Shown: positions 1 to 63,432, numbered from the whole stretch's first letter. The stretch: DNA of 63,432 bases, filler included, from Choristocarpus tenellus KU-1152 (GCA_964200185.2; 9 parts of 9 records of this genome joined end to end with filler, not necessarily neighbours in it), one strand, 5' to 3'. Made by a program: numbers and translations. Notes: generated by a model from the letters alone, not told the origin.

Positions 1-38
1 AAACGGACGCCGACACCCCCCCCCCATATACTTTGACC
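1..38 (-). mobile_element. Terminus of high-copy element (GGTCAAAGTAT..G-run..GTGTCGGCGTCCGTTT)
   Basis: Reverse complement of the motif seen at 24653, 55349 and 63344. Confidence 0.7.
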
Positions 39-299
39 AATTGGGAGGCTTGGAAGCTGGATCGACTCACCGTGGTCAATCAATAAGATGCATGCTACAT
101 TAATACACGGTTCAGTTCACAGACTTCCCCATCAATTGGGCTATGTCATTAGAGCCGACTATAGGTAGTTTTTAACCGACGACGACTTGTCCAAAGGATT
201 CTTTGCCACATTGTGAGCAGCAGTTAGTGTGCTTGAGTCGACAACGATTATAGCTGCACGACTTATAAATATTGGATGGTCTAAGTATGTCCCATCCAT

Positions 300-800
300 C
301 CGCCAGGACTCAACCTGACGTGTAATGCTAAGTTCATCCACAAATCGCGCTTAAGAGTATGTAATACAAATGGCTCATGTGGAGAAGTCAAGGCCACCGT
401 GTAATACCAGACCATAGGGGGGTTGAGAGTGAGAAGTTCACATCCCTACCAGCTGCAGATATCGCAACCTCTGTGGCTTCTCTCTTCCTTTCCTCCTCAT
501 TTCGCTTGGACTGCTCCGTACGCTCAACACCAGCATCCTGGAAATCGAGCTCTTCTTTTTATGGGCGGAGAAAGACGCGGTGGAAGCAAAATAAGGATCA
601 CTGCTGTGAAGTCTAAAATCACAATACACACTACGCATGCACCATGATCAAGCCACAGCATATGCCTGTGAGCTGCGACAAACACAACAGGGGCAGTTCT
701 TACCATCAGAGAGCCTCTCCTGGAGCTCGTCGATATTGATATCCTGCAGGCCGGCTGGTAGTGCTCTGGAATGTTTGATGATAATCTCTCGCTCCTGACC
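300..800 (-). CDS. Probable exons of an unknown intron-containing gene (partial model)
   Basis: Phase-compatible GT-AG exons at ~703-800, ~448-556 and ~315-350 splice to GQEREIIIKHSRALPAGLQDINIDELQERLSD-EEELDFQDAGVERTEQSKRNEEERKREATEVAISAA-ARFVDELSITRQ. Start and end are unresolved and no family is recognised. Confidence 0.4.
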
Positions 801-1739
801 TGGGCCACGTCAAAGTAACTCACAAGGGCAGGGTCAAGCAGGCAGTGCTCCAATCAAAACAAAGGGGTATTTGTGTATAGTTCTTCCTCGTACTGTATCA
901 ATCCCTGTTGGAGTGTTTTGAGCTCATGTCAAGCACATGCGCTGAAATTCTATTGTAAATCTCAATTTCCATGCATATATCAATTTATGTTGTCAAGTCT
1001 TGGCAAGACCTGTGAGCCTAGTTCTCCCAATATTGGTCGTGCCAGGTGCTGCCCCAAAGGAGCGCAACGGAATGCAGCTTCCCCCAAACATTGCTTAAGG
1101 TTTTCCTTATCACTGATAGGTAGCAGCACTCTCGTCTGCAGTAGGTGACCTTGCGCATAACTGCCTGTCAGAATCAATGCTCTCTCTGACCACTTGTTCC
1201 AATGACGGTTTCCTGTACCCCATTTGCTGCCCGCACGAGAATCCACCTACGCGCGCATGACGAACATTTTGTGTAATACCAGTTCTGACATTCAAGCCTT
1301 GAACACTTCACAATGATGGTGGTGACGACAATACAGCCAAGTCGTGACATGTATACTTTCTCGAGAGGGATATGTTGGGTCTAATTTATCTTTTGAATGC
1401 TTTCAAGAGCTACAACATACTTTCTCCACAATAATTAAGAACAGGAGAACGGGACCATACATAGTATATGTTAGGTCTTCATTCTTTAGATATACACATT
1501 TGAGTCAGGCCTGAGGGGTCAAAGGGTCCCAGGTCTCAGACCTGGGGTCGAAAGTCCAGAGGTAGTCTAAAGAAGGGAGGTAATACACAGAATACCACAA
1601 ATAATTAAAAATAACAGTAACATATTATAGAACTTTGAATGTGGCCTTGTTTGGGGAAAAGTTGACCCAGAAAAGTCAAGATAATGAGCCTTGTGCAGTG
1701 TCCACACTATACAACCTATATAGCAGAAATTCAGGCATT

Positions 1740-3130
1740 TCAGCTTTGAGCACTCAAATCTTAGACTCAAGTGAGACACCTGAGGTCCTGTCATAAGGCA
1801 CCTGGCTGAATTTGCGACAACAACTCCAAACTTTCTGAATCCTCCCACTGACCTCAGTAGTAATAGCAGCATCGTTACTGATGCTTCCCCTAAGTAAGGT
1901 AAACAAACTTGCTGATCAGTCTGCTTGTTGGTCTGGTCCTACGCCTGGGTCTGCATGGTTTCGGCATCCTGCGATTAGGAGGTCCAAGATACACAGACTC
2001 CACCTTTTATTCTAATGCAGTCAGACCGAATGAACTGGTCACCTTCACAACCACTATCATCATCCTGGTCAGACCTTCTTGGGTCTTGGAGACAATACCT
2101 GGGTCATCAGCATAAAGAGGATACCTCACAAAAGCTGCTCAAGTGTTGTTGTACACCCTGGTGCTCCTCCTCCTCTGATCTGTTTTTTTGGAGGTCTCTT
2201 CGTGACAGCAAGGTCCTTGAAGATAGCCGGGTTATAGTTGAACCTCTTAAATGCCGAACCTAGCACTGCACTGAAGAAAATGCTAAAGGGATCAGAGCAA
2301 GAACATACCCCTCCCAAAGACCCTGTCCAACCTCAAACCAGCCTGTGAACTCACTATCATCCATGCAAGCACATGTCCTCATATTATCATGGATTGACGG
2401 ATGACAGGGATCATCTTTGGAGGTATGCTAAATTTGGACAGCATAACCCACAGCTAATTGCCATCAACAGAGTAACGTTCTTTCTGTGGATAGTCAAGAC
2501 ATATAAAGAGGGGTAAATGCTTTTCCCGGCCAAACTCTTGGTTGCCACGTAAAGTGTACATCATATCCATTGTGAATATTTGGGGTCCGAAACCACACTG
2601 CTCCTCATGAAGGATGTTCTACAATTTCCAGGTAATTCCCCAACCATTGTACAACAACTTCATGGAGGACTCTGCCAGCACGTGCTACCAATGAGATGCC
2701 TTTGTAATTGCTACGTCTTAAGTGATCTTTCTTCTTGTAGAGCATGGTAATGACTGCATCTTTCCAGACCTGTCCATAACCTTTTGGTTCCACACAGTCA
2801 ACACGGTCTTATGGAACCCCAGAGGATTCCAAGTCCTCCTGTAGGCCAAGCTTTAGAGCTCAACTGGAACATTATCGGGCCCCATGAGCTCCCCATTTCC
2901 CGTTGCCTGGGGTACTTCAGCCACTTCCATCATTATTGGTGAAGTAGCAAGGACTATGGGTGCGGGTCATTGATCGAGGGCTTCAACACTATGAAGGTTG
3001 AGATCAATCAACTTGGTATTAGGAACATTTTGAAGCATCTCCTCCGCAGTTCCATGGTGGATTCTTGCTCCCTGAGTAGCCTTTCCACAATCATCATGGA
3101 TGTGCTAAGAGGCCACTCTCTCTGGATCTC
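1740..3130 (-). mobile_element. Degraded non-LTR retrotransposon (RTE-like LINE) reverse transcriptase
   Basis: Collinear RT motifs broken by stops and frameshifts: WKDAVITMLYKKKD..SNYKGISLVARAGRVL (2605-2793), FSIFFSAVL (~2270), LYADDPGIVSKTQEGLTRMM (~2070-2120) and FVYL (~1900). Confidence 0.85.
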
Positions 3131-4369
3131 TTAACGTTGAAGCCTTTCGCTTACAAACACTGAACATAGGAATGTTTACTTACTATTAATCCTTGAGGTA
3201 CTCCTAACAAGTCTACGCGACTTAAATATATGCAGTGATTCTTGAATTTGAGTACATTTATACACTGTCACACCACATATTAAATAATCTGGACTTATTT
3301 TTAATGAAGAATACCCTACCCACAATGATTTTGGGAAAACATACTATTATTTTTCAAATAACATCTCTGCCAAGGTTGCATTCTCGTTTTTCTAATTCTC
3401 TGTATAAGGTTTTAAAATCCCCATATTGAGATTTTGTATATAAGATCTATTCTCATCATCACATGTTCCCCCTTCGCTACATAGATATCCAGAAATCGGA
3501 AACACACCAATCTTGTCTTCTCCTACAAAGATGCTCTCATGAAGAGTGGGTGTGAGAGTATGTACTCTTGAGTATCTTAACATATGAAGGGCTTAATGCA
3601 TCTATGATGGCGGTAATGAATGGAACACAAAAACACCTGGGTGTGATTCACATCTAAATAAAAAATAACCTTGAGTTTCATCAGTTCCATACAACCCGAA
3701 AAAACACCACACATGTCACAAAAAGAAAGGGGAAGAGGGATGCAAGGGTAATCAACCCAGGGAAAGAAATGCATTGGGAAAGGAGCATTCAGCAGAAAAC
3801 AGTGGTGGGGGTGGTTGCTTTGGTTGCCTTATCTGCTCCTTTAGCATGGCACAAATCTTCCCTGGATTGACACTCTCCAATGAAGCCTGTTGTGCTACTA
3901 ACCACACATTCATACCACCTGTCTGTGTAGGTAGGTTTGTCCTCGTGCTCCTGCCCTCATCTATGATCCTAAACTTCTCTTCATAACGTCATTTTGACTA
4001 CTCCTATGATTATCATAATAAACTACAACTATGTTCTTGTACTCAACTGCAAGCTTGAAAATCAACCATGCATGTGTCTCACCTCCTTCCACTAGTTAAT
4101 TGATTGCCGATCTAAAGAAGAGGACCATGCCATCTCTCACTGGTTAAAAGTGATTGCCAGGCTGACTAGTTGCACACCTACAACCAACAACACACATCTC
4201 TTGCCGGTGTCATAGTAGTAACGATTTCCAAGCGTCTTCTTGCAGGTACATCCACCTGTTCTTCTCCTGTCAACCTCCCCTCTGTTTTCCATCTGCAAGC
4301 TCCCCAAAGGTGCAACTGATCTTGCAAATAGGAGTCTACACAATCACACAGTTGTCTCGATACTGTCAT

Positions 4370-4810
4370 ATCTAGTCTTCACAATAGGGCATTTTTGAAG
4401 GACAGTGTGTGCCCCTGTTTGTGAAATCTGATGCAGTGCAGGAGGAAGTCGGGGTGAAGGGAGCGATCGTTTCACAATAGTGGAGACCTCGCAAGAGTAT
4501 ACATGTTTCACAACCATATAACATAATGTTAAGTACTTCGGGCTTGACATTATTCAGATTCCACCTCATGTGATACACCCAAATCCTGTCATAGAGCACT
4601 TTGACTGCATTTGTGGAAACAACCCCAGGTTTTGGTGCCTTTTTTTTCAGATCTCGTTGGTGATAACAGTTTCATCACTCAAGGTGTGTCTGAGGAAAAC
4701 AATATGATATGTCTGCTTGTAGTGTTGGCTCAACACCTGGATCCGCATGGTGTCTATGGCCTAATTGAGAGCCCGAGGTGCATAGTCTCTGTGTTGAGCT
4801 CCAACACAGT
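4370..4810 (-). mobile_element. Second RTE-like LINE 3' fragment
   Basis: LNIMLYGCETCIL resembles the xLLYGCETW motif downstream of RTE RT domains; the frame is disrupted. Confidence 0.65.
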
Positions 4811-6322
4811 CATGGATTAACCTTCTCAGGTCATATAGTTGCTGGTGTAATCTCTTTTTCCTATATTCGTTTTTTTCCCCCTTTTTTTGTTGGAATTTAT
4901 TTTTGTACTTTTGCTGCTCATTCTACAATTTTTTCAATTTCTTTGTTACATGCCTATTTTGTACCGTTTTATTACTGGAAGTTTTTTTTTGTGCTATTGT
5001 ATTTCTGTTGTCTTTGACCGTGGGTCAGAGCATGTTGTATGGTGAACATAAGCCAGTGGAGCTGAACATGGGGTGTGGGTAGGCATTGAAGTGCTCCCCA
5101 TCTCTGAAATAGATGCTCTAAAGTGTACAACAGTGTACTACAAGGTTGTTGGTCCCTACCCTACGATAGTCTGACATACACACACACACATATGCCATGT
5201 ATATAAATGCTTGTGCTTTATTTCATGGATAAATTACTTTAGTGGGTACAGTAGCATGGGGGGGCGGAGCACTACTTTGTTGTATGCCCTAATATAAAAA
5301 CAAACTAGCAGGAGGGTAGCCTAGAAATGCTCTTTAAAATAACTTTTTATGGGGTAACAAAAGAAAGGTATAAACAAATTCCCAGCACTTCCACACCACT
5401 ATCTCTTCAATCCTTAAGTACTCTAACCTGAGTTGGATCATCACAAACATACATACTCTGTTGCCATCAAAGCAATTCATATGAAGTGCAATGGTGCAAG
5501 AAAATAACCGGTGTGTGCCTGGTGCTATTTTATGTTGGGGGCTACAGAAATTAAATATTCGCTGGTACACAGAAGCATGCAAATATTTACTGCATAACAG
5601 TAATACTTTGATCACTCTACACTAAAAACAGTGAATACGCCCAGTTGGGGTATCTAGATGGGGGTGCAATGCATGCCCCCTTATCAATGCTTGTGTCAAC
5701 ACTGACAGAATCCGTTCCAAGCATGTCTTCACTAATCCCTTCCTTGTAAGTTTCTCTGCAATCCCAACTAGCACTATATACAAAACTATCGTTTTATAGT
5801 CAAACTCAAATTTGTCAAAGTTTAAAGTCTCTCCAAGCTAGAAATTTGCTGCAATGTCATGAGTCATCCAAGTTTGAGTCATTTCAGCTTCATCTATATA
5901 CACATATGCATCACAGAATCTTTGTTCAGTGCATACTCCCACAACAAACACTGTGATTCAGGGAACTCCCAACAAGCTAGCCCACCAAGTACACACTAGC
6001 AATTAATATCAATAACTACCATGCATGGTGTAGTGGAGGACTAGTTGTATCATCTGTTTGTGTTGCTCTCCAATGACATGATCAAAGTGAGTCCCTGTCA
6101 TTGTCCCAGCACATTATTGAGCCATGTTCAAAAAAAAATCAGAACTCTGCCTATGGCAATGACAATGGCCAAAAGAGAGCTATGGTGGAAGAAATATTGG
6201 TATAAATAAGTTGCCCTTGAATCAACGACACACAAAGCCTTACTCAATGTGCTCTGGATACCGTACAATATCAGGATTTTAGGTTAAGAAAAATTTGAAT
6301 GTGCACCTCATTTTTACACACG

Positions 6323-7852
6323 TCAAGTTTCCACTACCATTCCACCAGAAGGCTCATCATGCCAGAACTCATAAAATATCACAAAACGATTGGGCTGATC
6401 CAATGCCTTGTAAAGTCCAAAATGTCTTGCCAGAAAGGACCTCAGCATTTTGGACGGCCGGTCGAAAGCGAGTTCAGTTGGCTTGACCTGTTCATTCTGT
6501 GGAGGGTGAAAGGCACAATATTATGGACGCACAAACACGGGATATGGGATCCCAAATTGTGCTGGTGATGAATTAGATCGAGAGGTAACACCTCCACCAA
6601 AGAAAATTTAATGCCAGTAGGTGAAGCTCCAATATAATATTTCCTCGAACACTTGGTTTTTTGTGAATGCCAAAACAAGAAGATAATTTGCATGAAGAGA
6701 CTGCAAAACTACTACTAGCAAGAAAGGATCATTGCGCAACACAACACACCTCAAGGACATGTTTGAAGATCTTCAGCCCTATTCCCTCTCGCTGGACGCT
6801 CTCTTGGACATAGAAGTCTAGCACACATAGGGGATCACTCTCAGTCAGCTTATTGCCGTGTACCTAAAATTAAAAAAGTGATGAATATATTGGGACATAT
6901 ATATATATATATATATTATAATTGACCTGTTATAAAGCTCTGGAGGTGTCTTGTCAATGTTGTGGTCGACCTTATGTTTCCGAAAACAAGGGGACGGTGA
7001 ATCGGTCTGTGGTTTTGGGTGTTAAATACAACTCTTCATTCGCTGATACACAATTGAATTAATGGTAGTTGGCATCAAGACTGGGGGCAATGCATCCAAC
7101 CAGGTGCTCACTCCGTAGAGGAAGAGGTGTTTTCGTCCCAACTTCAAGAAGCCCAGGATACGCTTGCCGGCCAATTCACACATGATATACACCCTGTGAC
7201 TATAATTCTGCTTTAACTTTTCCATGGAGGTTATAGCCGAGTGTAGTCCTTGCGCCTGCGCGAATTCACGGCGGGTTCATGGAACATGGGATGAGAGGAA
7301 GGTCTAGGAGTTGGTCGATGTAGATATCAAGATACCATAAATATATAGAGGTCCATATACTTAGAGTATATATACCTGCTGCTTTTCAATAGAGTCCAGC
7401 ATCAACCGTATGTTTCATGTCCTTTTCCACCGTGTGTTGCAGAGTCAAGCTCAGACCTGAATAGACCCTCCCCACGACTCGCCGTACAACGAACAGAAAA
7501 GCCAGACAAGGAAGTATTCACAACCTGGGAACTTCAGCCGTACATTTGATGCCATTTGCATTGCCCTGTTTAAGTCGATAGTTGAACCGAAGATCTACAC
7601 ACACCTGACTGGAGAACTTCCCCATCTCGTCCAAAGCTTGCCCCACTAGCTTTGCATCGCTCTCCTTCAAGTTCGCTGGATATTGAGAATATTCAATGCA
7701 ATCGATGTTAGTCCCGTATTATCTGTTGTTGGACGCTAAACGATCATGTCCTACCCACCTATTCTTGCAGCATCCCACACAGACAAACTCGGCGTTAGAA
7801 TGACTGCTGCCGGGGTATTCATGGTTGAGCTTCGCTGTGTGCAACTCAACAT
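6323..7852 (-). CDS. ATAT1: Alpha-tubulin N-acetyltransferase (MEC-17/ATAT1 family), 5 exons
   Basis: Exons 7852(or 7822)-7759, 7675-7605, 7255-7112, 6863-6750 and 6496-6323 are all GT-AG and in frame. They give LDEMGKFSSQAQGLHSAITS, GFLKLGRKHLFL, PLCVLDFYVQESVQREGIG and LAFDRPSKMLRSFLARHF..QPNRFVIF, the diagnostic MEC-17 motifs. Confidence 0.93.
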
Positions 7853-8828
7853 CCACTGTTCGATTAATAGATAAGTGGATTTGTTTACATGTTCGATTTA
7901 CATGAGTGTAAACGGACAAACGAACAGTTTCAGGAAATAACAAAAATATTATCCATGGGGGGGATGAAAGAAAGCCTCCCGGAGATTTCCAACTTTTCCA
8001 TGTTTTTCGCTTATTGAGAGGGGACAGAGAAGAAATGCGTTAAGTGACATCTTCAGTGTTCGCTCGTCCCATTAGTCTTACAAACGTCATCCGACAAATA
8101 CTAAACTAACCGTTCCACTATTTTTGTGCGAGTGAGTGACTCCGCAAGTTGAAGGCACCTACTTCCTGGTTCTCCTTTTCTAACTTCTAGACAATTGTGA
8201 GTTTTTACACCCTCCATAGTGGCCGTGTGTGCGTTTTCAGGGAAATCAACACTTCTTTATGCCGCTAGGTGATAAAAATGAAGTCATAGCGAATAATGGC
8301 TATCCGAACTCATTCAGGTGTTTTCATCCTTGATTTGTGGTGCTTTCTTGCTACGGCTTGTCTTAAGTAGCGTGGTACCCGCCGTCGCATCGTCTACAGT
8401 TGTGTACGACAGTGTCACAATGTGTTCAGAGGAAATCCATCTGCCAAATCAATGCCCGCTCGACGACCTTACCCCAATACATTTGACCGTGACTGTCGCA
8501 GTCGACTTCCTATACGTAAGCGATTAAGGCAAAATGGTTCCTAACATTTTTGTATGCGAATGTTCCCTCTGCGGCTTGCTCTCGTCATAGGGGCGAGGGA
8601 GGGACAACACGCCGAGGAGGCTTCGGGTCACGAACTCCGTTTTCTTCACACATAGCAGTGAGAACCAGTTACTACGACGGTCCGCATCATCGTTTCCATT
8701 CGATGCCACCACCAGCCAACATCTCATTTCCAGTTTGCTTGACCGAAGGAGCTCGTAACGGCAAGGTCAACAAATACAAGCATCTCCCCACTGTTGCAGG
8801 GCTGTCGAAGCGGTCGCCATACGCTTAA
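7853..8828. promoter_or_regulatory. Divergent (bidirectional) promoter region between ATAT1 and the SET gene, CpG-rich
   Basis: Head-to-head start codons at 7852/7822 (-) and 8829 (+). CG dinucleotides are visibly denser here than in the flanking gene bodies. Confidence 0.55.
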
Positions 8829-11800
8829 ATGGAATTCGAAGAGGCAGCAATGGATATCTCACGATCCAACAGCACTTCTCCCATGAGTGACTCTGGGGGT
8901 TGCCTTATCTGTGGGAAGAATGATGAACATCAGTTCATACTACTTTGTGATGGGTGTGATGGGGAATTCCACACCCATTGTCTCACACCTCCCTTAGATC
9001 ACATCCCAGAAGGCGATTGGTTTTGTCAAGCCTGCATGGATGCTAGGACCCACAAACAAACCAGGTTAAAGAAATCTGACCCTACTAGAGCTGTGACAGC
9101 AATGCTGCCTACTGCCTCAACATCAAAGTGAGGATGGTCCAGGCGGGAAATGCGATGCACTTTACAATTCTGTATATATCGAGAGTTATGCGTCAAAAAT
9201 GTGCAACTGATGCCCTTTACTACTCTTGGTTTGAAATCGGTTTGGTTGTAGGAATTACTAGCGCCAGTGAATGGTGCTTGTCGTGGCATATCCTGTATGT
9301 ATGCATGCGTCTCGGCATGTACTTCAACAAGATGTTACCCAATCCCTCTGGTTCAGATTCTATGGTGTAAGCAAGACTGGCAAGGGTTGGCAGGCCAAGA
9401 TTACGTCCCCAAAGGAAGGAGAAACTGTAATCGGCATCTTTCAGGATGAGGAGGTACGAGCACATCAGTACACATACACTTGGCACCCCTACCTTACTTT
9501 GAACATCTTACACATTATACTAATCCATTGATTAACCAGGTACAACCCTACTGTATTTTGCTAGACACAAGTGTCGAGGTAGAGACCTTCCTTAGGCAGG
9601 ATCAGGTTTGCATCTTGTGATGTTGTAAAGGGACTAGTGCTTGTGTTCTTCTGTTCTGTATAGTGTCTCTAGATGTGGCTACATGGTCTTATCACCAGTG
9701 GAGATTTTCACATACACATTATCTAGAAGGCTGAGAAATGCCACTTCAAGCCTGTTGTTATTTAATCGTTATAGTAGTGTCCCTAAATGAAGAATCCAAC
9801 CTTTCTTCCTGGCTTGAAGGCATATTGACTGCACAAGTATTTATGCTTGAGCATCCTGCCTGAGTAGATGTGGCTGAATGGTGTAATATGTGCATCTAGG
9901 GAATTGACAGTAATGCCCCATTTGCCTATCTTCCGATCTCCATGCAATAGATGGCAGCACGTGCATATGACCAGGTTGCCATGGATCTGTATGGCAGTAC
10001 GGCTGAGCTCAATTTCCCGGTAAGGATACATTTCTTGTGTACTCCGAAATGTTTAGTAAATACTTGACAGTGAGTGGGTTCTTGGCATTTGTTGTGAAGC
10101 TGGCGGATTCCCTCTCTTTCCCACGCCCTGCTGTAGGCAAGGCTTGTGCTATAGTACTAGGTATCCTAAACTGAGTGGATCAAATTGTGTAGATCTGGAG
10201 TGGAGCTTGACAATGGATGACTTAGTTAGTGACTGTGATTGGGGCCTACTATGATACCTCCTACCTCTGACCTTGCCCTTGAAAGGAGGGGGTCAGAGCA
10301 GTGTAAATATGACTAATAGTTGAGGGGTGAAGCAGGGACACAACAATCATGGTGCAGAATGAGATATAGAGCATACAGGACGAGTGGCAGTAAAGATTTC
10401 CTTAGCTGAAAGTTCGTATAACCAGCACAGATATAGTAGGTCTGAGTATTTTGAAGGAGATGGATGTGTGCCGGAGATACCTCATCCACCAAGCGGTTCT
10501 AGTGGCTCGCTGCTAGGGGGAGATGACTCCTCAGACATGACCAATGTACTCCTTTTCCCTCAACACCTAGCTTTCTTTGTCCCCCTCTTGTCATCAAGAA
10601 ATGCGATCTACCTCTCTCTAGACCAACATCCACTGGGTGATGCAAGTCAGCATGGAAGAGGGCAAACATCATCTACCGAGCATAGTGATATTTAAGGTAG
10701 ATCAAGGTTGATGCCTCAATCAAAATGTAGTTGTTGCAAGGACAAGTGAGTCCGATTGGGTATGGTCTTGTCTCATGAAGTCATGTAGCTGGAACAATAC
10801 GGTTTGTGCTTGTATCCATCCTCTCTCTCACTCCAAGACCATTCTGTAGGTCCACAAGCTACTTTTTCCTCCCCTTCCCTTCTCCTCACTGCAGCCCTTC
10901 TGTTTATCACTATTGCTGCTCCCTCCGATTGTTCAATTTGTTGGTTACTGTTCAGGGAGGCATGGGTGTTGACTTGAAGGAGATGAACCAACCGCGCAGG
11001 CGTAAGAAGGCGAAGCGATTGGCAGAGTATGAGTACCCAGATGTTACTGTTAAGGTGATTGATACCCATGGTTTACTTGAAGCAAAGTGGAGTATCTCTT
11101 TGGTCCTCCAGCAAACCACAATGGGAAGAGGTTACTTCAGGAATGTGGGCGCTTTTTATGCACCCTCGGTCACATTTCTGCTCATCGACTTTTTTGTTTC
11201 TTGAAAATTGATTTGTGCCTCTCACCTCCCCATTATGTAACATTGATCTCATCCTACCATCGTCCACAATAAGTACTTATTCCCTTTCGTAGATGGAAGA
11301 GGCCATATCACAAAGTGTTTCTAGGCACCTTCTACAGCAGTTTATAGCAGTTTTTTTGTTTGCTTTGTCGGACTTGATAGTTATTATGCCTATTGTAATG
11401 TTAGGAGCAGACTGACCTACACAATATATGGTGCACTGCCCTGTTCTTTTGACTGGTCAATTTTTGAATGACAACAGGGTCTTAAGACCAGGGCAGGGGA
11501 TACTGCTTCTGGTGCCACTGAGAATGGGCCAAGGGCAACGCTTATAGAACATGGAATTGTTAAGGTTGCTGAAGGGAAAGTATTGGCCCCATCACCCAAA
11601 GGGAAAGGGGCAGCGGCAGTGGTGGGGTGGTATCCAATAGATCCAACTGTACAAGACAAGGGGAAAGGGGAAGGGACAGGCAAGGGGCCGTTGGTGGTGA
11701 ATTCCGATAAGGCCAAGTCGCCCAGAGGATTGTCAATGCTTGGTGGGTTCCCAACAGGGGAGCAATGGGGGGCGACAGTGAAGACTAAGAAGGATGTCAG

Positions 11801-14800
11801 ACAGGGCAAGGGTATAGCAAGAAGAGGAATTGAGGGTGTGGCAAAAGAGGGCAAAGGGATCTCAGGGGGGACTGGGACAAGGAAGGATGTGGGGATTGCT
11901 GCAAAGGATGCTCCAGACTCCATAGTAATTTCAGATGGGTTGGGTGAGATGTGCAAGACTGTGAGGAGTGAGGAGACTCAGGACCTAGGATCTACCGAGG
12001 AAACTGAAAAAAGGGCCAAGAGTGGGTCACACAATGGGGGGGCATCGTTGAGATCCAAGGGCTTGGGACCAGGCTCTTCAGTGAAGTCTCATTCGTTGTA
12101 TTCAGCATTAGCACGATCTCAAAATGAAACCCTAGGCAGGAAGGCTGGCACTCCAGGAAGGGTTGAAACAGATGGAGTGATGAAGAAATGGAAGGGTGGA
12201 TATCCATCTAAGAAGTCTAAGGAAAGAACAGTGTCCAAGAGCTCGAAATCCTCTGAAGGAAAGGAAAGGGAAATGGCCATTGTCAACTCGGGCCTTGTTG
12301 GGGAGGATGGCAATCAATTCTTGTGTGGGTAAGTGTTCTTGTAGTGTGGCAATCGTTCTTTACTTGATCGCATTTGGTGGGTGAAGCAATGATGCTGCCT
12401 CTGGGATCTCCATTGTCTTAACATGCACACTTCTTGTGTGTATTGACCCATTGTCTCTTTCACCCATCTGTGTGCAACTGCTGTTATTCCTAATGGTAGA
12501 GCTGGGTATTGTGGCCTTGTACACATGGCCCACTTTGACTCTTTTCCTATTGCTAGCCCCACTGTTCCCTTCGATCGCTCTCTTTACCTCTTGACCCCAT
12601 TGCCCATCATGTGACAAATTCTGCAATACATACCAGTGTTTGCGGGAAAACTGGTGAGGTGCTATGCTGTGACAATTGCCCGAAGGTCTTCCACAAGCTT
12701 TGTCTTGCCTTGGGAAGCAAGGCTCGCCTAGCTGCAGAGTTTCAGAGTGAGGCTGATCCATGGTTCTGCCCCCACTGTGTGAAGGCTGGAAAACTGAACA
12801 CAATAAATGGGGTGAGTGTTGGAGTAGGTTTCAGGTTTAGTGGGTGGGTAGTCTTGCGAGAAGGATGGTCATGGTGATGGGGTTTTGCAAGAGACTACAG
12901 GAGTACTGCATGGTGCAGTGAGGACCCTTGTCCACCGCTTCTACTGGAACAACATGGCATGGAATACACCAATGACAAGTTAGCAAACTACAATTAACTA
13001 GATCCATATCCACTCTTCTTGTGCCTATTCTGTTATTTCCTTTACTAAAATCCCTACTTGTGAATTCTGGAACTCACCATATGCCAGGAGACACCGGACT
13101 GGGCCAGCATGAAGCAGGCCATGAGCAAGGTGGGTGAAGGCAGCATTTCTCGGTCTACATGTGTTGAAGGGGAGGGTGCTGGCATTGACCCTTGCAACAA
13201 TGTTTCTCCATCAGCAGTCTTTGCTCCTGAGCTAGCAAACCGGCTCCTGTACTCACTCCTTTATGAGGATTTCTATGTGGCCCCTAGGCACCCACGCCGG
13301 CTGTGCATGAGGGAGGATGCAGAGAAGAGGAATGGAGAAGAGAAGATATGTGAACCATCGGTGTTTTCCCAAGAGGGGTCAAACTCCCCTGGGCCAACAG
13401 GAGTTGGACCACATCATGGTGCAAGAGTCAGGCCTGGGTTTGCCACATCCTTAGCTCTGAGATCTTTTAATGCGGTTGTGACTCCCTTCAGAGACAGTGT
13501 ACAAGGACCTATCTGTAAAGGATCCAATGTGGGGCTGCCTGTGGCTCAGGGAGAGTTGGGACGTCGGCCAGGTGGTGGAGCCTTGAAATTTGCACAGCAA
13601 ACTGGGACTGTCCTTCCTGAAGTCCAACATTGCTTGAAGGAAGGAGCAACCCCAGATGCTGATCATGATACAGGCAAAGTCTACTGTCCAAGGGTCGGTG
13701 GAAACTCTAGGGATAATCTTGAACCCTCTCGAAGGAATGTGAGCAGAGGATTGGTATCTCCTGGCAAGGGACCTTCTGAACAGATGGGGTTGGTTCAAGG
13801 ATGGGAGGTTCCTGACTCAGTCAACACACCTATGCGAGGATCTTTAGTGCGAGCTATGCCCGGGGCAGCTGGGCTTGGTTCAGAGATCATTGAGCTGCAT
13901 TTTTCTGAGGACCCTCAGTGTGTGAGTGGAGTTCAGCATTCCACATTTGAGGGAGATATGCAGGTAATAGATAAAGGTGAAGGGGTGAGGAACAGCATGG
14001 ACGATATTGACAATGCAGTCTTCAGGAGAGAGGGAGATGATGAGGGTGACTGTATGAGTGTGGATGACAACCATAGTCAAGAAAGTGGTGAGGAGGAACA
14101 GCACAGTGACAAAGCGGGTAACACATATTCTAAGAGTAATACAGAGGTTGAGGGTTACAGCCTTGATGGCAACAGCACTGGTGTGACTTGGGTGGTGGGG
14201 TTGGAAGGCAGTAGCCACCATCGTATGTGGAACTTGAAGCATATGCAGGTGTGCACAGGCGGGGATGAGGTAGGTCAAAGGAAATCATGCTTCTACTGCA
14301 GTGGGCAGCCTGATGGTGCGGCCATGGCATGCCCCAACTCTGGTTTGGCCAATGTCCACATCTTTTGCTTCTTGTGTCTTGACTCTCGCTGGGGTCTTGA
14401 AAAGTCGTTGCTGGTCAAGGGACGTGTAAAGGTTTGTTTCCCTCTGGAATAGTGCTGTGAAAGATGTTCTGATGATGATATAGCCTGATTTTGCAGAGCA
14501 TAAGGAACAATGTCCCCACATTTTGGAACTTGGAAGCACTTACATTTTAAGGTTGGAGGGTATAACAAGATGAGCTTCTGAGTTCTTACCCTCCAGGTTT
14601 GTATCTTTATTCAATATTTTTTGCTGGAAGGGTCATTCGGATAGTTCACAAATTTAGCTTTCCAATTTTTTCTACTGCTGGTGTTGACCAAGTGGTTTAA
14701 TTGCCATCATGGTTAAAGAGTTTCCTCAAAAGCTTGAGGGAAAAACAAGCTGACCACTAGCTGACACTCCCCTGATCATGCCCTTGTCCCTCCCACACTC

Positions 14801-17800
14801 TGGCTTTGAATTGCTCTAGTGGGAGTGCCCTGCCTGCATGGAGCTCAGTCAGCGCAAGCGCCGTATCTCCAGTCGGAGTTCAGTGGGAAGTAGTGATAAA
14901 TATCGAGCCAAGAACAGTGCAACAAGGTGGGAGGATGGCGAGGATGGCAGAAGGAGAGAAGGCAGGTTGGGCAGAGGGGTGGAGGGGCATGCAGGATCCA
15001 GAGGAGGGAGCTGGGATGATGAGGAGGTCGTTGCAGAGACACATGCCAGGCCTAGTGGAGATGATTCGAGAATGAATTTGCACAACGATCCTGAAGTTGT
15101 TGAGGTGAGATATGTCGAGACCTGTTACTAGTAGAAGAAGTCCCCACAGGTCATACATGTATAGTGTTATGTATGCTGTGTGGTGTGTTCAGCTGGGCAT
15201 TAATACTTGTGGCAAATCAGATGGAGACTGAAAGTTTCATTGTGATACCGGGGATTCGGACAGTAGTTGGGGGTTGTTGAGCTATGCGGGCAGTGTGATC
15301 AGGAAGAGGATAGTAGGGGCATTGTGGGACATGCCCCTAGAGTGTTTGGTGAAATACCAATTGTGTGATACATATTGAAGGGCTCAAGATGCTGAAGAAG
15401 AGCACAATAGATTGGGGGCTCCAATGAGGCTTGTATGGCAGTGCTGCAAAATATCATATAGTCTTCCTGTATACAGAAGATGCTGCTCGAATACCCTACC
15501 AATCAGGTCCACCAAATACTTTGCAATACCTCTGCAAGTAGACACCCAGCACTTTTTGACCATGACCCATAATATCTTGAGATGGCTTGTTCTCTTGCAA
15601 TGCTGCAACAAGTGCACACATTCTAAGGGCAGCCATTGGCACACTCTATCTTATAACACACAGATGTCTCTGGTCAATTCTGTGCTTGTGCTCCTAGGCT
15701 TGCCCTTGCATTTGGTCTTTCGCCCACAACCCACCCAAATGTGCATCCCCTGATTTCTTCCCTTGCGACAGAAGCCCTCTAAAGAGGAGGGGCGACTACT
15801 GCGATTGGTGTACACAATATTTGTTGACCATCTGCAGCGAGGAGACCCATACAAATTGTTTGCTGAACCTGTTGATCCGAATGTGCCTGGATATGCTGAG
15901 GTCATCCGGTGGCCCATGGATTTCTCCACAATACGTGGGAAGATCTTCAATGGGGAGTATTTATCCATGGGAGCCCTGGCAAGGGATATTGCCCTGCTCT
16001 GTGGCAATGCCATCACCTTCAATCCACCAGGCACCATATACCACAGCATTGCCAAGTGCGTTTCTTGCTGGGAGGGTTCCCTGTGGACATGAATGTGATT
16101 CGATTGGGTGGAGTGGTGGGGAAGGTAGAAGATATGGCTACAGGATTTTGTGGCTTGCTATTGGGGGGTATTGACCCCTTTTTCCTCTACCTATCCCACA
16201 TTAATGTGATTGCTCATCATGCCCATCCCATGTGTTGTTCTTCTCACACCTCTTGCATTCCACTCTGTCAATCTTGCCCCTTGAAACTTTCCCCTCCTGT
16301 GAACCCTGCTTCCCATCTCTTGTATGTTGCTCCTTGTACTATCTTACGCTCTTGCCCCTCACTCCTCCCCATCTTCCCATCTCCTTCCTTGGCTCCCCCG
16401 TGTCCCCTGTCCCAATATGTACTTTTTGCACACAGGTCGATGCTTGAGACAGCAGAGATGATTTGGCCTTCTGCACTGGACCTCCTAAATCATCTTTGGT
16501 CTGTGGAAATGTTGGCTGAAGAAAATGGACGAGCTGGTCCCAACACCTCTGGCCGTGCCACAGCCGCACTAGAGGGTCGCTTTGCTGGATTTGAACTGAC
16601 ACCTGCCAATGAGGATGCCTACTACATGCATTTGGCAGTGACAAGGGCTGCCACTGCTTCCCGTACGGCTGAGACAGAGGGACTGTGCAAGGCCGGGCAT
16701 GTTAAAGGCTCAATGCCTGCCCCTTCAATGGAAGCTGCAGATGGGGATGTGGACTTGACCATGGGAACGGGGAATAGGGGTAAAGAAGAATTGGACAGTG
16801 AGGCAGTCCGTGTAGCTGTGAATGTAGCGACCAGTCTGGTGGAGCTGTATACTCCTGGGGACATGTGGGAAGAGGAGTGCCTGCTGAGGGAGGCTGTGGC
16901 GACTTCAAGGTCCCATCGAAGGGAGGAGGAGACCAGGTTAGTAATTATTGGTGTTGGTTTTGCATGCATTGGTCAATGGCACTGTAGCGTTTTGGTGATG
17001 TTGTGTAGTTATTGACTTGAAATAGATAAGGGTAAGTTGTCTCTGCAGGGGTCCAACCTTGGTTATTTTTTTTGTCAAGATAACCTTTCCAAATTTATGT
17101 CAGTCAGATTCAAAATGCAAAAATACTCACACACAGGGCATGAGGGCTAGATATGAAAGGGATTTTACTGCACACCGGCTGGTTCCTTATTCTCTGAACC
17201 AGATGAGGAAGTACAAGCAATAGTTGTAGTGACAGGGTAGGGTCTTAGGGAGACTGAGAAGTTGTTGGAGACATTGGTGGTCATCAAGTGTTCCCCAATA
17301 TGCATCATTCTGCTAATCACAATGTGCACTTCTGTAGTTGTTTGGGGGTACATGACCAACGTTAGTGAAATACAGGTTGGTAGAGGTGGGATTGTGGTTA
17401 GATGAATTTGAAGTCACGGGGACAAGGAATATCTTTGTTAGTTGTTGCACCAAGCAATGTGACGATGCATACTTTTCCTTTGGTGTTGATGACTACTCCA
17501 GAATAGATGTGAGGAAACAAGTGGGTGAGAGAGGGGTCATGTTATTAGAAGTTTTGCAGTGCTAGTATTTTACAAGATTAGATTGAGACCTTGCGCCTAA
17601 TTGTTAATATATTCCAACCACAAGCTGCCGCTCTGTCCTCTCATGGTCACTCAGCATGTACATACTTTGAAGTAGTTTTCCTTGTTCCTTGCACGCAATG
17701 CAGTTCAAGTGGTAGGCTCATTCTGAATGGATCTTGTGGAAGGGTAATTCCTCAATAGACAAGTGCATTGGTCTTCCCTCCACCCTGCCTTTTTCTCTAA

Positions 17801-20800
17801 CTTCCCATAATTCGCCCTCTACTTCCAGGAATGAAAGTGGAAGCGCACGTTGCAATCCTATTGATTCTGCTATGCGAGAGGCTCACAAATATCATTCAAT
17901 ACCACTAGCCATTCCCAAGAAGCCCACCCTAGTCCCAGACTCCCCAGAGAGCAAGTCAAACCAAACCACCAGCAAGTCCCATGCTACCAAGGCACACAGC
18001 ACAAGCAATGGGCGGCAACCAGCATCAGAGCCAGTCAAGGCTGCAGCTGGGTCTGGGGGACAGGCACCAGAGTGGAAGGTGGTTGAGGCGGCAGAGGGGA
18101 TGGCAAGGGGAGGGGAAGAAGGCAAGCGCTTGAGATCAATTGTTATGCGGCTACTGCGGTTAGCGGCAGGGCGACTTCGGACACGATTCCGAGTGGAGGC
18201 ATCCAAAGTGCAGGTAAGATGGGTTATTCTGTTCCGGACGTTGTAACAATGAGGTTAAGGAGATAGGGGTGTGAATATATAGCAACATCTACCCCAATTC
18301 CATGGCCTCCTTGCCCATGTGCATAGGATGCCTTTACCATGTAATGCCCCATTCCCTTTCAAGGGTACTGTTTTTGTTGTTCTTGGCATCACTCATACAG
18401 GGAGAGTTATGCAGCAGACGCTACAGTAGTAGTGATCTGTGCCTGCTACCAGAAAACCGGGAAAGGTTGGACAATTAGTGTTTCAGGCAAAGGTACAAAG
18501 GTGAACCTTACCTTTCTGCTCATTGATACTATGCGGCATTCAGACAGGTTGGTGAATCTCACCGCAATAGATACCGTGTCAGTTACTTTATGGATACCCC
18601 TGGCAGTAGTTGAGAACAAACAACTCACCATGCCTCAGTCTTATTCCTCCTATATCTGTATTGACTAATGGCCGCCTTCACTACCAAAGCACTGCCGTAC
18701 CTATATGGTAAACCTGAATTGGCCTAGTTTTCCCCATGCACTGCACTCTCTATCCCACCTACATGTGTGCACCTGCTACTCCTACAGGGTCTGGGTGTTT
18801 TTGCCAATGAGGGGATCAGGGCGCATGAACTGGTGGGAGAGTTTCTTGGTGAGCAAGTGGGACGAACAGTGGCTGATAGGCGAGTTGCAGAGTACAAGAA
18901 AGCTGGGCTTTCGGTAAGAGAAATTTTGTGATACGGCAATTAAGGGGGTATCATTATGGACATAGCAGGGCATAGCAGGGCAAAAGCATCCTATTTGCTA
19001 AAGGCACACTGAAGTAATGCAGACTATTCTGTCAGTGTAAGCGTTACTTTTTATGCCCCATATTTTCTACCCCTCAATATCGTTATTATTTCGTTCATGT
19101 TGCTGTCACACTCAAGTCTTTTTAAAACTATGTTCCTCTTCAAGGATTCCAAAAATATTATGTGAGGGCACAGTGCTATAGATTTGCAGGGATTGTGTAT
19201 TTTGCATAGTGAGGATTTATACAACGATGTTGCTTATTTCGATGTACTTTGAAGCAGTAAAATGCGAAATGATCTCTGATGTTAATATGCCAAGGTTGGG
19301 ATGGATGTCCTACTGAGGGGTAGGTAGGAACAGGGGGTGTAATATTTTAATGTGGCCCTTGTGGGTTATTAATTCACTTCCTGCTTCATTTTCCTGGTAC
19401 TTGTTGACTGCCTAGTCATCTAATCTAATCTAGTGCTTTCAGGTATGAGAGTATTTTTTCAGGGGTGATGATAATATTTTCTTACTACAGTTGTGTGGAT
19501 TGATGCTCTACTTAGTACTAATCGAATAAACATATTCCCATTCAAGTCCGGGTGATGAGTATTTCCTTCTGGCTGATTCCCTTTCTTTTTTTTATTCACT
19601 TACCATAATGTCTTCCCGCGCCTGTGTGGAAGAACTTCATGCAAAGAATAGGTGATGGGACTTTCCTCGACGCCACACGGAAGGGAAACATGTTGAGATT
19701 TGTCAACCACTCCTGTGAACCCAACTGCCACCTCAGGATGGTGAGTGCAAGAATTTTTGACAGAAAAACATTCCCACAAACGTGGTTGTGGGTCCATGAC
19801 TGATGCGGAATAGAGTTGAGAGGTCACTATGTCTTGATTCAGTTAGCCGTTGGGACTTGAACATTTTTTAAGTTGAGGTTGAGCTCTACTCGAGCCATAT
19901 CAGGTATGAAATCTTACAGGTCCTATCCCAAATTCGATCTATGCTCTCCTTGAGCAACAAGAAGAGTTGCCATGATTCGTGTACAAATTCTTTCTCCTGT
20001 AAAATATCTCTAGGTTCAGTGCAAAACTGTGGGCGAATGAAACTGACAATAGATGCAAGAGATATAAGATGATGGCAGGTTGCGGGCCTTGCTTGGTATG
20101 AATCCTGAGTAAGGTTTATCCTTTGGGGGATATCTGTTTAGTCCCCATTTCTCACTTTCCTGGGACCTGGTATTGTGAGGGTGCTACATGACCACTAACC
20201 CCAATAAACTGGCAGGCACAACACAGTATAGTTCAAAACTTGATCTCACCCTTGTGTGAAGAAAGAAAGTACCTTCTATAGTACATACAAGTATTATGCA
20301 CAGTATTTCACACCTTATTACATGCTTATCACACATGTAATGATATCGCAATCATGATAGTTTGATATATCTGAGCCAATAAACACTAGAGTTTCAAACA
20401 ATTAATATGGGCTGTGATCAGAAAAACATGGGGGATATCTCTCCTTTGTGTAGCTCCTCAGGTTTCTTGCAGTATCTTATTCATGTTGCTGAAACACAAA
20501 TTCCATGGTCCACCTTGCCATTGCATGATCAAACCAACTGTTCTTGGTACCAGTAGGAATGGATTTCAATTCCCAGTTCGTACGATGATCCTGTAGAAAC
20601 TGCTGACAGGGAAAATACTGAACAAAAAGTAAAAGTATTCAGCATGAGCGAGACAATACAATTTGAATGTAGAGATGGGTGGAAGATCGATGAGTTGTGG
20701 GTTAGCTTATTCCAACCTGCAAAAGAAGGAACAAGCCTCGGTATCTAGAGAGGCATCTCGAGACAATGGGCCACTAATTGAAGTGAAGATAAAAATAAAA

Positions 20801-23800
20801 GTGTTGAAAACAATACTTTTTGTATTGTGCGGAGATTGGACTGCATATATTTTGAACTACAATATGGCTTGAGTTGATTTGGGAACTCCCACTGCCTCTT
20901 GAAAGGACTGTTCACAAGTATAGGTTTCGATTATCAAGAACCACCAATTGTACTCCAGAGTATATGATGCTTCGGAAGCACAGTTTTTCGGACACACGAG
21001 ATTATGCTCATTTTTTGAGCTGAAAAATTGCACACCTCGGACAACATAAGAAATACTGACGTAACATGACCTAATGGTTTGAGTCATATATCTGCAGAGC
21101 ATTTTCCGGACATTGGACCTCATAGAACAAATGCCCACTGGCAATAAACTAACACTATAGGGAAAATGGGATCAATGTTGTCCTGGACAACTGATGTTGT
21201 TGACCAAATGGTCCCAGAGTTTGTCCTGGACACAATCTATATTGTAGACCAAATGACTCTGAGTGTTGTCCTGGACAATGTATGTTTTGGACAATTGGGC
21301 ACCAAAGGTTTTCCTGAACAAAAGCCTTCTTTCAGACAACGTCAATGCTCCCAACCGTGATGGTGTAACAACTAATGTTAAGCAGAATGTTTGCTACTTC
21401 ACAATGTGATGGTGTTGTGTTACATTTGACATGCCTTGAAACTTGCACGAAGAAGGGTTTTCCATGTATGAGTGACTGATATTGAGTTACTGGTATCACT
21501 CTTCCATAACATACACTATGCATTGTAGAATGTAGAATGCATGTCAGCACTCAAGCGTTCCACTCCTTAAGTGTATTGTGCAATGGTCAAGTGTTGACCC
21601 AGAAGACTCATATGCTATTCATGGTAGCAGGTATTACAGAGCAGATGGTGACAGGTGTTGCCCCAGACAATATATGTTATAGAGCAACAGGTCTGCCGGT
21701 TGGCCAAGAGAGGTTATACTCCGGCGTATTAGAGTAAATGACGCCAAGCACTGTGCTGTACAAGGGATGTTGCTTTGCAAATATACATCAAGCGTTTTCC
21801 AGAACAGTGTATGTACATTATGGAGAAAGTAGTCCTGAATACTGTCCTGGACATTGGATGTAGAGCAAATGGACCCTGGTATGCTCCCAGTGATGGACAT
21901 TACAGAGAAAATGCCACTGAGTCTATTCGTGCACAACAGACATTAAAGAGAAAACGCAACTGGGGTTATTCCGGACAATGAGCACTGTAAACTAAACGAC
22001 TCTTGACAACTGACTTTATAGGTCAGATTTAATTGAGCATTCTAGGGCAACGCTTATGCTGAGCATTTTGTTATTAGGGCCCATAGTACCCTAGATGGAG
22101 GGGTCAAGCATCCATTCGGAGCCTGTGTGACCCTATAGTGATTTCATGTCATATATGGTAACGTGTCAGATGCAAAGCAATTTCCTTTATCTCAACTCAC
22201 AGTCCTTTTCTATCCCCGTGCCTAGACTGAACCCGAAGAAAAACTACCCGCAAAGCAGGCATCAAACTGGGGTATCTTACAACACCCCATCAAGCCCCCC
22301 AAAAGGACCACTTGGGGTAAACACCCTCCCCCCTCTAAGATAATATGGGGCTATAGGTGAGATGTTGTGCTGTAGTGCATGAAGTATAACCAAGACTTTG
22401 TTGCAATGTGTATCCGTTCCTGGGCTCAACAAATCATTATGTAGTGCTTCAGGTGATTGAGGGACTCACAGAGCCTGTCCATAGAGTTACAGGGCAAGTT
22501 CATCATGCTATTGTGCTACAATTTGCGGGTATGATTACATAAAATTTTGCATGTATGCAAGAAAACTGAATACATGCAAATACATACATTGGCGGGAAAT
22601 TGGTATATGAGGGTGAGGTAAACGTGGAAATGACAGGAGGGCAGATTTTGTAACTTGTACATAATTGCGTGTGAGTTGGAAGCTTCTCATTATGCACATT
22701 GACACTCATTTGCTAGTTCAATGGTATTGTGGGAGTCATTTTGCGGCACTGTGCACATTTGGCTGGGCATAGTTGTACAAATTATTTTGTATCGAAGCAC
22801 AAAGATGCGTAAGTTGATGCAGCCAACAATGGAACACGTAAGTGGGAGAGTTGCATCATCTCCATAGTGAGGAGTGTACAAATACTTGAATGTTTTTTTT
22901 CTCTATTCTAGATTGCTTCTACTTTCAGTACAGTATTGCTACAGTAAGTTGTGTTCGGGATATGCATTTTTGGGAAATTTAAGGTTGATATGACTAAGAA
23001 ACCTGTTATATCAGTGCTGTGGAGCAACTGTGTTGAATATATGGGAAAACTTGAGATGTACCTGTGTAATCATTTGTTCGTCACGAGAATCAATGTGGTG
23101 GTGGTGTAAGCTGTTATCACTGACTCTTGTACTGTCTACTAATAGTAACTGCATGCACCTGTGGGTGATGTAATGGGTGACTACTGGAAGACCGCACAAC
23201 AAATGCTGAGTGTTGCTGTGTATGGAGTAGAGTATGAAAGCTCCTAGAGCGAATCCAAAATTGTCAACAAGATCAAATCTAGGGAGCTAACCTCTGTACT
23301 ACGAAGCATATCCTATAGTGATTGACTCATCCATTCAAAATGACCACAACATGCCAAGGAGTGTTCTAACATGAATTAGATGGTGAAAAGTCGCATGTAC
23401 AAAATCCTTCAGCATGGTCAGTAGGACTGCATTACCAGTACACTCTCTGCTACTTTGCGATCTGCCATCGCTATACTACTGATACGCCAGAAAAGTGTGA
23501 TAAAAAGGTGCATCATGCCCTGGACAGTACTAAGTGGTACTGTTGTGAGTTGGTCAGTAGAGTTGATGGGCTACTTCACCAATAGCTAAGTTTCTTTGGA
23601 TCAAGGTTTTAAGTACGAAATAGGGGCCTTGTTCTGGGTGGGTCGCAGAAAAATTGGAAATCCCACTTTCTTGCTATGTGGAAATCAGGAGTTGACAGAG
23701 TGGTACGATGTTATGCGTTTACCACAACGTGTAGAAGTAATTTAATACTTCGTTCGGAATTAAATGTAATACAACTTTTAGATCATGATGCTGCTATGCA

Positions 23801-24170
23801 CTAGAATGAACAGGTGCATACAAACCCTATATATTCAATTGGGCTAAGCAAATCTATTGAATATGGTGTGTGTAACCTAATGTCATGATAATATGCTGAT
23901 ACAAATCATTTATAAAATGCCCGACTTGCCCTCTTCCTTCATCTAGAATAACCTCCTTGTTGATCTCATCCGTTGCTTGTTGTTCCTCATTAGGTTGAAA
24001 TTGCTGGACATAAACGCATGTTTATTTTTGCACTTCAAGAACTAGAGGCGGGTGAAGAACTCCTATACAGCTACCCCCCACTGGTTGGATCCAGTCGAGG
24101 AGAGGTTGCACCAAGGTGTTGCTGCGGTGCCCCCAGTTGCTGGGGGCGCATATCAGTACCTGTGCATTGA
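8829..24170 (+). CDS. Multidomain histone-lysine methyltransferase: PHD - AP2 - PHD - RING-like ZnF - bromodomain - SET - post-SET (SET1/Trx-like), ~1578 aa, 14 exons
   Basis: Hand model with GT-AG exons 8829-9064, 9357-9453, 9951-10019, 10956-11054, 11478-12328, 12637-12811, 13088-14431, 14820-15104, 15772-16055, 16436-16936, 17829-18213, 18788-18913, 19633-19740 and 23994-24170. The total is 4737 nt and all junction phases are compatible. Motifs: CLICGKNDEHQFILLCDGCDGEFHTHC..WFC (PHD), DATRKGNMLRFVNHSCEPNC and GEELLYSY (SET), CCCGAPSC (post-SET). Confidence 0.85.
9357..10019 (+). other. AP2/ERF DNA-binding domain within the SET gene (split over exons 1-3)
   Basis: Spliced sequence TRFYGVSKTGKGWQAKITSPKEGETVIGIFQDEEMAARAYDQVAMDLYGSTAELNFP matches the AP2 consensus (YRGV..W.A.I...LG.F.T.E.AARAYD.A....G..A.LNFP). 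Confidence 0.9.
12305..12790 (+). other. Second PHD finger within the SET gene
   Basis: Spliced DGNQFLCGVCGKTGEVLCCDNCPKVFHKLCL...WFCPHC fits the C4HC3 pattern. Confidence 0.9.
14285..14840 (+). other. RING-like (C3HC4) zinc finger within the SET gene
   Basis: Spliced CFYC-x10-C-x8-H-x2-CFLC-LDSRW...WECPAC. Confidence 0.7.
15772..16470 (+). other. Bromodomain within the SET gene
   Basis: DPYKLFAEPVDPNVPGYAEVIRWPMDFSTIRGKI..GEY....LARDIALLCGNAITFNPPGTIYHSIAK; the acetyl-lysine-binding Asn (FN) is retained. Confidence 0.93.
21153..22140. mobile_element. Putative non-autonomous CACTA-like element in the last intron of the SET gene
   Basis: Termini CACTATAGGG (21153) and CCCTATAGTG (22131-22140), with repeated near-palindromic TTGTCCTGGACAA motifs at ~21178, 21221, 21266, 21842 and 21968. 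No 3-bp TSD is visible. Confidence 0.45.
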
Positions 24171-24652
24171 TCGTGACAAGAGGGGTCGCAAGAAGGAGAT
24201 GTTTATTTATTTTCAAACCATGCATCTATCCGTGAGCATGCAAAGTGCTGGGGCATGGAGTGTGTTGGGTAGTGGAGCAAACTTATACACTCTCAAGCTA
24301 GTTGAAGCAATAGTGCTACTGACTTGTACTACCTAAATGTTGAACAAGTGTTGAGGCTTGTAGTGAAGATGAAGTTTGAAAGCATGCAGCATCAGGCCTT
24401 GCTAAGACTGAAATGTGGTATGAGATCAAATCTATTTTTTGATATTTTCGTTTCCTTGACAAATGTTCAAGATACCATAGGCACCACTCTCTTTTGTACT
24501 GCACACTTGATAACTGGAGTGCATTTATGGGTGCCGATTTGTGGTAGTGGGGGGGGTACTGGATGGACTACTACGTAAATTCACCAACTGAAGTGCTCCT
24601 CCTCCATGAGTTGCAAATTGGCAGGATATTGTCAGTTCTCATTTTCGCAACA

Positions 24653-24725
24653 GGGTCAAAGTATCTTGGGGGGGGGGTGTCGGCATCCGTTTTTCACCCT
24701 TTTTTCGATTTTCACTTTTTTGGTG
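24653..24725 (+). mobile_element. Terminus of high-copy GGGTCAAAGTATCT element at a contig end
   Basis: gggtcaaagtatcttggggggggggtgtcggcatccgtttt runs into the gap. Confidence 0.7.
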
Positions 24726-24825
24726 NNNNNNNNNNNNNNNNNNNNNNNNNNNNNNNNNNNNNNNNNNNNTTAATTAATTAANNNNNNNNNNNNNNNNNNN
24801 NNNNNNNNNNNNNNNNNNNNNNNNN
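24726..24825. other. Artificial contig linker (also 30157-30256, 35478-35577, 39239-39338, 43769-43868, 46914-47013, 49967-50066, 55457-55556)
   Basis: Identical 100-nt N-run/TTAATTAATTAA/N-run spacer that puts stop codons in all six frames. Confidence 0.98.
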
Positions 24826-24849
24826 AAACGCACGGAATTCTTGCGAGAC

Positions 24850-27800
24850 ATGCGGCGACAGGCGAGCCCATCCGAATCGGCTGCAGATGACGCTGGGGGC
24901 TTCTCTCCCAGCTCAAACATACACGCCGCTCACGACTTTACTCAAGGCACCGCCCACAGGTATGGAAGTTCGTTTCCCGCAACCACCAACAGTGTGACAC
25001 ACAAAACTTCCCCCCCGGGCGAACACATCCACTGTATATGTAGAAAACGGTTTCATCACTAACAGGGATGCCCCGATGATCTCTCATATTCTCCTTCACA
25101 ACCGACACACGCCCCATATTTCCCATCGTTCCTCACACAAAACGGCAGACCAAGGGTGTTCGACGTGAGAAGGGACAACTCTTCACGACAGTTCCATGTA
25201 CAGCATCCTGATACACATGTTCTGGGTATCACCGTGTGGGAGAGCAACAGCACCGCCATGCCCCACAATCCGGTCACATCTCATGATCCCACCCAGGGAA
25301 TGCACTACTTAGACCCGCATACGAACAAGAGAGTTTGCCATCCAGATGCACTGTGCCAACAGCATGCTCAGAGGTACTCAACACTAGCGAGTGTCATCCT
25401 CACAAATATTGCGCATATCTACCCTCGACACTTCATGGATTAATCACTGTGTAACATTTTCACCCTCCAACAAAACTGTGACATTACACTACGTACACAT
25501 TGTGCAACCGCCGTCACAACAGGTCATAGATTGGGACAGATGAGGATGTCTATGCCAACTTCAAAGAGAGATTCGAACAGGAGGGGATCTCAGGACCAAT
25601 AACCTGTCTGTCAATATTCGTGAAGTGGACACCATTCTATATTTCAAAGGCCACGCCAAGGTATGTGCGGAAATAGTCTCTCGTTTTTTGGGTACACGCT
25701 ACAGTGGCGACTGGGCAACTCTACATTTCCTGACCGCCACAGGATAGCCGGTCACGTACTGCATCATCACTGTCCACACACAAGGGAGGATAACCCACCG
25801 ACCACATTCCTCCCTCCACTCTCCCGTGCAACACAGATCCTTCATTTGCATCCACCATATGGCCACTGACCTCCAGGTTCAGTGCCTAAGAGAGAACTGG
25901 AAGAAAGTACATGCGAGAATGAGCTTTTGCGATGATGGACAACGCCCTTGCGCATACAATTGCTAATTCTGCAACAAAGGCAAAGGATGCGGGTCTAAAG
26001 AAGTGGAGACTGCACTCGAAAGTGGTGGTCATCTAATGGCCTTCCTCTTGTAAGCTTGTCTTCCAAACCACATCCTTGACGTGGTGAATGTGTTATCGCG
26101 ACGAGCTGTAATGGTATCCAAAATAATGAGACCACTAAAGATACATACACCAACGTACACACACCCAAACCGTTTCACTACGTACTCTACATATGTACTG
26201 CAGTCAAAGCCCAGACTCCACTAGTGACGTTCCATCCGCTACTCAAACATCCACACTGACAACAAAAACCCCTCATGGACTGATCAAAACAAAACAGATG
26301 CGACAGGACCGTGCTGGAACCCCTCAGCGAACCGTCCTCTGGCGGTTCCTTAGGCGGTTTCAAAAATTCATGTGTCGACAGTACATTTAACCTGTGCAAC
26401 TGGAACTCTCATCCCATGTGGAAGTGCCCTTGTATGTTGGACTCTCACAGTACCCGTGTCACATGGAACGAGTTCGTCCACGTATACACCCTGGTGGTAG
26501 AGGCAGATCTGCAACAAAAGACTTGCCAGGAATTAAAGGTGGGCCTTATCCAAACACTCACCAACCAATTAAGTTTTGAAGACGAACCTGTCCGGTTCCA
26601 CCCTTAAGGGGGGAGTACAGGACCGACGTAGCAACCTGCGCAATGTGTCGACCAGACCCTGGTGTAAACATCCAGACCACACACCCATGCTGCAATAAAG
26701 CTATATATATATACCCGCCTACACTGCCACACAGGCGCTGTCATCTAGACTTGGCATCGCCACGCCAAGCGGGACCACCAAAGAGACGACATCATCAAGT
26801 TGATCACCGAAAAATATGCCGAGCTGAGGGCGGACAATCTCATGACGGACGATTTGATTATCGCTAAGTGCATGGTGGGAGAGTCCGCCCCCAACCTCAG
26901 GAGGAACAGGATCGAGGATAACGACGACGAAGACGCCACAGGGTCCACGGACAAACGCAGTCGGAGGCGAAAGGTGAGAGCAACATTTTCATTCCAATAA
27001 TTGTTACGCTGTACATTGCATGTGTCTCACACACGGCGTATTGGTCAAACAACCAGCAGATACTCCCTCCCACAGCACCGTAAATAATCGGTTACACCAG
27101 AGAACTCAGCCCGAATCACCACAACCTACGACCACCAGCAACAACTCCCGATACACGACCACCTCACCCGTTCCATGGAGGTGCTGTTCCCAAGGACAGA
27201 GGGATTCCCCACACTCCTAAAAGTCATATTTGCTAACTTCGAGAAAAGCTTCTTCCTTCATCACAACATCACCATTTGGCAGGCGCAACAATACAAGCAC
27301 TACAAAGCCCGCCTTCCCAAAGGACATGCCGCCATGTCAATGGACTTCAGCGCCCACCTACAACACAACCACCAGGACTTGACATAAGAAGAGTTCTTCA
27401 ACCTATTTCTAACCATTGTCTGGTGGTTGACGGATTTCAGAGAAGAGGGAAATCTCGGGAATGGAAGGGTTTGGGCTCACAGCATGACTGTGTGCAGTGA
27501 AGACTGAAGCCAGGACAACGAGTTTGTCCAGAACGCCGTGGAGATGCTTGTGAAGGACCGCCTAATATCTCTAGCCAGTGAATACGGACAGACTCTAGAG
27601 ATCCTGCACATCTGGTCTGATAGCTGCGGGAGCCAATTCAAGAACAGATGGCAGATGTGGTGGGCTTCACAGTCTTTAGCGCCGATGGGAATTTCCACGG
27701 TACACAACTTCTTTGCCTCATGTCACGGGAAGTCCTTGTCCGATGGAGTCGGGGCTGCGGTGAAGTCTGCCGCCAGAGTGAAAGTATCTCAGAGGGTACG

Positions 27801-30050
27801 AATTTTTCCCTGTTTGTCCATTTGGGGCTTGGCTTCACATGGGTGTTTTTGTGACATTTTCCTACTCCAGAATGTTTCTGCGTAGGCAAAAAGTATACGT
27901 TATGAAAACGCATGTCCGAAACATAGATATTGACACTCCCTAACAAACACGATGACCAAAACTACATCAAAATCGTAACATTAGATTTTGACCCCCAAAT
28001 GGACGCGGCTCTACCCTCTAAGATGCTTTGGCTCGCCAGGAGACTGGAACTACATGGAGTGCGCATGCCGGGAACCTCATCTCTAGTGAATACGATCAAG
28101 GCAACTAAAACTCAGTACACCTTGAGGGATCCGACACAAGAGGAAGAGGGGCGCTATCGCAAACGTCACAAGGTTCCTCCCGGGCAGACAATCGTCACAA
28201 AGGTAGGCGCACTCCACACGACGACCCTCCTCCCCCCCCCACCCACAAAATCCGCCTCTGTTTGCCACTGGTGGCTTCAACCCCGACACGTACACCCCTT
28301 GCCCACGTATATAACAAACACACAACATATGTCGTTGGAACTTATGCCACACCCGTCACTCCCTTCACATCGACACGACACGCCGCATCAAGATAACACA
28401 ATCTGCACTTATGAAAAAAAAGACTACACAGATTGTCCATACACACCTACAACCATCACCACCTTTTCTCCTAGAAGTCTGCCAATCGTTAAGCTCGTAC
28501 AAAAATTACGACTTCCTCTTTTCTTCCCAGCGCCAACGTCGACAATATACCCATCACTTGTAAGAGGAACACATACCATATACACTACATACACGATTCT
28601 CCTCGCCCCCCTGGACCTGATCCATCCTTTCCACTCGCATCGATCTGCACCCTCCGGCTCCTTCATAAATCATACAATAAACACGCAATACACATCATTG
28701 ACCCATTATGTCACATCCACACCTTCCCTTGCGTTGACACCATAGATCACATGATAAATACACACACGAATTTCTTCACGAACCGCACACCGTCCGTGCA
28801 CACTTGCAACCACCGACCTTGATTTAGAATGAGTCTGCCAATCGATAAACCAACCCTAAACTCCAAGTTTTTTTTTCCTTTCACGTTAAAATGTCGGCCA
28901 CATATACTGTGTACGCTACATGGACAGATACCACTCTCTCACGTGTATGATTTTCCCCATTCACAACAATTGATACCTGTTTGTAACTCGCGACACTCTA
29001 TACCCACGAGTCCCATGCTAACACATATATTCCACCAAGGCAACAACAGATCTGGTCCACACATTATGTCACATCCGTGCCTTCCCTTCATGCCAACAAC
29101 ACGGGTCACAGTATGATCGCTCATAGCGTGGTCATCAAGCGACCGCACAAAGTCCATGCAGTCTTGCAACCACGACACTCTATTTCTCGTTAGTCCGCCA
29201 GTCGGCAAAAACTAACCAAAAGAAACTCCAGGTTTTGGGTTTCATCACACACCCCCATCCGTCGTTACCAAACACTTCTTAGTGCAATAGAGGTATCACT
29301 TATCAATACAAAGGAAATATGCAATCACATAGAAGCAGTCACAGCACAATGCCTCGGTGCCGACGCTAACTCCATCACTAACCGCCCCTCCCCTCATACG
29401 CCGAATTGCCACAACCCTTAGGATTGGACGGACAGGGATGGCAGACAGCACAGTAACACATACACAAAAATTCTACACATCGACACGTTCCACACACAGG
29501 AGATAGTCCACCTTCCGTCTTACAAGATTGACCGTGTGGGACAACACGACCCACGTGTCCCGAACCTCAGTAGAATCAAGTCCATGCACAGGTTCTTTAC
29601 TGGTCAGCTCACACCCGGCGGCTCCCGTATACACCGAACTGTCGTGCTACTGCACAAATTGTTCCATCGGCAACCTCGCCCAATGCAGGTGGCAATCAAT
29701 CCACGTGCCCCCACTCAAGCAAATAGACCTCGTATTTTCCACCGAAGCGGGAACAGATGATATGTATCTGAGAAGTCAGCTGTCCAGGAAGAAGAGACAG
29801 CTCGCCGAGGGGAACATATGCATTGTGCGGACGCAGCCAACGGAGTACAATGATATAGAGTTATTGCCGTTCACTGTCCACGACAACGACACAATTCAAT
29901 GGAACGCTAGACACCACTCCAGCTACGGAGGGATGTTCAGTGCTGGAGATGAGATCGTCTTCGTCACTGAAGACATCGAGGTGCTGAATTCCAGATTCAT
30001 TGATGGCGTGCCAACTATCCACATGTCACGGACGGACAAGGTGGGTAACG
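24850..30050 (+). mobile_element. Sola2-like DDD transposase pseudogene, apparently intron-containing
   Basis: One frame across 27175-27796 reads AAMSMDFSAHL..*..VCSED*SQDNEFVQ..HIWSDSCGSQFKNRW..HNFFASCHGKSLSDGVGAAVKS, matching the Sola2-type MDF / SD.C..Q.KN / F...HGK...DG.G..K motifs. A C-terminal SRIKSMHRF and LSCYCTNC occur at ~29560-29660. In-frame stops and a frameshift are present. Confidence 0.75.
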
Positions 30051-30688
30051 CTTCTTATTGCTTCCAACACAAAACAATGCCCCACACGAATGAATCCACG
30101 CTGTCCCTATACACATGTCACATATCCCCTCATATCCCCTCTAACCAACATAGAATNNNNNNNNNNNNNNNNNNNNNNNNNNNNNNNNNNNNNNNNNNNN
30201 TTAATTAATTAANNNNNNNNNNNNNNNNNNNNNNNNNNNNNNNNNNNNNNNNNNNNGGTGGGGGCAATGGGAGTGGTGGGAGTGGGAGTGAATGTAGGGG
30301 TAGCCCTAAGAGGTGGAACCCAAAGGGCGTATCACCAGACCGTGCACTCGCTGGTGCACTCTCCACATCAAGGGGGCCACCAGCAGCATCAGCGGTCCCA
30401 GGGGGGGGAGGGGGGGGGGGTGAGAGTGATTTCTACACTCGGAAGAATCGGCCAAGAAGATCATGAAATGTACCGTTTCTGGAACAAGCAGAAATCACAA
30501 GGGATATGTGTTGACTGAGGGGGATGAAAATGACTGTTGTGTCTGCTCTCCGTAGTTGCTTGTTAACTTTTTGGACAGGGGTTAGATTGCAGAATGTGTT
30601 GGTTTGTATCCCCCCCAGTGCTGAAAACCGTTGATGGCAGATACGATATCTTGATGTAGGGCGTTTCTCTCCTGTTCTTCTCCTTTTC

Positions 30689-30882
30689 ATGTGTGTGTGT
30701 GTGTGTGTGCGTTTCATCTTTGCTTGGGTGTAGAATGATGAGTAATACATTCATGAATATTGAACATGTTTTAGTCATCCCTGTTGGGGGAGGGGGGTAG
30801 AGGAAGGGATAAGGGGGCCCCGTGCACATGTATGTGATTCCTTTTGAGGAGTAAGAATGTGCTTGTGTGTGTGTGTGTGTGT
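30689..30882. repeat. (GT)n microsatellites
   Basis: Runs at ~30689-30709 and ~30864-30882. Confidence 0.85.
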
Positions 30883-33800
30883 ATGTTTTTGTGTGCTTCA
30901 TGCTTGTATAAAAGGTTTCATACCATAGTATCATCCCTTTGAGGGAGTAAAAAGACAGGGAAGTAGCAAGCAGAGATTGATACGGGAGACATAGCTGCAT
31001 CCTTGCTATCATTTATTTTGTGTTCTCCACTGATGCAGTGTTTTTGTTTGTTGTAGTTGGATTGATTGGAGAATGTGATGGGGAACGTTTCAATCATAGC
31101 TAGCCAGAGGTTTATTTAATCCCGTATGCTGCAGTCTATGGTTTGATAGCCTAAGCCTGCCCCAAGCCCCAGGTACACCAATAATCCACTACAATACTAC
31201 TCTGAGGAGGGGGGTGGGGTAGGGATCACTGCTGGTGATCTTGGGTCTCCTCAGCTCAGGTTTTGGGCTAGGTAGAAGGTTAGCATAGGAAGGTAAAGGG
31301 TGGACAGGACACCCTTTATTCAAATGTGTGTGGAAGATCGTTTGGTATGTCTGCTTCTCTCTGCAGGCATTTCTAGTGCTTCCACTGTCTGTGAAACGAG
31401 TCGATTTCCTTTCTATAAAATCTTGAAGCAATATTTCCAGTTGTAGGTCAGTGTTGGACTTTTGTGCCTCTCAGATACAACACAGGCAGATGGTGCCTTC
31501 AATTTCGAGTCCGTGTGTTGTTGTACCTCTGCCTGCTACTGAACGCTTCCTTCTTGTTGATGTTATGTCGTTGTAGAAGTAGCAACTTTGAAATGGAAAT
31601 GAAAATATTAACAATATGTGATTGAGTGATCCGGGTAATATAAACAATAATAACAAACAATTAGTAAAAGATTCAACATGATCCTCGAAATGCAACAATG
31701 AGGAGGATTGCAATGTGAAGGAAGTCCTTTGGAGCATAATAAGCAAACTCTGCTACTTGAAGAGTCTCTTTTTGAAAAATCCTCTGTTCTATTCTTCTGC
31801 CATGTACAGGGTTACTTTGCATGGCCGTATAACTTGTGTAGAAATTGCTGAGCCTGCCTTGAGCGTTGATCAACAGAAGCATTTTTTTTTTCGCTGGAGA
31901 TGGATAATTGTTATTTGTGGCGTAACAGGTACAACATGTAAAATAGTAGGTTATTTCGTGCCCTCAGTGAGATATGGCATTTGTCATTTTCAACTTCCGT
32001 GTTCTTCTTGGTGGTAGACTTGAAACTACATACTCGTAGTAGCAGTAGTAGTAGTACATCTATTAGTACAATCCGTGCACCTATATAAGAGAGGGTAGGG
32101 GCAACCGGAAAAACCCTCTCTAATTGTATATAAGAGCGCATTTGTTCTTAAACCTAGTGATCGTTATAAGAGAAACCTATGCTATCTCGAGCAATAGTCC
32201 CTGTAAACACAATAAATTTGTCCCGAACAATGACAGAGCGATCTCCTTGCTGTATGTGCTTCCCATGTGCCTTCAACAGCAGTTACATATAGATGTGTAT
32301 TGAACATTGCCCTCAGTGAGCCCATTTCAATGAAGCTGTGGTGGTGTAGCAAGCACAACATCTACGCCACCCCTGCACAGTATACCACTGTCGTATATAT
32401 ACAGTGCTTTGGTAAATTACACTCATTACAATGTATTCACTTGTATGTTTAGTGCACATTCCCAAGAAAAGCATCCGCAAGTTGTTGGATGGCTGGACAG
32501 ACAACTTCCCCAGTTCAAATCAAATCAACGTTCAAAGCTAACCTCCCTCCAATGGACTGCCCTACATATTCAATTGCACTCTACAAGGAAAATTATACAG
32601 TACAATATCAAAAACGCCACTGTGGATCAAATACAGCTGCACCGCCATACACCTCCCATTGTGTACACGGAGTAAAATAATTATGCACTAACTAAAAAAT
32701 CACGACTGCCAAAAAACCCGCCAACAGCCTGCTTGTTTGGTTGCCCTTGCCCCAATTGCGCTGAGCCAAGCCGGCTTTGCTTTCCAGAGATGGTACGAAA
32801 CATATCTCAAGAAACAGGTAGTTTTGCGGCTCTTGCCTCTTGAAATTGTTTCAAGACTGTCGTCCACCTATGGAACGGCAGGTTGGCGCGACATTGGCAG
32901 CAGGAGGAAGGGCGATACAAAAGTGCTAGATATTGAGTCTTGGCAGGACGCACTTACAGATATGCAGTGCCACACGGTGAAATTAAAATTGTACGGGTGG
33001 ACACCGAGCGAAGGGAGGTGTTCCACCTTTCATACCAGATTGTTACACAAATCAAAGATGTACACATATTTGGCATAGGGACAAAAAAAAAATAGTGATG
33101 TATGTGTGTGTGTCACACCGTTGGCCACTGTTTCAAACATTTCTTGTGCTACACTCAATGACACGGCCTCAAACCGGTGGCAAAATGACCCTGACTCGAG
33201 CAGATTGTATCACCATTTGCTGTCTTGTCAGTGTCTGCTCGGCACCGGGAGTTGTCGCCAGAAAATGGCGCTCAGCGGCAGCTTTATCCCCATTTTGATA
33301 CATGAAATTGGTGAGGGTCAGGCTGAGCATTGCTCTGTGGGACAGTTGCACCTGACATTTCTTGTGCCACCCTACTCAGAACGCACCCTCCATCCACTTG
33401 GAATATATGCTTATAATCAGTAGTTCATCAGCGCATTTTTTGGTATGTTCATGAGTGGTCGGCATGCAAAGGTAGCTATACATTTTGTCCAGAACAGCTG
33501 ACACTATGAGTCTAGCTATGAGTGGTGTTCATGGTATTTGTTATTTGCAAAAACAACACTCTCAGCCCATGGTCACAGGATCAGTCAAAAATTGAAACAT
33601 ATCCCTGTTGAAGAGGCTCAGGTTTAATTATATACCATAATATAGGGTGCGTTAAGCGGCAAGTACATACAGAACAACTGAGGGGAATTCTCAACCATCT
33701 GGATTACAATATTCCATGCTTGGGTTGTGGATCATCGAGCTTAGGAACGTGATGTCAACTAGGCCCTCGGGTCACTATGACATATGGGACGATCTGCCTT

Positions 33801-34579
33801 CCATTTAGAGGGTTAGAAGCTCTCAGTTGTCGACGTAGGTTCCTCGCTTGTTGTTGGAATTGTTTTTGGGTGCAGCTGCTAGACTACTACTTCACAGCTG
33901 GCTTTGGTTGCGATATGTCCAACACACCAATCGGCCAATGCCGATGATACGGCAATAACATGCAGTACCTCCTACTATGACATACATCCCTCATACTCTT
34001 TACAAGACAAAATTTTCAGCCTACCACAGGTACAGGGTGCGTTTCCACCCCTTCAAACATTTCATACTGCATAGGTGCTTACTGTACTATATCTTTCTTA
34101 ACATCATCGTCAACAGGATTGAATTCAGTACAGTAGAGTACTAGACTACTATGTTGTACTCCTGCAGCAGACTGCACGGTTCAGTACTGTACGGCATAAT
34201 TGTGAGAGGTAACGTTATGACACACACACCAACTATACAGCACAACACGTTTTATGTTTTACACTCAATGTACGGAGAGCACTTGACACACTAAACAGGA
34301 ATTGCTATTTTGAAGTGTAGGAAGTACATCACAGGTGGCCATTTTGCACCTTGTGACACCCTGTACAAGGTGTCCCAGTATATTAATCCCATATGGACAC
34401 CTTGTGGAACATGCCTCTACGAGCAAAATGGCCACCCGTGATACTACACTACACATTACGGACATCATAGTACGATAGAAACGAGCGCAAAATTTCAATA
34501 AAAGTCAATCATGATCCTCATCAGCAAAAAATTCAGTCGCGATCACAATCAATCTACTTTCACATTTTCAATCCACGTG

Positions 34580-34846
34580 CTGACGCACCTTGACATGTTT
34601 GGCACCCCTCGTAGACTTGGCGTTAGGCTTCAATGTCTGCGCTTTCTCCAAGATGGTTGTTGCCTCCTTCTTCAACTTGTAGAGGGTGTTGTAACCGATT
34701 CCAAACTTTTGAGGAGCCGAAGTTCCCGTTATGGTCTTCAGGAGTGTCGACGCTTCGACCTTCTCTGCAAAGCTCAAGTGTTTACGATTGTCGACACCAC
34801 GAGGCTTGCAGGACGTGACTTTCTTCATATATTTATTTGGCAGCAT
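34580..34846 (-). mobile_element. pogo/Tigger (CENP-B-like N-terminal HTH) transposase remnant
   Basis: RKHLSFAEKVEASTLLK..TSAPQKFGIGYNTLYKLKK resembles the CENP-B_N/HTH_psq domain. No intact DDE domain is found downstream. Confidence 0.6.
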
Positions 34847-35644
34847 CTTCCCCTTGCCCTTGTTCTTGATATATCGTGGTGCTTCGACACTGTGTTGTCA
34901 CCAGCTGGAGGACTCGAAGCCTTGCACTTGGTGGGGCTCACGCACAATTTGCACACGCATTTCATTTCGCTGGCGCCAGAAGGATCCACGACGCTGCAAA
35001 TGCCATGAAGATAGCCGCTACAAATACGACACTTATGGCATGTACGGTGTGGCGGACCAGGAGTATTACCCTGTATGTTGCAGGTGGATCTTGCTGCATA
35101 AGACACCGTCTGTTACAGCGCCCCCGAAAGCTTACCTCCACAGGATGTATAGCTCCAATCTACGGGCCTCTACACGATACTGATGCACGTATAGGACTCC
35201 TGATGCACAAGTCGTCAAGTATGCTGGATCTCTCACTTGGATTATCATCATCATCGTAGAAGAAAGGAACTGGTCTACGATGTCTTACCACAATCGGGGA
35301 CCATAATGACCAAATAATAAATAAATAAATAAGTACGAATATATCAAATCTAGAACTTCAATGTCATAATGGTGTTTACGAATATATCGCCTGTGACATG
35401 CCCCCCTAGCATGAAGCATACCTGCTTCAATGCCATAAAAAGGCGATTGGACAAGGAAATATAATGTCACTCCTCATNNNNNNNNNNNNNNNNNNNNNNN
35501 NNNNNNNNNNNNNNNNNNNNNTTAATTAATTAANNNNNNNNNNNNNNNNNNNNNNNNNNNNNNNNNNNNNNNNNNNNCCCCCTGATACTTTGGGTCTTAT
35601 TGACCACTAACTGAGACACAAACTATGTCAATGCGTATGTACAC

Positions 35645-35648
<4 letters not shown>

Positions 35649-35683
<35 letters not shown>

Positions 35684-35808
35684 TGTGTGTGTGTGTCTCC
35701 TGATTGGTAAGTTGATTACTGAATAAAAAAAGCACGTTGAATAGCCTGGTGACGCCAACTCTTTTGAGACACACCATCTCACTCTCTCTCTCTCTCTCTC
35801 TCTCTCTT
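35649..35808. repeat. Intronic microsatellites (AT)n, (GT)n and (CT)n
   Basis: Runs at ~35649-35680, 35684-35696 and 35782-35806. Confidence 0.85.
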
Positions 35809-35952
35809 TCCAGAAGTCATCAAACAAAGGTGGTTTGTAGCATTCAACAACACGCAGCAGCCTACTACATGCACTTCTCGGCAGGTGCACCGAGCTATTC
35901 CTGAGAAAAAAAGAAGGATAAAGGACGGGGGAGGGGGAGGTCAGTGGGGCAC

Positions 35953-36970
35953 CTGCAACTTGACCCGTCCCTGCTGTGATGCTCTCCGCCACTGTTCCTG
36001 CCTGAAACACCGCATCTCCCACACCTCGCACCGCCGTGCTCACAAGGCCCAGGCTACCTGCCAGCGTAGACCTTCCCAGGCGCGAGAGGCCTTGGAGAGG
36101 ATCAGGCGTATGCTTTTGCTCAGCACGTCCATTGGGCGGTGCATCTCCAGGGCGCTGGTGATGGGGTGGTCCTTGTCTCCCCGCAGCACCTTCTGCTGCT
36201 GGGTTCCTGGATGGGTAGCGTTTGGGAGGTTCCACACGGCCTTCTGTGGGTCCTGGGTGTGCATCTGTGGAGCCCACTGTGCCCACAGTGGAAGGTGGAC
36301 CGAGGTTGCTGCTTGCTGTGTCCAGGACCGAGGAGAGCCCCTAACGTGACAGGCGGCGGGGTCGCCCAATTAAGAAAACACCCGATTGAAAGGATGAAAT
36401 TGGGTCGCGTTGGGGGTGACTCATTGTAGTGGTCACATATGTAGATTTGGAATATAGTAGAAACCTGATTGTTTCATTGGTAATGGTGGTGGAGAGTAAC
36501 CAAGGCAACTAGCCGTGACATACATACGTTGGTAATGATGTGTGCTGTTGGACGTACAGTCCTGACGAGTCCAACGAGCGAGACAGAAACCGCACCTGGA
36601 CGGTGGCACCCACGGCCTTGATGCTCCCACCAGTCACACCAGCGATTGTATCTCCTGTGATGCGTATGATGTCTCCCACCGCTCGAGTTCGGGCATGCAA
36701 AAAGGACAGTACGCCGGAGGCAACAATGGCATCTTCGTCCAAATCATCTGCCACCGCCCAACCTTGTGGAGACTTTGAGGGTTCAACCGAGGAGGTCACT
36801 GCAGATGATTTGGTGGTGTCAATGTCATTGGCCTTAACCTGTGCTTCCTCTGCCTTGGTTTCTTGTGCGCTCCTTCCGCGTGGTGTCGTTGACGCTGATG
36901 TCCCCGTAGCAGAAAAAGTCCAAAGCAGGAGACACGATGAACCCATTAGGTGTGTTAGACGTAACCTCAT
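35953..36970 (-). CDS. Hypothetical protein with predicted signal peptide (3'-partial; exons 36970-36596 and 36340-35953)
   Basis: Hydrophobic N-terminus MRLRLTHLMGSSCLLLWTFSATG, an in-frame GT-AG splice, and G/A/V/T-rich amphipathic segments (VGDIIRITGDTIAGVTGGSIKAVG; VRGVGDAVFQAGTVAESITAGTG). Confidence 0.7.
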
Positions 36971-39220
<2,250 letters not shown>

Positions 39221-40001
39221 GTGAGGTTTGATTGAGGGNNNNNNNNNNNNNNNNNNNNNNNNNNNNNNNNNNNNNNNNNNNNTTAATTAATTAANNNNNN
39301 NNNNNNNNNNNNNNNNNNNNNNNNNNNNNNNNNNNNNNCACATGATTGACAAACTTAAGGACTCTTGCTCAAACCATACTATGCCTTCACATCAGTCCAA
39401 AGGGAAGGGGAGGGGGGGGGGGGTACAACATGCAGACATCCGAACAAGGAGGGTAGAACTCTACACTATAACTGTTCAGTAGCAACAGGTGGTAGGTGTA
39501 CTATGTTGCCCAAACCATGGTTGTTCATCTTTACTATCCAAAATAAGAGCACTGCAGCAAGAGGGCTTATCATATTGGTGGGACAATGCAACCCACTTTC
39601 AACAATACCATGCATTGCAAAAAGGTCAACAATGTGCAGCCACACTATCCTGTTAACCAGTCGACCAATCGATTTCATTGCTGCTTTGAACACTATAAGA
39701 ACTGGTGAGGGAGTGAGAATATAACCATATAACTCAATGGTCTCACTATGAAGTGGGCATGCTATATTTGTGGGGGAAACAGGCATGTTTGGAGGTTGTG
39801 GCAGAACAAGCGGGTCACGGAAATACCACAGAAGTGCTGTGGAAAATACAAGCATAGACGTTGAAACTACACTGTAGCGGCCTGTACAAGAAGATTTCAA
39901 GGGCACTCCTACGTGTGGAAGTCGGGAGTCACAGTGACTGAGTGTGCTCTCATCACCCAAGATCCTTCAGTTAAAGAATATACTGTGTAGGTCGAGCACA
40001 C

Positions 40002-40142
40002 GAGGCTCCTTGGTGTGAATTACAGGCGGCAAGCTACTGACATGTGGAACACAACGAGCCTGGGGTCTAGGCGAAGCATATGAGGCTCCTTGGTGTGAAT
40101 TACAGCCAGCAAGTCACTGAGCTGTGGAACACAACTCGAGCC
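40002..40142. repeat. Two-copy direct repeat (~60-nt unit, 80-nt period)
   Basis: gaggctccttggtgtgaattacag..caag...ctga..tgtggaacacaac..gagcc occurs at 40002 and 40082. Confidence 0.85.
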
Positions 40143-40722
40143 CAAGATATCAGCTCAACGAGGTAACAGGTGTGTTAAGCATCGATTTCAGTTTTACTGC
40201 ATTTCAGATCGTGCACTAAGTAGTGCCAAACCATAATATTACTAGATAGGCACGGAGTCCAACAGCCAGTTGCTGATGTGGCAAATGGAGTTTCACCTAC
40301 TCTTCAGGAGTTATTCACTTCCATTAATCACGTTGCCCAAAGCCAAACCTAGTTGCCAGGATTCAAATAAGTCTTTCAACCCGCAGGAGCGTAAGTCATT
40401 TCTTGAACTATTCCCTCCGGAATCAATCATGTAGGAGTGATGACAGCCCCGCACTAGGTCCCCAGAATAACGAAAATTTCCACGATCTCCATCTGCCCCC
40501 GAGTTCAAGGTGCCTGCATTCGCACAATTTCTACCCTCCCCTTAGATTCTCGTATCGTCACATAATTCTATATTTCCAACATACCTTAGCTTGTGCACCA
40601 ATATAGGGTGCTTAATTTTGACAGGGCTACACCAAATCATCCCAGTTCGTGAGATTGCTAACTATGCCACTGACCTTACGCTTCTCGATTCACCTCATCG
40701 GCCCCACCACTTCCACACCCAC

Positions 40723-41144
40723 CTTCTAGCTCTACGTCGTTGTCATGGGCAAGTTCCAACAATGACTGCCCTGGTGAAGCCTCAACATCCACGGCAGTAC
40801 CGTCTTCCTCCACAAATGTCATGTGGATCTTGTCCCTTGTCCAACCTTCGTATAGAGTCAGACCAGGGGTGGCAGTGTTACGATCGCCAGAAAAGTGGGT
40901 CGTAGTTGGCTCATCATATATCGAGCGGTTGTCCGCGGGAATCATGCTGGAATGGAGGTTGGATCGTGTTCTCACCAGTTGAAGAAATTGTACAATGGGT
41001 TGACGGTCCCTGTACTGATGGAGGGGGTTGCATTTGCCACAGTGCCCAACATGCCGGGGATGGGCGTCGTCGTAGGGGAATAAACGCTGCTACCCGAAGC
41101 GAACTGAACCCATATGTGGACGGAAGGGATCGAAGAAGGATCAT
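40723..41144 (-). CDS. Mitochondrial adrenodoxin-type 2Fe-2S ferredoxin, 5' part (exons 41144-40976 and ~40845-40723)
   Basis: An R/S-rich presequence is followed by IHMTFVEEDGTAVDVEASPGQSLLELAHDNDVELEG. The ACxGxxACSTCH exon was not found and probably lies beyond the contig end. Confidence 0.82.
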
Positions 41145-42986
41145 CCTGTGCACGGCGACCGCTTGTCCTGTTTGTTATGTAAAGGTTAGTTATCGGTCCT
41201 ACGAATATCATAGATCGGTGGGATCGACGATCATTGGACTCAAATACAAACAAAAATACAACATTATCAAGTCACTGTCGTCCCAGGGTATACCTTTAAT
41301 GTGCCCTTGATGATATCAATATGAGGTTATTAAATGGAGCTACAAGCCCCACTCAATCACTTCCCCTGTCACTCCTTTCCTGAATGACCTTCTCAGCCTC
41401 GCTTACCCCCATACCTTATCTAACTCCCTTCCATTCCTCATGTAGGTATTCCCACTCCCCGTCAGTTTGAACAATCTGTCTGCCCCTTTTCACCTGTTTC
41501 ACAACAAAACTGAAACAATTTCCAATCTCACTCCCTGTACAGTGTGATGTATGAGCGCATATCATCTGTAAAGTTAAGTGTTGTTTTGCATCTCAAATAG
41601 AGGTAAACGAGTGAACCTCAACAGGAGAAAAATGAGCAAAATATCTGTAACTTCCTCACACCCTAGGTTTGAAAGTTCGCGGATAGGGTATTCACACTAC
41701 AGATGAGGATACAAATGCTGAGGTGAAGGTCAGGTACAGGCACCTCTCACACGATAGACTGCCATATTTCTCCTTCATAATAACAACTGGAGTTGCATTA
41801 GGTACCAGTGTTGCCTAACTCTAAGTCATTTTTGTCGTGCATAAGATTGATATAATCCATGGTGGTACAGTATGTTATTAGTTTTTTTTGTAAGGAAGTC
41901 TTTGGGTGGTCTTCAACAGAGAAATGGAGAAGATACTGCAGGATATGTTTTTTTAATCCGTTGATTTTACATAGTGGGCAGTGGAGTTCTACATTAAGTT
42001 TATCAAAAGGCTACAATATAAAATCAACCTGTTCACTCCAGTGAGACGCTACACAATAAAGATCATGACACATTGGGACTGACTTGGTGCCATCAGGAAA
42101 ACATACCAATAATCCCTCTGTTTCTTGTATGACAGTCCCCTCACAAGCTTAGAAGCCTGAAATAAGCAAAGAGATTACCCTTATTAAAGTACCAAGCATA
42201 CAAAGGGGTGAGGTGAACGTAAGGTTGAGAGGGAGATACAAGTAGGAGGTCCAGGAATGCAAAGGTTAGACACTACCAGCTACAAGGTGCTAGAATATCG
42301 ACCTGCATCAAGTAAGGGATGATTCAGTAGTAGGTAACGAATACCTGCTTGGAGTTATAGACAGAACCTCTGTACTGTCCTTCTGCCTTCTCTTATGGAT
42401 TTTAAGAAAGTACTAGGGAAGTCGCTTACTGTACTATTTTTGAACCACGATCGAAATCGCAGTAGGTGAATATGTCGAACAGATATTTAGTCAAGTGACA
42501 TGGTCAAGATGAAAGGAAACCTACCATAACGTATCATATAGTAGGTGCTTTAGGGTAATTTGATGATACACACAAGTTATGATCACTCCTACTAACAGGT
42601 AACAAAAACAATATAGGATGATACAACAGAAACTAAAGTATAGCAATTGGTTATCTTGACAACTCATTAAAAATATTGTGAGCATTGATTGAATACTAAG
42701 AAATTAAGTAGTCAAAATTAGTGAGAGAGAAAAAAGTTGAGAAAATTGATTATGTACATATAGATTGGATAAAACATGAACGGCCCGGAAACAATGTGGC
42801 AGTGTTCAAACAAGTACTTTTTTTTTGGTGAATGAATCCTTTGCCTCGATTGAGACATGATTTTATCCTCCTGTCAGGCATTCCCTCTCGAAAAAGTACG
42901 ACAGGATAAGAGAGAAGACAGCAGGTACTCAAAGAATATATTGCTCAGAGAGTATATTGAGCATAGAAGGAGGAAGGTAGGTTCAA

Positions 42987-43247
42987 GAGTCAAAGTATCT
43001 TAGAGAGTAGAGCCGTGTCCATTGGGAGACCAAAATCCAATGTTGCGATTTTGATGTAATTTTGGCTATTGTATTTGTTTGGAAGTGTCAATATCCTTTG
43101 TCCCAATACACCTTTCATAACGTATGCATTTTATCTACTCCAAACTGGTTTCGGAGTAGGTAAAAAGTGATAAAGAAAACGCATGGGAAGCCAAGCCCTA
43201 AACGGACAAACAGGGCAAAACTCGCACCCTCTAAGATACTTTCACTC
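42987..43247 (+). mobile_element. ~260-bp MITE, copy A (GAG...CTC termini, 4-bp TSD TCAA; Sola-like)
   Basis: TIR gagtcaaagtatcttagagagt ... accctctaagatactttcactc, with TCAA on both flanks. Confidence 0.85.
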
Positions 43248-46200
43248 TCAAGGATCAATGGACCAAGGAGCAGACTTGTTAGAAGAGCACCCAAAGTAGA
43301 GGGATAGTCGTGAATAGTATCCCAATAGGTTTACTACCATAAAGGGAGACTAATTGCGTAAAAGTTCCTTAGGACTGCGAATTTGTGATTCCATCCCCAA
43401 GTAGAGGACTCTTGTGGCATCATTGAAGAACTAGTTTTGTCCTTGCTTCTGGGGCATTAAAATGTTTTCTTATGTTTTCTTTGTGTTCACACATAGACAT
43501 ATAGGGCTACGTTTCTGTTTATATATACTCCGAAGTACTACATTTTTACCAAATATCTTTATATGTTTATTTTATTCGTGTTTTTGGTATGTCAATTGCC
43601 CATTCAGATCTTTGAAGGCATTGCATAAGCTTCACATTGGGGGACATGGGATAGACGATTGATATGCATTCCTTTTGTCACGGGTGGTGTGGGTGTCTTG
43701 ATGTAGTCATTGTCACAATACATGAGGTCGATTCCGAATTGAAGACCCAAAGCATCTGGGGGGGGGGGNNNNNNNNNNNNNNNNNNNNNNNNNNNNNNNN
43801 NNNNNNNNNNNNTTAATTAATTAANNNNNNNNNNNNNNNNNNNNNNNNNNNNNNNNNNNNNNNNNNNNTCAAGGCACAAAAAGGTGATCGTTCATGTCTT
43901 TTTTGCTGCTCTCAAGCTCTTCAACTCCATGAAAAATTGCCCCCTTCTTATAAAGAGCTAACATTAGTATCCTTCACATTTTGACCGTATGATCTCTTGG
44001 CTAATGAGCATGGATGAAGATAGCTTTCAGTTTTTGTACTTGAGCTTGTTCACAAAGTGCCTTTGTGTGTGTTGTCCTCTTGTTTCATTAGATAGCGCTC
44101 TCTCATGACGACACCCCTCTTCGCCCTTTTTCCCAACAGAAAATGGGACTCAATGTTGAAGCCACAATGTATTTTTTTTCTTCTTCAAGTAGGTGTGAAC
44201 TTGAAGTTTTGTCCCTTACAGGTTTTATTTCCTTGGTTGAACTTCTGCCCTGAAGGTTGTGGTTCACCATTCAAAGCTGTTTGGCGTAAGTGGGATCGCA
44301 TTAATCCACGCAACGACCTGTTGAAACATTGATTCATCAGCATCATGCTTTGCTGGCAATATTGACACGAATTCCTCTCTTGACTATCTGTACTTCATGT
44401 AACTGTTTTCAAGGTGGAGACCAAGGCCACTGCCCTCATGGCCCTTCTCGTGGTGGACTTTATCTTTTTTGAGGTATGTTGAAAACCCCAACTATCTAGA
44501 AAATTTGAAGTTTGATGATTGAACATAAGGCTCTTGTGTGGTTGAGATAGTTCGTATGTCATTTGATCCCTGCAGGTGCCATCAGCATATATTTTTTTTC
44601 AGTTAAATATATCCTATAGGGTACAATAGGGATGAATACATACTACCTTATATATAATCTCAGTCATGGTCTTGTATTAAGGCATGTCGGCCTGTGAATC
44701 ATTTCATTGTGGCTTATACAGTGTTCTATTAAAAGAAACTTTGGACACTGGGCAGGTGGTGGGGAGAATGGCATCACCATTTGTGGCATTTTGAGTGAAA
44801 TTTTGAGCTGTAACACATGTGTTGGAAAAGTACTGCTTGACTTCAAGTAACAATTGCATCCCTTTTTTTGTTACTTCGAGAAATCTATTTTTTGTCCTCT
44901 CATGGCATGTAAATTTGGGTGGAGAGAAGTTTTCTAAAAGTTAAACAATTAGAGCACCAGTGTGTGTGGATGAATGAAGTGTTCGATAGATGCAAGCAGG
45001 AGGTAGATTCAGAACTGAAATTGCTTGTTGCCTCACCAGACACATTTCCATCTAGCCACATGCTCTAATCATTTCCCCCCACTATTCTGCCCCCCTATTA
45101 AAATCGTGCAATCCCTCAGAGTGGTGGCTCAGCAAACGCCAGCTTGGATGGTGCATGTACTATTGATCTCTGCACACTTTATTGCTGTGGCTGCCCTTGC
45201 CGTTGCGAGATTACGTGTGGAGGTCAGTTGAAGGGTAACAAGAACACATGTAGGGTAACGTTCCCACCAATGAGATTATGAAAATACCACGTTGAGCGAT
45301 TACAATGCACTCATCCTTACTGTCTTTTTCCTTCTTGGTATCTCTCAGGTTCACAGGGTGGGGATGGAGATGGAGGAGCTCCGGTTTCTGAAGACATGGA
45401 CCGCTGAATAGGTCACATGGGAATTCCCTCTCTGTGGTTGCTGATGAATGCAAGAAGGACGCATTCTTTATGTATAGCCCCCTTTCCCATTGCGGAGGTC
45501 TAAGAGTGGATGAAGTTGGAGTTGTCATGGTGTAGAAGTGTAGGGAGTCTACATAACTAGAAACCATTTTTGTGCGCAAGAACAAGTGGGTTTACAGGTG
45601 CTGTCAAGAAATCAACTGTGAATCAGTCCACCACGATTAACAAATTGGTGGATGATATGATGTGGTGTTCTTGAAGCGGTTAGGGCTATTTGACAGTTTC
45701 AAGTGTTGAGTTGAACCCATCATGCTTTTGCTATTTTCCTTTGGAACCATACCCACTTCCTACATTTTTTGTGCTTGCATCAACCATCAGTTGAAGGGGG
45801 TGGCTCAAGTAATTTTCTGAAATGGTGGTTACACAAGTTGTGATTTCTGTTTTTGTATTATGTAGTCCGCAACATGCCGAATTGTTGGCCCCACCAGAGT
45901 GAGTAGGGAAGTGGAGGTAAGGTTAGAGTGAAAGGTGATGAATGAGAAATGGAATAGGCAACAAGTATAGTACCAGTAGTGGGTGCATACGTGCTTGAGC
46001 TGCCTTTCCTGCTGTTTCATCATGATCTATTTTACTCCCCCAGCCTCTCTGTCATCCACCTGTCTATGAAAATTCTGGTTCCATCAACCAGATATTTGGC
46101 TATTTTACCTAAGCTTCTAAAAATTGATTGCCCTGACCACCCTGCTTCTGCATTCAATTTCCAATTTCTCCGAGCTAAACATATTTGGCATATCATTTTA

Positions 46201-48144
46201 TAAATGCTTGGTATTATGTTTTCGAGCATGCTTCAATCAGGAATATATGGAGATATTCTTCTTGAGATCTATTCTCTTCACATAATCGAATCATCTACAA
46301 TAGTAGGAGTTAAGCACAGGTATTTCCTGGCTTGCACTTATTTCTAGCACCTTGCGAGACTTGGCACCACCCTCAAAAATAGTTCCGTTTCAGGTTACAT
46401 TGTTCTTGCGTAAGGTCTCAGTCATTTATCCCTGGTACCCTCATCCTCTTTTCAATCTGTTTTATTTTATTATTCTCTGACATTTTGCGGATGTGTCATA
46501 GGAAAAACTAATGAAAACCATTGAAACCATATCTGTATTGTTGTTTGTTGTACCATGGCCATGCTGCACTTACCTACTCGAAGTCGTAAGGTTAATGTAC
46601 CGAGCCCTACGAGGGCATCAGTGTGTAGGGTAAGATATGTGTTACAGGTGATCGACGTAGAGGTTACAGCAGAAAGGAGCGGTTAAATCCCCCTTTGTGA
46701 TAGATAGTGTTTTTCACAACATAAGTGGCTCTATCAAGACGTGACATGTAATTTTAAGCTGGAGACACCAGGGAGATGGACAAGGGGGGACCTACCAGAT
46801 TCTTGGGATGCTTTTCTAGTCTGTCGCCATGTGGTGTACGACTATGATAGGTTGGAGGCATAGTAGGGGAGTGGTTTAGTATAGGTGGTAGTCGCAAGGT
46901 AAATAGATAAGGGNNNNNNNNNNNNNNNNNNNNNNNNNNNNNNNNNNNNNNNNNNNNTTAATTAATTAANNNNNNNNNNNNNNNNNNNNNNNNNNNNNNN
47001 NNNNNNNNNNNNNCTATCCTCCATGAAATGATCCATCCGCCATTATCTTGATCCGCTGTTCTTAGAAGATTGAGTGTTAAAACTAGTAGGGCACTCTTTT
47101 AAAATCAGCACGTAAAACAAGGTTAAATACCTAATTCGATGCGTATCAGGAAATCGATTTTTGTGGGACCTGGATACTATTTCTCCCCAAAAGGGTATGG
47201 TATCCTCGATTATTCTCCTCCCGTCATGATCTAATAGAAAATCAAGATAATCGATCAATCAAGTTATCAACCGATTGGACAAACGAATTGGTGATTGTGT
47301 CTCTGACATACGCACTATAGGTTGACAGCACGTAAATGACAATTTCTGGGTCTCATTCCTGACTCTAACACTGCTTAAGAAAAGGCAACGAGGGTCAGAA
47401 AAGGAGAAAAGTGGAAGATGAAGAAAATAAAGAGAAGAAATGAAAGGGACGAATACAACCTGTTCAAGTAATCTACTAAGCATGATGAGGGGAATAGATT
47501 AAAGAAAATGAGCAAAAATAGATAGAGAAGAATATTCTCATCAAATAGTAGATGTAACTATTGACTTTCTGTTGAGTGACATATTTTTTGGGTCCTAGAA
47601 CATGCTATATCGAGGCAACAAGTTAAGGGAACTCCCAACGAAGAAGGATGGTACCCAGTGTTTACTGCTGAACTCGGAGACATGGAAAGGGAGCCACCTG
47701 GTGAGAGGTTATCTCACTCTACTACTACAACATCACTTTGACACCTCTGTTGTTATGATGTAGAGTGGGAACTGTTTGGGCACTGTCCCTGCTCATTATT
47801 GGCAAGGATTTTTTTCTCATTTTATCACACAAGCATTATTGTGGGATCCCTAAACAGCAGTATTATTCAACACAATAGAATAATAATATATGCAAGACAA
47901 CAATGGATTAAGTGCTACAGGGAAGTGAGACTGACTCCAAGGTGACGTACCCCAGCATCACACTGAGATGTCAAGGTGGATTTCAAACAACATGAACATG
48001 ATACCATCTATGTACAACTACTGTGTATACTGCTCATCTATCAAAACAGGGTGAGCATGTCACAGTCTTCATAATATAACAGAACTATGAGAACCCTCTT
48101 TTTTCTGCCGCTACTCCATCTTGAACACTACTGCACACACACTC

Positions 48145-48482
48145 CAGTGCACAGGGGAGATCCCCTGTCTTTGGCAGCCCCTACTTTCCTTGGGGGACCC
48201 CCACTGTCATATTTTTTTCACTTCACGTGAATTTTTGATCACCTGACCCTAACCCTAATTCTAGCCCTAACTTTTGCGCGAATAATACAACATTCTAGAA
48301 GAAGTGGTGAGGGAGTATTGTGTGCACAGGGAAACCATAACCTCTCAAGGGCACACCACTTCTACTTTTTCACACCCATTTTCGAGAATCTAACCCTAAC
48401 CCTATATCCCGAGCCCGTGTGTGAAAAAAGCATGAAAGTGAGGACTCCCAAAGACAGGGGAGGGGATCTTCCCTGTGAACTG
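48145..48482. mobile_element. MITE-like element with imperfect ~30-bp inverted ends and internal CCCTAA repeats
   Basis: Left end cagtgcacaggggagatcccctgtctttgg is complementary to the right end ccaaagacaggggaggggatcttccctgtgaactg. Degenerate (CCCTAA)n at ~48243-48270 and ~48390-48404. Confidence 0.6.
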
Positions 48483-50066
48483 CACCAATTCCACATGTAT
48501 ATAATGGTTAACGACCTGTGTGGTCGGTGGGGTAGTGGAGGATTCAACAGGGATGACATGTGTGCAATCATATCTCAGTAACAGCACAAATAGTAGCCCA
48601 ATCGAGATACATTATGTGGATTTGTTTCTAGATAATACCATGTGTGAATAACATGACGACCAGTGTGAAACCTCTTCTTGATTTCGATAATAATAATAAT
48701 GATGACGTTATCAATATTTTAAAGCTTGACTAAACATTTTATGTAGAAAAAAAAACGTACTGATGAGTTTGTTCTCTTGCAGGTTGCTTTTTCCTCCCCC
48801 ACTGTGCCCACATATCTAGAAAGAATCAGTGGGAATAAAATTTTGTGCTATTACCATTTTTAAAGAGTGTCGAGTAGTTCTTTGTCCTCCTTTCATCATT
48901 CCAGTTTCGAGACTGACACTGTATTTATGCCCATTGGATGATTGAAGATATTTGTGGTACCATAGAGGCAGTGGGGAAGTCTAATCACGCTTTTAACAGT
49001 ACTAGCTAATGAGCACGGCAGGTTGATACACAATACAGAGTATATATGATGCATGTAGTTGAATGTAAGAGGCAGTTATGAATAGCATGAAGAATAAACA
49101 ATTTCACATTACATGTCTAAACCTGTTTGAAGCAAACTCACCACTGTGAACAGCTGAAGCGATGCCTCAACTTGAAATTCAGTCACACAGGAGATGTGTC
49201 AGAGAATAGTAACATGCCCAATAACAGTAGGACCACACCTCCAGCCACAGAAACTTTCTGGTGAACATCATTTTGTGCCAGGTTAGGTTTTATGCTGATC
49301 AACCTCTTCACATCTCTCTTTCAAACTTCTTTCTACCTCTTCAGTCATGGGTGCAACGAAGACTAGATAGCCAGCTGGGTGTCCATAATATGTTCCACCT
49401 GCTTTCCCCAAGAACCCAAGAACCACATATTTTACGTATTATTAGGTAAACCAGCAATGCAAATAAATCAACCACATAACCTGACAAGGAAGCACAGCCA
49501 GTGGATAATACATTTTGTGTCATATGCAACCACTCCTCACCATCCTCTCCCAAAAAATGCTTTATTACCACCTTCAACCTGCTAAAAAAAAAACACAGGT
49601 CCAAGCTGCTGCTTACTTATCAGCTCATCTCTATCTTCTGGGTCTCACCTTTGAGATCAAGGGGAAAATAACTCTCTACAACTTGTACTGATATTCATCC
49701 AAGACAAGCTCTGTGTCGCAAACGCTCAGCAACATTGCTTCTTTAACCCTTGAATCTCTCCCACACATACAATGTCCCTTTTTTATCGTCTAAGTCAGCA
49801 ACCTATACTAACAGGATTTTCCAGACATGAGGCAATCCTTCCATACCATCGCCCCTCATCCACTCCTCTCTCTCCAACCCTTCTCCCTCCTGACATTAGG
49901 GACAAACCTTGACAAGGTACATCCAGTAGTCATCTTAATGTCAACACCATATATTTCCTCCCACACNNNNNNNNNNNNNNNNNNNNNNNNNNNNNNNNNN
50001 NNNNNNNNNNTTAATTAATTAANNNNNNNNNNNNNNNNNNNNNNNNNNNNNNNNNNNNNNNNNNNN

Positions 50067-50136
50067 CCGAAAATCGTGATATGAAAAAATTGTCTCCAAA
50101 TGGACAGCCGCCACCCCCTCCCAGATACTTTGAGCC
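50067..50136 (-). mobile_element. Terminus of the same element at a contig start
   Basis: Reverse complement reads ggctcaaagtatctgggagggggtggcggctgtccattt. Confidence 0.65.
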
Positions 50137-50310
50137 ACTTGAAAGTACGATGTGCGGCACTGCATTGTATTGAGAGGCACTCATGCATGTCATATAGTGA
50201 TATCATACTGTAGGACTCTGTAAAGCCCTTCACACGCCAAACTCTAAATTTAATAGAACATCAAACTGACACAGTCGAACAACATATTAATCCCCCTGTT
50301 ATATTCTCTT

Positions 50311-53300
50311 CTACTTGCTGGAGGTGTAAGGACTGCATGGAGTAATTGTCGTTCCAGGCACTGATGCATCTGGCAACCGTATTATAACGCAATAGCCTCC
50401 AGTGACATCAAACAACAACCTTAAGCATCCCACTAGAGCCCTTGCCAAAGCTGGGCGTTGTCCAGGGAGAAGCAGGAGTGGATTAACTAGCCTTTCGGTT
50501 TTATTATTATTACTGCCAATGATATATTGTCCAGGTAGTGCTACCTCCTCCTCTTGGACCTTGCGTGGGTCGCGAACTACAAATCTGATGGTGTCACCAT
50601 GTTGGAGGAACTTTCCTTGCTCCATCGCTGGGGCTCCTGGTAGAGCACATCGTGTTCTCGTCGTGGTTGCCTTATGATCAGAGACCTTTGGAGACTTCAC
50701 TGATACCCTTTGTTCCATCTCCAGCCTTTGTCCCTCCTCGCCCATATCATGAAAGCACTCCACGTAAACGCGAATTCCACTAATGCGATGCCAACCGCTA
50801 TAAATAATCTCTGTTTCTTTTTTAATTCTCTTGCTTCTTACACTGAGATCAATATCGCTCCGTAGTGGATTCATTCCAATGTGACCTTCCTGTCTATTCG
50901 GGGTGCCTTGCTTAGTACCTGACTTGAGTTTATTACCATGGTCTTCACCAGCATAATACTTTATTGGCATCATGAAATGCTCATTCCGTTCACCACACGA
51001 TAGATTGATATCCTGTGGCATTGACACGGTGAGCCTTATGTGCTGTACGCCCCCTTTCTCTACCCTACGGAATCGTATACCACTACGGGCAACTCGCTCA
51101 ATGTCTATGGACGAAAGACAACCCCCGACAAAGCAGGTGTCATCTCCTACTGGTATGTTCTTCGCTCGATTCTGTCCATGGACCATCTGTACCTCTTTGG
51201 TCCCCTCTAATGGGAGTTTGGTCGTTTCATCTGTGGCTAGGAACCTGAAGGACCTAATGATCTTCATGTCAGATCCGGTGGAGAATACCTCATACACTCT
51301 GACCAAGAGTTGCTCAGTTACTTGAACCATCCCTTCCTCTACCATTGCTTCCTCTTCAGATTGTGACGGAGTTCCCGCATCTGCCCAAGTCTCGTTTAAT
51401 GTTGCCGTGCTTCCTCTTGTGCATACCTGCTGCCTTACTTGACGAATGTCCATTGGGATTTGGAGCCTGCGCTTGAACACAAGTCGCTCGTTTTGCCTAT
51501 CTGGAGGAGAATTTATTATACTGTGGCGCGGGCTTGGCAGAGCCTTGGGTGCAATTGACTCAAATAAGTGTGTCGAGTTCTGCATTGGTGTCTCTTCAAT
51601 AGAAGATTGTGTTCCTGCTGGTGGGCTTCCTGATGACCCAACTGCCACTTCAACTTGATGAGCATCTTCCTTGTCCGTTTTTTTTTCTTTTTTCTTTTCC
51701 CTTTCATTCCTGAAGGGCAGCCCAGCCTCATCTGCAATGTCGTACCCATCCCCACTTGAGAATACAACCACTGGTGGTTGATGGCACCTTGCTGATGGCG
51801 CTCTCAATATGTGAGCATGCTCAGTACTACCCACAAGCTCTTCTCTCCTTGGACTTGCTTCAGCATTAGTGAGGACGGAGCAGGATCCAAATATCTGTCT
51901 CACCTTTCCTCCCAAAACGAGGGATATCCCCCCCACACAACCATTATCTCCAGCGTCTTTGATGAACATGAAGCTAGACTCTAGCATCTCTGCAGCTTGG
52001 GCTTTGCCAGGCTCACTAAATTCTTTCTTCACAGATGTTGGGGTCTTCATGCAAGTGACTACAAACTCTGAGAGATCTGGGGCGAGGTCATTGACATCAA
52101 TTTTTATCCGGAACACGCTTCCCCTCTTGTGGTCTACAAGAATGGCCTCCATGCATTCCATGTTATCATCGCAGGGAAGAAGTTTAATGTCAAAATGGCG
52201 GGTGTTGGAGATAGCTGAAAAACCTGAAACCAGCTCCCCCTCTTTTTTTCCTTCTTGGGATCCAAATGAGGATGCAGCCAAGCAATGCTGATGAGGGACC
52301 AGAGGGTACTCATGCAGGTGTATTCCACACACCTCAAAGAAAGGCTGCCTTTCATCCAGTGCTGGGTTCTCAGAAGTTGATCCCTTGCATTCATGACCAT
52401 ATGCTGTGTGCTGAAACCTCAACCGCCACAAAAGGCTGTTCAGCCAATACCTTTTGCTGAAGGGATGTACTGGACCATCCCCTGTGTGCTTTCCACCCTC
52501 AGGCGAACGTTCGCTGGTGCCAATGCCTGGAGTCAGAACTTTGCCTGCCAACACCGCTTGGATGAGACCATTTGGGATTGAGACAGATCTAACACATTGC
52601 CCGGTTGCAGAGTTATACACCTCTAGGCGCAGCCTTTCGGATCCTCCCCGGTGGGAGAACTCCCGCAGAGTAACTAATCTTCTCAAAATGAGCTCTTCTA
52701 CTGCACGGACACCATTGCAATGCTTCTCTTTTTTGCCACTGTCCTCAACAAAAAATGTTACAAGGCAAGAGAACATCAACTGTCCCGTTCTCCGCTTCCT
52801 GAGTCTCAGCACCGGAGATTTCTTCATTCCCCACCCAACCACTTTGCTTTGTGTTTGATCTACGTCAGTGTTTCGATGTTGAGTGTCAGTCTCATTTCCT
52901 GAGGCTCCTCCAACAGACATATCAATGCCCTTGTCCCAGCCTAGAAGCCAGTGTTGATAGCTGTGACTCCTCTTACCATTGACTGAAAGGACGAGGCGAT
53001 CTGCAATCATTTTGCCAATCTCTTGCATGTTGGACTCATCCAATGTAGGGGCCAATCGCATTGGGTGCTCTTCTGATAGGAGAGAGGGAAAAAATTCTCT
53101 TGGCACTCGGACATCCCACTCACCCCCTCCTTTGCCATCAACCACACACCAGAAGTCACACCTGCCCTCCTCATAGACTACGACTGGTACTGGACACCCT
53201 CTCATCAGACAAGAGGTCCGAATTACCTCTCTAACAGCGTGTCGGCAGAACATGATCAACCCGTTCCCTTCTACTGCACTCCTATTCCCTATTTCTACAC

Positions 53301-53527
53301 CTGTCTCCACCTCTCCCATATACCCCGTTATCCCCTTTCTGGGAACGTTTGCTTGTACCTCTCTCTCCATCAATGTAGTGGGTGTGTTCAAAGTTGCCCT
53401 GCAATTGAGATCCGGTGAATGTGGCCAGGCACATGTTGGGCCGTCACTTTCGATTACTAGCCTCCCCACAAGGCTTCTCCATACTGTAGGTTTGTCCTTG
53501 AGTAATGGCAATGTCGTTAGATCATAC
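50311..53527 (-). CDS. Large terminal exon (>1060 aa) of a protein of unknown function
   Basis: Uninterrupted 3.2-kb ORF ending in TAG at 50311. A probable AG acceptor lies near 53528 and a possible upstream exon at ~53650-53910. No family is recognised. Confidence 0.8.
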
Positions 53528-54053
53528 CTTTGAAGGGTGAGGTTGGGAAACTTTGGAAAGGTCAGCCTGCTGCTGTGATGGGATGATCAAACGGGCTGGA
53601 AAATTTTACAATGTTTGTAATGCGAACAAATCTAATGAGTAATTCTTACCAATAGTAAAAACAATTAATGCAACATAGTTTCTCTGACAAATAGGTCACA
53701 AAATTCTGTGATTCCAAGCACGACACATCACTCCTTTTCACTTCTTGCATGGAGAAGGGCCTATCTACGTATCTCTGCACCTTCAGTGTGCCACAAATTA
53801 TCTTGACCTTTGAACTCTGTCTTCCTTCTTTCCCATCAACACCCCTTCAGTTTGTTCAGCCCACAACAAGACCTTGCTATGTTTTTCACAGTAATGATTG
53901 ACAGTTTTACCTGTCTGAATGATAATGCCATCGCCCCATTGGACGATACACAACTGTGAGCGATTCCTACTCAGATCTGGATAAGAGTACCACTTTCAGG
54001 ATAATAATAATTGATTCTAGTTTGCCTCAATCCCCAAACAGGAACAATATAGT

Positions 54054-54319
54054 GAGTCAAAGTATCTTAGAGGGTAGAGCCGCGTCCGTTTGGGGGCCGA
54101 AATCCAATGTTGCGAATCTGATGAAATTTTGGCTATTGTGTTTGTTAGGAAGCGTCAATATCCTTATTCCGGACACACCTTTCATAGTGTATACATTTTA
54201 CCTACTCAGAAATACTGCGGACTAGGTACAATGTCATAAAAAAAACCCTTGGGAAGCGAAGCCCCAAACGGACAAACGGGGCAAAACTCGTACCCTCTCT
54301 TAATAAGAGACTTTCACTC
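54054..54319 (+). mobile_element. MITE copy B (same family as 42987-43247)
   Basis: Aligns end to end with copy A: gagtcaaagtatcttagagggtagagccgcgtccg ... aaactcgtaccctct..agactttcactc. Confidence 0.85.
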
Positions 54320-54609
54320 ACTTTGCCCTCTCTGTTTCTGTCCAGCAAGACATGGTGGGTGAAATGCATCAGTCCAAGTGCAAATACCGCAACTTTAAAT
54401 GTTACAGTTACAGAATTGGAAGCCAAGAAGGTACGGCAAACTAAATCGTCCAAGTATTATCTGCTATAGACATAAGATATTTAATCATCTCCACTTTTGC
54501 ATGCCATATGTACATTGCTAGCACTAAACGTTTCCAATATATCCCCCATGAGATTAGGATTGTAGAAACCTAGAAGACCACCTTATACATGATACTTCAA
54601 GCGGTTGTT

Positions 54610-55133
54610 GAGTGGAAGCATCTTAGAGGGTACGAGTTTTGCTCTGTTTGTCCGTTAGGGGCTTGGCTTCCCACGTTTTTTTTTAATGACAATTTCCTAC
54701 TCCGAAATGTTTCGGAGGAGGTAAAATGTACACATTATGAAAAGCTGTGTGAGTCAAAGTATCTTAGAGGGTAGGGTCGCGTCCGATTGGGGGTCAAAAT
54801 CCAATGTTGCGATTTTGAGGTAGTTTTGGCTCTCCTTTTTGTTAGGAAGTGTCAATATCCTTGTTCTGGACACACCTTTTCATAACGTATACATTTTATC
54901 TACTCCGAAATGTTTCAGAGTAGGAAAAATGCCATAAAAAAACCCCTTGGGAAGCCATGCCCCAAACGGACAAACAGTTCAAAACTCGTACCCTCTAAGA
55001 TACTTTCAATCTGTCCAGAACAAGGATATTGGCAATTCCTAACAAACACGATAGCCTATATTACCCTCAAAATCGCAACATTGGATTTTGGACCGAAACG
55101 GACGTGGTTCTACCCTCTTAGTTACTTTGACTT
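54610..55133 (-). mobile_element. MITE copy C (reverse orientation), interrupted by copy D
   Basis: Segments 54610-54750 and 55012-55133 rejoin to the reverse complement of the family consensus. Confidence 0.8.
54751..55011 (+). mobile_element. MITE copy D nested within copy C
   Basis: Full-length copy gagtcaaagtatcttagagggt ... taccctctaagatactttcaatc, flanked by tgt on both sides. Confidence 0.85.
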
Positions 55134-55348
55134 GTTTTGAAGTGAAAGGGCTGCCACCGGTCGAAATTTTGGGTTCATAATCCATGAAAGATAAAGTCGA
55201 TTGGGTGACAAAGTGTAGAACATATGGTGATGCTCTGAACAAATCATGTTGCAATGATACGAACACAATCTTGGACTGGTAAGATGAAAAGAGAAGTACG
55301 GAGATAGTGAGCGTATGCTTCATAGTATCTCTTTAAGACAATCCATCT

Positions 55349-55456
55349 GGGTCAAAGTATCTGTGGGGGAGTGTCGGCGTCCATTTTTTTGGTGTGATTT
55401 GGTCGCACGTGTCGGATTTGAAATGTCAGCAAAAAAAAGAGTTGTTTGACCGAAAC
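55349..55456 (+). mobile_element. Terminus of the same element at a contig end
   Basis: gggtcaaagtatctgtgggggagtgtcggcgtccattttt. Confidence 0.7.
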
Positions 55457-55556
55457 NNNNNNNNNNNNNNNNNNNNNNNNNNNNNNNNNNNNNNNNNNNN
55501 TTAATTAATTAANNNNNNNNNNNNNNNNNNNNNNNNNNNNNNNNNNNNNNNNNNNN

Positions 55557-58500
55557 ATCCACATGCCGCCCCCCCCCCACCCTCCCCCCCCCTTCCCTCT
55601 ACCTCACCTCTACTGCCCAGGCTTCCCTGATCCCTCAGTATACGGCAATCTCCATCTGACCCTTCCATGGATTGGGACGCCTGGGTGAAAGAAAGGGCAA
55701 GATGTAGGGGTAGGTATTCATCACTACTCCTCCGTTCTCTTGATCTCTCCCTAGATTCACCCACCCCAGACCCAGCGCTCTGGCTTCCATGGCTAGAGCT
55801 TTGCCTGGAGTGAACCCTAGGACAAGGGGGGGTGGTGACGGATACCTGTGAAGTATCACCTCCACGAGACGGTGTTTGGGACAAGCTCATTTGCAATGAC
55901 AGGCAAGCGCTCTCGCCTGTTGCAGGGAAAAAGTCTGCCTCATCCCCTTGTCCATGGTCCTGCTGGTGCAGTGATTGGACTGAAGTGTCACTAGCTGGGG
56001 GTGGCCCATAATTAGCTCCCATTCCGAATGCTGCCCTGCTTGTCACAGTCTCAATTTTGTTGCAGGCATGATCTGCGCCAGAGACCCTTGACTCCTTCAG
56101 TGGATAGTAAGTTGTGGATAATTACACACGTTGGATGGATCATTGTTCAACTCGTTTGTGCTTCAAAAATCAGCAGGAAAATTATATATACACATCTTGT
56201 GTGTGTGAAGGTTGAAAGAGTGGTGAAATTGTACAAATTATTTCTACCTAGGAAATTTGTACTGAGTAAACTCAACGTTGAGCAATGATCTACAAGATCC
56301 CGATTTGTCAATATAACCTAGTTAGTTGAATACCATCTACACATGATTTGTCCCTATGGGTGGAGAGAAGATAATTATGTATTGGTGATCTGTCCCAAGC
56401 TCATCTTTCACATCCAAATCTTACGTTGTGATTTAATAGGAAAGAACAATCGTGTATGAACCTCAGATTCCTACTACTGCAATTATGTATAGTCAATACC
56501 TGGTTCCTTTCTTGTTCAATGACAGTACAAATAATATCGCCTCCCTTTCTAAACTGGCACGTTGTGGAAGCCCCAGTAGGGTCCTGGGTGACATGACTCC
56601 CCTAGTGTGTCATGTTGGTGTCTCTTAAATTGTACAAGTTGAAAACATGTACCCATAGATTATTCCGTATATTGGTGGTCGATGCTCGAATTTTGCGTAT
56701 CAGTACCATAACCCCTCTGGTAAACAACATGTGCAAATATAAGTCGGTACGATTCCTCATATGTGAATTTTTTACAATTTTTTGTTGTACCACTCCCTCA
56801 TCCATGAAACATGTACAAACAGTTTTACATACCACTCTCCTATCTTCGAAATATGTACAAGTAAACGGTTCCCTGATACAAAAAACAACGATTTCAATCC
56901 CTCCACAATGATTAGTGCTTGTGAGCACAAGTTGTACAAATCACAGGGTGTTGGTTTGACAACATCTCATAAGGTTGTCAGGAAATTTGTCCCACACCAC
57001 TCTCAGAAATATTAATGGGTACAAATAATATCATTCCACAAAGAAAGGGCCAACTCCTCAATCTTTGATTTGTGAGGATGTGCATCAGTCCACAAAACTC
57101 ATATTTATGACAGCAACAGCCATTGATTTGTCTGAAATTGGTTTGTCCTACATGTGGATAGCTATCAGTACATTTATACATATAGTTCTTTAGTATACAC
57201 ATTGGTGATGTATTGTTTAGGGTCAATCAGTGCTGCTGCTTGTTGCCATGACAACCCCCTCTTACTCCCAACCTTGCCAAATACTAGTTTTTACTAGTGA
57301 CAGAAACTCATCTGATTTACCCCCATCCCACAATGGAAGGACTGACCTGGGAGGACTTCCGAGCATCATAGCTGGGAGGAACACCCTCATCTCTCTGACA
57401 TGGTTTCCACTTCTGTCCTCTCTCAGGTGTAGAGAATCCATACAATCCGGTACCCACTGAGGGGGAGGTGGCGGGTGGCAAGAGACCTAGGGAGATAGGC
57501 AGTCCTGTTCTGCAGCGACTAAGGACTGGTGGTATTGCTGTGTGGCGAGAGAGAGGTGTAGTGGGTGTTGTTTGTACGCCGCCGGCTGAGGATGGTGTGT
57601 TTGGGCCTGGTAAAGTTGTTTCCAGATTATTCTTGGGAAGATCAGATTTTGTAGGACGGGTGAATAATGAGCCGAGTGTCACCAGGTCTCCCTGTGTGTA
57701 AGGACATCAATGGAGGAGATGTATGATGGGAGAAGAGATGAAAAGTCTTTGACCAGCAACTTAAAGCGTTACAGGTTGTGGCTTCGATTGTAGTAGAATG
57801 AGGCGTTTATACTGCAATAGGAAGCAGACAACAAGGAATCTAGTGGGCATCCCATGTCCATTATGCCAAGAAAAGGAAGAGAAAGGTACAGGCACAGTTA
57901 GACAGGTCTGGGAACAGTTGAACTATGAAAACAAATACTATAGTGATATGTACTCTTTCACATACTGGTGGGATACAATCCTAACCCTAAAGTTGCAACA
58001 CAAATGTACACTTAAGTTAGGAGTTCGGTGTGTTCTGTTGTGAGTCACAACAATACATCTAATACTACCCCTAGCCAACGATTTCAAGTTTATAGTGACA
58101 AACTTTGCATACATATTGGTGATTGGTGATTGTATTGTAGAGCAAAGGTCTCCCACTGCACAAAAGCTGAAGTAAACTGTTTCATTAACTACACACATCA
58201 CATTAGCTGAAGTGTTCGTATCATTTTTTTGTCAGCAGGAGGATCATACTGAGAGGTTGGTGCCTAGACACAACAAATACATGGGCAAGACATTGGCTGA
58301 CAGGTGGAACAAGGACCTGACTGTAAAATCGAGAAAGTATGGCATCAAACACATTGCTGGAAAAAAGAGTACTCTGCAATACCTGCTCATCTAAGTTGCC
58401 ATCATCCACATCCATTTGGCGCCCTACTTCAGCAGTGGCGCTCACTTCCTCGTAGAGATCAAAGCACCTACCAGTACTGTCTAGAGGTGAAGGACCTCGA

Positions 58501-59372
58501 GTGGAAGCCTTCGCACCTGCCATGTATGGTCAAAGTGTTGGGATTTTTCTATGATACTCTTCTGAGGAAAGGCAGCGGAGCATTTAGGAGCATATTAGAG
58601 GTATGCTGACGGAAGAGCAGGAGAGAGCGCCAGTAGCAACTTTCAGGACACCCTACCAATCGTACAAAAAATCCATAAAGATATGTCCCAACCATAACAG
58701 ACAACTAAACAGAAAAAATAGTGGCAGTCAATATTGTGGAGTACCAGCCCACTTTGAAAATAAGTCTCAATACAGTCTAATCAAAGGGAAGGTGTCGGTG
58801 ACACGTTGAGAGTTTGACGTTAAGCTACATATTATTGGTATATTTCTTCGAGAAAGTAGAGATGGATGATACATGAAGATCGAAGGATAGCACATCACAA
58901 GAGGGACACAATATATCACAACCAACTTGCAGTCCTACAGCGTCAATTCTTCCTCTCGAAGATGCAACTTCAGCTTGTGAGCACCTTGGACTCCTGGGAC
59001 CGGATGAGAGCATAAGGCCAGACTATCCGCAAGCTGCACGTTTGCCTTGCTCCAGACGTCACCCTGCTGACATCGTGAAGTCACCCCACCCCCACTCTTG
59101 TCCTCATCTCCATCATGACGAGCATGATCCTCCTCCACGTCTAGAGTGTCCACGATCTGGGAGAATGTGACATTCTCGAGAAGGCTAGCGAAAGGGCCAA
59201 GTGAAACACCATCTTGGCAAACACGTCGGTCACAGTAGGAACGGTTTACATTAGTATCGCTTCCCGCCAAAGGGACCTCTATCTGGACTGGGCTCTTTTG
59301 TGAAGGCGAGGGGGCGGTATACTCAAATGCCATGCCTTCATCGAGGTCGGGGGAGATGAGAGGTTCCTCCAT
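55557..59372 (-). CDS. Unknown Ser/Gln/acidic-rich protein, multi-exon, 3'-partial
   Basis: ATG at 59372 opens a 145-aa ORF. Further low-complexity coding-like segments lie at ~58300-58520, 57340-57695 and 55557-56100; exact junctions are uncertain. Confidence 0.6.
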
Positions 59373-59635
59373 TTCCCAATCTTTCTCTCACGTCGCCCCT
59401 TCCCGTTCATACCTGGTAGTCGTGACACTCATATCAATGATTGCGTCCCCTAATTTGAGTTTTTGAAATGGAAAAAATATAATATTTCCATGGCGTTTAA
59501 ACTGAGTATGGTATGGTAACAGTGCCTGTGGTTGAGGTGTTTGCGACAAGAACTAGCGATCCGCAGAGGTGGTGATCCCAGCACTAAAACATTGCATAAA
59601 CTGCTCTCAGGGTTTTGGTAGGATACTGTCGAGGT
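59373..59635. promoter_or_regulatory. Compact 263-bp bidirectional promoter region
   Basis: Divergent ATGs at 59372 (-) and 59636 (+, DBR1). Confidence 0.55.
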
Positions 59636-62600
59636 ATGGGTGGTGATGATGGTAAGGAAGGAAGCAGGAAGCTTAACATCGTTGTGGAGGGGTGCTGTCA
59701 TGGAGAGTTGGACAACATTTACGCCTCGGTCAAGAAGCTCGAACTGGTATGTCGAATAGCAAAGCCTCGCCCTTCATTGCAGCGATCCGTTTTGATGCAG
59801 GTAGAAATGTGATGCCGTTGTCTAGAACTGCAGGCTTGTCCTTATCGTCGATGGCAAATCGCTGGACTTCCTGAGTTGGATGGTGTGATGAAGCACGTAT
59901 TTCAGGACCCTACAATTGGACTTCGATTTTCTCCCTTCCGACCGTACATGAGAATATCTATGGAGTCAGAGCTTTGCTAAGCCATCTGTCTGAACTGGAA
60001 TGCGAAGATCACACACACCATATCCAACAATTTATCTTCCTTCAACTCTCCCACTCCACACCTTGTCGCTCCACAGACTCAAGGCGTAAAGGTTGACCTT
60101 CTAATCTGCTGTGGTGACTTTCAGTGCTTACGTAACTCTCACGACTTTGAGGGTATCGCCTGCCCACCTAAGTACCGGGCGCTGGTGAGATTCGAATCCC
60201 ACACCTCCTTTCAAGGTGGAAGGGTTTTGGTCATGGATACATGAACGTAGTAATCCGTCTGGGTCTGAGGGACTGTCATGATCAAAGGGAGAGTGGAGCT
60301 ATCCATCCCTTGATTGCATCGAAGTGTGAGGAATAGAGGGTGTGCTTTCTGCTTCTGAACATTGTTATGTCAATGGTTCCTGGCATACCTCGAACGTGTC
60401 GAGGTTTAGTATTTTTGTTCGTTTCAACTTCACCAATCATGAAGCAAACACTTAAAATCACAATTCCTTGCCAATAGTTTCAAAGCGACATTGCAGACAG
60501 ATTTATTGCACCTCAGAAAGCGGCGATGGCATTAAGGGTGGGCCAGAATTCGGTAATTACCTTTCAGGCTATGTCCCAGGTCATGGCATACACCTCCTCC
60601 TTACTGGCCCCACTTCACGTTTCATTGTTTGACTCCTGTTATCCCTCCTATCCCTCTTGCTTGGTGCTACCATGGCCTTGCATGTCTATTCTATCAGGGT
60701 TCGTTTCACAAATACTATAGAGGGGAATTAGTGGCGCCAGTTCTGACCATCTTCATCGGGGGAAATCATGAGGCCTCATCCTACCTACAGGTGACAATAG
60801 ATCTGTGTAAGACCTCTATTTTAATGTTGCCCTGAGAGCAAACTCACTATACTAGGTGATGGTGCTTCAAAATGTCAAAACCCATCCCAATCTCTGTGTG
60901 TGTATGCGATTGTCCCTGTAGGAACTGCACTATGGAGGATGGGTGGCTCCAAACATTTACTTTTTGGGCATGGCAGGTGTGATTCGCGTTGGGGGGGTTC
61001 GCATCGGAGGGCTCACTGGGATATTCAATGCAAGGTGTGCCGAGGGAAAGAGTGTGTGGCATGCAATTGCACTATGCTACTGATCATCCCCATGCCCACT
61101 AGTCAACCTATGGCAGTCTTCAAAATACCTTCAGCGCTTACCGTATAGCGATAGACCTTCCTCTTTGCAATTTGTCTAAAACGATAATTGTGCCATTGTT
61201 GTTCTCTAGTCCATTGTCTGATACGTGGTCATGATTTCATGATTATTTTGACTCCTGTCTCTAGGCTCATCCTTTGTTGTTTGCAACGATAAACCAAATG
61301 GCATCTCTTTTACCACCCCTCTTCACAATTGTTTGTTTCCTCTTCAACATTCATTCCATAGACCCCATCTGATTGTTTCAACCCATTCTAACTTAACTGA
61401 AGACAATGATGAACATAGTTGAGAAATATCCCCAAAATGTTAGGAGCTACTCAATGGGGCGACACGAGTGCCCACCATACACCAAGGACACATTGAGATC
61501 AGTTTACTATGTTCGAGAGCTTGAGGTCTTCAAGATGTCGCAGGTAATGCCTAACTACCTCACTTGGGGGATGGGAGGTCTGAAATGTGTAAGGAAGCAT
61601 ACATATCTCAGGCCTACCAGATTTGCCAATATTGTTGTGTAGTAAATCATAGGGACTCAATTGCTATGATTTGATTGGATATTGATTTCGAAACTGAAAA
61701 TTGAGGATTGAGGGGTAATTTTTGATCGACCTTTTTTATTTTGTGCAAATATGCACGGCGTAGAGCTTGGAAACTCGCACAACTTGATTTGTACACTGGA
61801 TGTATGTTTCAATTGTGGTCAACTTCATGGAATATTGTTGACCTGATTTTATCTTTTTTTATTCATACCCATGAGCGCTTTTGATCCACGACACTACAGC
61901 ATGGCATGTCGTAATGCCAGCACATGTAGGAGCTCTGCAGAGTACAATAGGAACCGTGGTGCATGTGGGGAGACCTAAAACAACAATAGCTGATAGCATT
62001 GTTGTGAGAAATGTGATGAGGGTGGAGTTGTCTGATGTTCTCAATGATTTGTGTTTTGTTCGACATCTAAATTGCACGAAATATGACTGGTTCTGTGAAA
62101 TTGGCTTTTTTCTGGTGCTCTTTAATCTCAGTATCCAGGTGATAGTACAATCCGCACACTTATCTCCTAAGGGTTCCAAGGTATCGAACTCCACCACAGT
62201 AGGATCGCAACTTTACTTCGACAAGACTCAGAATTTTTCTTAAAGTGGTCTAAAGTGTATTCAACGAGAGATGGGCAATTTTTCTGGGTTCCTTGTAGTC
62301 AGGAGTAAAGGAGGTGCTTGTAAAAAAAGCACAAGAAAAAGATGGTATGCTATGCTCTGCCCACGGAAGCGAAGGCGTTTGTCATTTTGATGAGTTCCAA
62401 CTGTTTCCGAAAATATAATTGAACGATTTTTGCCTGGTGAATGATTTTTGGAGGCGTTGGTCTTGGATGCAACCGGTCGGCGCTTTGTTTCCTTTTTCTT
62501 ATTAGCTGACAGGTCACCTAGACATTGGACTGTCCCACGACTGGCCCCGAGGGATTGTTAGCTACGGGGATGCTGACTCCTTGTTCAGGAAGAAGTCATT

Positions 62601-63287
62601 CCTTAGGGATGAGGTGAGAGGACAACAAGAAAATGCTAAGGAACATAAATGGGCATTATTGTTTGATTTTGTTACTCCGGGCGAAGACTTCGTGGCAATG
62701 CTATGGTTGAACCCCTGCTACCACCCCCATGATATTTTTCCACCTGGCATCACCCTCACGTTCAACATTTGTTGAGTTGAGATTATTGTGTTGGTCTTTG
62801 TACTTCACGGGAGGATATATATATTTTTTTATTACTTTTCCGAGGAGTAAACGCACAGATTTTGTTTCAAACGGTTTGAGGCTGCAGTTTCCTCTTTATG
62901 ACATTGTATACAATGGGTGATGAGGTCGAGACGCTCTTTATGGATCCTTCTTTGTTTTTTTCCTGCTCGGAGTCCTTTTTTTTTTAGTGAGAAACAGCTG
63001 TTCTACAGGCTATGTACCTTTCACACACACACACACCACCCCATGGCCCTGCTACTTAAGGTCAATGACAATTCCTTGGGCAGCCCTGCGGCGGAGCACC
63101 TTCTTCACAAGCTTCAGCCAGACTACTGGTTTTCCGCACACCTTCATGTCAAGTTCCCTGCAGTGGTGCCACATGCCTCTCCAAGGGAGGGACAAGGGAG
63201 GCCCGGAGGGGTTTCGATCCCTGGGCCTATGGGGGGCTCCCAGGGACTCACAAGATTCTTGTCATTGGACAAGTGCCTTCCAAAGAG
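59636..63287 (+). CDS. DBR1: RNA lariat debranching enzyme, 3'-partial, 7 exons seen
   Basis: Exons 59636-59746, 60077-60184, 60698-60790, 60922-61034, 61444-61543, 62506-62613 and 63061-63287. They give [68 protein letters not shown] and [11 protein letters not shown]. Confidence 0.96.
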
Positions 63288-63343
63288 GTGAGTACAAGTT
63301 GGAGTGGTCAGTGGAGATTGTGGGAGTTGGGGGTCACGTGCTA

Positions 63344-63432
63344 GGGTCAAAGTATCTGGGGGGGGGGGGGGGGGTTTGGGAGGGGGCATCCGTTTTGGTT
63401 AAACAACTCTTTTTTATTGCTTACATTTCAAA
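63344..63432 (+). mobile_element. Terminus of the same element in a DBR1 intron at the window end
   Basis: gggtcaaagtatctggggggggg...ggcatccgtttt. Confidence 0.65.

Follow-up and report, generated by a model that had tools for sequence, protein, structure and literature searches.

A Choristocarpus tenellus gene for a multi-domain chromatin protein with PHD, candidate AP2, bromodomain and SET modules

The targeting of Trithorax/COMPASS enzymes is usually ascribed to separate recruiters, i.e. transcription factors, CpG-binding CXXC modules and RNA polymerase II. Moreover, low-specificity DNA binders (CXXC, AT-hooks) are common among the KMT2 enzymes themselves. A naturally occurring enzyme with a potentially sequence-specific binder of the plant/apicomplexan type would be a simple system in which to study how DNA directly encodes where an activating mark is placed on histones, and it would be open to genetic dissection.

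Combinations of the AP2, PHD-AP2 or PHD-BRD-SET type are already listed in surveys, where they are uncharacterised, and the gene described here adds a variant to them. First, in a survey of Archaeplastida, AP2 is recorded as an additional domain of PHD+SET Trithorax Class III-3 proteins, with neither sequence, species nor experiment given for the case (PMC5725981). Second, the histone deacetylases of oomycetes contain an N-terminal PHD, two AP2 domains and Med27 (PMC5112689). Third, Ectocarpus has Ec-12_006400, described as 'ZF-PHD + MBD + BRD + SET' and filed as KMT1E-F/H3K9, and Ec-12_006600, described as 'BRD + SET' with no category, both of unknown function (PMC7784034, supplement 6). In addition, brown algae have lineage-specific SET families and are reported to be without PRC2 and DNA methylation (PMC13076208). 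The initial annotation of our locus knew of no characterised protein of such architecture; the claim to novelty has to be toned down in view of PMC5725981, PMC5112689 and PMC7784034.

Gene model, transcript evidence and a paralogue

The window, i.e. the whole stretch of 63,432 nt that was analysed, holds at positions 8829–24170 (+ strand) one expressed gene of 14 exons that encodes a multi-domain chromatin protein, in a genome that appears brown algal. Its parts are arranged in the order PHD, AP2, basic patch, low-complexity spacer, PHD, Cys-rich zinc finger, bromodomain and KMT2-type SET with post-SET. The ATG lies at 8829 and the stop codon at 24168–24170, and the 14 joined exons give a model translation of 1599 aa with zero internal stops. 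An in-frame stop stands directly 5' of the ATG, and the stop-to-stop frame opens at 8829. Rfam and tRNA scans of the whole 63,432-nt stretch returned nothing. A LINE reverse-transcriptase remnant at 4375–4671 (− strand), which was an impression by eye, was dropped when Pfam gave no confirmation.

Transcript evidence comes from X3, a public run with RNA-like behaviour; its library type is not on record as RNA. One X3 contig (4932 nt, k-mer depth 80) links exons 1–7 via six GT..AG junctions, with blocks at 8700–9127, 9357–9453, 9951–10019, 10956–11054, 11478–12328, 12637–12811 and 13088–14431. Every stretch skipped by the contig is flanked by GT..AG, and the introns are identical to those first proposed. 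The contig is unbroken over 8700–9127, including the part of the 5' UTR seen here (8700–8828), and reaches 288 nt further 5'. Beyond 14431 it reads on into the first 30 nt of exon 8 (start 14820). The leftover 1581 nt equal the sum of the predicted exons 8–12 (285+284+501+385+126), and the length fits a contig that ends exactly at the end of exon 12. As regards the 13 introns, RNA-type junctions were therefore read directly for exons 1–7 and the start of exon 8, and those of exons 8–14 lie outside the directly read part and come from the model. Exons 13 and 14 were not seen in RNA; they are backed by reading phase, by matches to KMT2A and Set1, and by splice sites of a paralogue at equivalent codon positions. 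Taken together, the six junctions, the 1581-nt fit, the 1599-aa frame and the paralogue of the same layout bear out the phase-consistent 14-exon model of the initial annotation.

Between the recognisable domains, exon 4 (10956–11054, joints 10019>10956 and 11054>11478) encodes a linker in which the basic patch PRRRKKAKR (aa 168–176) may act as a nuclear localisation signal. Exon 5 (11478–12328, both joints seen in X3) is by composition a Gly/Lys/Ser-rich low-complexity region without any Pfam match, whose final codons carry the first Cys of the second PHD finger.

The paralogue comes from the same genome, where it is spread over contigs C16305, C4923 and C5514. PHD1, the split AP2, PHD2, finger, bromodomain and SET all recur in it, the splice sites coincide, and the two introns flanking AP2 show no similarity between the copies. 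Values of dN/dS are 0.34 for AP2 and 0.08–0.29 for the other domains (bromodomain 0.14), and at about 0.3 this ratio indicates that the gene pair evolves under purifying selection. In the copy, His replaces the first Tyr of ELxYxY (Tyr here and in MLL1) and Ser replaces Ala of the GSAR motif.

Assembled contigs can bridge genes, and the PHD-AP2 part of the paralogue sits on a different small contig from the remainder; moreover, the annotation of an Ectocarpus relative may lack AP2 (PMC7784034, supplement 5/6). These points would suit a merger, by the initial annotation or by a chimeric contig, of a gene for a PHD-AP2 factor with an adjacent one for a PHD-bromo-SET enzyme. However, PHD1, AP2, PHD2 and the finger lie on one X3 contig whose spliced junctions keep the frame and leave no stop, the length of this contig fits a run across the bromodomain and on into exon 12, where SET begins, and neither a stop codon nor an alternative start was found between the parts. 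A merger is accordingly very improbable, and we are highly confident in a single gene with the PHD, AP2, PHD, finger, bromodomain and SET/post-SET architecture. Still less probable, to a degree that makes it negligible, is a decaying or non-functional duplicate. The locus does belong to a duplicated pair and has repeats within and around it, e.g. in intron 13 (19741–23993, 4253 nt) a dispersed repeat (about 270 bp, 22078–22349), for which 40 of 40 scored candidates (out of 612) match elsewhere in the genome at 74–88% identity in an own-genome DNA search. Against this stand an uninterrupted frame of 1599 aa, a spliced contig with a k-mer depth of 80, a full set of catalytic and ligand motifs, and dN/dS values far below 1. 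The paralogue has a long intron at the place of intron 13 too, as its last exon sits on a different contig.

The AP2 domain

The AP2 domain is assigned to aa 100–155 (about 56 aa) and is cut by two introns, as had been stated from the start; both junctions are present in the X3 contig. Exon 2 (9357–9453, 97 nt, joints 9127>9357 and 9453>9951) carries the predicted N-terminal half, i.e. the beta-sheet part with the WQAKI motif, and exon 3 (9951–10019, 69 nt, both joints seen in X3) the C-terminal half, i.e. the helix with AARAYD...LNFP. After splicing, the pattern is strand-strand-strand-helix with the motifs YxGV, WxAxI, AARAYD and LNFP. Skipping of exon 2, or of exons 2 and 3 together, shifts the frame, so that the N-terminal half of AP2 is obligatory for the open reading frame.

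Support for the AP2 identity of the spliced exon 2–3 region is indirect. Neither half, scanned separately, matches Pfam AP2, and exon 2 by itself had no match in PDB; the PF00847 scan of the genome found four other AP2 loci and did not pick up the split exons 2 and 3. Exon 3 alone ranks the AP2/ERF structures ERF096, WRI1 and AtERF1 first in PDB. Exon 2 alone aligns to aa 94–124, in the AP2 stretch, of P0151, an HNH_3 + AP2 protein, which was the one match when 5.8 billion proteins were searched by words with the paralogous AP2 ORF L001. In local alignments, the spliced region (aa 96–160) is 43% identical to P0151 over 61 aa (45 bits) and 43% identical to the L001 ORF over 56 aa (44 bits), and both alignments run end to end across the two splice junctions. 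The two anchors themselves score 31 bits against PF00847 (E 3e-7), just below the cut-off of 33.3.

With such a protein as the closest match in that search, and with a strand of the WQAKI type as in P0151 rather than the Arg-rich strand of ERF proteins, the domain might be a domesticated relic of an HNH-AP2 mobile element, which would now read no specific motif and would act as a general anchor to DNA or nucleosomes, or as a surface for contacts with proteins. The low-specificity binders of the KMT2 enzymes would provide a parallel. But AP2 has been retained in both paralogues at a dN/dS of about 0.34, near that of PHD1, and the PHD-AP2 pairing recurs in oomycete histone deacetylases (PMC5112689) and in C215, which is the third gene of this genome, with the 14-exon gene and its paralogue, to contain the cassette. 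This retention and recurrence point to a working module and have no bearing on its specificity. We regard the relic as rather unlikely. That AP2 confers sequence-specific targeting is quite conceivable, falling just short of probable.

Chromatin-reading modules and the SET domain

Exon 1 (8829–9127, ending in phase 2, joint 9127>9357 GT..AG) contains the ATG and, at aa 25–69 (nt 8901–9035), PHD finger 1 (Pfam 1.1e-12), and exon 6 (12637–12811, both joints seen in X3) contains PHD finger 2 (aa 471–519; Pfam 1.2e-7), which is 67% identical in the paralogue. The two fingers score 48.1 and 32.0 bits, respectively, against a PF00628 cut-off of 24.

The Cys-rich finger (aa 931–984) straddles the junction of exons 7 and 8. 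Exon 7 (13088–14431, joint 12811>13088, donor at 14431) is a long, poorly conserved region followed by six of the ligands (nt 14288–14377), and exon 8 (14820–15104; 30-nt run-on in X3, acceptor kept in the paralogue, donor GAG/GTGAGA in phase 0) adds the final CxxC (nt 14826–14837) and a charged linker. All eight Cys/His ligands are kept in the paralogue, and their order is C3HC4, with eight residues between the third Cys and the His. The RING rule that we used was C-x2-C-x(9-39)-C-x(1-3)-H-x(2-3)-C-x2-C-x(4-48)-C-x2-C together with a profile match. Exons scanned singly, over which the finger is divided by an intron, gave no RING or PHD match in Pfam and only a weak one to zf-4CXXC_R1 (E 0.022). 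The former description as a C3HC4-like or RING-like finger is thus retained for its eight conserved ligands in C3HC4 order and is unsupported as to the RING class, given the 8-residue spacing and the absent profile match.

The bromodomain, with its PVD...GY and TFN motifs, is encoded by exon 9 (15772–16055, predicted splice sites; Pfam 1.9e-17, 63.5 bits against a PF00439 cut-off of 21.7; 73% identity in the paralogue). We take the Asn and Tyr of its acetyl-lysine pocket to be present. Exon 10 (16436–16936, defined by splice sites and phase; 53% identity and the same splice phases in the paralogue) completes the last bromodomain helix and continues into a conserved region that matches no known family, with no Pfam match in the exon. 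Exon 11 (17829–18213, defined by splice sites) has GSARC (aa 1339–1343, nt 17839–17853), about 120 aa upstream of SET, followed by a basic stretch before SET; the paralogue has GSSRC. By its position, and by the G-S/C-A-R-x consensus of KMT2 proteins, GSARC is a candidate WIN-like motif that may interact with WDR5.

The SET domain runs continuously over exons 12–14 for about 135 aa, with no long insertion splitting it, and Pfam SET matches all three exons. Exon 12 (18788–18913) has its start (GLGVFA), with yeast Set1 as the best PDB match and 81% identity in the paralogue. Exon 13 (19633–19740; splice sites kept in the paralogue) has the core RFVNHSCEPNC (Pfam 2.1e-7), and its best PDB match is KMT2A (2.3e-9), in an alignment spanning RF(V/I)NHSCEPNC, followed by Set1. 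Exon 14 (23994–24170; acceptor and stop equivalent in the paralogue) has the SET end with EELLYSY (aa 1562–1568, an ELxYxY motif); in PDB the exon is matched best by COMPASS Set1 (1.6e-7) and next by KMT2A. At the very C-terminus, the post-SET CCCGAPSC (aa 1583–1590; CxCx4C at nt 24117–24140) aligns with that of Set1. By match ranking and motifs, membership of the predicted SET domain in the KMT2 (Set1/MLL/Trx) family is supported. On its sequence, the gene product is not canonical SET1, since no RRM or N-SET match to Pfam appeared in any exon or ORF scanned (exons taken singly, so that an intron-split domain could be missed), no FYR domain was found, and another contig, C6695, has a separate, unsplit SET1-type SET domain. 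The earlier label 'SET1-like' hence applies at the level of the KMT2 family, with Set1 and KMT2A as best matches, but not as canonical SET1. Likewise, FYRN/FYRC, CXXC and PWWP gave no Pfam match in the exons scanned singly, with the same proviso for intron-split domains.

The target of the enzyme may be judged from the same comparison. Identity to the SET1-type domain of C6695 is just 39%, N-SET, RRM and FYR were not found, a possibly related Ectocarpus gene is filed as KMT1E-F/H3K9 (PMC7784034), and brown-algal lineage-specific SET families exist (PMC13076208), all of which would accord with methylation of another histone lysine (e.g. H3K9, H3K36) or of a non-histone protein. In contrast, the three SET exons rank Set1 and KMT2A above NSD, ASH1L and SETD2, with EHMT1 at E of about 0.8 only and SETDB chains missing from the PDB match lists. 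Moreover, exon 11 is free of Cys clusters of the pre-SET/AWS kind and matches neither AWS nor Pre-SET in Pfam, and the C-terminus finishes like those of KMT2 proteins. An identity as KMT1E/F (SETDB1/2-like) is not supported: Pfam gave neither Pre-SET nor MBD in the exons and ORFs scanned, SET is unsplit and no SETDB chain was matched. A substrate other than H3K4 is therefore improbable. H3K4 methyltransferase activity, suggested by closeness to Set1 and KMT2A, the lack of pre-SET/AWS and the retained NHSC, Tyr and post-SET motifs, is probable.

Relatives, proposed function and comparison with known systems

Word, representative and metagenome searches yielded no orthologue in other species. 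Exon 7 (448 aa) found no match when searched by words, and the bromodomain exon not a single candidate. In the exhaustive search of representatives with the latter, the best 150 were mostly multi-bromodomain proteins with 2–9 matched stretches each, and none of these had a SET or AP2 region like that of our gene. An orthologue with at least about 55% bromodomain identity would have ranked above the lowest score listed, 91 bits, which means that the library has none; remoter ones may fall below that score. A first metagenome scan yielded nothing; the second yielded a stand-alone SET protein of 145 aa on a low-GC contig, which was rejected as an orthologue. The ESM Atlas gave generic bromodomain clusters only.

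We propose a chromatin enzyme that would target itself via AP2 and both read and write histone marks, a reading that we hold to be somewhat favoured as a whole. The AP2 domain, adjoining PHD1 at the N-terminus, would tether the enzyme to particular DNA motifs; the PHD fingers and bromodomain would read histone tails; and the SET domain would methylate histone H3, most likely at K4, with the GSAR motif upstream perhaps docking WDR5-type partners. Recruitment, which elsewhere is done by separate transcription factors, CXXC or AT-hooks, would here be built into the writer. Motif recognition on DNA, chromatin reading and the writing of a mark on histones could then be united in one protein. By extension, it is possible, though doubtful, that brown algae have a small family, peculiar to their lineage, of Trithorax-type H3K4 methyltransferases whose own AP2 domain brings them to specific cis-elements, with the PHD-AP2 cassette as a reusable stramenopile 'address label' on SET writers and oomycete HDAC erasers, and that such enzymes could set developmental or life-cycle programmes directly.

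Compared with the KMT2 family (yeast Set1/COMPASS, e.g. PDB 6chg, human KMT2A/MLL1 and Trithorax), the gene shares the C-terminal SET and post-SET without pre-SET. In MLL/Trx proteins, too, SET is preceded by PHD fingers and a bromodomain, and the candidate GSAR motif of our gene resembles the WIN motif. A DNA-binding module in the N-terminal part is also common to both: CXXC and AT-hooks in MLL, the putative AP2 here. Neither the RRM/N-SET of the SET1 type nor the FYRN/FYRC, CXXC and PWWP of the MLL/Trx type was detected. With AP2/ERF and ApiAP2 factors and HNH-AP2 endonucleases such as P0151, the gene shares the putative domain of about 56 aa with YxGV, WxAxI, AARAYD and LNFP. In those proteins AP2 is usually the sole globular domain or stands beside a nuclease, while here it is intron-split and one module of a 1599-aa reader-writer.

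In view of fold classifications, the 'MBD' label of Ec-12_006400 may be AP2 seen at superfamily level. Ec-12_006400 and Ec-12_006600 may be relatives of our gene: compared by listing alone, they are two related genes of a brown alga with the same domain order if 'MBD' marks the AP2 position, but AP2 is listed for neither (PMC7784034). Our result suggests that the 'PHD+MBD+BRD+SET / H3K9' entry of the Ectocarpus catalogue merits another look and that small AP2 exons are easily overlooked in gene models. The Trithorax Class III-3 proteins (PMC5725981), known from domain surveys alone, are the same kind of fusion, i.e. PHD and SET (with post-SET), no PWWP and AP2 as an extra; they belong to a different eukaryotic supergroup, and the likeness is one of domain listing. 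Finally, the oomycete HDACs (PMC5112689) are likewise stramenopile chromatin enzymes with an N-terminal PHD-AP2 cassette. As far as domain descriptions allow comparison, they are deacetylases (erasers) with two AP2 copies, whereas the gene described here encodes a predicted SET writer with one.

Exon structure and transcript support

Three domain families were matched by Pfam on the + strand of the gene at 8829–24170: a PHD finger in the open segment 8829–9128 (E 1.1e-12), a second PHD finger in the open segment 12557–12874 (E 1.2e-7), a bromodomain in the open segment 15754–16089 (E 1.9e-17) and a SET domain in three pieces (18728–18928, 19609–19800 and 23994–24167). The initial annotation had joined them into one gene of 14 exons (E1–E14), and the reads agree with this up to the start of E8. 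The public sequencing run X3 contains no more than about half of the words sampled from 8829–18828. Aligned to 8700–14699, this run gave one 4932-nt contig with a k-mer depth of 80 that consists of exons only and skips six introns on the + strand (9128–9356, 9454–9950, 10020–10955, 11055–11477, 12329–12636 and 12812–13087), each with GT..AG ends. The DNA-type runs X1 and X2, by contrast, cover the same stretch without gaps and do not contain the exon-joined form; X3 therefore behaves as a transcriptome, although none of the runs is recorded as RNA. A further X3 contig of 151 nt lies inside intron 3 (10030–10180) at a depth of 4.6 versus 80 for the spliced contig, which would fit a small amount of unspliced pre-mRNA.

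The coding start is placed at the ATG at 8829, because a stop codon lies immediately upstream within a part of the contig that is unbroken on the genome. Joined E1–E7 form a frame of 978 amino acids with zero stops, and the loose 3′ end of the contig is the first 30 nt of E8, which starts at 14820 and is preceded by AG. Junctions are seen directly in X3 up to 14431, so that of the 13 introns proposed initially six and the start of E8 are read from the contig and the later junctions are predicted. The sites of E8 (14820–15104), E9 (15772–16055), E10 (16436–16936), E11 (17829–18213), E12 (18788–18913), E13 (19633–19740) and E14 (23994–24170), all on the + strand, were picked by GT/AG ends, phase and homology, the last two lying outside the X3 evidence. 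Two independent checks support these predicted exons. First, the combined length of E8–E12 is 1581 nt, which is precisely what remains of the X3 contig past 14431; most likely the contig continues across the bromodomain and reaches the SET exon E12. Second, the splice sites of a paralogue in the same genome fall at matching codon positions at the end of E7 and in E8–E14, except that the E9 acceptor is shifted by 3 nt and E8 ends with one extra codon. The 14 exons together give an intact ORF of 1599 amino acids that ends 10 residues past the post-SET motif, as in KMT2 enzymes.

Upstream, the - strand carries at 7025–7276 an exon with a match to PF05301 (MEC-17 / alpha-tubulin N-acetyltransferase; E 1.5e-9, 38 bits), roughly 1.1–1.5 kb from the start of the 5′ UTR; it probably belongs to a neighbouring gene in head-to-head orientation to the methyltransferase gene. 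Intron 13 carries a 45-bp tandem repeat (21176–21278, 2.3 copies) and a dispersed repeat some 270 bp long (22078–22349). The genome has 612 candidate copies of the dispersed repeat, and all 40 that were scored match elsewhere at 74–88% identity; its size and copy number are SINE-like, and tRNA, Rfam and Pfam scans gave no match to it. Another tandem repeat (20 bp, 2.7 copies) sits at the border of exon 5 and intron 5 (12308–12360).

AP2 domain, SET domain and zinc finger

Reading 9040–10260 in three frames revealed two short coding pieces, 9357–9453 and 9951–10019, each bounded by AG and GT. Preceded by the final two bases of exon 1, they encode a typical AP2 domain, in which the YxGV, WQAKI, AARAYD and LNFP motifs are present. 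The two introns that split it are those first described, and both are among the introns skipped by the X3 contig. In the spliced peptide, residues 96–160 share 43% identity with the HNH_3 + AP2 database protein P0151 (45 bits, local alignment script) and 43% with L001, a separate, unsplit AP2 ORF of the same genome (44 bits, same script), and both alignments cross the two exon junctions without large gaps. Exon 2 alone aligns with residues 94–124 of P0151. Searched against 177,635 PDB sequences, exon 3 alone (23 amino acids) matched ERF096, WRI1 and AtERF1 best, on the helix part of their AP2/ERF domains. Neither half matched Pfam AP2 when scanned singly, and P0151 and L001 themselves score slightly below the 33.3-bit cut-off of PF00847 (E 3e-7, 31 bits); the AP2 assignment of exons 2–3 has good support, short of formal proof. 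The frame would be lost if exon 2 were skipped, alone or along with exon 3, so the N-terminal half of AP2 is in every full-length product. L001 itself is of the ERF/HNH type with P0151 as its closest database relative, and two further AP2-type ORFs, L002 and L003, belong to a different GV(S/Y/C)W...KW type.

Judging from its family, the AP2 domain and the adjoining basic patch would bind DNA and so direct the enzyme to certain sites. The chief alternative is a domesticated AP2 that serves as an anchor of low specificity, and in its favour the nearest database relative of this AP2 is an HNH-AP2 protein.

The SET exons place the gene in the KMT2 family. Yeast Set1 is the best PDB match of exon 12; exon 13 ranks KMT2A and KMT2B before Set1, and exon 14 ranks Set1, then one chain of NSD1, then KMT2A. 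Other NSD, ASH1L, SETD2 and EZH2 chains ranked lower, and SETDB is absent from the lists of the three exons. The NHSC, ELxYxY and CxCx4C motifs are intact, and the gene has no pre-SET/AWS region. No Pfam match to RRM, N-SET, FYRN/FYRC, CXXC or PWWP was obtained with exons scanned singly, a scan that an intron-split domain could escape. A separate contig, C6695 (2764–3195, + strand, locus L026), encodes an unsplit SET1-type SET domain (Pfam SET 3.5e-20) that ends in the canonical CxCGxxxCRKYIN and is 39% identical to the SET domain studied here. The label "SET1-like" thus holds for the family and not for orthology: the gene is an extra KMT2-type copy. It also has a GSARC motif at residues 1339–1343 (GSSRC in the paralogue), which resembles the WIN motif through which KMT2 enzymes bind WDR5 and is a putative site of this kind.

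The initial annotation also contained a RING-like finger. A Cys-rich finger is present at residues 931–984, across the E7/E8 junction (C-x2-C-x10-C-x8-H-x2-C-x2-C-x20-C-x2-C), with all eight ligands kept in the paralogue. Its ligand order is indeed C3HC4, but its spacing fits neither RING nor PHD and its sole profile match is zf-4CXXC_R1 (E 0.022); it is an unclassified zinc finger.

A diverged paralogue in the same genome

We searched the 164-Mb genome assembly (27,310 contigs) with single exons and found a diverged second copy spread over three small contigs (loci L023, L024, L028 and L025), all on the - strand, whose domain exons share 55–81% protein identity with the gene. C16305 (782–2217) holds the PHD1-like exon (60%) and the N-terminal (~60%) and C-terminal (76%) halves of AP2, with introns placed as in the gene. 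C4923 (911–7893) holds, in order, PHD2 (67%), E7, E8, the bromodomain (73%), E10 (53%), E11 (53%), E12 (81%) and E13 (76%), and C5514 (7600–7773) the final exon (57%). Comparison of two AP2-flanking introns between the copies showed no similarity. In samples that are small and with dS near saturation in places, dN/dS between the copies was 0.34 for AP2, 0.27 for each PHD, 0.14 for the bromodomain and 0.08–0.29 for SET. These exons and ratios indicate that the whole architecture, AP2 included, is kept in two diverged copies, the second being pieced together from separate contigs. In the paralogue, His replaces the first Tyr of ELxYxY.

A light-harvesting profile gave 60 matches in the same assembly, a large intron-poor fucoxanthin-chlorophyll a/c protein (FCP) family (e.g., L030, C1179:12261–12728). 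Over 156 residues, one FCP protein shares ~91% identity with FCP17 in PDB 9ygv, a photosystem I-FCP structure from the giant kelp Macrocystis pyrifera (PMC13219633). This match puts the genome within the brown algae or very near them, in agreement with the stramenopiles named in the initial annotation.

Proposed function and related fusions

The SET domain would methylate H3K4, probably with WDR5-type partners, while the PHD fingers and the bromodomain would read the state of histone tails and AP2 would supply the address. This mechanism is drawn from the domain families; one transcript, an intact frame, the families themselves and conservation in the paralogue are what the data show. The observation behind the initial annotation is confirmed, and its interpretation is plausible and partly supported. 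To fusions of a kind already listed elsewhere, the gene adds a KMT2-type enzyme from a brown alga whose AP2 domain may act as an address module, with spliced-contig junctions behind it. AP2 is not mentioned in a 2026 survey of brown-algal chromatin genes (PMC13076208) or in a eukaryote-wide chromatin survey, and none of the searched papers that mention Phaeoexplorer describes an AP2-SET protein. Exon-based protein searches and metagenome scans recovered no orthologue in another species.

A third gene lies on the - strand of contig C215 at ~5729–11811 (L022, L027). It encodes two PHD fingers, the second of them interrupted by an intron, and an AP2-like stretch that is unsplit (YRGVHW...ILNFP), with 33% identity in tblastn and no match in Pfam. 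An 804-aa ORF of low complexity contains AT-hook-like repeats (GRPPL/GRGRPRK), and the gene showed no enzyme domain. Given this gene, PHD-AP2 looks like a recurring cassette.

AP2 and MBD belong to one structural superfamily, so the "MBD" of the Ectocarpus protein Ec-12_006400 may be an AP2; if it is this AP2 domain, the protein and Ec-12_006600 would be the likely orthologues. The Ectocarpus catalogue, which reports novel domain structures in many methyltransferases, gives the former as "ZF-PHD + MBD + BRD + SET", filed under KMT1E-F (H3K9), and the latter as "BRD + SET", with a PHD too by InterPro (PMC7784034). Oomycete histone deacetylases have an N-terminal PHD and two AP2 domains (PMC5112689). 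A survey of SET proteins in Archaeplastida gives AP2, without sequence or experiment, as a possible additional domain in Trithorax Class III-3, a class with PHD and SET and no PWWP (PMC5725981).
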